From a virus, in the IMG/VR virus record IMGVR_UViG_3300002098_000013: a DNA stretch of 40,248 bases, one strand, 5' to 3'. The notes beneath the pieces were generated by a model, which did not search any database, was not told the DNA's origin, and was given only the letters and a program-made list of their open reading frames with translations. The translations under genes were made by a program, and so were the position numbers. Each line of letters starts with the position of its first letter. Position 1 is the first letter of the stretch. Shown here piece by piece: positions 1 through 40,248 of the stretch.

Positions 1-101
1 CCTCGGTGCGCAGCGCCGCGACCTCGGCTTCGAGAGCGGGCAGCCCCCTCGGCGTCACAGGTTGTCCTCCCAGCCGAGGCAGTAGAGATATGCTACTGAA
101 T
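1..101. repeat. Terminal direct repeat, copy 1 (identical to 40148-40248)
   Basis: Read directly: the first 101 nt equal the last 101 nt. The repeat spans the tail-fibre stop codon and the start of the next late gene. It therefore looks like an assembly overlap of a circular/permuted genome (unique length 40147 bp), not a non-coding T7-type terminal repeat. Confidence 0.9.
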
Positions 102-1548
102 AACTCGACGCCCAATAAATGTTGGTCCCTTGGTATTCAAGCCACGCTTCTACTCGGTTGCCTTCCGAATTGTTGCCCGCATTATTGTAAGGTTGCAGGG
201 GGCCGCCGCCGTTCGGACCCGCGTATCCGGTATAATTTGTGCTAGAGAAGCCAAATCCAGCGCCAGATGTTTGCTGCTGGGAACCTAGAATACCAACAAG
301 ACTTGCTGTTGGCGGGGCGCTGGATGCGAGGGAAACAGCTACAGGAGAGTAGGTTGCCCCGGACCACGTCCCTGCTACGCCGCTGGCCAGAGTGGGCCAT
401 GTGGTGAGGTTGCTGCCCGCCAACAGGACATACCGCACCCGCCGGCCGTATTGTAGCGTTTGGAGCAGATAGTAGGGGCTGGCTGCCTGCGACCGAACCG
501 CGCCAACACGGGCCGCGAATGTGTATCCGCTCGGGAGCGCTGGCGCGGTAGAGGAGAGCGAGAACAGCCCCGCCGTGGTCGCCGTCGTCGGGTTACGGAT
601 GACCCATACGTAATACCACGTCGAGGCCGCAAGCGTGCCCGTGTCTAGGCCGTTTGCTCCGCTTGCGTTGATCGCGGGCGAGACGCTGACGTTCTTCGCC
701 ACATAGACGCCGCCAGCCGAGTTCGTCAGAACGACGCTGGCGGCGGTGATGATCGAGGTGAAGTTGTTGACGCCCTGTGTGGCGATCTTGAGGGACGTGA
801 ACCCCCCGATGGGCGCCGACGCAGCCGGCATACTGTCGGCGATGACCTGCCAGCCAGTGCCGTTGCAAGAGAGCGTCACAAATTGCCCCGGCGCAACTAG
901 CAGCGTGTTCACCGCCGGACCTATCGCGGGCGTGATCGTCTCGGCGGCGTTGCCCGCCACCGTGCCGCCGTAAAGGCCCCCAAGAAAAATCATGGTCTGG
1001 TTGGGGGCCGTCGAAGACGCGGGGAGCGTGGCCGTTACGGAGGCAGCGGTGAACTGCGCTACGCCGCAAAGTTGGGCGAGCGTCAAGGTAGTGTTCGTCG
1101 CCAGTGCAAGCACCGATCCCGGAACGGTGGCAAGCTGCTTGGTGACGCCGTTGAACTGCGCGAGGAAGCCTAGAGACGTCGACCATAGGTCGCCATTGAC
1201 CGGCGTAGTCGGCGCGACGCCCGCGGGTATGTTGAGCCCCGCGTTGCCCGTGGCGGACGCCTCGGTGACGAGCTTCCCGAGCATCGTCCCGCCGGCCAGC
1301 GCAAGATAGGTGGCGGACAGCCCTGTAATCTGGCCGTAGGTCGCCGCGTCGGTCGAAGCCGACCCGGCGGCGAGGTTGTGGATTTGAGAGCCGAAGGCGT
1401 TCATGCCCGACCCGCCGCCCGTATCGAGCAGCGCGCGGTTCAGCGCCGCCAACAGCGTGTTGTAGTTGGCCATGACCAGCGGCGCGTCGGTGGTCTGGCC
1501 GTTGGTGAGGGAGTTTGGGAGCGTCAGCCCATTTGCAATTCCGGTCAT
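55..1548 (-). CDS. Tail fibre protein
   Basis: 497-aa ORF. The N-terminal segment (LPNSLTNGQTTDAPLVMANYNTLLAALNRALLDTGG...STDAATYGQ) resembles phage fibre anchor regions. The rest is G/T/S/A/V-rich beta-type sequence. It follows the two tail-tube-like genes, as in the T7-like gene order. Confidence 0.65.
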   Translation of the reverse strand: MTGIANGLTLPNSLTNGQTTDAPLVMANYNTLLAALNRALLDTGGGSGMNAFGSQIHNLAAGSASTDAATYGQITGLSATYLALAGGTMLGKLVTEASATGNAGLNIPAGVAPTTPVNGDLWSTSLGFLAQFNGVTKQLATVPGSVLALATNTTLTLAQLCGVAQFTAASVTATLPASSTAPNQTMIFLGGLYGGTVAGNAAETITPAIGPAVNTLLVAPGQFVTLSCNGTGWQVIADSMPAASAPIGGFTSLKIATQGVNNFTSIITAASVVLTNSAGGVYVAKNVSVSPAINASGANGLDTGTLAASTWYYVWVIRNPTTATTAGLFSLSSTAPALPSGYTFAARVGAVRSQAASPYYLLQTLQYGRRVRYVLLAGSNLTTWPTLASGVAGTWSGATYSPVAVSLASSAPPTASLVGILGSQQQTSGAGFGFSSTNYTGYAGPNGGGPLQPYNNAGNNSEGNRVEAWLEYQGTNIYWASSYSVAYLYCLGWEDNL

Positions 1549-1555
1549 AGCTTCC

Positions 1556-3628
1556 TCACTGCAAGGCCACGTTCCAGCCTACCGGCTGGACTTTGGCGTA
1601 GATGTTTCCGATCAGTTGTCTGCCGTTTGACGTTCCCGTAACGGTAATCGAAGCCTGCCGAAACACAAGTGGCTGGGGCCACAGGACAGGGAGTTCGCGC
1701 AGGTACGCCGCCGCAGCGCCCCACAGCGCCACCCCCCACACACCGGAGCCCCACACTGCCGGAACGCCTGAGAACCCGCTGACGGAGGCAGCACCCAGAG
1801 TTGCCCCCCGATCGTCGACCGCCGAGACAAGCAGGGAATCGCTCGCCAATATCGCCAGCGCAATGCTCGTCTGCACGACCTTGTTATACCCACCTGCCCG
1901 GTTGTCCGGGAGCAGCGAGGTCTGAAAGGTCCACGTCAACGGGCTCCCGTTCTCGGTATACGACGACGAGGCCACGGGCAGCACGCCCGATTGCCACGCG
2001 ACTCCGTTGGCCGCCCATGGCACCCCGAGGAAGGACGAACCGCCCGGGTATGCCGCGACCACCCGCATGGCGCAGGTGTGCGGGCCGGTCCATTGCTGGC
2101 TTTGAAAGTTGAACCAGTATTCGTAGATCGGCTGCGTCGGCGCTGCGGTATTCTGCACCGTGATCCGGTAGATATCCTCGGCATAGTCGGCGCACATACG
2201 CGAGGGGTACAGCGCGTTCAGGAAGGGCACCACGACGCCGGCGCCGCCGGAGCCTATAGGCTCCGACAAGGTGCCCGTGAGCCCGAGCAGGCGCATCCCG
2301 TCGATCGCCATGAACGCGACACCGTAGGGGGTCTGCGCGATCGAGTTCGGCGCCAGCGTCCCGACCGACCCGGCCACGGTGTTCTGCGCGAGGTTTGCCG
2401 TCGCAGCGTCGCCTGTGATCTGTGTCAGCGCGTTCGCGCCCTTGAACACGGTCAGCGACTGCTGGACGCCGCCGGTGAGCTGGGAGGTCAGTGGCACCGA
2501 CGCGATCGCGGTGATCGGGGTGCTGTCGCCGATGACCAGCGCCTGCGAGGCGAGGCTGACTTGCAGCGGCTTGAGCGGGTCGCTGTAGACGAGGTAAGGC
2601 CCCAGCCCGAAATACGCGCGGCCATTGAACCCCGCCACGGCGGTCGGCACCTGTGACAGCGGGTTGGTGTTGGTATTGCCGGCGCCCCACAGCGGCGCGG
2701 CAAACGTCCCACCAGCGGCCGTCAGGGAGACGTTGTTGGCGCTGGCGCTGGCGTTGGCCGACAAGGTTATGGTCCCGCCGCCGGAGAAGTTGATTGAGGT
2801 GCCCGTCGCGGTGGTGAGGGCCGCTTGGCTGATTGTGACCGTCGTCCCCGAGACGTTGGTCACATAAGTCCCAGCGAGGAACGCGGGGCCTGTCACTGAC
2901 ATGCCCGCGATCACGCCGGACGTGCTGGCCACGGTCGTGATGGTCGTCGTGGCATTGACGTTGCCGGTGGTGTTCAGACTGAACGTGCCGTTGACGCAGG
3001 ACTTGACGTAGGTGCTGGCCGGGATGCCCGCGCCAGTCACGAGCTGCCCCGGCTGGATGCCTTGCAGGATCGGCGCCGAGGAGCCCTGCGTCGTTACGAC
3101 GCCGGTGATGACAGGGGAGCCTGACGTCGTGTTCCCGAGGACGGTCTGCGAAAAGCTGCTGATATCCAGCCAACCAAAGTACGGATTGGCGCCGCCGGCG
3201 TAGCCGGGGTGCAGAAACAGAATGAGCGAGTTTGTCACCGCGCAGACGACCGGCGGGGTCCAGTCGCCGGTACTCGCTTGGGTGGCCGGGAGCAGCCCCG
3301 ACGCCACACCCGTCAGGGTGACGAACGCTGACGCCGCGAGATCATAGCAGAACGGCGCGTCCTTGCCCGCGTACGTGGCCGACGAAATCCAGCCGTAGGC
3401 CCGCGTGCCGACGACGATCAGCGCGCTGACGATGCCGTTCGGGTTGATCGAGGTAAAGTCGATCGCGGTCGTGCCTGCTGGCCGGGGTGTGTAGACGCCG
3501 CGCGTGCCGTAACTGGGGACCAGGTTCTGCAAAACGCGCATCGACCCTTCGGGCGCGTTTGTCCCGTCGAGGCTGTCTGTCACCCCGGCCGGAGTGAAGA
3601 TGACGTTGCGGGCGTCGCGCAGGGCCAC
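1556..3628 (-). CDS. Large tail structural protein (tail tubular protein B / nozzle-like by position)
   Basis: 690-aa ORF with a 3-nt gap to the upstream gene. It is T/G/S/V-rich and lies between the adaptor-like gene and the fibre gene. The assignment rests on synteny and size only. Confidence 0.5.
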   Translation of the reverse strand: MALRDARNVIFTPAGVTDSLDGTNAPEGSMRVLQNLVPSYGTRGVYTPRPAGTTAIDFTSINPNGIVSALIVVGTRAYGWISSATYAGKDAPFCYDLAASAFVTLTGVASGLLPATQASTGDWTPPVVCAVTNSLILFLHPGYAGGANPYFGWLDISSFSQTVLGNTTSGSPVITGVVTTQGSSAPILQGIQPGQLVTGAGIPASTYVKSCVNGTFSLNTTGNVNATTTITTVASTSGVIAGMSVTGPAFLAGTYVTNVSGTTVTISQAALTTATGTSINFSGGGTITLSANASASANNVSLTAAGGTFAAPLWGAGNTNTNPLSQVPTAVAGFNGRAYFGLGPYLVYSDPLKPLQVSLASQALVIGDSTPITAIASVPLTSQLTGGVQQSLTVFKGANALTQITGDAATANLAQNTVAGSVGTLAPNSIAQTPYGVAFMAIDGMRLLGLTGTLSEPIGSGGAGVVVPFLNALYPSRMCADYAEDIYRITVQNTAAPTQPIYEYWFNFQSQQWTGPHTCAMRVVAAYPGGSSFLGVPWAANGVAWQSGVLPVASSSYTENGSPLTWTFQTSLLPDNRAGGYNKVVQTSIALAILASDSLLVSAVDDRGATLGAASVSGFSGVPAVWGSGVWGVALWGAAAAYLRELPVLWPQPLVFRQASITVTGTSNGRQLIGNIYAKVQPVGWNVALQ

Positions 3629-3631
3629 GGC

Positions 3632-4318
3632 TCAGAAGCCGATGGTCTTGGTGGTGGGCAGCCGGTTGTAGTTCTGCCCAAAGTATCGGCGGTCCAGTTT
3701 GACGCGCAGCGAGCGGTCAGACGAATCGTCTTTCAGCTTGAGATACTTGTTCAGGACGCCCTCGGCCCGCTCGTGGAACATCTGCGCCCGGCTGTCGTCG
3801 GTGAGGTCCATCATGTGCGCCGTGGTCTTGGTGTCGAGGTAGTCGGTGTTCGGGAACCAAGGCACGGTGCTGCTGCTCTCGGGCGTCGAGATATCCGGCA
3901 TCTGCTGGTAGAACCGGACCGTCAACGGATACACCCCGTTTGGCGGCGGCCAGACATACATCGCCGGAGGCGACTGGCTCATGTCTGTCGCGAACATAGT
4001 TGGGATGGACTGCAGGCCGGGCTGCTGGATCAGCGCATCGAACTCGGCGAGGTCGATCGCCACCAGCGGGTAGGGCACGTTGTTGTAGGTGACGAACACC
4101 TCGCCGGGCAGAGTGCGGAGATAAGTGGCCGGCAAGTTGTACGGCCCCGAACCCGAGGCGATGTTCATCACCACGACCGACTTGGCCACGTCGAGGTCAA
4201 AGGTCTGGCAGAGGTCGGACAGGATCGCGTTGAGCGCCATCCCGGCTTGCGGCAGCATCCCGGGCGCGCCGGCCTTCTGCGTGGCAGACACACAAATCTG
4301 TTGCGCCTGCCACGCCAT
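3632..4318 (-). CDS. Tail tubular protein A / head-tail adaptor-like protein
   Basis: 228-aa ORF placed after the head genes and before the 690-aa tail protein. The assignment is by position and size; no diagnostic motif was recognised. Confidence 0.45.
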   Translation of the reverse strand: MAWQAQQICVSATQKAGAPGMLPQAGMALNAILSDLCQTFDLDVAKSVVVMNIASGSGPYNLPATYLRTLPGEVFVTYNNVPYPLVAIDLAEFDALIQQPGLQSIPTMFATDMSQSPPAMYVWPPPNGVYPLTVRFYQQMPDISTPESSSTVPWFPNTDYLDTKTTAHMMDLTDDSRAQMFHERAEGVLNKYLKLKDDSSDRSLRVKLDRRYFGQNYNRLPTTKTIGF

Positions 4319-4321
4319 GGG

Positions 4322-4855
4322 TCAGCCTTCCGCTACGGTGGCCAGCGCCGCCAGCTTCTCGCGCAGCTTGTCGAGGTGCTGCGTGTGCCGGGAGATGGTC
4401 ACGTTGATGTTGCCTCGATGCTGGGCGCGCTCGGCTTCCAGCTTTTCCTTTTCCATTCGCAGCCCTTCGAGGGTCCGCTTGTGGTTCTCGGCGTCGTGCG
4501 CGGCCTTGCCCGCCAGTCGGTCGCGACCGTTCAGCTCGGCCAGTTGCTCGGCGACGTAACCGGCCTGCACGTCGATGCGCGCCAAATTGACCTGGTGCTC
4601 CGCGTTCAACCGATCCACGTCATCGCGCAGGTTCTGCAAGGTGCGCTCGCTGTCCTCGATGTCGTCGCGCAGCTTCGCGGCCTTGGGCTTGGCCTCCTGC
4701 CGCTCGGCAGCGGCGACCAGTTTGTCGAGCAAGGCGTCGACCTCTGCCTTCGGCGCGTCGCGCGAGACATAGGTGGTCATCTTGACCTGACGGGTGTCGC
4801 CAAGGGCGGATGCAATTTCGATCCCGAGCGCGGGTACGTCCTCGTTCGCGCTCAT
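4322..4855 (-). CDS. Coiled-coil hypothetical protein (head/neck module)
   Basis: 177-aa ORF, E/K/R/L/A-rich with heptad-like sequence. Its start overlaps the upstream stop (ATGA coupling at 4852-4855). Confidence 0.6.
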   Translation of the reverse strand: MSANEDVPALGIEIASALGDTRQVKMTTYVSRDAPKAEVDALLDKLVAAAERQEAKPKAAKLRDDIEDSERTLQNLRDDVDRLNAEHQVNLARIDVQAGYVAEQLAELNGRDRLAGKAAHDAENHKRTLEGLRMEKEKLEAERAQHRGNINVTISRHTQHLDKLREKLAALATVAEG

Positions 4856-5394
4856 GCTGCGAAGCCCCCGACCTTGGCCGCGAGCGCCGGATCAACCGGG
4901 ACGACACCCTTCTTGGTGATGTGCTGCGCATGGCTGCGACGGTAGGCTTCCTGCGGGTCTTTCCCGTCAAGCTGCGCTTGGTGGATGTAGCTGCGGAACA
5001 TCATGTCGCTGATGGTCGCGGCCTTGTGGCGCGGGAGGGTGTAGGTCGACCCGTGGAAGAACTGCTCTCCGTCGATGATGAGGCGGTCGGTGTACTCGGC
5101 CACATCAATGGTGAGCGTCACGGGTTCGTCCTGATCGACCGCGCCGGTCAGGGCGTTACGCTCCCGCCGAATCTGGTCCATGCTGTCAGCGATCAGCTTC
5201 TCGCGCGCGGCCTTGCGCTCGGCGTCCGCCAGCCGCTTCTCGGCTTCGGCTACCGCCGCGTCGTATTCCGCGTTGGTCAGGACCGGGTGCTTGCGCTCTT
5301 CCTCGACCGGCTTGCGGGTGCGCGTCGCCTTGGGCGCTGCGGCTTCCGCCGCCTCACGCGCCATGCGGGCGTCAATATCTTCGTCTTCGGGCAT
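4852..5394 (-). CDS. Hypothetical head-module protein
   Basis: The track ORF 4852-5505 overlaps the capsid gene end. The internal ATG at 5394 is preceded by GGAGGA-N7 and yields 180 aa (MPEDEDIDARMAREAAE...). The N-terminal part is acidic and helical. Confidence 0.6.
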   Translation of the reverse strand: MPEDEDIDARMAREAAEAAAPKATRTRKPVEEERKHPVLTNAEYDAAVAEAEKRLADAERKAAREKLIADSMDQIRRERNALTGAVDQDEPVTLTIDVAEYTDRLIIDGEQFFHGSTYTLPRHKAATISDMMFRSYIHQAQLDGKDPQEAYRRSHAQHITKKGVVPVDPALAAKVGGFAA

Positions 5395-5417
5395 GAATAT
5401 TTCCTCCAAAGGCCAAG

Positions 5418-5449
5418 GGGCCGATGCGGGTTTAACCCCGCACCGGCCC
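5418..5449 (-). other. RNA stem-loop just downstream of the major capsid gene
   Basis: Arms 5418-5430 and 5437-5449 pair over 13 positions. The single plus-strand mismatch becomes a G-U pair on the minus-strand transcript. No U-tract follows, so this is more likely a stabiliser or attenuator than a canonical terminator. Confidence 0.35.
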
Positions 5450-5467
5450 TCTGTCCAGAGTGGCGGC

Positions 5468-6817
5468 TTAGCCGAAGGTGCCGTTGGTCGACGCCGTGGA
5501 CTCAATGCGCGCAGCGAACTGCGTGTTGAGAATGATCGTGCCGTAGAACGCCTTCCAGGTGATGACCCGGAGCTGGTTGAACGGGTCCGACTTGTCGGGG
5601 TCCTTCAGGTAGGCGAACTTCGGATCGTCGAGCACGACCTGACCGTAGGCGCCGCGACCGAACACGAAGGTCGGGAACACGGTGATGCCGGTCGCGGGCG
5701 CGGCAGGCGGCACCTGCGCGTTGCCGAGGGCAGTGATGACCACGGTCTGGTTGCCGGCAAGCTGGGTAGCCTGCCCGGTCTGGGGGCCGTAGGTCGGACC
5801 CGAGGCGCAAGCGCCAAGGTTGACCGGGCTGGCCGTGGTGCCCACGTACACGCTGAAGGTGAAACCCGCCAGCGTGGGCAGCGTGACCGAAATCGACCCG
5901 GTAGCGCCGGTGACGGAGATGCCCGCCGACACCTGGTAGATACGGCTCTCGTACTGGTTCTGCGTGTCGCTGGCCGTCACCTGCACGTAGTAGGTGTTGG
6001 TCGCCATCGACCCGGCCGTGCCAGCGGTGCCGGTGATCGCCGCCACCCCGGTGAAGGTCGGGATGAGGTTCGACTTGCAGAACCGGGTTTCGGCCCACTC
6101 GCCGGCCTCGAAGTTGTACAGCCGATTGATGTCGCTGTACGACCACGCGGTCACCACCGTCGAGTTCTGCCGGAAGTCATTCACCACCAGCGGGTGAATG
6201 ATCGCGGCGTAGTGCGGGTTGGTGCGCGGGTCTTTCGAGGCGTTGGCGCCGCCGCCATCGACCGAGTTCTTCTGGTCGGTCTGCTCGTCGCCCATGAAGC
6301 GCGGGGCGCCAATGGTTTCGAGGTTGGCGGTGGTGCGCGAGACGGTCGCCGGGTCGAGGTAGTCGGTCGACTGAAGCGAAGCGCGCGAGCCACGGAAGTT
6401 GACGTAGTTGACCTGCGTGAGCGCCATCAGGTTGTTGAAGGTGTTGCGCTCCAGCGTTTCCCCCATCTGCAAGCCGACCAGTTCGGTGGCCTTCGAGAAC
6501 AGCGGGTGGAAGACGGTCATCTCGGCAACGTCGGTGATGACGACCTTGTCACCCCACTGCTGGCAGACAGCCGACACCTGCCCGATCGTCAGCGACTGGC
6601 CGAGCGGAGGGCCAACGCCTTCCGCAAGCGGCTGGTAGGGCAGCGCGACGCGGTTATACCGGGTCGCGGTGTAGGTGGTGCCCCGGCCCTTCTCAAGGCG
6701 CAGCGGGTCGCCGAACTGATACGCGACAAGCTGGCGCCGCGCGAGTGGGAGAGTTTCTTCCTGGATGAACGCGACGACGTCCGAAGAGAAGTTCGCCGCA
6801 GTGTTATTACCGGCCAT
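5468..6817 (-). CDS. Major capsid protein (HK97-fold type)
   Basis: 449 aa from the ATG at 6817, which has an AAAGGGGA RBS. It follows the scaffold gene. The sequence (MAGNNTAANFSSDVVAFIQEETLPLARRQLVAYQFG...GRGAYGQVVL...ILNTQF) resembles N4/HK97-type capsid proteins. There is a T/S/G-rich insertion around YYVQVTASD...FSVYVGT. Confidence 0.8.
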   Translation of the reverse strand: MAGNNTAANFSSDVVAFIQEETLPLARRQLVAYQFGDPLRLEKGRGTTYTATRYNRVALPYQPLAEGVGPPLGQSLTIGQVSAVCQQWGDKVVITDVAEMTVFHPLFSKATELVGLQMGETLERNTFNNLMALTQVNYVNFRGSRASLQSTDYLDPATVSRTTANLETIGAPRFMGDEQTDQKNSVDGGGANASKDPRTNPHYAAIIHPLVVNDFRQNSTVVTAWSYSDINRLYNFEAGEWAETRFCKSNLIPTFTGVAAITGTAGTAGSMATNTYYVQVTASDTQNQYESRIYQVSAGISVTGATGSISVTLPTLAGFTFSVYVGTTASPVNLGACASGPTYGPQTGQATQLAGNQTVVITALGNAQVPPAAPATGITVFPTFVFGRGAYGQVVLDDPKFAYLKDPDKSDPFNQLRVITWKAFYGTIILNTQFAARIESTASTNGTFG

Positions 6818-6823
6818 TGTGAT

Positions 6824-6846
6824 CCCCTTTCGGGGCACAATGCCCC
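6824..6846 (-). promoter_or_regulatory. Two mutually exclusive hairpins overlapping the capsid-gene Shine-Dalgarno
   Basis: The minus-strand RNA reads GGGGCA-UUG-UGCCCC-GAAA-GGGG-AUCACA-AUG. The CCCC run can pair with the upstream GGGG (6-bp stem). Alternatively it can pair with the SD GGGG through a GAAA tetraloop. Confidence 0.35.
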
Positions 6847-6847
6847 G

Positions 6848-7576
6848 TTAGATGTTAACGTCTCGCAGACGATCCCGAACCGAAGAGGTCTTGCCCCCCT
6901 GACCGCGAACGTCTGACCCGGATGTGACGGGCGCGGCCCGTTCCCGGGACACGTTCGCCGCAGCGGCTCTTGCCTGCGTTGCTCTCGCCTTGCCCGCGCC
7001 GTTCAGGATTGCCTGACCGATCACGTAGGAGGCGATCACTTCGCGCGGCGGTGGTGTTCCGCCATTCCGAATCTGCTCTGCGTAGAGTTTCTCGACTTCG
7101 GCGCTGACCTTGGCAACCGCTGGCTTCGTGGCACATATGGCCGCGAACGCGGCCTTGTCCCCCTGGTCTGCGATGCTTCGTTCGAGCCGGGCGACAACCC
7201 CAAGAGTGCGCTGCTCGGTCTGGCGGGCGATGTGCTCCGCACGTTCCCAAGGCTCCATCTGCGCGAGGCGCTGTTGCTCTTGGGCTTCGGAAGACTGGCG
7301 CTGCTGACCTGAAAGGAGGGCTTGCAGTTCCCGGCGAGAGGCTTCCGCTTCGGCTCGGGCAGCGGCGGCTTCCTGCGCATAGGTGTCGCGCTCGGTTGCC
7401 AGTCGCTGGATACGGGCGCTACCCCGTGAAGGCTGCTGCGCTCCCTGTTCCCCTTGCTCGCCCGGCTGGTGCTGCGCACCGTCAAGGTCTGCGTTGTCCT
7501 GATCGTCAAGATCGAGGTTTTCGTCGAGGGCGTCAAAATCGTCGCCGCCGTCGAGGGGCAGGTCGTCATCGTCCAT
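6848..7576 (-). CDS. Scaffolding protein
   Basis: 242-aa ORF between portal and capsid. The N-terminus is highly acidic (MDDDDLPLDGGDDFDALDENLDLDD) and is followed by A/E/Q/R-rich helical sequence. AGGAGA RBS. Confidence 0.7.
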   Translation of the reverse strand: MDDDDLPLDGGDDFDALDENLDLDDQDNADLDGAQHQPGEQGEQGAQQPSRGSARIQRLATERDTYAQEAAAARAEAEASRRELQALLSGQQRQSSEAQEQQRLAQMEPWERAEHIARQTEQRTLGVVARLERSIADQGDKAAFAAICATKPAVAKVSAEVEKLYAEQIRNGGTPPPREVIASYVIGQAILNGAGKARATQARAAAANVSRERAAPVTSGSDVRGQGGKTSSVRDRLRDVNI

Positions 7577-7645
7577 TATCTTCTCCTAGCCGGTAACGCC
7601 GGCAAGTCAGGGTTGGTGAGGTAACGGCCACCAGTCAGGGTCGCA

Positions 7646-7675
7646 GGATTACCGCGAGGAAGTCTTAGATGTCAA
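7646..7675 (-). promoter_or_regulatory. Candidate internal sigma70-type promoter upstream of the scaffold/capsid genes
   Basis: On the minus strand: TTGACA (7675-7670), an 18-nt spacer, then TAATCC (7651-7646), within the 100-nt portal-scaffold gap. The -35 is perfect but the -10 is weak. Confidence 0.2.
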
Positions 7676-7676
7676 G

Positions 7677-9827
7677 CTACTTGCGCGGCATCTGCGGCGC
7701 GCCCGCCGCCGCCATCTGGTCGGGGTGGATTTGCCCCGGGGCGCCGGGTTGCGACTGCGGGGGGCCCGGCTGGCCGCCGGGTGCGGGGCCGCCCGGGGCG
7801 CCGCCCGGTTGACCGCCTTGGGCCTGCTGCGCCTGTGCCTGCTGCTTCATCTGCAACTGGTGCTGGTGCTCGCCCATGTGTTTGCGGATCGTGCCGTGGG
7901 GGTCCATCGTCTGCTGCATCGCCTGCATGTGCGCTTGCAGGTGCGCCATGTCGTCGTCGCCAGCATGGACCTGCACGTTGAACCCGTGCTCAAGCATCTG
8001 GTTCTCCACCAGGGGGTCGACGCTGATCGGGTCTTCCTGACTGAACACCAAGGGGGCGATGCGTGGGCCGAAGACGTTCTCGAACATCTGCGTGATGACC
8101 GGAGCGAGGTTCAGCTTGTAGCCCGGATATTGCTGGGGCGGGATGCCGCGCACCACGTTGACCGCCGCGATCTGCTGCTGCATCTGCGCCGCGTTGCGCG
8201 CCGCCTCGACGCCGAACCAGCGAAAGTCGTACCGGCGGTGCAACTGCTGCGGCTCGATCTCTTCCATCACGACCTTACGGCCGACCTCGCCGAAGCCCCG
8301 GATCGTCAGCGCGTTGTCGCGGTACTGGTGGTCGTACTCGATGATGCGCGACAGCAAGGGGGTCAGGATATTCTCTTCAATGACCTCGATCGCCGAGACT
8401 GTGGTCAGCACGTCGACTTGCTGCTCCTGCGCCACTTCGGCCTGACTCATCTTCTTCTTGCCGCCGGTGGTGCCGGGGATCATCGAAGGGTTGACACCGA
8501 GGGTCTGGAATATCTGCGCGCGCACCTCCAGCACGCGCTCGAACCCCTCGCGCCACATCTCGGGCACCTTGGCGAACTGCGTGTCCTGCGGGCTGGTCAG
8601 CCAGACTGCGAGCGGGCTGTAGACCATCGTCGACACGCGCGGGTTCTTGGCCGGGTCAGACATGATGATAGGCGCGGCTGAATAGTGGGCGCTATCCGCC
8701 GCCTCGTTGGTCATGTCGTTGGCGAGTATCCAGAAGTCGAGGACGTCGGCCACGGGCGCGCGCCCGTTAAACACCCCCGCCTGCTTGTCGACCGCGACCG
8801 AGAGAACCGGAACCTGGTCGCACCAATACGGGCACCGGCGGACGGACAGGACGTGCTCGCGCCCGGCGGCGTAGATGCGGCAGAGGCGGCGCTCGCCGCC
8901 ACCCACGTCCATCTTGGCCCACGTCTCATACACGTATGCGACCTTGTCGTCGTGCTGAACCTTGACGCCCGCCGCCTTGCCCTGCTCCTTGGCGGTGTCC
9001 TGACTGCGCGCGCGGGGGTTGTTGCCCATAGCTTCGAGCAGTTCGTCCGCGCCCTTCGACGATATTTCCTTCTTCGCCTTGCGCCGCTTGATCTCTGCCT
9101 TCGACCAGCGACGCAGGATTGTCACCGACCCGCCTGTCTCGATCGCGTGTTCGATGCTGCGCGCGGTCAGCGGCAGGATGAGCAAGTCATTGTCGAGCAG
9201 AACCTCGACCACCGGGCCGGCGTCCGTGACCTCCTTCGTCTCCATGTCGTCGACCGGCTCGGCCACGTCCTCGGGCACCTCCAGGCCTTCGACCTCGACG
9301 GGCTTCCTGATCTTGCGGGTGACCTCGCGGGTGATCTCGTCCCACCCGACGTAGATCGAGTACTGCCCCTCGCAGTCGCCGTTGACGCACAGGGGTTCGA
9401 CGATCTGTGTCTTCAGCTTGAGCCGCCGGATGTAGTATTCCAGCAGGGAGATTGTGGCGTGGGGGATTTCGCCATCCTCGGTGACGACCTCGACAAACTT
9501 CGACGACGGCGGGAACAACTGGTTGGCGAAGCGGGTCTTGCGCGCCTCGACAGCGTCGTGGATGAAGGGCGTGCAGACCTGTGACGTGCCCGAGTAGAAC
9601 TGCCGGTCGGAGAGGTTGTTGTTGTAGGCGTCCCAGTGGTCGCGGTTCTCGCTGGCGCGGTCCTTCTTGCGCTCGAAGCCTTTGTCGACGTCGCCAATAA
9701 TCTCCTCGGCGTCCTCGCGGATCGCCTTGCGCCGGGTAAGCTCGGCGTCCCGACCCTTGGCCTCGGGCGCCTTGTCTTCCTCGTCGAGCGTCGGTTGGGG
9801 CGCGAGAGCGTCTTCGTCCATGGTCAT
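7677..9827 (-). CDS. Portal protein
   Basis: 716-aa ORF, ATGA-coupled to the terminase stop. Size and position are typical of a portal. The C-terminal ~70 aa are Q/G/P/A-rich low complexity. Confidence 0.75.
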   Translation of the reverse strand: MTMDEDALAPQPTLDEEDKAPEAKGRDAELTRRKAIREDAEEIIGDVDKGFERKKDRASENRDHWDAYNNNLSDRQFYSGTSQVCTPFIHDAVEARKTRFANQLFPPSSKFVEVVTEDGEIPHATISLLEYYIRRLKLKTQIVEPLCVNGDCEGQYSIYVGWDEITREVTRKIRKPVEVEGLEVPEDVAEPVDDMETKEVTDAGPVVEVLLDNDLLILPLTARSIEHAIETGGSVTILRRWSKAEIKRRKAKKEISSKGADELLEAMGNNPRARSQDTAKEQGKAAGVKVQHDDKVAYVYETWAKMDVGGGERRLCRIYAAGREHVLSVRRCPYWCDQVPVLSVAVDKQAGVFNGRAPVADVLDFWILANDMTNEAADSAHYSAAPIIMSDPAKNPRVSTMVYSPLAVWLTSPQDTQFAKVPEMWREGFERVLEVRAQIFQTLGVNPSMIPGTTGGKKKMSQAEVAQEQQVDVLTTVSAIEVIEENILTPLLSRIIEYDHQYRDNALTIRGFGEVGRKVVMEEIEPQQLHRRYDFRWFGVEAARNAAQMQQQIAAVNVVRGIPPQQYPGYKLNLAPVITQMFENVFGPRIAPLVFSQEDPISVDPLVENQMLEHGFNVQVHAGDDDMAHLQAHMQAMQQTMDPHGTIRKHMGEHQHQLQMKQQAQAQQAQGGQPGGAPGGPAPGGQPGPPQSQPGAPGQIHPDQMAAAGAPQMPRK

Positions 9828-11794
9828 CTCCGGGCGGACAGATACCGGGCGCCGCTTGCAGTAACCGAATAGTTCAAGTCCTGCTCGTCGTCAAACGCCC
9901 CGGCGTCAGTCAACGCGGCGAAGCCCTCGATCGCTTCGAGCAGCGTGCGGTAGACGCCGGGCTCGGCGTCTAGTGTCAACACGCCGTTCTTGAGCCCCCG
10001 GCAATATCCGCCGGCCAGCCCGTTGAGCGTCCACCGCGCATTGGTCGACACCTGCACCGCAGGGAAGCCGCGCAGCTCGCGCTGGAACAGCCGCGCCAGA
10101 ACAGGCTGGCCCTCGATGCTGGTGCCGCTGCGCTGGACGGGCACAGGTATCTTGGCGCACGCCTGGGTGACGCCGACGTTGCTGGCCCAATCGAAGTGCT
10201 TCGGCTCGCAGGCCACAGTCACCTTGCGGCCGGCAGTCATCTGCGCGGCGGCCACCATGTCGGGCATGTGCTCGGCTGGCGACCCTTCGCGCACCCAATC
10301 CTCGCGCACATAGAGCGCGCCGTCGCGGACATGGCACAGCGCGCCGGTCAACAGGTTGCGCTCGGCGCCCACGACGAGGAAGGGCGGGGCGCCGCCGATC
10401 GCGCCCATGTCCTCGACAACGTGGCGCGCGGAGAAGTGGTCGTGGATCGGTGCGCCGGGGCGGAGCCGCAGCGCGTAGGCGAGCGCGTTGGGGGCGTCGA
10501 TGGACCCGGAGGGGAAGCGCCGTAGCTGTGCCATGAGGTCAGGGCAGTCCTTGGCGAAGGTGACGCGGCCTGAACGAAAGTAGGGCTGCAACCCTCTAAT
10601 AAAATCAATCTTCCCCTTCGGCGCGCGGATTGCGCGGAAAGGAATAGATTGCCCCCGTCGAGCCTGCTCGGAGCGGATGGGCTGCAGCAGAAACTCGTTG
10701 AGGCCGTCCTCTTCAACTCCGATCCAGACGGGCGGCAGGTCTTGGTTCAGTCCGACGTCGAACATCGAGGATACGATCTCGTCGGGCAGCAGCTTGCGCG
10801 CCCATGAGTCCCAGATGACCAAGCGGTCAGCGCCGGTCCACGACCAGCTTGCGAACCCCGTGGTGGCCGATCCCTTGTTCACCGTGCGCGCCGGGTCGAA
10901 CATGGCATAGACGGCCTGCCATGTCCTGACCTGTGGCTCGACGGTCATAGGATACTCGGAGAAGGTGTGCTCGCCCTTTCGGATGATCTGACACAGATAC
11001 TCCCGCTCGAAGTCGTCGATCATGCCCTGCTCGGCCAGCTCGTCGCGCTTGGCGTCGATCCACGACAGCGGGTAGCGGTCGGCCCACGAAGACTTGCGCT
11101 CGCCGTTCTGGTCGAGGTACTCGATCGGGTAGACCTTGGATTTCCAGCCCTTGGCGTTGAGGAGACGCACGGCCAGCGCGTCGGGGGCAAGCGGAGTGGC
11201 CGCCACGCGCACCAGCGCGTTGACGTCGCAGGCGGGCAGCAGCTCGCCGAAGAACCAGCGGCGCACCTTCATGATCCGCTTTTCGTCGGCAACGCTTTCG
11301 TTGTTCTCCGCGTCGTCGACGAACACCGCGTCGGGCCGCATCTCCTCGAACTTGGTCCCGCGCAGCGCCTGCCCGCGCCCAATTGCCAGCAGTCGCACTC
11401 CGGCGCTCGTGACGATCTCGCCGTCTGACCATGTCGGGCCGACGAGGTTGCCGAAGACCTCCTGAAGCTTTTCGTTGGTCTCCATCTCGTGTCGGATGGT
11501 GTGGAGGCGCTCGCAGGCACGGTCGTAGGTCTCGCCCACCAGCAGGCCGTTCTTGAACTCGCGGAAGCCCGCGAGCAGCGTCAGGGCCTCTTCTGCGACG
11601 GTGGACTTGGCCGAGCCGCGAAAGGCCATGACCAGCAGGCGCGGCACCCCGACGTTGTGCCAGTCGCGGATCATCGCCTCGTGGAAGGCTTGGGTGCGGC
11701 TGCTGTGCCTGTGGTTGAACAGGATGCGATGGGCCAGCACGCGGTCTTCGTACAACCGCTTGAACAGTTGGGCGTGCTGGTCGTCGGGGGTCAT
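9824..11794 (-). CDS. terL: Terminase large subunit
   Basis: 656 aa from the ATG at 11794, which is ATGA-coupled to the upstream 83-aa ORF. Walker A-like RLLVMAFRGSAKST and Walker B-like PDAVFVDDAEN are present. The C-terminal half is compatible with an RNaseH-like nuclease. The track ORF extends to 11911 but that extension is R/A/P-rich. Confidence 0.85.
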   Translation of the reverse strand: MTPDDQHAQLFKRLYEDRVLAHRILFNHRHSSRTQAFHEAMIRDWHNVGVPRLLVMAFRGSAKSTVAEEALTLLAGFREFKNGLLVGETYDRACERLHTIRHEMETNEKLQEVFGNLVGPTWSDGEIVTSAGVRLLAIGRGQALRGTKFEEMRPDAVFVDDAENNESVADEKRIMKVRRWFFGELLPACDVNALVRVAATPLAPDALAVRLLNAKGWKSKVYPIEYLDQNGERKSSWADRYPLSWIDAKRDELAEQGMIDDFEREYLCQIIRKGEHTFSEYPMTVEPQVRTWQAVYAMFDPARTVNKGSATTGFASWSWTGADRLVIWDSWARKLLPDEIVSSMFDVGLNQDLPPVWIGVEEDGLNEFLLQPIRSEQARRGQSIPFRAIRAPKGKIDFIRGLQPYFRSGRVTFAKDCPDLMAQLRRFPSGSIDAPNALAYALRLRPGAPIHDHFSARHVVEDMGAIGGAPPFLVVGAERNLLTGALCHVRDGALYVREDWVREGSPAEHMPDMVAAAQMTAGRKVTVACEPKHFDWASNVGVTQACAKIPVPVQRSGTSIEGQPVLARLFQRELRGFPAVQVSTNARWTLNGLAGGYCRGLKNGVLTLDAEPGVYRTLLEAIEGFAALTDAGAFDDEQDLNYSVTASGARYLSARR

Positions 11795-12042
11795 GCCGTC
11801 GCGCGGAGCAGCGCGGCGTGCGCGACGGACGCCAGCCCGATCGCTTCGAGCTGGGAGAGGTTGATCGGCTGGACGGTGGTCTGCGTCGCGCCTGACAGGA
11901 TCATAACGCACTTGTCGTGGTGGATCACGCCGCGCTCCAGCATGTCCGCGACGCCGCGCAAGTAGGTGACGAGGTTCATGCAGGGCGCAGCCGCGTCTAC
12001 GGGCTCGACCTTGGCGCCGTGGATGGTGAGGACGTCAGCCAT
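11791..12042 (-). CDS. Hypothetical protein (small terminase candidate by position only)
   Basis: 83-aa ORF immediately upstream of and overlapping terL. No motif was recognised. Confidence 0.45.
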   Translation of the reverse strand: MADVLTIHGAKVEPVDAAAPCMNLVTYLRGVADMLERGVIHHDKCVMILSGATQTTVQPINLSQLEAIGLASVAHAALLRATA

Positions 12043-12251
12043 CAGATTTCCTCCCAGTCAAAGCGATCTTTCAGCATCTGGTGCCACGCCTTGCCGCGTG
12101 ATGGCGCGGTGATGAAAGCGGTGTAGGCGGAGCGCGGAACCTCGGCGCTGAACGTCTTTCCATCGGTGAAGGTCACTTCGAGCGTCGAAGTGTCGTGGTC
12201 GTAGCTGGTCTGTTCGATGAAGCTGCTGCGCTGCTGGATGACTTCTGCCAA
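12042..12251 (-). CDS. KTSC domain protein
   Basis: SSFIEQTSYDHDTSTLEVTFTDGKTFSAEVPRSAYTAFITAPSRGKAWHQMLKDRF matches the KTSC pattern (S.I..YD...TLEV.F..G....VP...Y.....A.S.GK). The likely start is TTG at 12251, preceded by GGGAGGGAACC directly after the endolysin stop. The track ORF start at 12350 overlaps the endolysin. Confidence 0.7.
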   Translation of the reverse strand: MAEVIQQRSSFIEQTSYDHDTSTLEVTFTDGKTFSAEVPRSAYTAFITAPSRGKAWHQMLKDRFDWEEI

Positions 12252-12261
12252 GGTTCCCTCC

Positions 12262-13867
<1,606 letters not shown>

Positions 13868-13890
13868 GGGGTCCCTCCAGCGTTCGGGGG

Positions 13891-13919
13891 CTTGTGCCCG
13901 GATGCCGGGGAGGTGTCAA
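13891..13919 (-). promoter_or_regulatory. Candidate late-arm promoter
   Basis: On the minus strand: TTGACA (13919-13914), a 17-nt spacer, then CACAAG (13896-13891), about 25 nt upstream of the holin-like start. The -35 is perfect but the -10 is poor. Confidence 0.2.
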
Positions 13920-14117
13920 GGCGTTTGGTTTGCCGAGGAGGCGGGGCGGTGCTTAGCCGTTCGGCTAAGGAATTGAAAAAGTTGGACGGTTTTTAGGTGA
14001 GGGCTTCAAAAGTTTTCCCCCGGGGAGCCTCCCCCCCGTTTCCCAAGGTCTGAGCCGAGGAGCCAGAAAGCCTTATAGTTCAAGGGCTTAGATGCCAGTG
14101 GGAGGGCCTGGGAGGCT

Positions 14118-14134
14118 ATGATATAATATATCAT
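14118..14134. promoter_or_regulatory. AT-rich perfect 17-bp palindrome with extended -10 motifs on both strands
   Basis: ATGATATA-A-TATATCAT. The plus strand reads TGATATAAT (TGn + TATAAT). The minus strand reads TGATATATT. It is the only strongly AT-rich element in the divergent intergenic region. Confidence 0.45.
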
Positions 14135-14303
14135 CACCTGATAGGGGGCTGACAGCCTGCGAGCGCTAAGCCCCTGAACCTAAGCATCGGGGAGGGGGCG
14201 GCCAGGCGAGGGAGGGGCCAGCCCGATAGCTAGAGAGGCCATGCAGAGGGCGGGGCCGCCCCACAAATACCGGTTCTGATCTCGCTGGAATGCTGCTGTC
14301 ATA

Positions 14304-14332
14304 CCCCTTCCCCCTCAAAGAGGGGGAAGGGG
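14304..14332. promoter_or_regulatory. Perfect 12-bp GC-rich inverted repeat (CCCCTTCCCCCT-CAAAG-AGGGGGAAGGGG)
   Basis: Read directly. The flanks (GCTGCTG / CAGCAG) extend the symmetry imperfectly. An A9 run follows at 14364-14372. No U-tract follows on either strand, so it is not a canonical terminator. Confidence 0.5.
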
Positions 14333-14372
14333 TTACATCAGCAGACAGCATCGCCCTTGCGGCAAAAAAAAA

Positions 14373-14441
14373 TACATCGCGGTGCACAACTACAACACAT
14401 CACATACATCTCGTAGCGCTATACAGGGGTTTACATCGCGG
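14373..14441. repeat. Direct repeats TACATCGCGG (14373-14382 and 14432-14441) with several additional ACATC motifs
   Basis: Read directly. Each copy is followed within 1-10 nt by TGCACA. ACATC recurs between the copies. The element lies in the leader of the first early gene. Confidence 0.5.
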
Positions 14442-14504
14442 CACATCGGGTGCACACCCCCGAAACGCCGCGACGCTGGATCGCGACGCTTTGGAGATGC
14501 AGAG

Positions 14505-15287
14505 ATGACATTGAAACAGATAGCCCTGACCCTTGGCTTCGCTGTCACTGAGACAGATACGGACGACATCACGGCCATTGAAGCGAGGCATCCCGGCGGC
14601 GCGCTGGTGCGCACGTGGCAGATGGCGTCCAACCCCGCGCGCCCCGCGCGCATGGTGCAGTTGGATGCGCCCCTCGGAGAACACGTGCCCCACGCCATGC
14701 GGCTGTCACTAGGCCAGCTTGGCGGGTCAACCCCTGAGCGGGTCACAGTGACCGTGGGCGGCACCGCGTCGCAAGAGCATACGTGGCGTCAGGCGTTGGC
14801 GTTGGCCAAGAGTGGGGCATGGGGCTTCTACACCCCGCCCTCAAAGGCCGCTAGGTGGGGAATGGAAGACGCGGGCGCACGGCGCTTATGTTTGCAGCTA
14901 CGCCAGATGCTGAGTGAGCTTACCGACGCGGCTAGTCTCGAATGCGTGACGCCTGAATTGCTGGCACGCTGCGCCGAGATGCTCAGCATCACAGGCCCCG
15001 GGCGCGTCCCGGCGCAAGAGCGCAGCGCGCCCCGGCGCAAACAGCCAGCAAAATACGGCGTATTCCTCGCTGCGCTCGAGGGCGTCCGGATCGAGACATA
15101 CAAGGAGCGTGGCGACCCGGTGCCGCGCGACGAGGTGCGCCGGTGCTTCACTCCGCTGGCTGGCATCGCCGATCGAGGCAACTGCACTCGCGTGTTCGAA
15201 TCCTGCCTTGCGTATGCGATGGACACCGGCGCGGCCACCATGGCCAAGGGCATGATACGAGAGGCTTGCGTTAGCCCTACGGCTTGA
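14505..15287 (+). CDS. Early hypothetical protein
   Basis: 260 aa from the ATG at 14505 (GGAGA RBS; MTLKQIALTLGF...). The track ORF starts at 14382, inside the repeat-rich leader. No motif was recognised. Confidence 0.6.
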   Translation: MTLKQIALTLGFAVTETDTDDITAIEARHPGGALVRTWQMASNPARPARMVQLDAPLGEHVPHAMRLSLGQLGGSTPERVTVTVGGTASQEHTWRQALALAKSGAWGFYTPPSKAARWGMEDAGARRLCLQLRQMLSELTDAASLECVTPELLARCAEMLSITGPGRVPAQERSAPRRKQPAKYGVFLAALEGVRIETYKERGDPVPRDEVRRCFTPLAGIADRGNCTRVFESCLAYAMDTGAATMAKGMIREACVSPTA

Positions 15288-15311
15288 CATTACTAGCCAT
15301 AGGACTAGAAG
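15284..15311 (+). promoter_or_regulatory. Candidate sigma70-type promoter
   Basis: TTGACA (15284-15289), a 16-nt spacer, then TAGAAG (15306-15311). It overlaps the stop of the previous gene and lies about 35 nt upstream of the next start. Confidence 0.2.
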
Positions 15312-15346
15312 GGGTTTTGTAAGTGATTCGCAACGGAGGAAAGACA

Positions 15347-15796
15347 ATGAAAGCTAAGACTGGAACCGTGACGCTTTTTATGCCCGAATACAAGGCAACG
15401 TCCTTGCGGCCTGCCATGCCCGAGGCGCGGCCTGTTGTGCCCGCGACGATTATCGCGGGCTTTGCCCTGCATCGCAGTGTTAACCGCGACGGGAACGAGG
15501 AGAGCCCCGCCCGCTGGACCCTGACGCACGTTGCCAGCGGGGCCAGCGTCAACAGCCTGTTGCCCCCCGGGCGGCCCCGTGACGGCAAAGCCAGCCGTGC
15601 CGCCTATGTCGCGTTCCTGAAAAACTTGGCAACGCTTGAAGTCTATCAGGCCTGGGAGCGCATTATGTCGACTGCGCCGTTTGGCACGGGCACGCCTTCG
15701 ACAATGGGCGGGCGCTGCGTTGACCTGTCGCGCGAACTGGCCGCGCGGGCGCGTGAGATTGGCCCCGTGCATTTTGGCACGGCGCGCGAACTGTGA
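15347..15796 (+). CDS. Early hypothetical protein
   Basis: 149 aa from the ATG at 15347, preceded by GGAGGAAAGACA. No motif was recognised. Confidence 0.6.
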   Translation: MKAKTGTVTLFMPEYKATSLRPAMPEARPVVPATIIAGFALHRSVNRDGNEESPARWTLTHVASGASVNSLLPPGRPRDGKASRAAYVAFLKNLATLEVYQAWERIMSTAPFGTGTPSTMGGRCVDLSRELAARAREIGPVHFGTAREL

Positions 15797-15806
15797 GGGT
15801 TGGCGC

Positions 15807-15923
15807 ATGATCTTCCGCACTCTACTGGCCTTCGCCGCCATGTTCGCTGCCATCGCCTTTGTGCAATGGCTGGACGCGCAAGCCTGCCAGGGCGATCAAC
15901 GCTGCATCGACGCATTACGATAG
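15807..15923 (+). CDS. Small membrane peptide (38 aa)
   Basis: MIFRTLLAFAAMFAAIAFVQWLDAQACQGDQRCIDALR has one hydrophobic helix. GAGGG lies 7 nt upstream. It is the only plausible part of track ORF 15636-15923. Confidence 0.4.
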   Translation: MIFRTLLAFAAMFAAIAFVQWLDAQACQGDQRCIDALR

Positions 15924-15935
15924 GAGACTGATACA

Positions 15936-16151
15936 ATGGCTGACGCAAGATTCACACCTTCGAGCTTCGGCGGGGGCTGGCTTGTGCCCCTGTCCGAAGA
16001 ATTTCTGGAGACCTACACACGCGCCTTTGAGGAAGAGCCCGTGCCTCTTGAACCGCTGAACGGGGAGGTGGGCTGGATCGTCGAGCCCGCCGCGCTGTAT
16101 GACCTGCTTGCCGATATCAGGTGCGACGGCTTCGAACTGCTGCTGGCCTAG
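15936..16151 (+). CDS. Small acidic early protein
   Basis: 71 aa with an AGGAG RBS. It is rich in Glu/Asp/Leu/Pro (EEFLETYTRAFEEEPVPLEPLNGE...). Confidence 0.6.
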   Translation: MADARFTPSSFGGGWLVPLSEEFLETYTRAFEEEPVPLEPLNGEVGWIVEPAALYDLLADIRCDGFELLLA

Positions 16152-16209
16152 CGTTTCCATCGGGACGGTAATGCCCGCCGCCCCCTTGGTAACTTTAGGA
16201 GGAAAGAAC

Positions 16210-16524
16210 ATGGTTACGAATGCACCAGTCGAGAGCAAAGAGCGTTACGAAGCCGCGCCTAATATCTATAAGCGCGGGCGCGGCGATTATGCTGCTATAC
16301 GAGACCTTGCCAGCGATCCGTCGCAGATCGCCGCCGATGTTGGCGAAGAAGAATATTCCGAGATGTTGGGTTGCGTGCCTCCCGTCTATCTGCCCGGCGT
16401 GCCTGGCTTCCTTGTCGGGGAAGCGATTACTGGCGATGAACGCGGCACGGTATATGCCAACTATTTCCAGTCGCGGGACGGCCTGTTTTGCGCTCGATAT
16501 TATTGCGCGCCCCACGCGGACTGA
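16210..16524 (+). CDS. Early hypothetical protein
   Basis: 104 aa from the ATG at 16210, preceded by TAGGAGGAAAGAAC. The upstream part of track ORF 16099-16524 overlaps the previous gene. Confidence 0.6.
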   Translation: MVTNAPVESKERYEAAPNIYKRGRGDYAAIRDLASDPSQIAADVGEEEYSEMLGCVPPVYLPGVPGFLVGEAITGDERGTVYANYFQSRDGLFCARYYCAPHAD

Positions 16525-16596
16525 CTTGATCCCCCGGACCTCTGGCGCGGGTGAGCGCGCCGGGGGCGAGGATGGCTTAAGAAGGGACAACGAGAC

Positions 16597-17136
16597 ATGA
16601 CCAAAAAATATGAGTTCACCGGGGAAACGCGCGGCTACTACGGGCGCACACTCCACCGCATCCGCGCGTTAATCGACATTGAGGACATCGGGCTAACCGC
16701 TGGCCAACTCGGCGGCTGGATCGAAACGGAGGCTAACCTTTTGCAGTCTGGCACCGGATGGGTTTACGATCAGGCCATCGTTTGCGGTGGAGGCACCATC
16801 GAGGGCGGCACCATCATGGGCGGCACCATCAGGGGCGGCACCATCAGGGGCGGCACCATCAGGGGCGGCACCATCGAGGGCGGCACCATCATGGGCGGCA
16901 CCATCAAAACCTCCGCCGACTATGGCGCCTATATCCAAGTGGGCTCGGAAGAGGGTGTTTTGACGTGGACGCGGAACGACGACGGGGAGGGAATAACGCT
17001 CAATCGCGGGTGCTTCTCGGGCACGCTGGATGCATTTTCCGAAGCTGTCGAGAAGCGGCACGGGGACAGCACGATCGGGCGAGAATATAGGCTGTTGATT
17101 GAGTTCATCCGCCTGCGGTCGAGCAAGGAAGCCTAG
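16597..17136 (+). CDS. Beta-helix-type repeat protein (8 x GGTIx pentapeptide units)
   Basis: 179 aa. The N-terminus MTKKYEFTGETRGYYGRTLHRIRALIDI...GGWIETEANL resembles, from memory, a widespread family of phage proteins with short beta-helical repeats. The central part is GGGTIEGGTIMGGTIRGGTIRGGTIRGGTIEGGTIMGGTIK. Confidence 0.7.
   Translation: MTKKYEFTGETRGYYGRTLHRIRALIDIEDIGLTAGQLGGWIETEANLLQSGTGWVYDQAIVCGGGTIEGGTIMGGTIRGGTIRGGTIRGGTIEGGTIMGGTIKTSADYGAYIQVGSEEGVLTWTRNDDGEGITLNRGCFSGTLDAFSEAVEKRHGDSTIGREYRLLIEFIRLRSSKEA
16786..16905. repeat. Tandem 15-bp repeat (NNNGGCGGCACCATC, 8 units)
   Basis: Read directly. The 12-nt core GGCGGCACCATC is identical in 7 units. Only the first codon varies (GAG/ATG/AGG), in the pattern E-M-R-R-R-E-M. 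Confidence 0.9.
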
Positions 17137-17208
17137 CCCCTCCATAGGGCAGGGAAGCCTAGCCCCTCCATAGGGCAGGGAAGCCTAGCCCCTCCATAGG
17201 GCAGGGAA
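17131..17208. repeat. Three perfect tandem copies of a 26-bp unit (GCCTAGCCCCTCCATAGGGCAGGGAA)
   Basis: Read directly: 17131-17156, 17157-17182 and 17183-17208. The first copy contains the TAG stop of the upstream gene. The remaining copies are intergenic. Confidence 0.9.
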
Positions 17209-17323
17209 GGGACACCCCTGCCTCTTGGTGGCGTTAGGTGCCAATTTGAAGGGAATTGAGCATGAAAACCAAAGACCCTGCCACGTTGCGGGCGACGATC
17301 AAAGCCGACCGGGCGTTCCTCGT

Positions 17324-17422
17324 ATGAGTCGCCTGCCCCCGGAAGCCTTCGCCATTCTGGCCTTGCTAGGTTTTGCCTGCCTGTCAGCGATGCTTGCGCT
17401 GTGCGCCGCCCCGCTCCGTTAA
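17324..17422 (+). CDS. Possible 32-aa membrane peptide
   Basis: MSRLPPEAFAILALLGFACLSAMLALCAAPLR. Its ATG overlaps (ATGA) the stop of a 21-aa micro-ORF at 17262-17327 (MKTKDPATLRATIKADRAFLV). No clear RBS. Confidence 0.25.
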   Translation: MSRLPPEAFAILALLGFACLSAMLALCAAPLR

Positions 17423-17434
17423 AGGATACCCCGA

Positions 17435-17833
17435 ATGAACCCCCCCGTTGAAACCCTGCCAGCCGCTCTGATTGAGCGGCTGGCCGCCTGCATCCCGGGC
17501 AACAAGAATGATATCGCCTCAATCGAGATGATCCTGGACCTCGAAGGCTATGACACCACAGACCCCGCCTGGGTGAAGGCGTGCCGCAAGCGCGCCGCCT
17601 GGGTGATCCGCGACGAGCGGGCCAGCTATGGCGCGCTGGCCACCTTCATCAACGCGCGCATGACCAACGAGGAAATTGGTAAGGAGATCGGCTTGCCGAA
17701 GTCTACTGTGCAGGCGATGGGTGCGGGCCGCGTGCCCGAACGATACACGCCCGCGCAGCGCGCAGCTTTCCACAAACTGCTTGATTTTGCCGAGGGGCAG
17801 ATACGCGAAGCGCGGGGCCTGCTTGGGCAGTAA
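17435..17833 (+). CDS. Putative HTH DNA-binding protein
   Basis: 132 aa. The segment MTNEEIGKEIGLPKSTVQAMGAGRVPE looks like a helix-turn-helix. It is followed by a rho-independent terminator. Confidence 0.55.
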   Translation: MNPPVETLPAALIERLAACIPGNKNDIASIEMILDLEGYDTTDPAWVKACRKRAAWVIRDERASYGALATFINARMTNEEIGKEIGLPKSTVQAMGAGRVPERYTPAQRAAFHKLLDFAEGQIREARGLLGQ

Positions 17834-17838
17834 TCGTA

Positions 17839-17880
17839 AAACCCGATCAATCTTTGCGGATTGACCGGGTTTTTCGTTTT
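17839..17880 (+). terminator. Rho-independent terminator
   Basis: AAACCCGATCAATC-TTTGCG-GATTGACCGGGTTT forms a 14-bp stem with one mismatch. It is followed by TTTCGTTTT, immediately after the stop at 17833. Confidence 0.7.
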
Positions 17881-17934
17881 GTGAAACGCCGCGAAAGCTG
17901 CCAAACAAGGCGAAGTGATTCGGGAGGAACCGGA

Positions 17935-18612
17935 ATGTCTTTTGCGCTTACCCTCGCCCAAGTGGGCGAACTTAACCCCCGCGCGGGCAGGCACGCCTCC
18001 GCGCTCAATCACCTGCCCGCTGATGCGGCGATCACCGCCCCGCAGGCACTCGCGGCGGGCTGCACTTTCGCCGAACTCGTTTGGCTGGTGTGCGCGCGGG
18101 CGCGTAAAGACCCCGCCGTCGAGCGCAGCGTACGGTTGTGGCTTGCGGATTGCGCCGCGCACGTCCTGCCCGTTTTTTACAAAGCGGCCCCCACCGATCT
18201 CCGCCCCGCGCAAGCGATCGAGGCGGCTCGATCCTTCGCCAACGGCAAAATACCGGCCGCTGCTCGGGCCGCTGCTTGGGCCGCTGCTCGGGCCGCTGCT
18301 CGGGCCGCTGCTCGGGCCGCTGCTTGGGCCGCTGCGGAGGACGCTGCGGAGGACGCTGCTCGGGCCGCTGCTTGGGCCGCTGCTTGGGCCGCTGCTTGGG
18401 CCGCTGCTCGGGCCGCTGCTCGGGCCGCTGATCGGGCCGCTGCTTGGGCCGCTGTTTGGGCCGCTGCTCGGGCCGCTGCTGGGGACGCTGCGGGGGCCGC
18501 TGCGGGGGCCGCTGCTGGGGACGCTGAAAGAGTTTGGCAGTTAGACCGGCTCATTATGTGGCTTTCCGACGTGGAACCTGAAGTGCTCGCGCTGCCGGAG
18601 CCGGGCGCGTGA
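17935..18612 (+). CDS. Ala/Trp/Arg 4-residue-repeat protein with an Imm5-like N-terminal region
   Basis: 225 aa from the ATG at 17935 (GGGAGGAACCGGA RBS). The N-terminal part (RLWLADCAAHVLPVFYKAAPTDLRPAQAIEAARSFANGKI) resembles, from memory, 'putative immunity protein' (Imm-5-like) domains. About 22 AAxA units follow (AARAAAWAAARAAAR...). Confidence 0.65.
   Translation: MSFALTLAQVGELNPRAGRHASALNHLPADAAITAPQALAAGCTFAELVWLVCARARKDPAVERSVRLWLADCAAHVLPVFYKAAPTDLRPAQAIEAARSFANGKIPAAARAAAWAAARAAARAAARAAAWAAAEDAAEDAARAAAWAAAWAAAWAAARAAARAADRAAAWAAVWAAARAAAGDAAGAAAGAAAGDAERVWQLDRLIMWLSDVEPEVLALPEPGA
18255..18525. repeat. Tandem 12-bp repeat (GCCGCTGCT[CT]GG and variants, about 22 units)
   Basis: Read directly. 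All six frames are open across it, which explains several overlapping track ORFs there. Confidence 0.9.
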
Positions 18613-19070
18613 CCCAAGTACTTTTGGCAATTGACCCCGGCAAGACCGGCGCCATCGCGATTTTCCGCGAGAGGCACTTGGTGGCCATCGGCGCGGCCAC
18701 GGCAAGGGCGTTCGTCGTGAGGCTTTGGGACCTGCCCGGCGCGCGCGTCGTGATTGAGCAAGTCAACGGCGTGCCGGGCCAGTCCGGCCCCGCCAGTTTT
18801 AACTTCGGCAAGGCTTACGGCGAGCTGCTAGGGGTGTGCATCGCGCTCGATGTCGAGCCTGTGCTGATCCGCCCGACAGACTGGAAAGCTGGTTTGGGGC
18901 TGCGCCGCGAGTTCGGCGAGAGCAACGCCAGTTTCAAGCGCAAGTCTCTGGTGATGGCGCGTGAGCTTTGGCCGCAGTACGCCAAGAGCTTCTTCGCGCG
19001 GTCCAAGGATGACGGCGCGGCAGAGGCTGCGCTGCTTGGGCGCTACGCCTTGACACAGGGGATCGTATGA
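18609..19070 (+). CDS. RuvC-like Holliday junction resolvase
   Basis: 153 aa. The GTG start overlaps the upstream stop (GTGA). LLAIDPGKTGAIAIF (first catalytic Asp), VVIEQV, and the C-terminal KDDGAAEAALLG are typical of the RuvC/RNaseH-fold acidic residue arrangement. Confidence 0.75.
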   Translation: MTQVLLAIDPGKTGAIAIFRERHLVAIGAATARAFVVRLWDLPGARVVIEQVNGVPGQSGPASFNFGKAYGELLGVCIALDVEPVLIRPTDWKAGLGLRREFGESNASFKRKSLVMARELWPQYAKSFFARSKDDGAAEAALLGRYALTQGIV

Positions 19071-19315
19071 GCAGCGGAGGCGACCACGGCGGCGGGATCG
19101 TGCTTCGGCACCGCGAGCGACTGGCCGCGCGGAAGAAGTTCACACGGCCAGACCTCGCCGCTGCGGCCATTGCGCGCCGCCACGATCTCGCGGAGCGCGT
19201 AGCGAACGGCGCGACGCCTGCAGAAGCGGGCAGGGACATGGGTCTGAACGCCGAGGTTGTGCGCCGGATGTGGGTGGAAATCTGCCGGGGTCTGGGTGAA
19301 AGCGTGCGGCCGTGA
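19067..19315 (+). CDS. Small hypothetical protein, possible HTH
   Basis: 82 aa, ATGA-coupled to the ruvC-like gene. GATPAEAGRDMGLNAEVVRRMW resembles a LuxR/sigma region 4-type HTH. Confidence 0.5.
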   Translation: MSSGGDHGGGIVLRHRERLAARKKFTRPDLAAAAIARRHDLAERVANGATPAEAGRDMGLNAEVVRRMWVEICRGLGESVRP

Positions 19316-20436
19316 CAGCCTACTATAACGAGCATGATCCTTACGCCGCCGAATGGCTGCGCCGTTTGATCCTGAATGGCCACATTGCGCCCGGTGACGT
19401 TGACGAAAGCGACATACGAGATGTTCGACCCGACGACCTCAAAGGCTACACCCAATGCCACTTCTTCGCCGGAATCGGCGTGTGGAGCCACGCCTTGCGC
19501 CGCGCCGGGTGGCCCGATGATTGGCCAATCTGGACAGGTTCCTGCCCATGTCAACCTTTCAGCGCGGCGGGCGCAAGAGCTGGGTTTGCTGACGAGCGGC
19601 ACCTATGGCCGGCCTTTAACCACCTTATCGGCGAGTGCCGCCCTCCAATCATCGTTGGAGAGCAAGTTGAAAACGCAGGCGACTGGCTCGATCTTGTATC
19701 GACTGACCTGGAAGCACAAGGTTACGCCTTCGGGGCGGCGTTTCTGCCTGCTGCGGGCTTCGGCGGCGCGCATATCCGATCCCGCAGTTACTGGATGGCC
19801 TACCATCGTGGCGACGGACGCGATCAAACAAGGACAAGTGTCGCCGCGCCCGGGCGCGATGGGTTTGAGCGAGACGGCACCTTTGGCGGGATGGACGACC
19901 ACCAACACGGCAGACGCCAAAAAGGCGACGGAATCGCGGGACAGGCCGCGCGGCGTGACGATGCCGGAGCAGGCGCAGTTGTCGAGCTGGGCGACGGCGA
20001 GCAGCCGCGATTGGAAGGACACGCCGGGCATGGCGACCGAGGCGACCAACCCGGACGGATCGGAGCGGACAAGGCTCGACCAGTTGCCCAGGCAAGCGAC
20101 GCTGGCCGGTTGGACGACACCCCAAGCGCACGACACGCAGGGACGCAGCAAGACCCAGAAGGCGATTCACGGCACGAAGCACGGCTGCGCGTGCTTGGCG
20201 TTGGACGCGGACCTGACGCACTGGACGACGGACGACGGCCCAGCGCGCCTATGCTCGGACGGAACTCTGCTGACTGGCTGTTCTGCCGGGATGGCAAGTG
20301 GCGGCCGGTTGAACCCGGCACATCCCCGCTGGTTGATGAGACTCCCGCCCGAGTGGGACGCTTGCGCGCCTTCGGCAATGCCCTCGATGCTGAAACGGCA
20401 ACGCGGTTCCTCGAAGCGGTGATGGCAAGCCTGTGA
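19312..20436 (+). CDS. DNA (cytosine-5) methyltransferase, frame A (N- and C-terminal parts convincing, middle doubtful)
   Basis: GTG start. Motifs present: I-like FFAGIGVW, IV SCPCQPFS, VI-like GEQVEN, VIII-like HIRSRSYW (aa 1-165). The C-terminal ADWLFCRDGKWRPVEPG...RLRAFGNAL carries a motif X-like GNA. Residues ~166-320 are R/G/D-rich, as expected for the off-frame of a GC3-rich gene. Confidence 0.6.
   Translation: MTAYYNEHDPYAAEWLRRLILNGHIAPGDVDESDIRDVRPDDLKGYTQCHFFAGIGVWSHALRRAGWPDDWPIWTGSCPCQPFSAAGARAGFADERHLWPAFNHLIGECRPPIIVGEQVENAGDWLDLVSTDLEAQGYAFGAAFLPAAGFGGAHIRSRSYWMAYHRGDGRDQTRTSVAAPGRDGFERDGTFGGMDDHQHGRRQKGDGIAGQAARRDDAGAGAVVELGDGEQPRLEGHAGHGDRGDQPGRIGADKARPVAQASDAGRLDDTPSARHAGTQQDPEGDSRHEARLRVLGVGRGPDALDDGRRPSAPMLGRNSADWLFCRDGKWRPVEPGTSPLVDETPARVGRLRAFGNALDAETATRFLEAVMASL
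19376..20422 (+). CDS. Overlapping frame-B ORF with methyltransferase-associated motifs
   Basis: 348-aa ORF in the +1 frame relative to frame A. It contains LQSSLESKL...LYRLTWKHKVTPSGRRFCLLRASAARISD. G/S/H-W-x-T motifs recur (GWPT, GWTT, SWAT, GWTT, HWTT). The C-terminus reads GGRLNPAHPRWLMRLPPEWDAC. By eye, codon third positions are overwhelmingly G/C in its central part. Confidence 0.5.
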   Translation: MATLRPVTLTKATYEMFDPTTSKATPNATSSPESACGATPCAAPGGPMIGQSGQVPAHVNLSARRAQELGLLTSGTYGRPLTTLSASAALQSSLESKLKTQATGSILYRLTWKHKVTPSGRRFCLLRASAARISDPAVTGWPTIVATDAIKQGQVSPRPGAMGLSETAPLAGWTTTNTADAKKATESRDRPRGVTMPEQAQLSSWATASSRDWKDTPGMATEATNPDGSERTRLDQLPRQATLAGWTTPQAHDTQGRSKTQKAIHGTKHGCACLALDADLTHWTTDDGPARLCSDGTLLTGCSAGMASGGRLNPAHPRWLMRLPPEWDACAPSAMPSMLKRQRGSSKR

Positions 20437-21767
20437 ACGACCCCCTCTTCCCCTACCAAATTGAAGGCGCCGCGTTTATCGCCGCGCGCCCCCGCGCAGG
20501 GCTGTTCGACGCCCCCGGCTTGGGCAAGACTGCCCAGGCGATCCGCGCAATGGACGAAGCCGGGCTGGTGCGCGGCATCATCGTTTGCCCCGCCAGTGTG
20601 CGCAACGTCTGGCCGGGCGAGTTCCGCAAGTGGTCGCGCACCCCGCGCAAAGTGCTCAAAGGGCTGACCAACGACGATCTGAACCTGTGGCTGCGCGAGC
20701 GCGTCGACGTGCTAGTGGTCAGTTATGAGGGTGCGAGCAAGTGGCACAACGAGTTGCAGCGCGACCTGCGCGACTTCACGATCTTCGACGAGTTCCACGC
20801 GCTCAAGAATATTGGGAGCAACCGCACCCGCCGCGCGCTCGGCTCTGACGGCTCGGGGGCGCACGGATATGCGCGCTACGGCGCCTACACATGGGCGCTC
20901 ACGGGCACCCCGATGGCGAATGACCCCTCAGACATCTGGACATTCCTGCGCTACGTCGGCGGCACGCCGCTATCGTTCAAGAACTTCACCACGCGCTACT
21001 TTATCCAGATCAACAGCGGCATGAGCACCAGCTACAGGCCACGCCGCGACACGCTGCCCGAACTGAAAGAGATTCTGGCGCGCTATTCGATCCGCCGCAC
21101 CGTTGAGCAAGTCGGCATCGAACTGCCGCCGCTGTGGATCACCACGCAGGAGATCGAGGGCTCGACGGCAGAGATCAACGCGCTACTGGCCGCGCACCCC
21201 GGTTTGGACACCGCAATCACGTCGGCGATCGAGAAGGGCGGGCTACAAAAGCTGGACGAGCTGGCCGGGCACGTCACGACGCTGCGCCGTCTGGTGGGCG
21301 AGGCCAAGGCGCCGGTCTACGCGCGGCAGTTGATCGAAGAACTGAACGGCGGCAAGGACAAGGTCGTCGTGTTCTGCGCCCACAAGCGCCCGGTCGAGAT
21401 TCTGTGCGAGGCGCTGCGCCATCACGGTGTCGGTTTCGTCAAGATCGACGGCTCGGTTGGCGACAAATCCAGAGGCGAAGCTGTCGAGGCGTTCCAGACT
21501 AACCCGGCGGTCAAGGTGTTCATCGGCAACATCATCGCCGCCGGGACGGGCATCACCCTGACCGCTGCGCCGTATCTGGACATGCTCGAAATGAGTTGGA
21601 GTCCCGCTGACAACGCCCAAGCGTTAAAGCGCGTCCACCGCATCGGCCAGACGCAGCACACAAATGTGCGCTTCATCAGCCTTGCAAAATCCATCGACGA
21701 GCAGGTTTCGGAAGTGGTTGCGCGGAAGACCCGGGCGATCGTTGACGTACAAGGGGGCGAGATATGA
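20433..21767 (+). CDS. SNF2-family helicase
   Basis: 444 aa. The GTG start overlaps the upstream stop. Motifs: LFPYQIEGAAF, motif I DAPGLGKTAQAI, motif II DEFHALKN, and the helicase C motif VI RVHRIGQT. Confidence 0.85.
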   Translation: MNDPLFPYQIEGAAFIAARPRAGLFDAPGLGKTAQAIRAMDEAGLVRGIIVCPASVRNVWPGEFRKWSRTPRKVLKGLTNDDLNLWLRERVDVLVVSYEGASKWHNELQRDLRDFTIFDEFHALKNIGSNRTRRALGSDGSGAHGYARYGAYTWALTGTPMANDPSDIWTFLRYVGGTPLSFKNFTTRYFIQINSGMSTSYRPRRDTLPELKEILARYSIRRTVEQVGIELPPLWITTQEIEGSTAEINALLAAHPGLDTAITSAIEKGGLQKLDELAGHVTTLRRLVGEAKAPVYARQLIEELNGGKDKVVVFCAHKRPVEILCEALRHHGVGFVKIDGSVGDKSRGEAVEAFQTNPAVKVFIGNIIAAGTGITLTAAPYLDMLEMSWSPADNAQALKRVHRIGQTQHTNVRFISLAKSIDEQVSEVVARKTRAIVDVQGGEI

Positions 21768-22204
21768 GCCGGGCATATGGGGAAGTTGTCGGCGCTGACC
21801 TCGAAGACGCGCAGCGCCGCGCGGAGACGCGGTGGGCGCCTTGGGCCGATGTCGGGATGTTGTGGCGCGTTGAGGCCGTCCGGTATTCGGCCTGCGAGCT
21901 GACCGTGTCGGGCGGCGAGTACTACTTCACCACGGAGCCCCGGCTTGAGATTTTCGGTGAAGAGGTCGGCAAGTGGACGCCTTGCGGCGCGCGGCTGCGC
22001 TATTCCGGGCGCTGGGTCGACTTGCGGGACGGGGCCAAGCAGTACGCCAGCCGCACTGTCGCTGAGGCTGTGGCGCAGTTCGCGCGGCGCCGCAAAGGCC
22101 AGCTTTATATTCTCGCGCGGCAGACGCGTCGCGCGCAAGAAGACCTGTCGCTAACGACCGTGTTTAACCAAGGAGGAAGAAATGCATATCAAGTTGGAGA
22201 TTAA
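21764..22204 (+). CDS. Hypothetical protein
   Basis: 146-aa ORF, ATGA-coupled to the SNF2 gene. No motif was recognised. Confidence 0.55.
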   Translation: MSRAYGEVVGADLEDAQRRAETRWAPWADVGMLWRVEAVRYSACELTVSGGEYYFTTEPRLEIFGEEVGKWTPCGARLRYSGRWVDLRDGAKQYASRTVAEAVAQFARRRKGQLYILARQTRRAQEDLSLTTVFNQGGRNAYQVGD

Positions 22205-22640
22205 TGCCGAGAGCGTCGAAGAGTTCGATGCAGCGGTGGCGCGGTTCTCACCGGGTCGCATCGCGGCCCCGGTGCGCGAACCGCAAGACGCGCGGGGGTC
22301 GACTGCCGCCGAAGCAGAAACCCCCTTGGACCCGCCGGCGACGAAGACGCGCCAGCGCAAGCCGAAAGACGAGCCGGCCCCCGATGCCGGCTCTTCGACC
22401 GCGCCGGATGCTTCGACCCCAAGTGCCCAAACCGAATCCGAGACGGCTTCTGACGAGCACCCCATGCTCGCCCCGAAGACCTTGGCCGAGGTCAAGGCGC
22501 TGGGGAACAAGAAGGTGGGTGAACTCGGCGCCGGGCCGGTCCAGCAGGCGCTGGCCGATAACTTTGGCGTTAAGGCGTTCGGCGGGCTGGACCCTGCCGA
22601 CTACGACCGCGCCTACGCCGTGCTGGACGTGTTGAAATGA
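22182..22640 (+). CDS. Hypothetical protein with disordered acidic/Pro-rich centre
   Basis: 152 aa with a strong RBS (AAGGAGGAAGAA-ATG). It lies immediately upstream of the PD-(D/E)XK nuclease. Confidence 0.6.
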   Translation: MHIKLEINAESVEEFDAAVARFSPGRIAAPVREPQDARGSTAAEAETPLDPPATKTRQRKPKDEPAPDAGSSTAPDASTPSAQTESETASDEHPMLAPKTLAEVKALGNKKVGELGAGPVQQALADNFGVKAFGGLDPADYDRAYAVLDVLK

Positions 22641-23902
22641 AGCACTCACCCTTCGGCGGATCGGCGGCCAGCCGGTTCATGGCCTGCCCCGGGAGCATTG
22701 CGCTCTCGGGGCGGGCGCCCCCCGAACGCTCCAGCCCCTACGCAGAGGAAGGCACCTTCGCCCACGCGGTCGCCGCCGAGGCGCTGGAAACCAGCGCGCG
22801 GTCGACTACAGCGGCCATTGGCAAGATGCTCGCGTTCCGCGACCACGGCGAAAGCAAGACGCGCGAGGTCACCGCAGAGATCAGCAAGGCGGTGGACGTC
22901 TACCTCGAAGCGGTGTGGGATGAGTTTGACCTCGACCCCGACGCGGAGATCGAGGTCGAGCAGGGCTTTGCCTTGGAAATCGAAGCGGCAGAGCCCGGCG
23001 AGGTGTTCGGCACGAACGACGCGCTGATCTACAGCCCGGCGCGGCGCAAGCTGACGATCTTCGACTACAAGCATGGCGCGGGTGTCCTGGTCGACGTCGA
23101 GGACAACACCCAGCTCAAGTTCTACGCGATTGGCGCCATGCAGGGGCACCCCGACTGGGACGTGCGCGAGATCGAACTGGTGATCGTCCAGCCGCGCGCC
23201 TTCTCGGCTGGCGGCGACGGGGTTAAGCGGTGGTCGCTGCCGATGGCGGAGGTTATCGAGTTCCCCTACGAATTGAACGAAGCGGTGGCGGCGTGCAAAG
23301 CGCCAGACGCGCCGCTGGCGGCGGGGGACCATTGCCGCTGGTGCCCGGCCAGCGCAATCTGCACCGCACGCGAGCAGGCCTTCGTCGCCGCAGTGCGCGA
23401 AGACTTCGCAGGCGTCGACCTGATCGGCATCGAGCCAGTGGCACTGGCGATCGATCCCGCGTCTCTGGATTTCGACCACATGGCCGAGCTGGTCGCAGCT
23501 TATGATCGTCTTGGGCCGTGGGTTTCATCGATGCGGACGGCCATGGACGAACACCTGCTGGCCGGCGGAAGCGTCAGGGGGTGGAAGGTTGTCGAGCAGG
23601 TCGGGCGGCGCGCATGGACCGTGGGCGACCAAGAGATCGCGGACTACCTCGAACTCATGTACGACGTGCCCGGGGACGAATTGCGGCCCCGTAAACTGGT
23701 GACGATCACCGACGCGAAGAAGCTGCTCAAGACCTACGTTGGCAAGGGGGAATACGCCGAAGCCGAGCGGGACATGACACTCAAGTTCACCATCAAAGAA
23801 TCGAAGGGGCTGACCACGGCCCCGGAGAGCGACCGCCGGGCGGCAATATCGCCGGTCGCCGCAGAGTTTGGCTCTGTGATGCTCGGAAATGAAAGCGACT
23901 GA
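22637..23902 (+). CDS. PD-(D/E)XK nuclease, Cas4/DUF2800-like
   Basis: 421 aa. The N-terminus is SPFGGSAASRFMACPGS. The nuclease core is DALIYS...LTIFDYKHG. The Cys cluster DHCRWCPASAIC, together with the N-terminal Cys, fits a Cas4-type Fe-S cluster pattern. ATGA-coupled. Confidence 0.8.
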   Translation: MKHSPFGGSAASRFMACPGSIALSGRAPPERSSPYAEEGTFAHAVAAEALETSARSTTAAIGKMLAFRDHGESKTREVTAEISKAVDVYLEAVWDEFDLDPDAEIEVEQGFALEIEAAEPGEVFGTNDALIYSPARRKLTIFDYKHGAGVLVDVEDNTQLKFYAIGAMQGHPDWDVREIELVIVQPRAFSAGGDGVKRWSLPMAEVIEFPYELNEAVAACKAPDAPLAAGDHCRWCPASAICTAREQAFVAAVREDFAGVDLIGIEPVALAIDPASLDFDHMAELVAAYDRLGPWVSSMRTAMDEHLLAGGSVRGWKVVEQVGRRAWTVGDQEIADYLELMYDVPGDELRPRKLVTITDAKKLLKTYVGKGEYAEAERDMTLKFTIKESKGLTTAPESDRRAAISPVAAEFGSVMLGNESD

Positions 23903-24551
23903 CATGACACTGATGGCCGATACCAACATGACCGACGAATGGATCAGGAAGGCGTGCGAGCGCAATCCGATCCGCGTTCTGGACAGCGGCAACATTCTGC
24001 TCTGCCCGACGCGCGGCTCGTTTCTAAACCTGTTCGAGCGGTCTCGCCCGATCCCGCCAGCCACCGAAGGCAGCTATGGCGGCAACCTGATCTTCCCGAC
24101 CTGCGCTGACCTGTCGGTGCTTGAGCAGGCGGTGGTCGACGTTCTGAAAGAGAAGTGCCCCGACGCGCTCTCGGCGGACCCCAAGAAGCGGGTGAAGGTG
24201 AAAAGCCCGTTCAAGGACCAGGGCGATATGCTCAAGTACGAAGGCTACGTTGAAGGGGGGAAGTTCATCTCCGCCACCAGCAAGAAGAACCGCCCGACCT
24301 TGGTCGACGCGCGCCAGCAAATCGTCACCGACGAAACGCTGGTCTACCCTGGTGTATGGGTGGTCTGCACCGTGCGGCCCTTCTGGTACGACAAGGGCGT
24401 CAACAAGGGCGTGTCGTTCGGGCTGCAAAGCGTGATGCTCGTTGCCGATGACAAGAACCTTGGCGGCGGTGGCGGCGGAAACATCGCCGCAGACTTCGCG
24501 GGCGTCAACATCGACGCCGGCGACGTCGACACCACCGGCCTGTTTGACTGA
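23889..24551 (+). CDS. DUF2815-like protein (putative ssDNA-binding protein)
   Basis: 220 aa. GNILLCPTRGSFLNLFE...FKDQGD...GKFISATSKKNRPTLVD...VYPGVWV...GVSFGLQSVMLVADD matches my recollection of DUF2815. That family normally sits next to DUF2800 and PolA. The start could instead be ATG 23904. Confidence 0.7.
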   Translation: MKATDMTLMADTNMTDEWIRKACERNPIRVLDSGNILLCPTRGSFLNLFERSRPIPPATEGSYGGNLIFPTCADLSVLEQAVVDVLKEKCPDALSADPKKRVKVKSPFKDQGDMLKYEGYVEGGKFISATSKKNRPTLVDARQQIVTDETLVYPGVWVVCTVRPFWYDKGVNKGVSFGLQSVMLVADDKNLGGGGGGNIAADFAGVNIDAGDVDTTGLFD

Positions 24552-24601
24552 CAACCTCTGTGCGCCGCTTCGGCGGCGCACAGTTTTCCGAGGAGGGAAA
24601 G

Positions 24602-24754
24602 ATGACCAAGGAAGAACTGGCGGTTGCAAAAATGGTGTCCGACGCTGCGAACCATCCTGATCGAGAGGTGCGTCGGCTCGCCATAGTCGACGAGAGCGTG
24701 CTCCTCGACCGGATCAAGCTGGCCGGGTTCGAGCTGCGGGGCGACAAGCCATGA
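24602..24754 (+). CDS. Small hypothetical protein
   Basis: 50 aa from the ATG at 24602, preceded by GAGGAGGGAAAG. Its stop overlaps the polymerase start (ATGA). Confidence 0.5.
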   Translation: MTKEELAVAKMVSDAANHPDREVRRLAIVDESVLLDRIKLAGFELRGDKP

Positions 24755-26832
24755 CCCTTGTCGCCCACCTTGACATCGAAACGCGCTCGACTTGCGACCT
24801 CAAAACCGCAGGGCTTTACCGCTACTTCGAGGACCCGGAGACGGAAGTTCTCGTCGTGCGGTGGCGCATCGGCGACGGGCCGGTCGAGGAGTTCCACCCG
24901 AAGGCCAAGCCTCTGCCCGGCAACCCGTTGCGCCTGTTCCTCGAAGCTGGCGGCATCGTTACCGGCCACAATATCGCGTTTGACCGCGAAGGTTGGAACC
25001 GCCGTATCGCGGGCTACGGCTGGCCAGAGATCGCGATTGAGCAGACAGACTGCACGATGGCGCGGTGCGCAGCGCTGTCGCTGCCGCAGTCGCTGGAGCA
25101 GGCGGGCAAGGCGCTCGGCCTCAAAATACAGAAGGATGCCGAGGGCCATCGCCTGATGATGCGGATGTGCAAGCCGAAGAAGGTTCACCCTGATGGCAGC
25201 GTCGAGTGGAACGAAACACCCGAGCAGCTCGCCCGCCTGTCCGAATACTGCGCGCAAGACGTGCTGGCTGAATGCGCGATCGACGCTGCGGTGCCCCAGC
25301 TTTCCCCTTCGGAGAAGCGCCTGTGGGTGCTCGACCAGAAGATCAACGCGCGCGGCGTGCAGCTTGATATGCCGATGGTCGACAAGGCGCTGGCCGTGGC
25401 TGAGCGCGCGGCACTCGCGGCGTCAGAGCAGATTTACGACCTGACAGGCGGCGCGGTGCAGCGCACGACGGAAACCGCAAAGATCGTCAAGTGGCTGAAC
25501 GCCCGGGGTATCCCCGCAGAGAGTATCGCCAAGGGCGAGCAGGACGAGCTGCTGGTGCGCGCCGACCTGTTCGACGACCCCCTCGCCCGCCAAGTCATCG
25601 AACTGCGTCGGGCCAGTGCCAAGTCTTCTGTGGCCAAGTATCGCGCCATGCAGCGGTCAGTCTGCAAGGACGGCAGAGTGCGCGGCACGCTGAACTTCCA
25701 CGGGGCCAGCACGGGGCGTTGGGCGGGCCGCCTGATCCAGCCGCAGAACCTCCCGCGCATCGGTGATGCAGGGCCAGACGTCGAGGAACTGCACGCAATC
25801 CTTGCGGCTTACGACGCGGACGAGGCGTTCGCGGCGTGCCAGTTGAACTTCGAGAACCCCCTCGACATTCTCTCCAAGGCGCTGCGGTCTATGCTGATCG
25901 CCAAGTCCGGCCACGAGCTGATCGGCGGGGACTACTCGAACATCGAAGGCCGCGTGAACGCATGGCTGGCCGGCGAAGACTGGAAAGTGCAGGCGTTTGC
26001 GGACTTCGACGCAGGGATCGGCAGCGACCTTTACGTGCTGGCCTATGCCAAGGCGTTCCACGTCTCTACCGAAGCGGTAGACAAAAATCTGCGCCAGCAG
26101 GGCAAGGTCATGGAATTGGCGCTCGGCTACCAAGGGGGCGTGCGCGCCTTTCAGAAGATGGCCGCCGGCTACGGCATGGTCGTCAGCGACGAACGCGCGG
26201 ACGAGTTGAAGGCGGCATGGCGCGAGGCGCACCCGGCGATCGTGAAAAGCTGGTACGCGCTGCAAGACGCCGCGATCAACGCCGTGCGGAACCCGGGCAT
26301 GAAGGTGCCCTGCCTCGACGGCAAGATCATCTACTTGGTCAAGAACAACATCCTGTGGTGCAGGCTGCCAAGCGGCAGGCCTCTCGCCTACGTGGCGCCG
26401 CACATCGAGCAGGGCAAATGCAAAGCGTGCGGCGGGACTGGCGACCTGTTCGACAAAGAGGCTGACGCCTTTGCCGATCCGCGCGAAGACTGCCCCGAGT
26501 GCTGGGGCCGGGGCGAGGTCAAGGCGCGGGTCTGCTTCTACGGCCAGAACTCGGCGACGAAGAAGTGGCAGAAGAACAGCCTCTATGGGGGCTTGCAGTG
26601 CGAGAACGTCGTGCAGGCCATCGCCCGCGATATTCTGGCCGAAGGTATGTTCAGGTTGGAGGACGCGGGCTATCCGTTGGTGCTGACCGTCCACGACGAA
26701 AACATCTGCGAAGTGCCCGAGGGCTTCGGAAGCCCCGAGGAACTGGCAGAATTGATGTCAATCGTACCGACTTGGGCAGAAGGTCTGCCCGTGGCGGTGA
26801 GTGCTTGGAAGGATGCTCGATATGTCAAGTAA
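24751..26832 (+). CDS. Family A DNA polymerase with 3'-5' exonuclease domain
   Basis: 693 aa. Exo I motif HLDIETRS and an Exo II-like HNIAFD. Pol motifs DYSNIEGRV (motif A-like), RQQGKVMELALGYQGG (motif B-like) and LTVHDE (motif C). It contains a CxxCxGxG x2 insertion (see findings). Confidence 0.9.
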   Translation: MTLVAHLDIETRSTCDLKTAGLYRYFEDPETEVLVVRWRIGDGPVEEFHPKAKPLPGNPLRLFLEAGGIVTGHNIAFDREGWNRRIAGYGWPEIAIEQTDCTMARCAALSLPQSLEQAGKALGLKIQKDAEGHRLMMRMCKPKKVHPDGSVEWNETPEQLARLSEYCAQDVLAECAIDAAVPQLSPSEKRLWVLDQKINARGVQLDMPMVDKALAVAERAALAASEQIYDLTGGAVQRTTETAKIVKWLNARGIPAESIAKGEQDELLVRADLFDDPLARQVIELRRASAKSSVAKYRAMQRSVCKDGRVRGTLNFHGASTGRWAGRLIQPQNLPRIGDAGPDVEELHAILAAYDADEAFAACQLNFENPLDILSKALRSMLIAKSGHELIGGDYSNIEGRVNAWLAGEDWKVQAFADFDAGIGSDLYVLAYAKAFHVSTEAVDKNLRQQGKVMELALGYQGGVRAFQKMAAGYGMVVSDERADELKAAWREAHPAIVKSWYALQDAAINAVRNPGMKVPCLDGKIIYLVKNNILWCRLPSGRPLAYVAPHIEQGKCKACGGTGDLFDKEADAFADPREDCPECWGRGEVKARVCFYGQNSATKKWQKNSLYGGLQCENVVQAIARDILAEGMFRLEDAGYPLVLTVHDENICEVPEGFGSPEELAELMSIVPTWAEGLPVAVSAWKDARYVK

Positions 26833-27043
26833 AGACCCGACGTTCCCGGAGTTGTCCCAGTTGGCGCGCGCCAACCCCGCTCGGCTTGATTTGTTTGCCG
26901 CAGCGGCGCTTACCGGGTTGCTTTCCCGGTTGAGCGAGGAAGATTATGTGGGGCTAGCGGAGCATAATTGGGACTGTCTGACCGACTTAGCGGTCAGCAT
27001 AGCCGACGATATGCTGTGGAGTATTCAGTCCCATGTTGAATAA
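26822..27043 (+). CDS. Hypothetical protein
   Basis: 73 aa from the ATG at 26822 (GGAAGGA RBS), overlapping the polymerase end. Confidence 0.5.
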   Translation: MSSKDPTFPELSQLARANPARLDLFAAAALTGLLSRLSEEDYVGLAEHNWDCLTDLAVSIADDMLWSIQSHVE

Positions 27044-27272
27044 GCCACGGCCCCGCGCCCACCAGCGCCTCTACGACCTGCTCGACGCCGAAGGCCACGC
27101 GCACGTCTTCGACGTCTACAAAGCCGTACGCGGCAGACAATACTCTGACGGGGACGCGACGAAATGCATGAGGAATATCGGGGCGCTGGTTGCGCAGTTC
27201 AACAAGCGCAGCAACGACTGCATGGTGGTGCCGGGGCCGGAGGTATACACATACCGGCTGCACCGGGGATGA
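27033..27272 (+). CDS. Hypothetical protein
   Basis: 79-aa ORF whose stop overlaps the primase start (ATGA). No motif was recognised. Confidence 0.5.
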   Translation: MLNKPRPRAHQRLYDLLDAEGHAHVFDVYKAVRGRQYSDGDATKCMRNIGALVAQFNKRSNDCMVVPGPEVYTYRLHRG

Positions 27273-29134
27273 TGGTCGATCACGCCTTGGCGGCGGCGCG
27301 CCGTGGCTTCCGGGTGTTCCCGTGCCAACCGCTGACCAAAGACCCTATGCGGGGCTTCCGCTGGAAGCGGGACGCGACGCAGGACGAGGCGACGATCCGC
27401 GCGCTGTGGACGGAAACGCCAGACGCGAACATCGGCGCCGTCGCTGACGGCATGATTATCGTCGACGAGGACAACAAGAACAACAAGCCGGGCGCGCTTG
27501 AGTTCGAGATGCTCGACATCAACGACGCGACCTATACGGTCGCGACCCCGAACGACGGCCTGCATCACTACTACGCCTACGCGGGGTTGGTCAGCCAGCG
27601 CGCGATCGGCCAAGGGCTTGACGTGCGCGCCAGTGGTAAGGGCTATGTCATAGCGCCCGGCTCAAAGCTGCCGAGCGGCGAATATGTGGTCGCCAAGGAC
27701 CTGCCGCTGCTGCCCGCTCCGCCTGAACTGGTGGCGATCTGCGGCCAGCCGCGCGACCCGGCCAAAGACCCGCGCGTTGCCGTCGTCGAACTGGACACCG
27801 AGGCAAACGTCCAGCGGGTGATCGAATACCTGCTGCACTTCGCGCCGCCGGCGACCGAAGGCGAGCGCGGGGACGACCAGACATACCTCGTCGCGTGCCG
27901 GGCGAAAGACCTTGGCGTCAGCGAGCCTGTGGCCTTGGACCTCATGCTTGAGCACTACAACGACAGGTGCTCGCCGCCGTGGGAGTGCGAGGAGTTGGAA
28001 CTCAAGGTGGCCTCGGCATATACTCATGGCCAGAACCCGCCGGGGTCGGACACGCCCGAGTACCACTTCGCCGGTGTCGAGATACCCGAGCCTGAATACC
28101 GCCCGCGCCTGCGCGGCAAGGCGATCCGCGCGGGCGACGACATCGACTTCGACCAAGAGTGGCTGCTGTTCGAGCGCCTGCCCCAAGTCGGGACTGCGAT
28201 GGTCGTCGCGCCGTCGGGCGCGGGCAAGACCTTCCTCGCTTACGAACTGGCCCGCTGCCTCGCCACCGGCGACAAGTTCTTCGGCACCGAGCCCGACGAC
28301 AAGTGCGGCGCGGTGATCCTCGCGGGCGAAGGGCTGGCCGGCGTTCCGGCGCGCATGAAGACGCTGGGGCGCTTGCCGATCTCGACGATCCCCACAGGCC
28401 AGTTGGGCGACAAGGCCAATGTCAAGGCGCTGGTGGCGGACATCGAGGCCGAGCGGGACTGGATGAAAGAGAAGCACGGCGTGCGGCTGGGGCTGATCGT
28501 GATCGACACGCTGACCGCTGTTGGGCTGTTACAGGACGAGAACAACAACAGCGAGTGCGGCGCGGCGGTCAAGGCGCTGGAAGCCTTGGCGCTGCGGTTC
28601 AACTGCATGGTGCTGGTCAACCACCACCCGCCCAAGAACGGCACCGGGGCGCGCGGCGGCGGGGCGCTGCACGCGGGGTTCGACGTCGTGCTCGAAGTGG
28701 CGCACGAGAAGGGCCAAGAAGTTCGTTACGTCGAGTGTACCAAGGCGCGCGAAGGCCGCGTCGGCGCTTGGGGCAGTTTCACCCTGATCTCGATTGTCGT
28801 TGGCTTCGACCGGCGCGGGCGGGCGCGGACCACCTGCGAAGTGTCAATGGGTTCCGAGCCGCGCGTCATCACCGGCAAGCAGCCGCCGAAGTTCGACGCC
28901 TTCGAGGCGGCGATCGAGACAGCGCGGGTCACAGACGACGTGCCCAAAGGCCAGCCCGTGAAACGTGCCTCGGTGCAGACGGCCTTTGGCGAACTGGCGC
29001 ATATCTCTGACCGGGGCAACAGGTCCAAGGCGTTCAACAAGTGTCTGGACTTCGCCGCTGCGGCGGGCCGGGTGCGCGTGGTTCGGGGCGCCAACGACGA
29101 GCAGTTTATCAACGACGTGAAGGAGGAACCATGA
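27269..29134 (+). CDS. Bifunctional primase-polymerase (prim-pol) / RepA-DnaB-like helicase
   Basis: 621 aa from the ATG at 27269. The N-terminus is prim-pol-like (RRGFRVFPCQPLTKDPMRGFRWKRDATQDEATIRALW...ANIGAV...IIVDEDN). The C-terminal part has Walker A VVAPSGAGKT and Walker B-like LIVIDTL. Confidence 0.8.
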   Translation: MMVDHALAAARRGFRVFPCQPLTKDPMRGFRWKRDATQDEATIRALWTETPDANIGAVADGMIIVDEDNKNNKPGALEFEMLDINDATYTVATPNDGLHHYYAYAGLVSQRAIGQGLDVRASGKGYVIAPGSKLPSGEYVVAKDLPLLPAPPELVAICGQPRDPAKDPRVAVVELDTEANVQRVIEYLLHFAPPATEGERGDDQTYLVACRAKDLGVSEPVALDLMLEHYNDRCSPPWECEELELKVASAYTHGQNPPGSDTPEYHFAGVEIPEPEYRPRLRGKAIRAGDDIDFDQEWLLFERLPQVGTAMVVAPSGAGKTFLAYELARCLATGDKFFGTEPDDKCGAVILAGEGLAGVPARMKTLGRLPISTIPTGQLGDKANVKALVADIEAERDWMKEKHGVRLGLIVIDTLTAVGLLQDENNNSECGAAVKALEALALRFNCMVLVNHHPPKNGTGARGGGALHAGFDVVLEVAHEKGQEVRYVECTKAREGRVGAWGSFTLISIVVGFDRRGRARTTCEVSMGSEPRVITGKQPPKFDAFEAAIETARVTDDVPKGQPVKRASVQTAFGELAHISDRGNRSKAFNKCLDFAAAAGRVRVVRGANDEQFINDVKEEP

Positions 29135-29412
29135 CTGACACCAACCAAGCCGAACTGATTGAGCGGATCGCGCGGGCTATTGTGGAGGCTGGTTACAACC
29201 CCGCCACCGCCCATGCAATCGCCGGTGTGACACGCCCATTCCTCACCGCCGAGCGCGAGGCTGGGCGCGTGGAGGGTGCTAGGGCTATGAAGCTGCGCGC
29301 CGTTCAAACGGCGCACGCATACGGGCTAGAAAACCTAAGAACGGGTCTTGGGTTGGAGCCACTTAAAGCCCTCGACCCCGCCGAAATCGTGAAGGGAATT
29401 GGAAATGGCTAG
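29131..29412 (+). CDS. Hypothetical protein
   Basis: 93 aa from the ATG at 29131 (GGAGGAACC RBS, ATGA overlap with the primase stop). Confidence 0.55.
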   Translation: MTDTNQAELIERIARAIVEAGYNPATAHAIAGVTRPFLTAEREAGRVEGARAMKLRAVQTAHAYGLENLRTGLGLEPLKALDPAEIVKGIGNG

Positions 29413-29438
29413 CCTAAAACCATGCCCGAACGTCTGGC

Positions 29439-29585
29439 ATGAAAGTCCAGCGTCAGGCGCTGCGCGTCATCGTAGACAAACTGGCCCGTATTCTCAACGG
29501 CGACCCGGACTACATTGATAGTTGGCATGATCTGTGCGGGTACGCTACGCTAGTTGAGCAAAGGCTGAGAAAGCAGCAAGGATGA
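29439..29585 (+). CDS. Small hypothetical protein (48 aa, below track cutoff)
   Basis: MKVQRQALRVIVDKLARILNGDPDYIDSWHDLCGYATLVEQRLRKQQG, translated by hand. Its stop overlaps the HNH start (ATGA). Confidence 0.45.
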   Translation: MKVQRQALRVIVDKLARILNGDPDYIDSWHDLCGYATLVEQRLRKQQG

Positions 29586-30178
29586 TTTCTTACTCTGAGG
29601 CTAAGAACGCTGGGGGCAAGCACTACTTTACTGGGGCGCCGTGTGTTCGGGGGCACACGGCACCGAGGTTTGTAAGCACCCGAGCCTGCGTGGAGTGCCT
29701 GTCCGCTAAGAAAGCCGCCTATCGGGCCACTCCCGGCGGCAAAGCGGCCACGGCGGCGTATGACGCCGCTTACCGGCGCAAGCACCTAGAACTCCTGCGC
29801 GATAAGAGGCTCGCCGCGTACTCTGACCGCCGCGAAGTGCTGGTCGAACGCAGCCGGACGTGGAAACACGCCAACCGGGAACGGGTCGCGGCTTACGGTT
29901 CCGCCTACAAGAAAGCGCGCCCCGCAGAGAACGCAGCGCGGGCCGCGCGCTACAAAGCTGCGAAGGCCCAAGCTACTCCGCCATGGGCGGACTACGCAGC
30001 TATCGCGGCGGTTTACGAAGAGGCTGCGTTCCTGACCGACCTTACGGGCGAGCGGTACGAAGTGGACCACTACTACCCCTTGGCGGGGAAGACTTGCTGT
30101 GGTTTGCACGTTCACCAGAACTTGCGCGCTATCCCCGAGCGGGACAACCGGCGAAAATATAACAAAGTTCCTAGCTGA
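29582..30178 (+). CDS. HNH endonuclease
   Basis: 198 aa. The N-terminus is Cys/His-rich (FTGAPCVRGHTAPRFVSTRACVEC). The C-terminal YEVDHYYPLAGKTCCGLHVHQNLRAIPERDNRRKYNK carries the H-N-H pattern. Confidence 0.8.
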   Translation: MISYSEAKNAGGKHYFTGAPCVRGHTAPRFVSTRACVECLSAKKAAYRATPGGKAATAAYDAAYRRKHLELLRDKRLAAYSDRREVLVERSRTWKHANRERVAAYGSAYKKARPAENAARAARYKAAKAQATPPWADYAAIAAVYEEAAFLTDLTGERYEVDHYYPLAGKTCCGLHVHQNLRAIPERDNRRKYNKVPS

Positions 30179-30362
30179 ATAACTCCGCAGCGACAGGATC
30201 AGGCCGGTTCATCTCTTCGAGAAGCTGGCCGATCCGGTCGTTGTTCTTTCGCCGCAGCGCGCCGTCATTGACCCGCGTCGTGGCCGTCAGCACTGACGAC
30301 ATGATCGCCGTCTTGGTGGACAGCAGCTTCGGGAAGTTCTTGTCCATCGGGTCGAGGCCCAT
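30171..30362 (-). CDS. Possible small hypothetical protein (start uncertain)
   Basis: 63 aa from the first ATG after the ATP-grasp stop. The 262-aa track ORF continues upstream but overlaps the ATP-grasp gene in another frame. No ATG/GTG/TTG lies between 30363 and 30434. Confidence 0.3.
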   Translation of the reverse strand: MGLDPMDKNFPKLLSTKTAIMSSVLTATTRVNDGALRRKNNDRIGQLLEEMNRPDPVAAELFS

Positions 30363-30433
30363 CTCCAAGACTTCCTTGGCGTGGGCCAGCGCCAGCGACA
30401 GCAGCGCGTCGAACGCCTCGGGCTTTTCGCCGG

Positions 30434-31789
30434 CTAGAATTGCAAGCCCGTCGCGTAGCCCAAGGATTGAATCGTCGGAAGCTGCTTCTTGAGCCGCTGC
30501 CCGATGTCGGGCCGCCAGAACGGGCTGTTCGGCACTGACAGGTTTTCGATCAGCCGGTAGGCCCTTCCGCGCGCTTCGCGCACTGTTCGCCCTAGCCCGC
30601 TCGCCACCAGCAGATAGTCTCCGGCTGTCACCAGACATGGCAGTTCCACCACCTTCCCGTTCACGTCGTGCGGCGCCTTGCCCTGTTGCAGTTCGCAAGG
30701 GTGCAGGTGCTTTTTCATCGACGGCTTGATCCCGTAGATCGGAATGCCCATGCAGTCCTTGCGCGTGTTCTGGCTGTAGGGGAAGTCCGGCATCGCCATC
30801 AGCACCCCCACGGCCAAGGTGTCGAGCACGAAGGGCTTCGCGTCGCGCCCTTCCGACAGATCGATCAGCCACTCTGCGGGGTCCTTTCCTTCTGCCAGCA
30901 TCCCCATTTGGATGTTGAACGTCGGCCAGCCGGGCCGCATGGTGAACTCCAAGGGCCACGGTGTCCCGTCTTCGTCGATGATGCAGTTCACGTCAACATA
31001 GCCGACGTAGTCCGCGCGATGCAGGTCCTCCTCGAACGGCTTGAGCACCTTGTCCGCCAGCTTTGACTTGGCGACGGCGCGGACCACGGTGCCCATCTCG
31101 CCGGTGGCCGGGCCGGTGTCGCCGGCCATCAGCTTCTTCTCTTCCCAATTCTCGTGCCAGCCAGCGATGAACCCGCCGGGGCCAAACCAGCCACCCACGG
31201 CCATCTCGACGCCCTGCACCCGCTCTTGCAGGATGAATGCGTCCTTGTGCCTGCTCTGCTTCTTCCAGCGTTCGAGCATGAACACCAGGTCAGCCGGGGA
31301 CTTGCCCACGTAGGACAGGCTCTTGTCCTCCTCATCGCCACAGGGCTTGCACACGAAGGCGCGGCCCTCGCGCTTCACATAGGCGATCGCCGAATCGTAA
31401 TCCGAGAACTGTTTGAAGTCTGGCACGGGGAGCTTGCGCTTCTTCATCAGGTTCTGGCCGAGCTGGCGGTCAGTCTCCCACGCTGCCGTCTCCGGCGTCG
31501 CGGCCACCACGGGGATGCCCATCTTGCGGTAGGGCTCGATGTCCCGGAGGTAGCGCACGTTGTCGGGCAGCATGATGAGGTCGGCCCACCGCGCCCACTC
31601 GCGCCAGTCGTTCACCTGCGCGCTCTGGCCTGTGAGCAGCCCCCTGCCGATGTTCATGGTCGCGCGCGCCGGGCGCACGAACCACTTGACCGTGTGGCCC
31701 GCGTCCTGACAGCGTAGGGCGAAATCGAGCATGAGGCCCGCGTTGTCTACGAGAAGGATTTTGATGAGGATTCTCCTGTAGACAAGCAC
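30434..31789 (-). CDS. ATP-grasp enzyme, PurD (phosphoribosylamine-glycine ligase)-like
   Basis: 451 aa. Rossmann-like N-terminus (KILLVDNAGLMLDFALRCQDAGHTV). ATP-grasp core (FVCKPCGDEEDKS...FILQERVQGVEMAVGGWF). GDTGPATGEMGT resembles the PurD GPNTGGMG signature. GYVDVNCIIDEDGTPWPLEFTMRPGWP follows. GTG start at 31789. Confidence 0.7.
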   Translation of the reverse strand: MLVYRRILIKILLVDNAGLMLDFALRCQDAGHTVKWFVRPARATMNIGRGLLTGQSAQVNDWREWARWADLIMLPDNVRYLRDIEPYRKMGIPVVAATPETAAWETDRQLGQNLMKKRKLPVPDFKQFSDYDSAIAYVKREGRAFVCKPCGDEEDKSLSYVGKSPADLVFMLERWKKQSRHKDAFILQERVQGVEMAVGGWFGPGGFIAGWHENWEEKKLMAGDTGPATGEMGTVVRAVAKSKLADKVLKPFEEDLHRADYVGYVDVNCIIDEDGTPWPLEFTMRPGWPTFNIQMGMLAEGKDPAEWLIDLSEGRDAKPFVLDTLAVGVLMAMPDFPYSQNTRKDCMGIPIYGIKPSMKKHLHPCELQQGKAPHDVNGKVVELPCLVTAGDYLLVASGLGRTVREARGRAYRLIENLSVPNSPFWRPDIGQRLKKQLPTIQSLGYATGLQF

Positions 31790-31820
31790 GGGGTGTGCTG
31801 GCGCGAATGACTACGGCTTC

Positions 31821-34800
31821 TCAATTCGCCATCCTTGCTGCTTTGGCCGCGTCGCTGCGCGCCTTTGCTTTCGCCGCTGCGGCTTCGCGTTTTGCGGCCA
31901 TGGCTTTGGCCGCGTCGGGGTCGCTGTCCGCTTCCCCGGCTTGCGAGATACCGAGCAGCGTTGCCCAGCCGGGAATGGCCGAACTCTTGTTGAGCCGCCC
32001 GGCTCCTTCTGTGGGGATCGGGCTGAAATGGCCCTTGAGGTATTCCCCGGTTCGGCCGGCCAGCGGCGCGTTGGGGGTGGGGTCCCCGAGGTCCCTGCCA
32101 GCCATCAGCGAGAGGCTGGCTGACGGAACGACGTTCAGTTTGCTGAACGTGTACCCTCCAACCGTCGGCGCCGTCGGATCGCCAGCCATCACTTTCTCCC
32201 ACGTACGCCAGTCGATAGCGGCGTCGTTGCCGGCAGAGACGAAGCGGGCGCGCTCCGGCGCACCGTATCCGTTCTTGCCGCCGGTCTGCGGGCGCTCCAG
32301 GTCTCGGGCGGTCTGCGGGGGCGCTCCCTTCCCGAGATGGTGGAACAGTTGGGCGATAAGCTCGCCCTCGATATACCGGGAGGCCATCAGCGTGGCCAGC
32401 GCCTGCGTATGCTCGCCCATGCCCTCGCCGTGGACGAGCCGCCCCGGCAGGCTCTCCCGCGCAACCCCCCGCAGGCCGCCTTCTTTCCAGCCGTGAGCGC
32501 CTGAAATTTCCGCGACGCCTTTGCCCGCCGCTCGCAGGTTCCCCACCACCCACGAGGGGGCGAGCAGGAGCATACGGGCGAGCTGCTGGCTGCGGCGGCT
32601 GTCCATCAGCTTCTCCAGTGGTATCTCGCCGAGCATATCGTCTACCGCCGTGACTGACTTGCGGGCCTGCGCGTGCAGAGCATCTAGGCTGGCGCCGGGG
32701 TTGGCCGAGCGCCACGCTTCCATGCGCATCCGGTAGAGCGCCATCTTGTCGAGCGGGATAGCCTTCTCGAACACAAGGGCGTTGGCGTCGCGCAGCACCG
32801 CGTTCAACTGGCCGATGGTAAACTTGGCGGTGCCCAGCGCAGGGCCGCGCTCGCGCAATTCGCGAGCGTAGGCTCGTTTGGTCTCGTCGGCGAGGGCGTT
32901 GAAGGCGCCTTTGACCTTGCCCGCCCAAGGCTCTCCCGCCGCGCCGCGCGCCAAAGGCCCCGCAACGCCCGGAGACTTGCCGAGGTCGTAGTCCGGGGTG
33001 GCCCCCACCCGACCGCCAGCGGCCTCGAAAGCCCTGTCGATCTCGTCCATGTGCTCTGGCCCGGCGACGATCCGGTCTCTCATGGCCGCGCCGCCGCGCC
33101 ACGGTAGGGCGTTGCGGGCGAAACTGGCGGGCGCGTCCTTGGCGTTGGCCCAGCCTTTGTAGCGCAGCAGGGCGTTAACCCCGGACATCATGCGGTCGGT
33201 GACGCCGATGGACAGGGTGTTCGCGCCGTGCGCCAAGGAGCTGCCCGCGAACTTGAGCATCTTGGTCGCGTCGGAAATCTTCTGCCCGACCGCGTAGGCG
33301 CGCCGCGTGGCCGGCGAGGTGCTGCCCTCGAAGCCTTGGGCCACCAGTCCGTTGATTTTGTTGGCGACAGGCTCAGGGGCGATGAGCGCCTTGCCCGGCC
33401 GGAAGTGGATCATGTCGGTGGGCTCGTCGTGCGTGGCATAGGCACCCGACCGAGCGTCAGCCGGCACGATCTCGCGCCAGCCTTTCGGCACCATCGCCTG
33501 CCCCTTGCGGGTCAGAGACACCTCCTTGGCGATGCCCTCTTCCTCCAGAGCCTTGATCGCCGCGCGCAGGCCGAGGTTGCGATAGGTGCGCTCAACGTAG
33601 TTGCTGACCGCCTCGACGGGGTGCTCAAACTTCGGCACCCGGCCATCGGCCACCGCCTCGGCTTGGGTCTCGTAGCTTTTGCGCTTGTACTGCGACCGGC
33701 TGCCCCCACGAGCCACGCCGGCGACCGAACCCTCTTTGCCCGCATCAAGGTAGGCTCCGGGGTAGTAGCCCTTGCGAAGCGGCGTCCCGGTGATCTCGTT
33801 CAGGTGCTTGCCTGTTTGGTCGAGGACTCCGCGCAGCGTGTCTGACGCTGCCGCGCGATTCGGCCCGATCCGGGAGGCGGCAGCCGCGCCCGCCCCACTG
33901 GCCTCCGGCGTCGCGTCGCGCTGGAGATGGGCCACGGTATCCCGGAGCGTGCCGGTCTCGTCCCCCTGAAACGCTTTGTACAGCGGCTCCAGTTTGTGGT
34001 GGGCGCGCAGCGCAGCGTTGCGCATCTGGTTGACCTGATCCTCGACGATGTGCCGGCCGCGCACCTCAGCGGGCAGCGCCGCCTTGGCCGCTTCGCCAGC
34101 CTCCCCGGCTCGGCTCGCGCCGCGCAGCAGCTTGCCGCCCACGCCGGCCAGCGGGGCCAAGTTGAGCGCCGTCCCGACCGGATGCTCCGCGAGCTGCTTC
34201 TTGAACTTGGAGATGCTGGTGTAGGGGTCGATCACCGCGCGCGCCGCCTCGGCGTTGCGCTTTTGCACCCCCGGCGACTCGGGCATACCGAACATGGTCC
34301 TCTTGCGGCCCGGAGCCACCCAATCATCGAACGTATCCGCCGCGCCTTGGGCCACACTGGCCGCGCCCAGCAGCGCGTCCATCGGGTGGGCCGCCGCGGA
34401 ACCGACGCCCTTGACGATGCCCACCACATCGGCGGGGATGTTCTTGACCGCCGACTTCGCCGTGTCCAGCCAGCCGGGCTCGGCGGGCGCCGCGAACGGG
34501 TCGTGGGCCACGGGGGTGCCCCGCGAGGGTTTTGCAGGCGCCGCGAACGGGTCGTAGCTGACCGGGGTTCCGAAGTCTTGCGCTGACGGCGTGGCTTCGA
34601 TGTGGAGGTGCGGCGCGGTTGAGTGCGCGGCGCCCGTGCCCTCGGCCAGCACCTTGTAGCCCCGGGGGCCGAAGGTCTTCTCCAGTCGGACGCGTGCCTG
34701 CTCTAGCGTTTCCCCGGGGGCGACGCTGAAGTCTCTGGCGTTGTCGGTGAGGTGGGCGCTGTCGGGCACCCCGCCGACTTGGGCGTTGCGCGCCGCCGTG

Positions 34801-35018
34801 CGCTCACGGCCTGTAACGCTGAGCGAAGGATCAAGGCTGAGGGCTTCCCGCTCAATCTCCGAGCCATAGCGGCCTTGTGGGAGTGCGGGCGAAGCAGCAC
34901 GGAGCTTCGTCTGCGCTGCCCCAGAAGCCGGAGCGGCGAAGGGGTCGTAGCTGACCGGCACACCCCGAGACGCCCGTGCGGGCGCCGCGAATGGGTCGTA
35001 GCTGACCGGGGTGGGCAC
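31821..35018 (-). CDS. Large internal virion/ejection protein with N-terminal M15-type peptidase module
   Basis: 1065 aa. DSAHLTDNARDF...HSTAPHLHIE resembles the His/Asp...His zinc ligands of the M15 (VanY / D-Ala-D-Ala carboxypeptidase) family. Four (V/A)(S/H)YDPFAAPA motifs flank it. Its size and position match podovirus ejection proteins. Confidence 0.65.
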   Translation of the reverse strand: MPTPVSYDPFAAPARASRGVPVSYDPFAAPASGAAQTKLRAASPALPQGRYGSEIEREALSLDPSLSVTGRERTAARNAQVGGVPDSAHLTDNARDFSVAPGETLEQARVRLEKTFGPRGYKVLAEGTGAAHSTAPHLHIEATPSAQDFGTPVSYDPFAAPAKPSRGTPVAHDPFAAPAEPGWLDTAKSAVKNIPADVVGIVKGVGSAAAHPMDALLGAASVAQGAADTFDDWVAPGRKRTMFGMPESPGVQKRNAEAARAVIDPYTSISKFKKQLAEHPVGTALNLAPLAGVGGKLLRGASRAGEAGEAAKAALPAEVRGRHIVEDQVNQMRNAALRAHHKLEPLYKAFQGDETGTLRDTVAHLQRDATPEASGAGAAAASRIGPNRAAASDTLRGVLDQTGKHLNEITGTPLRKGYYPGAYLDAGKEGSVAGVARGGSRSQYKRKSYETQAEAVADGRVPKFEHPVEAVSNYVERTYRNLGLRAAIKALEEEGIAKEVSLTRKGQAMVPKGWREIVPADARSGAYATHDEPTDMIHFRPGKALIAPEPVANKINGLVAQGFEGSTSPATRRAYAVGQKISDATKMLKFAGSSLAHGANTLSIGVTDRMMSGVNALLRYKGWANAKDAPASFARNALPWRGGAAMRDRIVAGPEHMDEIDRAFEAAGGRVGATPDYDLGKSPGVAGPLARGAAGEPWAGKVKGAFNALADETKRAYARELRERGPALGTAKFTIGQLNAVLRDANALVFEKAIPLDKMALYRMRMEAWRSANPGASLDALHAQARKSVTAVDDMLGEIPLEKLMDSRRSQQLARMLLLAPSWVVGNLRAAGKGVAEISGAHGWKEGGLRGVARESLPGRLVHGEGMGEHTQALATLMASRYIEGELIAQLFHHLGKGAPPQTARDLERPQTGGKNGYGAPERARFVSAGNDAAIDWRTWEKVMAGDPTAPTVGGYTFSKLNVVPSASLSLMAGRDLGDPTPNAPLAGRTGEYLKGHFSPIPTEGAGRLNKSSAIPGWATLLGISQAGEADSDPDAAKAMAAKREAAAAKAKARSDAAKAARMAN

Positions 35019-35020
35019 GA

Positions 35021-36187
35021 TCAGTCAAGCCGGAGATAGGGGTGGGTCTTCTTGTCCGGCCCCGTGTTGGGTTTATACCAGTGACCGTCGGGGGCTTTCT
35101 TCCCGCCCTGCGCTGCGAAGTTCTGCCCCCCTGCGGGGGCCGGAGCCTGCCCGCCGCCAGCCGGGGAGCCGTCGCCCATAATGCTGTCGGCCTCGTCGCC
35201 GACGCCGCCCACCTGCGCGTCCGACTTGAACGAGCCGAGAAGCGCCGACGTAACCTTGGCCTTCGCCGCGATCAGCGCGTTGCGCTCGGCGCCCTTGGCG
35301 CGCGCGATCTCGCGGTCCAGCGCGGCGGCGGCGGCGGTGTTCGCGCGATCCTGCATCGCCGTGTCGTGGCCTTTCGCGGCGGTGGCGCGCTCAGCGATGC
35401 CCGCGTAGCCTTCGTCGATCCTGCCTTGGGCCAGAGCGTCCATCCGCCCGAAGTGCGCCTCGTCTATCTGGTTCTTCTCTTCGCGGGTGCTGGCGTTCTG
35501 CCGGGCGATCTGCCAACGCTGTTCTTCCGACGCGATGCGCTGCTGCAGCGCCTGCTGCTTGACCTGTAGGTTCAGCATCCCCATCTGCGCGGTCATCGCC
35601 GCCTTGGTCAGCGGCGCCACCCCCTTGATGTCGTCGATCTGCTGCCGCACCGCAGCCATCAGCGTCGTGTTGCTGATCCCCGGGTTGGCGGCCTTCGTGC
35701 TTCGGATCAGATACCCCAAGCTCTGCTGGCCTGCCTTAACCGGGTCGTCCATGCCCGCAGCGTCAGGCTGCGCGGTGCTGGACAGGTTGGGGTCGGGATG
35801 CGCCTGCGCTGGTTGCGGCTGCTGCTGCTGCTGCTGCGCCGGCCCCCCGGGCATGGGAGCGCCTTGCACGGGAGCGCCCAGCCCTTGTGGGCTGAACGCC
35901 TGCGCGAACGACGCGCCTGCGGGCACCGGCCCGGTCGGAACCTGCGGTGGCTGGCCCGGGGAGGACTGCGCCGCCCCGCCGCCAGTCAAAGCGGCAAGGC
36001 CGGCGGCCACCTGCGGCGGGAGGCCCGTCGGAGCAGCCGGCTGCGGGTCGCCCCCCTGATCGGCCATCGCGGTGTTGACGGTCGCGCCAGCGGCCTTCCT
36101 CGCCTGCATCTGCGCGATCATCTCGCCAAGGCTACTGAGGCCGGGGCGAAGATTGTCCGCGAAAGACTGAAGGGTTCCTAGTGGCAT
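35021..36187 (-). CDS. Internal virion/ejection protein (low complexity)
   Basis: 388 aa. The first half is P/Q/A/G-rich and includes a Q6 run. The second half is helical and A/Q/R/E-rich. It lies between other ejection-type genes. Confidence 0.55.
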   Translation of the reverse strand: MPLGTLQSFADNLRPGLSSLGEMIAQMQARKAAGATVNTAMADQGGDPQPAAPTGLPPQVAAGLAALTGGGAAQSSPGQPPQVPTGPVPAGASFAQAFSPQGLGAPVQGAPMPGGPAQQQQQQPQPAQAHPDPNLSSTAQPDAAGMDDPVKAGQQSLGYLIRSTKAANPGISNTTLMAAVRQQIDDIKGVAPLTKAAMTAQMGMLNLQVKQQALQQRIASEEQRWQIARQNASTREEKNQIDEAHFGRMDALAQGRIDEGYAGIAERATAAKGHDTAMQDRANTAAAAALDREIARAKGAERNALIAAKAKVTSALLGSFKSDAQVGGVGDEADSIMGDGSPAGGGQAPAPAGGQNFAAQGGKKAPDGHWYKPNTGPDKKTHPYLRLD

Positions 36188-36196
36188 GGCGTTACC

Positions 36197-37015
36197 TCAC
36201 AAAGCCGCGAACGCGGCATAATCCCCCGCCGCCGTGCCTGCGTCACTGAGAAGCGAACCGAGGCCGCCGAGCAAGCCACCGGACGAATTGTTGATCTTCG
36301 TCGCCTGATCCTGCAACTGCGTCGCGTTCTGGCCGATGCTCATGTACGTGCCGTATCCGCCGACGTCCGTGGCGAGCGGCGCCGACGCCTGGCCCATGCC
36401 GCTGACGAGATTGGACAGCGCGCTCATAATCGCGGACTGGTTGGCGTTGGACTGCTGCGCGGGCGCGGCGGCGCTGTTGGCCATCTGGGTCGCGCCCGAA
36501 GACGCGAGGCTGTTGCTGCTGCCGAACAGCGACGCCAGCGCGGCGATCGCCTGCTGCTGCTTCGACGCCTGACCCGCCTGCCAGTTCGTGTTGAAGTTCG
36601 CCGTGGCGTCGCCCTGCATCCCGGCGGCGAATGGCGATCCGGCCACTCCCGCCTGCGACGAGGCGATCGACTGCGCGTCCTGCGCGCTCTTGAGCTGGTT
36701 GTTGTACATCGCGGAGGTCGGATCGAAGCCGCTGGCGATGATCGACGGGGCCATGCCGTTCAGCGTCGAGGCGTTGTTCATGCTCGTCTGGCCCGCACCG
36801 TAGCCCGCAGCGGAAGCGGCGTTGACGCCAGTCTGCGCTGGCGCGGCATAAGGGTTGTTCGCCACCGCGTTGTAGGTGTTGTTGAACCCGGTATTGGCGG
36901 TGTCGTAGGTGCCTTGGTTGCCAGCCGTGAGGTTGTTCAGCGTCGAGGTGTAAGACGCATCGGCGCCGGCCTGGTTGGCCGGGGTGTATGCCATTGGTGC
37001 CGACGATCCGCCCAT
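36197..37015 (-). CDS. Internal virion/ejection protein (N/Q/A/S/G-rich)
   Basis: 272 aa from the ATG at 37015 (MGGSSAPMAYTPANQAG...). The upstream part of the track ORF overlaps the GNAT gene. Confidence 0.55.
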   Translation of the reverse strand: MGGSSAPMAYTPANQAGADASYTSTLNNLTAGNQGTYDTANTGFNNTYNAVANNPYAAPAQTGVNAASAAGYGAGQTSMNNASTLNGMAPSIIASGFDPTSAMYNNQLKSAQDAQSIASSQAGVAGSPFAAGMQGDATANFNTNWQAGQASKQQQAIAALASLFGSSNSLASSGATQMANSAAAPAQQSNANQSAIMSALSNLVSGMGQASAPLATDVGGYGTYMSIGQNATQLQDQATKINNSSGGLLGGLGSLLSDAGTAAGDYAAFAAL

Positions 37016-37022
37016 CTTTGCC

Positions 37023-37508
37023 TCACAGAAGTTTGCAGTAAAGGTTCTCGAAGTGCTTGTAGCCCAAGACAGAGAGCAAGTCACCTACGGTGTGCTTGCC
37101 GCCGATCGGGGCCAGTTTCGTGTGGTATATGACCTTCACGACGCCCATCGGCTTGAGCAGCGCCTCGGTGCCCTTGACCAGTCGCACGCCCGCTGTACCG
37201 CGCTGTTCCGGGTCGACGTAGATGACATCGTTCACCGCGTGCAGCGTCGAACGGTAGTGGATGTGCGGGTGGACGCACATAGAGTTGTAACCGATCAGCC
37301 TGCCGTCCCTGCGCAGCGCGGCGGTCCAGAGTATCTTGTCGCGCTCAAGCTGGCGGGCGCGATCCCAATCCGGGTCGAGGGGGATGCGCTCGCGGTCCAT
37401 CGCCACTTCCTGCCAGTGCTTGAACAGCAGTTCCTCGACGCCCTCGTCGAGCAGCCTGCCTATCGGCTCCCAAGCGAGCGAGAGAGTCATGCGCGGGCTT
37501 AAGCCCAC
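37023..37508 (-). CDS. GNAT-family N-acetyltransferase
   Basis: 161 aa (or 155 aa from ATG 37490). RLIGYNSMCV...AVNDVIYVDPEQRGTAGVRLVKGTEALLKPMG fits GNAT motif A (V..(Q/R)xxGxG/A). Confidence 0.6.
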   Translation of the reverse strand: MGLSPRMTLSLAWEPIGRLLDEGVEELLFKHWQEVAMDRERIPLDPDWDRARQLERDKILWTAALRRDGRLIGYNSMCVHPHIHYRSTLHAVNDVIYVDPEQRGTAGVRLVKGTEALLKPMGVVKVIYHTKLAPIGGKHTVGDLLSVLGYKHFENLYCKLL

Positions 37509-37801
37509 ACCCCCAACACGGCCTGCCCGTTAACCGCATCGACGGTCACGCTAGCGGGCAACGCCATGGTATCCGACACAGACGGGTCATTGATCGAGAG
37601 ATAGAAACATCCCGCAACACCCTTCGCCGGGGTCGTCGCGGTGCTGCCATCGGGGGCCGTAAAGGTCTGCTCGGGCACGGCAGGCAGTGGCCCCAGCGCG
37701 TTGGGGTAAACCATCACCGGCACGTTGCCCACCACCTTAATAAGCATGGCGGCGAGCGAGGCTTCGGATTGCGAGGAAAGATAGATAACGGCCATTGTCA
37801 A
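37499..37801 (-). CDS. Hypothetical protein
   Basis: 100-aa ORF, ATGA-coupled to the upstream gene. No motif was recognised. Confidence 0.5.
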   Translation of the reverse strand: MTMAVIYLSSQSEASLAAMLIKVVGNVPVMVYPNALGPLPAVPEQTFTAPDGSTATTPAKGVAGCFYLSINDPSVSDTMALPASVTVDAVNGQAVLGVWA

Positions 37802-39018
37802 AATCCTTGCAGTTTGGGGCCGACATATTGCGCAGCATAAAGTGCCTGTGTTTGCAGGTGGCCAAACAGCGAGTTAGCCCCGCTGCCCGACTGGCCCATC
37901 TGGATCGCGGTCGAGTTGTTAAACCCGCCAGAGTAACTGGCGTTCGTCACAGGCGTTGCCCGATTGAGCGAGACAGCCAGACCCGCAGGCCCCCAGCTGA
38001 CGGAGGCCTTGAACACGACGCCGGGCGTGACAGTGCCCACGCTGGTTGCCGTATTGGTTCCATCAGTGATGGCGACATTGCCGCCACTGGTGACATAGGC
38101 GAGGTATTTACCCGCAGCGGTAGAAGCCAGCACCTGCGTAAGCCCCGTGCCTTCCACGCTGGCCGTGATGACCATTGTGCCCTGCGTGCCGATGCTAGGG
38201 GCGGTGAGGTAAAGTATATCGACCGCGCGGGTGGCCGCCGCGCTTGTAGTGGTGATTGGGGTGGTCGAAAACGCTCCGGCCTCGCATTGGTAATTCCAGA
38301 AGTATATATACTGCCCGGTGCCGGTGTAAGCCGCGCCCCCCGCGCGCGAGGCCGTGTTGGTGTTGTTCGTGAAAAGCAGGCTCATCGGGGCAGTGCCCCC
38401 GGTCACGGTCGTCGCAACGAGGGTGATATAGTACCAGCCGCCGCCTAGTGAGGCTATGTAGGGAGTGCAGCCAGATGAAAGACCTACGGCCCCGGTGGTC
38501 AGATTGAAGTTGGCCCACGCGGTGCTGGGTACGTTTCCGGTCATCTGTATCCACGAGGCTGTGCCCGCCTTGACCACAAATCCATGGGCATACTGTGTTG
38601 TCGCAGCAACGGTCAGGCCGTTGCTGATGTAGTGGTAGTTGAGGCTAGTGTCCTCTGCCACCTTCCACCCGGACAGATTGCCGTCAGGCCCTGTGGTCTG
38701 TGCCGAGGTCACCGTAGCCGCAATTTTTGACCATGCCGCGTTGTTGGACGGGTCTTGCGAGTAGGGGGCTACGTTCGTCGCCTGCCCCTCGACCAGAAAA
38801 CCCATCGGCGTTCCGATGCTGGTGGGCGAATAGTCGAAGCGGGGGGCGTTGTTTGCCGCAGACGCTAGATTACCCGCCGCATTGGTATAGGACGCGCTAG
38901 ACGCCCGCGAGAAGGTAATGCGCGGATCAAGCGTCGTGCTGGTCAGGAAGTTGAGCGAGAGGGACGCCAGCGGGCCGCCGGCGGACCTACGGTTATGCCG
39001 CCCGAGCCCCCGGCGCAT
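37798..39018 (-). CDS. Second receptor-binding/tail-fibre-like protein (lectin/LamG-like, from memory)
   Basis: 406 aa. LSLNFLTSTTLDPRITFSRASSASYTNAAGNLASAANNAPRFDYSPTS...GFLVEGQATNVAPYSQD...WSK resembles the conserved N-terminal region of many alphaproteobacterial phage/prophage tail proteins. The rest is T/S/G/A-rich beta-type sequence. Confidence 0.55.
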   Translation of the reverse strand: MRRGLGRHNRRSAGGPLASLSLNFLTSTTLDPRITFSRASSASYTNAAGNLASAANNAPRFDYSPTSIGTPMGFLVEGQATNVAPYSQDPSNNAAWSKIAATVTSAQTTGPDGNLSGWKVAEDTSLNYHYISNGLTVAATTQYAHGFVVKAGTASWIQMTGNVPSTAWANFNLTTGAVGLSSGCTPYIASLGGGWYYITLVATTVTGGTAPMSLLFTNNTNTASRAGGAAYTGTGQYIYFWNYQCEAGAFSTTPITTTSAAATRAVDILYLTAPSIGTQGTMVITASVEGTGLTQVLASTAAGKYLAYVTSGGNVAITDGTNTATSVGTVTPGVVFKASVSWGPAGLAVSLNRATPVTNASYSGGFNNSTAIQMGQSGSGANSLFGHLQTQALYAAQYVGPKLQGF

Positions 39019-39019
39019 T

Positions 39020-39325
39020 TCAGACCCCCGCGCCGACCGATAGGATCAGCTCGCCGCCTGCGGTCTCTGCAATATACGCCAGCGTCCCGCCCGGTTGCGG
39101 AACGGCGAATACCTGTGTGGTCCCCGGAGCGACGGCGATCACGCCTGCCGTCCACGTCCCCCCCGTGGGGACCGCGACAGCCGCCCCCCATGCGAGGTAG
39201 ACGGTGTTCGTCCCGCCGTTGTAGACCTGCATCGCGCCGCCCCCGCCGGGCACACTGGTCGTCTGCGAAGACGTGGTCGATGTTAGAACGACGGTGCTTG
39301 AAGGCGCAAAAGATTCAAAGGCCAT
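39020..39325 (-). CDS. Small beta-rich hypothetical protein (tail module)
   Basis: 101-aa ORF, T/G/A/V-rich. Its stop is 1 nt from the next start. Confidence 0.5.
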   Translation of the reverse strand: MAFESFAPSSTVVLTSTTSSQTTSVPGGGGAMQVYNGGTNTVYLAWGAAVAVPTGGTWTAGVIAVAPGTTQVFAVPQPGGTLAYIAETAGGELILSVGAGV

Positions 39326-39827
39326 TGGGGTCTCCTGCGGCTAGTGCCAGTTCCAGAACGAGTTGGTGCGCCGAGTTGGGCGCGTTGAAGTTGCTGCGCG
39401 ATGACGGCGCACGAAGGTCAACAGCGGTGGCCACCCACGGTAGGGGGGCGATCGCCTCGTTGCCCGAGTAAATCCGGAACCCCGGCGCGGGTGCGAGCAG
39501 AGCCTCGACCCGCATCAGACCCTCGATCACCTCCTCTCGACCCCATGCCTCGTACCCGTCCGGGTCAAAGGCGACGATGTAAGCGTTCAACAGCTCGGGC
39601 GCGCTGGGAAGTTCTGCCAAGCGACGCTCGACCCGCTGCAAAAACGCCTGCGCGCTAGTCCACGCCTCAAGGGTTTCCGACCGCTCCTTGTCGCGCAGCA
39701 GGTCGAGATACCGAACCCCGGTGTGCCGGGAGTTCGTGCTCTCGACCAGTGCGCGCTTATGCTTCCCAACATAGGAAGCAAACAGGTTGGCGAGATCGTA
39801 AAACCCAACCGGCGTGAAGGCGCTCAC
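39315..39827 (-). CDS. Hypothetical protein (tail module)
   Basis: 170-aa ORF. The GTG start overlaps the upstream stop (GTGA). Confidence 0.5.
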   Translation of the reverse strand: MSAFTPVGFYDLANLFASYVGKHKRALVESTNSRHTGVRYLDLLRDKERSETLEAWTSAQAFLQRVERRLAELPSAPELLNAYIVAFDPDGYEAWGREEVIEGLMRVEALLAPAPGFRIYSGNEAIAPLPWVATAVDLRAPSSRSNFNAPNSAHQLVLELALAAGDPNGL

Positions 39828-39985
39828 GCAACCCGGCCCCCGGGCACCTGAACCTTCGGCGCCGGATCGGTGCGGCCGATTTCGCCAGCGCCCATCTTGG
39901 TTGCCATCTTGTCGATGGCGTAGCCGCTGGGGGCTTTGGGGCTGTTGGTGGTCACGCCCGCGAGCATCCCTGAACTCTTCTTCAT
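39824..39985 (-). CDS. Small hypothetical protein (53 aa, below track cutoff)
   Basis: Translated by hand: MKKSSGMLAGVTTNSPKAPSGYAIDKMATKMGAGEIGRTDPAPKVQVPGGRVA. The ATG is 1 nt after the upstream stop, and its stop overlaps the next start. Confidence 0.45.
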   Translation of the reverse strand: MKKSSGMLAGVTTNSPKAPSGYAIDKMATKMGAGEIGRTDPAPKVQVPGGRVA

Positions 39986-39986
39986 G

Positions 39987-40205
39987 TCAGTGTCCCTTCG
40001 GCGTGAAATGGGCCGCCCAACCTATGAACGACCAGAGGGCCGCCAACCCGGCGGCGATGGCTGAGATTACCTTGACCACCCTTAGCAGGCCCGTGGCCAA
40101 GCGCCAAGCCTCGACGAGATCGTGGACCCCGTCGCGGAGCTCCGTGACCTCGGTGCGCAGCGCCGCGACCTCGGCTTCGAGAGCGGGCAGCCCCCTCGGC
40201 GTCAC
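39987..40205 (-). CDS. Small membrane protein (coiled-coil N-terminus, C-terminal TM helix)
   Basis: 72 aa. The GTG start overlaps the tail-fibre stop across the circular junction (40202-40205 = 55-58). VVKVISAIAAGLAALWSFIGWAA is a predicted TM helix. Confidence 0.5.
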   Translation of the reverse strand: MTPRGLPALEAEVAALRTEVTELRDGVHDLVEAWRLATGLLRVVKVISAIAAGLAALWSFIGWAAHFTPKGH

Positions 40206-40248
40206 AGGTTGTCCTCCCAGCCGAGGCAGTAGAGATATGCTACTGAAT
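40148..40248. repeat. Terminal direct repeat, copy 2 (identical to 1-101)
   Basis: Read directly. See copy 1. Confidence 0.9.

Follow-up and report, generated by a model that had tools for sequence, protein, structure and literature searches.

Two extensively overlapping reading frames, both under purifying selection, at a phage cytosine-5 methyltransferase locus

The cytosine-5 (C5) DNA methyltransferase locus at positions 19312–20436 of the viral sequence IMGVR_UViG_3300002098_000013 (40,248 nt, the whole of which is referred to as the window) is written in two extensively overlapping reading frames with methyltransferase-family sequence in both, as a preliminary description of this DNA had claimed. 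We found that both frames are open, that both are under purifying selection, and that the motifs of the enzyme family are divided between them. We propose that the locus gives rise to two nested-frame proteins from one transcription unit, which probably constitute one two-polypeptide methyltransferase like M.EcoHK31I. As judged from sequence, this long nested pair is a new form of a rare arrangement already known, which it far exceeds in extent and in how widely it occurs.

The two ORFs and the single- and double-coded zones of the locus are given below, with A3 and B3 denoting the third codon positions of frames A and B, respectively.

19312–20436, + strand: ORF A, GTG start, 374 aa; a chain of the annotated C5 cytosine methyltransferase type (catalytic core, spacer, and motif X end)
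19376–20422, + strand: ORF B at its maximal extent, ATG start, 348 aa, +1 relative to A; the predicted second polypeptide
19312–19551, + strand: A-only zone; four-fold A3 identity 0.38, near saturation, with A3 identity 0.36–0.58 across 101 loci
19552–19791, + strand: dual-coding zone 1; motifs IV–VIII of frame A over the N-terminal part of frame B (LSARRA...LLTSGTYG...LYRLTWKHKVTPSGRRFCLLRASAARISD)
19793–20239, + strand: B-only zone; five W-x-T modules, RDWKDTPGM, and DQLPRQA, with frame A an R/G/D-rich spacer
20242–20361, + strand: dual-coding zone 2; frame A APMLGR...DWLFCRDGKWRPVEPG... over frame B GPARLCSDGTLLTGCSAGMASGGRLNPAHPRWLMRLPPEWD
20362–20436, + strand: A-only tail zone; A3 identity back to the A-only pattern

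ORF B lies wholly inside ORF A at +1, so that 93% of A is overlapped (348 vs 374 aa), and an in-frame TGA at 19373–19375 abuts its ATG; ORF A itself shares GTGA start/stop overlaps with the neighboring ORFs on both sides. According to the ORF list, the extents of both ORFs and the position of this TGA are exactly those of the preliminary description, and the family-like motifs it had named in both frames were all located (see the coordinates below). The window has a G+C content of 65% and contains many long spurious ORFs. Its third-position composition is specific to the frame: the GC3 of the centre in frame B is 0.85, equal to that of the neighboring genes (0.80–0.84), while the GC3 of frame A in the two flanks is only 0.60–0.68, and an earlier by-eye tally of third-position GC agrees with these computed values.

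Further analysis of frame A revealed the following motifs of a C5 methyltransferase.

19321–19371, + strand: motif II-like segment YYNEHDPYAAEWLRRLI, upstream of motif I (profile alignments)
19462–19485, + strand: motif I FFAGIGVW, the AdoMet-binding glycine loop (aligned to M.HhaI)
19540–19563, + strand: motif IV SCPCQPFS with the catalytic cysteine (aligned to M.HhaI; PCQPFS invariant in 67 family members)
19657–19674, + strand: motif VI GEQVEN (aligned to M.HhaI)
19771–19794, + strand: motif VIII HIRSRSYW (aligned to M.HhaI)
20272–20319, + strand: element DWLFCRDGKWRPVEPG (from the sequence)
20359–20385, + strand: motif X RLRAFGNAL (G355 and N356 invariant in 67 members)

Frame A matched PF00145 with 47.9 bits (cutoff, 22) and phrog_363 over the full length of the ORF at 1e-71, and its homologues number >8000. 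TIGR00675 was matched at 3.2e-10, under its curated cutoff, with residues 4–170 of A corresponding to profile positions 25–163. M.HhaI was matched with an E-value of 3.4e-13, and the hhalign alignment of frame A with M.HhaI covered motifs I and IV–VIII (E 9.5e-12), leaving a 35-residue gap at motifs II–III of M.HhaI. When frame A was aligned by hhalign with gp70 of mycobacteriophage ShiLan, its segment at 19321–19371 corresponded to motif II of gp70, and the motif I segment was treated as an insertion. The canonical order I, II, III, IV is thus absent from frame A, whose motif order is permuted because the II–III-like segment lies upstream of motif I. By family match, ORF A is a C5 cytosine DNA methyltransferase chain, with methylation itself predicted. 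As for motif IX, the A chain has only a weak IX-like stretch, the best match being in frame B; specifically, the C-terminal DWLFCRDGKW..PG..GNA of A aligns weakly with motifs IX and X of gp70 (E 0.21, not significant), its motif X falling against gp70 RNDQLRIIGNGV. In Pfam searches of hand-made hybrids (A-B-A, spacer-deleted A, and two alternative C-termini), the PF00145 match still covered only motifs IV–VIII, and therefore the frame holding motif IX is indistinguishable by that search.

Frame B carries a different set of elements, as follows.

19694–19780, + strand: segment LYRLTWKHKVTPSGRRFCLLRASAARISD (from the sequence)
19793, 19889, 19985, 20108, and 20219, + strand: five [GSH]W[PTA]T motifs (from the sequence)
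20306–20359, + strand: motif IX-like element RLNPAHPRWLMRLPPEWD (hhalign to gp70; consensus LNPxxxRWLMGLPxxW)

We found 3695 homologues of ORF B with 40–50% identity and 90–97% coverage, none of which has a Pfam domain, and ORF B matches 10171 representatives of 50%-identity clusters, with B-frame ORFs matching >7000. No Pfam or NCBIfam model, HNH included, matched ORF B, and the B-family profile retrieved nothing from all PDB sequences, even at an E-value of 10. Against M.HhaI, the B family gave just one local alignment, which falls on motif IX residues 273–291 (E 0.41, not significant). In comparison, the C-terminal element of B aligned by hhalign with residues 334–350 of gp70 (RLAPAFSEWMMGWPAGW) with E-values of 6.8e-5 and 4.8e-4, its assignment to motif IX being made on an alignment of 17–23 columns only. 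A tandem-repeat search of the W-P-T-P region found no DNA-level repeats. In all of 101 loci, frame B is free of stops downstream of codon 43 of A; an ATG corresponding to 19421 is kept in 71–72 of these loci, and one corresponding to 19517 is kept in 43. Translation of B probably starts internally at ATG 19421 or ATG 19517, and no strong Shine-Dalgarno sequence was found before either candidate start in the window.

Next, we consider how widely the pair of frames recurs. The A/B pair was present throughout ~190 related loci examined, ranging in G+C from 45% to 73%. Specifically, it was found in 28 loci reached through A, with B always at +1, in 80 viral loci reached through B, in all of which the N- and C-terminal parts of A are in one open frame, and in 79 of 80 genome loci, each from a different species (prophages of 80 bacterial species). 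It is likewise present in Salmonella phage epsilon15, BcepC6B, and eiAU, in three more distant phages (G+C down to 45%), and in 60 of the 60 top cultured-phage records, and B was found apart from A in none of the 160 loci reached through B. Frame A family members lacking B were sought as a control, but B is present even in the three phage members that are most distant among those examined; therefore, the sole control is the +1 frame of the single-frame ShiLan gp70, which contains 7 stops and has a shadow identity of only 21% to the N-terminal part of B. Individual relatives with frameshifts also occur (e.g., L018). Every annotated record examined shows A only or B only, and the SAP012 locus is without any annotation. 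The literature on overlapping genes, dual coding, phage methyltransferases, Mte8, and epsilon15 gp41 was searched, and a description of this arrangement in phages was not found there.

To what extent the two frames are open and constrained was analyzed in sets of related loci. The +1 frame stays open over 269–531 codons in the 76 distinct loci compared, against codon-shuffle means of 110–240, and the +2 frame reaches only 42–162. Within the B-coded centre of 76 loci, frame A contains 0 stops vs 203 expected, and the third frame contains 355 vs 345 expected. The idea that the centre of frame A is open as a by-product of the G/C-rich third positions of B was rejected, as B-codon shuffles give 2–3 stops per locus. 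Four-fold A3 identity rises from 0.38 in the A-only zone to 0.76 in dual-coding zone 1 (vs upstream, p 1.5e-11), reaches 0.82 in dual-coding zone 2 (vs downstream, p 1e-5), and is 0.54 in the tail. Four-fold B3 identity, in turn, is 0.38 in the centre and rises over it to 0.70 in dual-coding zone 1 (p 1e-13) and 0.74 in dual-coding zone 2 (p 1.5e-11). An independent set of 101 viral loci gave the same constraint map, with identity at B1/B2 exceeding that at B3 in the aligned centre blocks and an identity of 0.67–0.91 at all three codon positions in dual-coding zone 2. In the alignment of homologous loci, both frames stay open, and conservation at the synonymous sites of one frame coincides exactly with conservation of the other. 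The R/G/D-rich middle of A, which had been said to look off-frame, shows substitution constraint in frame B only. Purifying selection acts on both frames over the overlap, and the centre of frame A is kept stop-free by selection. Of the explanations first put forward, the evidence of open frames in ~190 loci and of reciprocally conserved synonymous sites supports a second gene that genuinely overlaps the first. DNA-level matches in other phages (74–76% identity, 236 records, very different hosts) involve only the methyltransferase gene among the 6 kb around the locus, and this nucleotide-level conservation across unrelated phages is due to the double constraint and is not to be taken as a sign of recent horizontal transfer.

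The origin of frame B is illuminated by ShiLan gp70, in which motifs I–VIII, LLPTP repeats, motif IX, and motif X are all in one frame. This protein resembles the A/B pair in having a homologous core (N-terminal part of A vs gp70 core, E 1.4e-17), (L/W)PTP modules (repeat unit of B vs LLPTP unit, E 0.0046), and L-x-P-x-x-S-x-W-[LM]-M-G-x-P-x-x-W followed by G-N-x-V, but it differs in its single reading frame and its canonical order I, II, III, IV. The N-terminal part of B is without a counterpart in gp70. On these alignments, the repeats and the C-terminal motif of B are the ancestral methyltransferase variable region and motif IX, now in another frame, and the N-terminal part of B over motifs IV–VIII looks overprinted de novo. 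The suggestion of an overprinted second gene appears to hold for the N-terminal part of B only and not for the repeats and the motif IX-like end, which match gp70. Single-frame natural fusions of the N-terminal part of A to the centre and C-terminus of B also exist; their junctions differ, and one of them is a RefSeq multispecies protein. AlphaFold modeled B alone with a pLDDT of 57 and a pTM of 0.25, whereas in one natural fusion the motif IX-like helix rose from a pLDDT of ~50 to ~88 and the N-terminal domain exceeded 90, a gain in confidence upon fusion to the core that indirectly suggests association of the chains and a need for both. A Foldseek search with the fusion model returned M.HhaI, M.HaeIII, and DNMT1 at an E-value of ~5e-8 for the catalytic domain only, with no residue-level placement of the B helix. 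In the rarer fused variants L112 and L113, the core and the variable region are in one chain, and the motif X part is in a separate frame.

Taken together, we propose that protein A would be the large-domain chain, with motifs II–III, I, and IV–VIII supplying AdoMet binding and catalysis, followed by ~150 codons of unconstrained spacer held stop-free and then by the conserved motif X part. Protein B, translated from an internal +1 start, would consist of three parts, i.e., the overprinted N-terminus, the W-P-T-P modules, and the motif IX-like helix, and would contribute the variable (target-recognition) region and motif IX as the elements of the small domain. The two proteins would then probably assemble into one active enzyme, with both needed for methylation, an arrangement mirroring that of M.EcoHK31I; the internal start of B, the binding of the chains to each other, and their joint requirement are what we infer. 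A bolder version, which we put forward tentatively, is that this may be the most widespread long same-strand overlap of tailed phages (~1 kb nested, ~360 nt dual-constrained) and that B may be a distinct protein, with an N-terminal domain created de novo on the catalytic core, serving as an exchangeable and separately dosed specificity or regulatory subunit. If so, the number of W-P-T-P modules would be free to vary without touching the catalytic chain, because that chain reads the same DNA as a tolerant spacer.

Other explanations differ in what they make of these observations. It is somewhat unlikely that A is complete and active as a methyltransferase by itself, recognizing its target through a minimal element, DWLFCRDGKWRPVEPG, and tolerating a junk loop, while B is a genuine second protein with another job (e.g., regulation, DNA binding, or counter-defence) that shares nothing with A except DNA. 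Because the C-terminal part of A weakly aligns with motifs IX and X of gp70 in one frame, A might be self-sufficient, and short family members (~250–270 aa) are nearly spacer-free; moreover, the lack of a methyltransferase counterpart for the N-terminal part of B and the poor AlphaFold model of B alone would suit a protein with a different role. However, the repeats and C-terminal motif of B have their homologues in a single-frame enzyme, as its variable region and motif IX, B never occurs without A in the 160 loci found through it, and independent natural fusions join the core of A to the centre and C-terminus of B. In addition, SAP012 (L202) lacks the DWLFCRDGKW element of A yet keeps the MLMGIPAEW motif of B.

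We consider it improbable that the two frames are joined by recoding into a single polypeptide, by a +1 shift that follows motif VIII at about 19795, perhaps with a −1 shift ahead of motif X at about 20355. Such shifts would restore the canonical order of core, variable region, IX, and X, the motif order A, B, B, A being that of the single-frame gp70, and DNA-level fusions of the N-terminal part of A to B do exist naturally. Nevertheless, an X_XXY_YYZ heptamer is present at the first junction in 0 of 101 loci, and the longest homopolymer at either junction is usually 3–4 nt; with no conserved slippery heptamer or homopolymer at either junction in these loci, the programmed frameshifting offered in the preliminary description found no support. 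The first junction is also among the least conserved stretches of the locus, and an Rfam search of the whole window gave no match. Recoding would further leave unexplained why frame A is stop-free for ~150 codons (0 vs 203 expected) and open to 20436, why the 240 nt preceding the shift are under constraint in frame B, and why frame A is constrained at 20242–20361. An artefact is extremely improbable, whether a pair of compensating indels from sequencing or assembly or a pseudogene in decay with an alternative frame open only through high G+C, even though the 65% G+C window is rich in long spurious ORFs and some relatives such as L018 carry frameshifts. The same layout is found in ~190 independent loci, including finished phage genomes and phages with 45–51% G+C, the +2 frame is not open, and frame-specific constraint is seen in both frames; the suggested pair of compensating indel errors is excluded because independent genomes of cultured phages have the two-frame layout too, as do 80 bacterial species.

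The preferred reading, in which A and B are two chains of one methyltransferase, has several implications. Gene callers and curators admit only a single gene at each locus, and because of this practice and the lack of a Pfam or NCBIfam model, the very large family of B proteins is invisible or "hypothetical". The locus provides a natural example, unusually clean, of long dual coding in double-stranded DNA phages, with clearly separated single- and double-coded zones, and it would show how an enzyme segment in a shifted frame can survive as a second subunit, with the original frame retained as a linker free of stops. On this reading, a large class of orphan C5 methyltransferases from phages would be two-chain enzymes whose AdoMet-binding half is permuted, so that a "methyltransferase ORF" expressed alone could fail or change specificity.

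Among known systems, the closest in layout is M.EcoHK31I (Lee, Kam and Shaw 1995), for which PMC2836561 and PMC3404938 describe an alpha chain carrying motifs I–VIII together with X, alongside a beta chain that has motif IX, both required for activity. As described there, beta is nested out of frame in the alpha gene, internal Met codons can serve as starts of the smaller chain, and the target-recognition domain is reported in alpha, leaving the smaller subunit, beta, with only motif IX. By this description, the likeness consists of a smaller polypeptide encoded entirely in another frame within the gene of the larger one and of a large chain with motifs I–VIII and X beside a second chain with motif IX (here a 17–23-column alignment). 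In contrast, B is nearly as long as A, the variable-region repeats reside in B together with an extra N-terminal part over motifs IV–VIII, and the VIII–X region of A is an unconstrained spacer rather than a target-recognition domain. The present enzyme is also permuted in order (II–III before I) and is a phage orphan outside a restriction-modification system.

M.AquI is a C5 methyltransferase split within the variable region into complementing alpha and beta chains, the smaller of which contains both motif IX and motif X (PMC3404938). The fused variants L112 and L113 resemble this split; at the present locus, however, the second gene is nested for ~1 kb inside the first, and motifs IX and X are on different chains. 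Out-of-frame homing-endonuclease inserts in phage methylases (ShiLan domain) are alike in that the host frame is kept stop-free as a loop while the other frame encodes a real protein, but they are patchy selfish insertions with the endonuclease confined to the insert, whereas B, which is no nuclease, occurs at every locus examined and reaches over conserved methyltransferase motifs on both sides. In one relative (L199, protein P0009), a hidden HNH ORF lies in the phase of B directly after the B stop. Finally, classical viral overprinted genes (PMC8227390) share with this locus an overlap on the same strand in which purifying selection acts on both frames, and the N-terminus of B, like theirs, has no homologue outside the overlap. 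They differ in that most of B is displaced ancestral methyltransferase sequence rather than sequence created de novo, and the two products are therefore probably parts of one enzyme and not unrelated proteins.

Two overlapping open reading frames occupy the methyltransferase locus, each end of which runs into an adjacent gene:

19312–20436, (+) strand: ORF A (frame A), GTG start, 374 aa, C5 cytosine DNA methyltransferase chain
19376–20422, (+) strand: ORF B (frame B), ATG start, 348 aa, +1 frame
19312–19315: GTGA overlap of the stop of an upstream 82-aa ORF with the start of ORF A
20433–20436: GTGA overlap of the ORF A stop with the start of the downstream SNF2-type helicase gene

The TGA that the preliminary description placed directly before the ATG of frame B is present, and all motifs that it assigned to the two frames were located at the positions it gave. 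The GTGA overlaps at both ends of ORF A suggest translational coupling along the operon, and the genes around it form a phage replication module (SNF2 helicase, DUF2800/PD-(D/E)XK nuclease, family A DNA polymerase and primase-polymerase). Further upstream, the ORF at 17854–18612, whose sole Pfam match is weak, under the cutoff and Imm5-like, contains a 12-nt tandem repeat (GGCCGCTGCTCG; 22.7 copies, 90% matches; 18255–18526) encoding an alanine-rich AARAAAWAAA-type repeat, across which several frames are open on both strands. Frame A matched PF00145 within motifs IV–VIII only and phrog_363 over its full length; frame B had no match in Pfam or NCBIfam and matched two PHROG families, both labelled DNA methyltransferase. 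The bias in third-position GC initially tallied by eye was borne out by computation. Specifically, neighboring genes have GC1/GC2/GC3 values of ~0.65/0.45/0.83, a signature shown in the center of the locus by frame B only (0.57/0.62/0.85), while the GC3 of frame A is 0.60–0.68 in both flanks.

We compared the two frames with ShiLan gp70, a mycobacteriophage methyltransferase in which a single frame encodes motifs I, II, III and IV–VIII, followed by LLPTP repeat modules, RLAPAFSEWMMGWPAGW, 16 residues and GNGVVPQQ. Profile comparison matched the N-terminal part of A to the gp70 core (E = 1.4e-17), the repeat unit of B to that of gp70 (E = 0.0046), and QLNPAHSRWLMGLPPEW of B to gp70 residues 334–350 (E = 6.8e-5 and 4.8e-4), while the invariant G-N of motif X was located in the C-terminal part of A. 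Therefore, the one-frame motif order reads A (core), B (variable region and motif IX), A (motif X). Against the reference enzyme M.HhaI, the sole local alignment of the B family placed the QLNPAHSRWLMGLPPEW segment on motif IX (residues 273–291; E = 0.41, not significant alone), and DWLFCRDGKWRPVEPG of A aligned weakly with the motif IX region of gp70 (E = 0.21). Nothing in gp70 corresponds to the N-terminal 85 residues of B; the gp70 +1 frame contains seven stops and shows just 21% shadow identity to them. Since this part of B overlies motifs IV–VIII, which are universal in frame A, it appears to have arisen by overprinting. Of the explanations raised earlier, an overprinted second gene is the one supported, with a de novo origin seeming to apply to the B N-terminal part only; the B repeats and motif IX match gp70. 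In gp70 itself (L198:709–1878), the +1 frame carries two LLPTP/MLPTP units directly past motif VIII, over which frame 0 reads a "SADAADAN" shadow, and three further units then follow in frame 0; frame slips within the repeat region may be common in this methyltransferase superfamily.

The core encoded by frame A is permuted: within residues 4–84 (19321–19563), a motif II–III-like segment (YYNEHDPYAAEWL...DIRDV) comes first, followed by FFAGIGVW (motif I) and then motif IV. Three independent profile alignments (M.HhaI, TIGR00675 and ShiLan gp70) support this order, and we know of no description of a II-III-I arrangement. Two relatives (P0039 and P0242) carry an extra insertion of ~40 aa within motif VIII (AAGF...AVDYLKTVYGEWLERAIHDCPDS...GGAHIR).

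Next, we examined how widely the pair recurs. Database searches returned >8000 homologues of frame A and, by word-indexed search, 3,695 of frame B, nearly whole length in both cases; exhaustive HMMER matched frame B to 10,171 cluster representatives (7,483 at E ≤ 1e-10). Judging from the loci retrieved, the two sets of hits come from the same loci, with either one frame or the other called, and those fetched via a B homologue contain an intact, uncalled A in the −1 phase. B-like sequence was present at +1 in 28/28 viral loci retrieved via A, and A in 80/80 retrieved via B, with its N- and C-terminal parts sharing one open frame; among 80 loci representing one bacterial species each (Alpha-, Beta-, Gamma- and Deltaproteobacteria and a few others; 50–73% G+C), both frames were continuous in 79, the openness of the retrieval frame being partly ascertained in all these sets. 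Both frames therefore stay open across homologous phage loci, a comparison proposed at the outset. The layout also occurs in cultured phages, including Salmonella phage epsilon15 (gp41; ~51% G+C), Burkholderia BcepC6B, Edwardsiella eiAU, Pseudomonas PMG1, E. coli K1G, Rhodobacter phages and a 147-kb lytic Salmonella myovirus (45% G+C). All inspected records annotate just one of the two frames, with one exception that annotates neither.

To assess selection, we used the frame not used for retrieval or contrasts within the gene. The +1 frame was open for 269–531 codons (median 86% of A) versus codon-shuffle means of 110–240, and the +2 frame never for >162. In the center, amino-acid-level constraint was seen in B only. 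Nevertheless, frame A had no stops there in 76 distinct genome loci combined, versus 203 expected from B-codon shuffles (median per-locus probability of zero stops, 0.054), while the third frame had 355 versus 345 expected. Frame A is thus held open through sequence otherwise free to vary. In a +1 overlap, the third position of A is the second position of B, so any A-synonymous change alters B.

Identity at four-fold degenerate third positions of frame A (A3)
A codons 2–80: 0.38
A codons 81–150: 0.76
A codons 311–350: 0.82
A codons 351–372: 0.54

Four-fold third positions of B (B3), which are first positions of A, had identities of 0.70 over A motifs IV–VIII, 0.38 in the center and 0.74 over the A C-terminal part. 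Substitution at sites synonymous in one frame is hence suppressed reciprocally, as anticipated under dual constraint. Because the loci are phylogenetically related, the column-wise p-values (Mann-Whitney for A3: 1.5e-11 for codons 81–150 vs. 2–80 and 1e-5 for 311–350 vs. 351–372; for B3: 1e-13 and 1.5e-11) are indicative only, and our argument rests on effect sizes (0.38 vs. 0.76–0.82; 0 vs. 203 stops). The constraint map was reproduced in an independent set of 101 viral loci.

Constraint zones of the locus
19312–19551: A only constrained
19552–19791: dual constraint
19793–20239: B only constrained, A stop-free
20242–20361: dual constraint
20362–20436: A only constrained

Within a 6-kb query (18600–24600), 19311–20450 alone matched cultured phages at the DNA level (74–76% identity; 236 records, including Erythrobacter, Ralstonia, Burkholderia, Pseudomonas, Escherichia and Klebsiella, i.e., unrelated hosts). 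Such identity resembles recent transfer, but is better explained by double coding constraint.

As to where B starts, no B-frame stops occur downstream of A codon 43 in the 101 loci. An ATG equivalent to 19421 is present in 71–72 of these (47 with GGAG/GAGG/AGGA upstream) and one equivalent to 19517 in 43, while the window ATG at 19376 is not conserved among relatives; in the window copy, neither candidate start (19421 or 19517) has a strong Shine-Dalgarno motif. Since B-level constraint sets in only at ~19552, B residues 1 to 40–60 are either free to vary or untranslated.

A hybrid query uncovered one-frame fusions of the A N-terminal part to the B center and C-terminus in Klebsiella, Pseudomonas (a RefSeq multispecies protein), Morganella, Desulfovibrio and others. 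The junctions lie at different positions, implying independent one-base events. In three fusion loci from Pseudomonas and Klebsiella prophages (L112, L113 and L114; proteins P0275, P0241 and P0255), the B N-terminal ORF persists as an open fragment of its own; two of these loci also retain an intact A C-terminal part in the third frame. Fusions are a minority; the nearest cultured-phage relatives and the best 60/60 phage records have the two-frame form. A close metagenomic relative (L199:405–1886; P0009) carries a hidden HNH endonuclease ORF (HVHHVDEDW...NLQTLCIFCH) directly past the B stop, in B phase, which frame A crosses without a stop to reach motif X (493-aa product). This uninterrupted passage shows that selection protects an unbroken frame A up to motif X. 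In L114 (2494–2976), a similar HNH gene lies past the B stop and motif X of A has decayed. Stop-free read-through of a hidden endonuclease in methylases has been reported for actinophages as the "ShiLan domain" (PMC11855218); the L199 insert is the same phenomenon, but in a proteobacterial phage.

B alone gave a poor structural model (pLDDT 57, pTM 0.25), with moderate confidence in one helix and a few hairpins only. In the AlphaFold model of the natural fusion P0275 (54 aligned sequences), the catalytic domain is confident (pLDDT >90) despite the permuted strand order, with Foldseek matches to M.HhaI, M.HaeIII, DNMT2 and DNMT1 (E ~5e-8); the B-derived part has low confidence except for the HSRWLMGL helix (~88). 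The model is compatible with docking of this motif IX-like helix on the catalytic core.

Stop counts and substitution patterns show dual coding at the locus, with selection on both frames. Sequencing error, including the two compensating indels initially considered, and pseudogene status are excluded by the same layout in viral (28/28 and 80/80), bacterial (79/80) and cultured-phage loci and by constraint on both frames. From sequence evolution and analogy, on which all functional statements here are based, we infer that B is translated, that it assembles with A and that the two are mutually dependent. One locus would thus yield two polypeptides jointly forming a methyltransferase, with A providing AdoMet binding, catalysis and motif X, and B the variable region and motif IX; the new N-terminal part of B may mediate association with A. 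A self-sufficient A, with B in another role, seems considerably less probable. Recoding of both frames into one chain, raised earlier as programmed frameshifting, is unlikely: we found neither a conserved slippery site nor a conserved homopolymer at the frame junctions of 101 loci, and it would leave unexplained the stop-free A spacer and why B is constrained before the putative shifts and A after them.

Our literature search found no description of the nested A/B arrangement in phages. Two-chain C5 methyltransferases are documented in nature in two cases, M.EcoHK31I and M.AquI. The former comprises an alpha chain (motifs I–VIII, motif X and the recognition domain) and a beta chain (motif IX), both needed for activity (PMC2836561, PMC3404938), and the latter is split within the variable region (PMC3404938). 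Compared by these published descriptions, the two-chain form proposed here resembles M.EcoHK31I in having nested frames and a split of motifs I–VIII plus X versus IX. Unlike M.EcoHK31I as described there, it combines an overlap of 1,047 nt (93% of A), variable-region repeats on the second chain, an overprinted extra domain and a permuted II-III-I order in an orphan phage enzyme found across much of the Proteobacteria virome.
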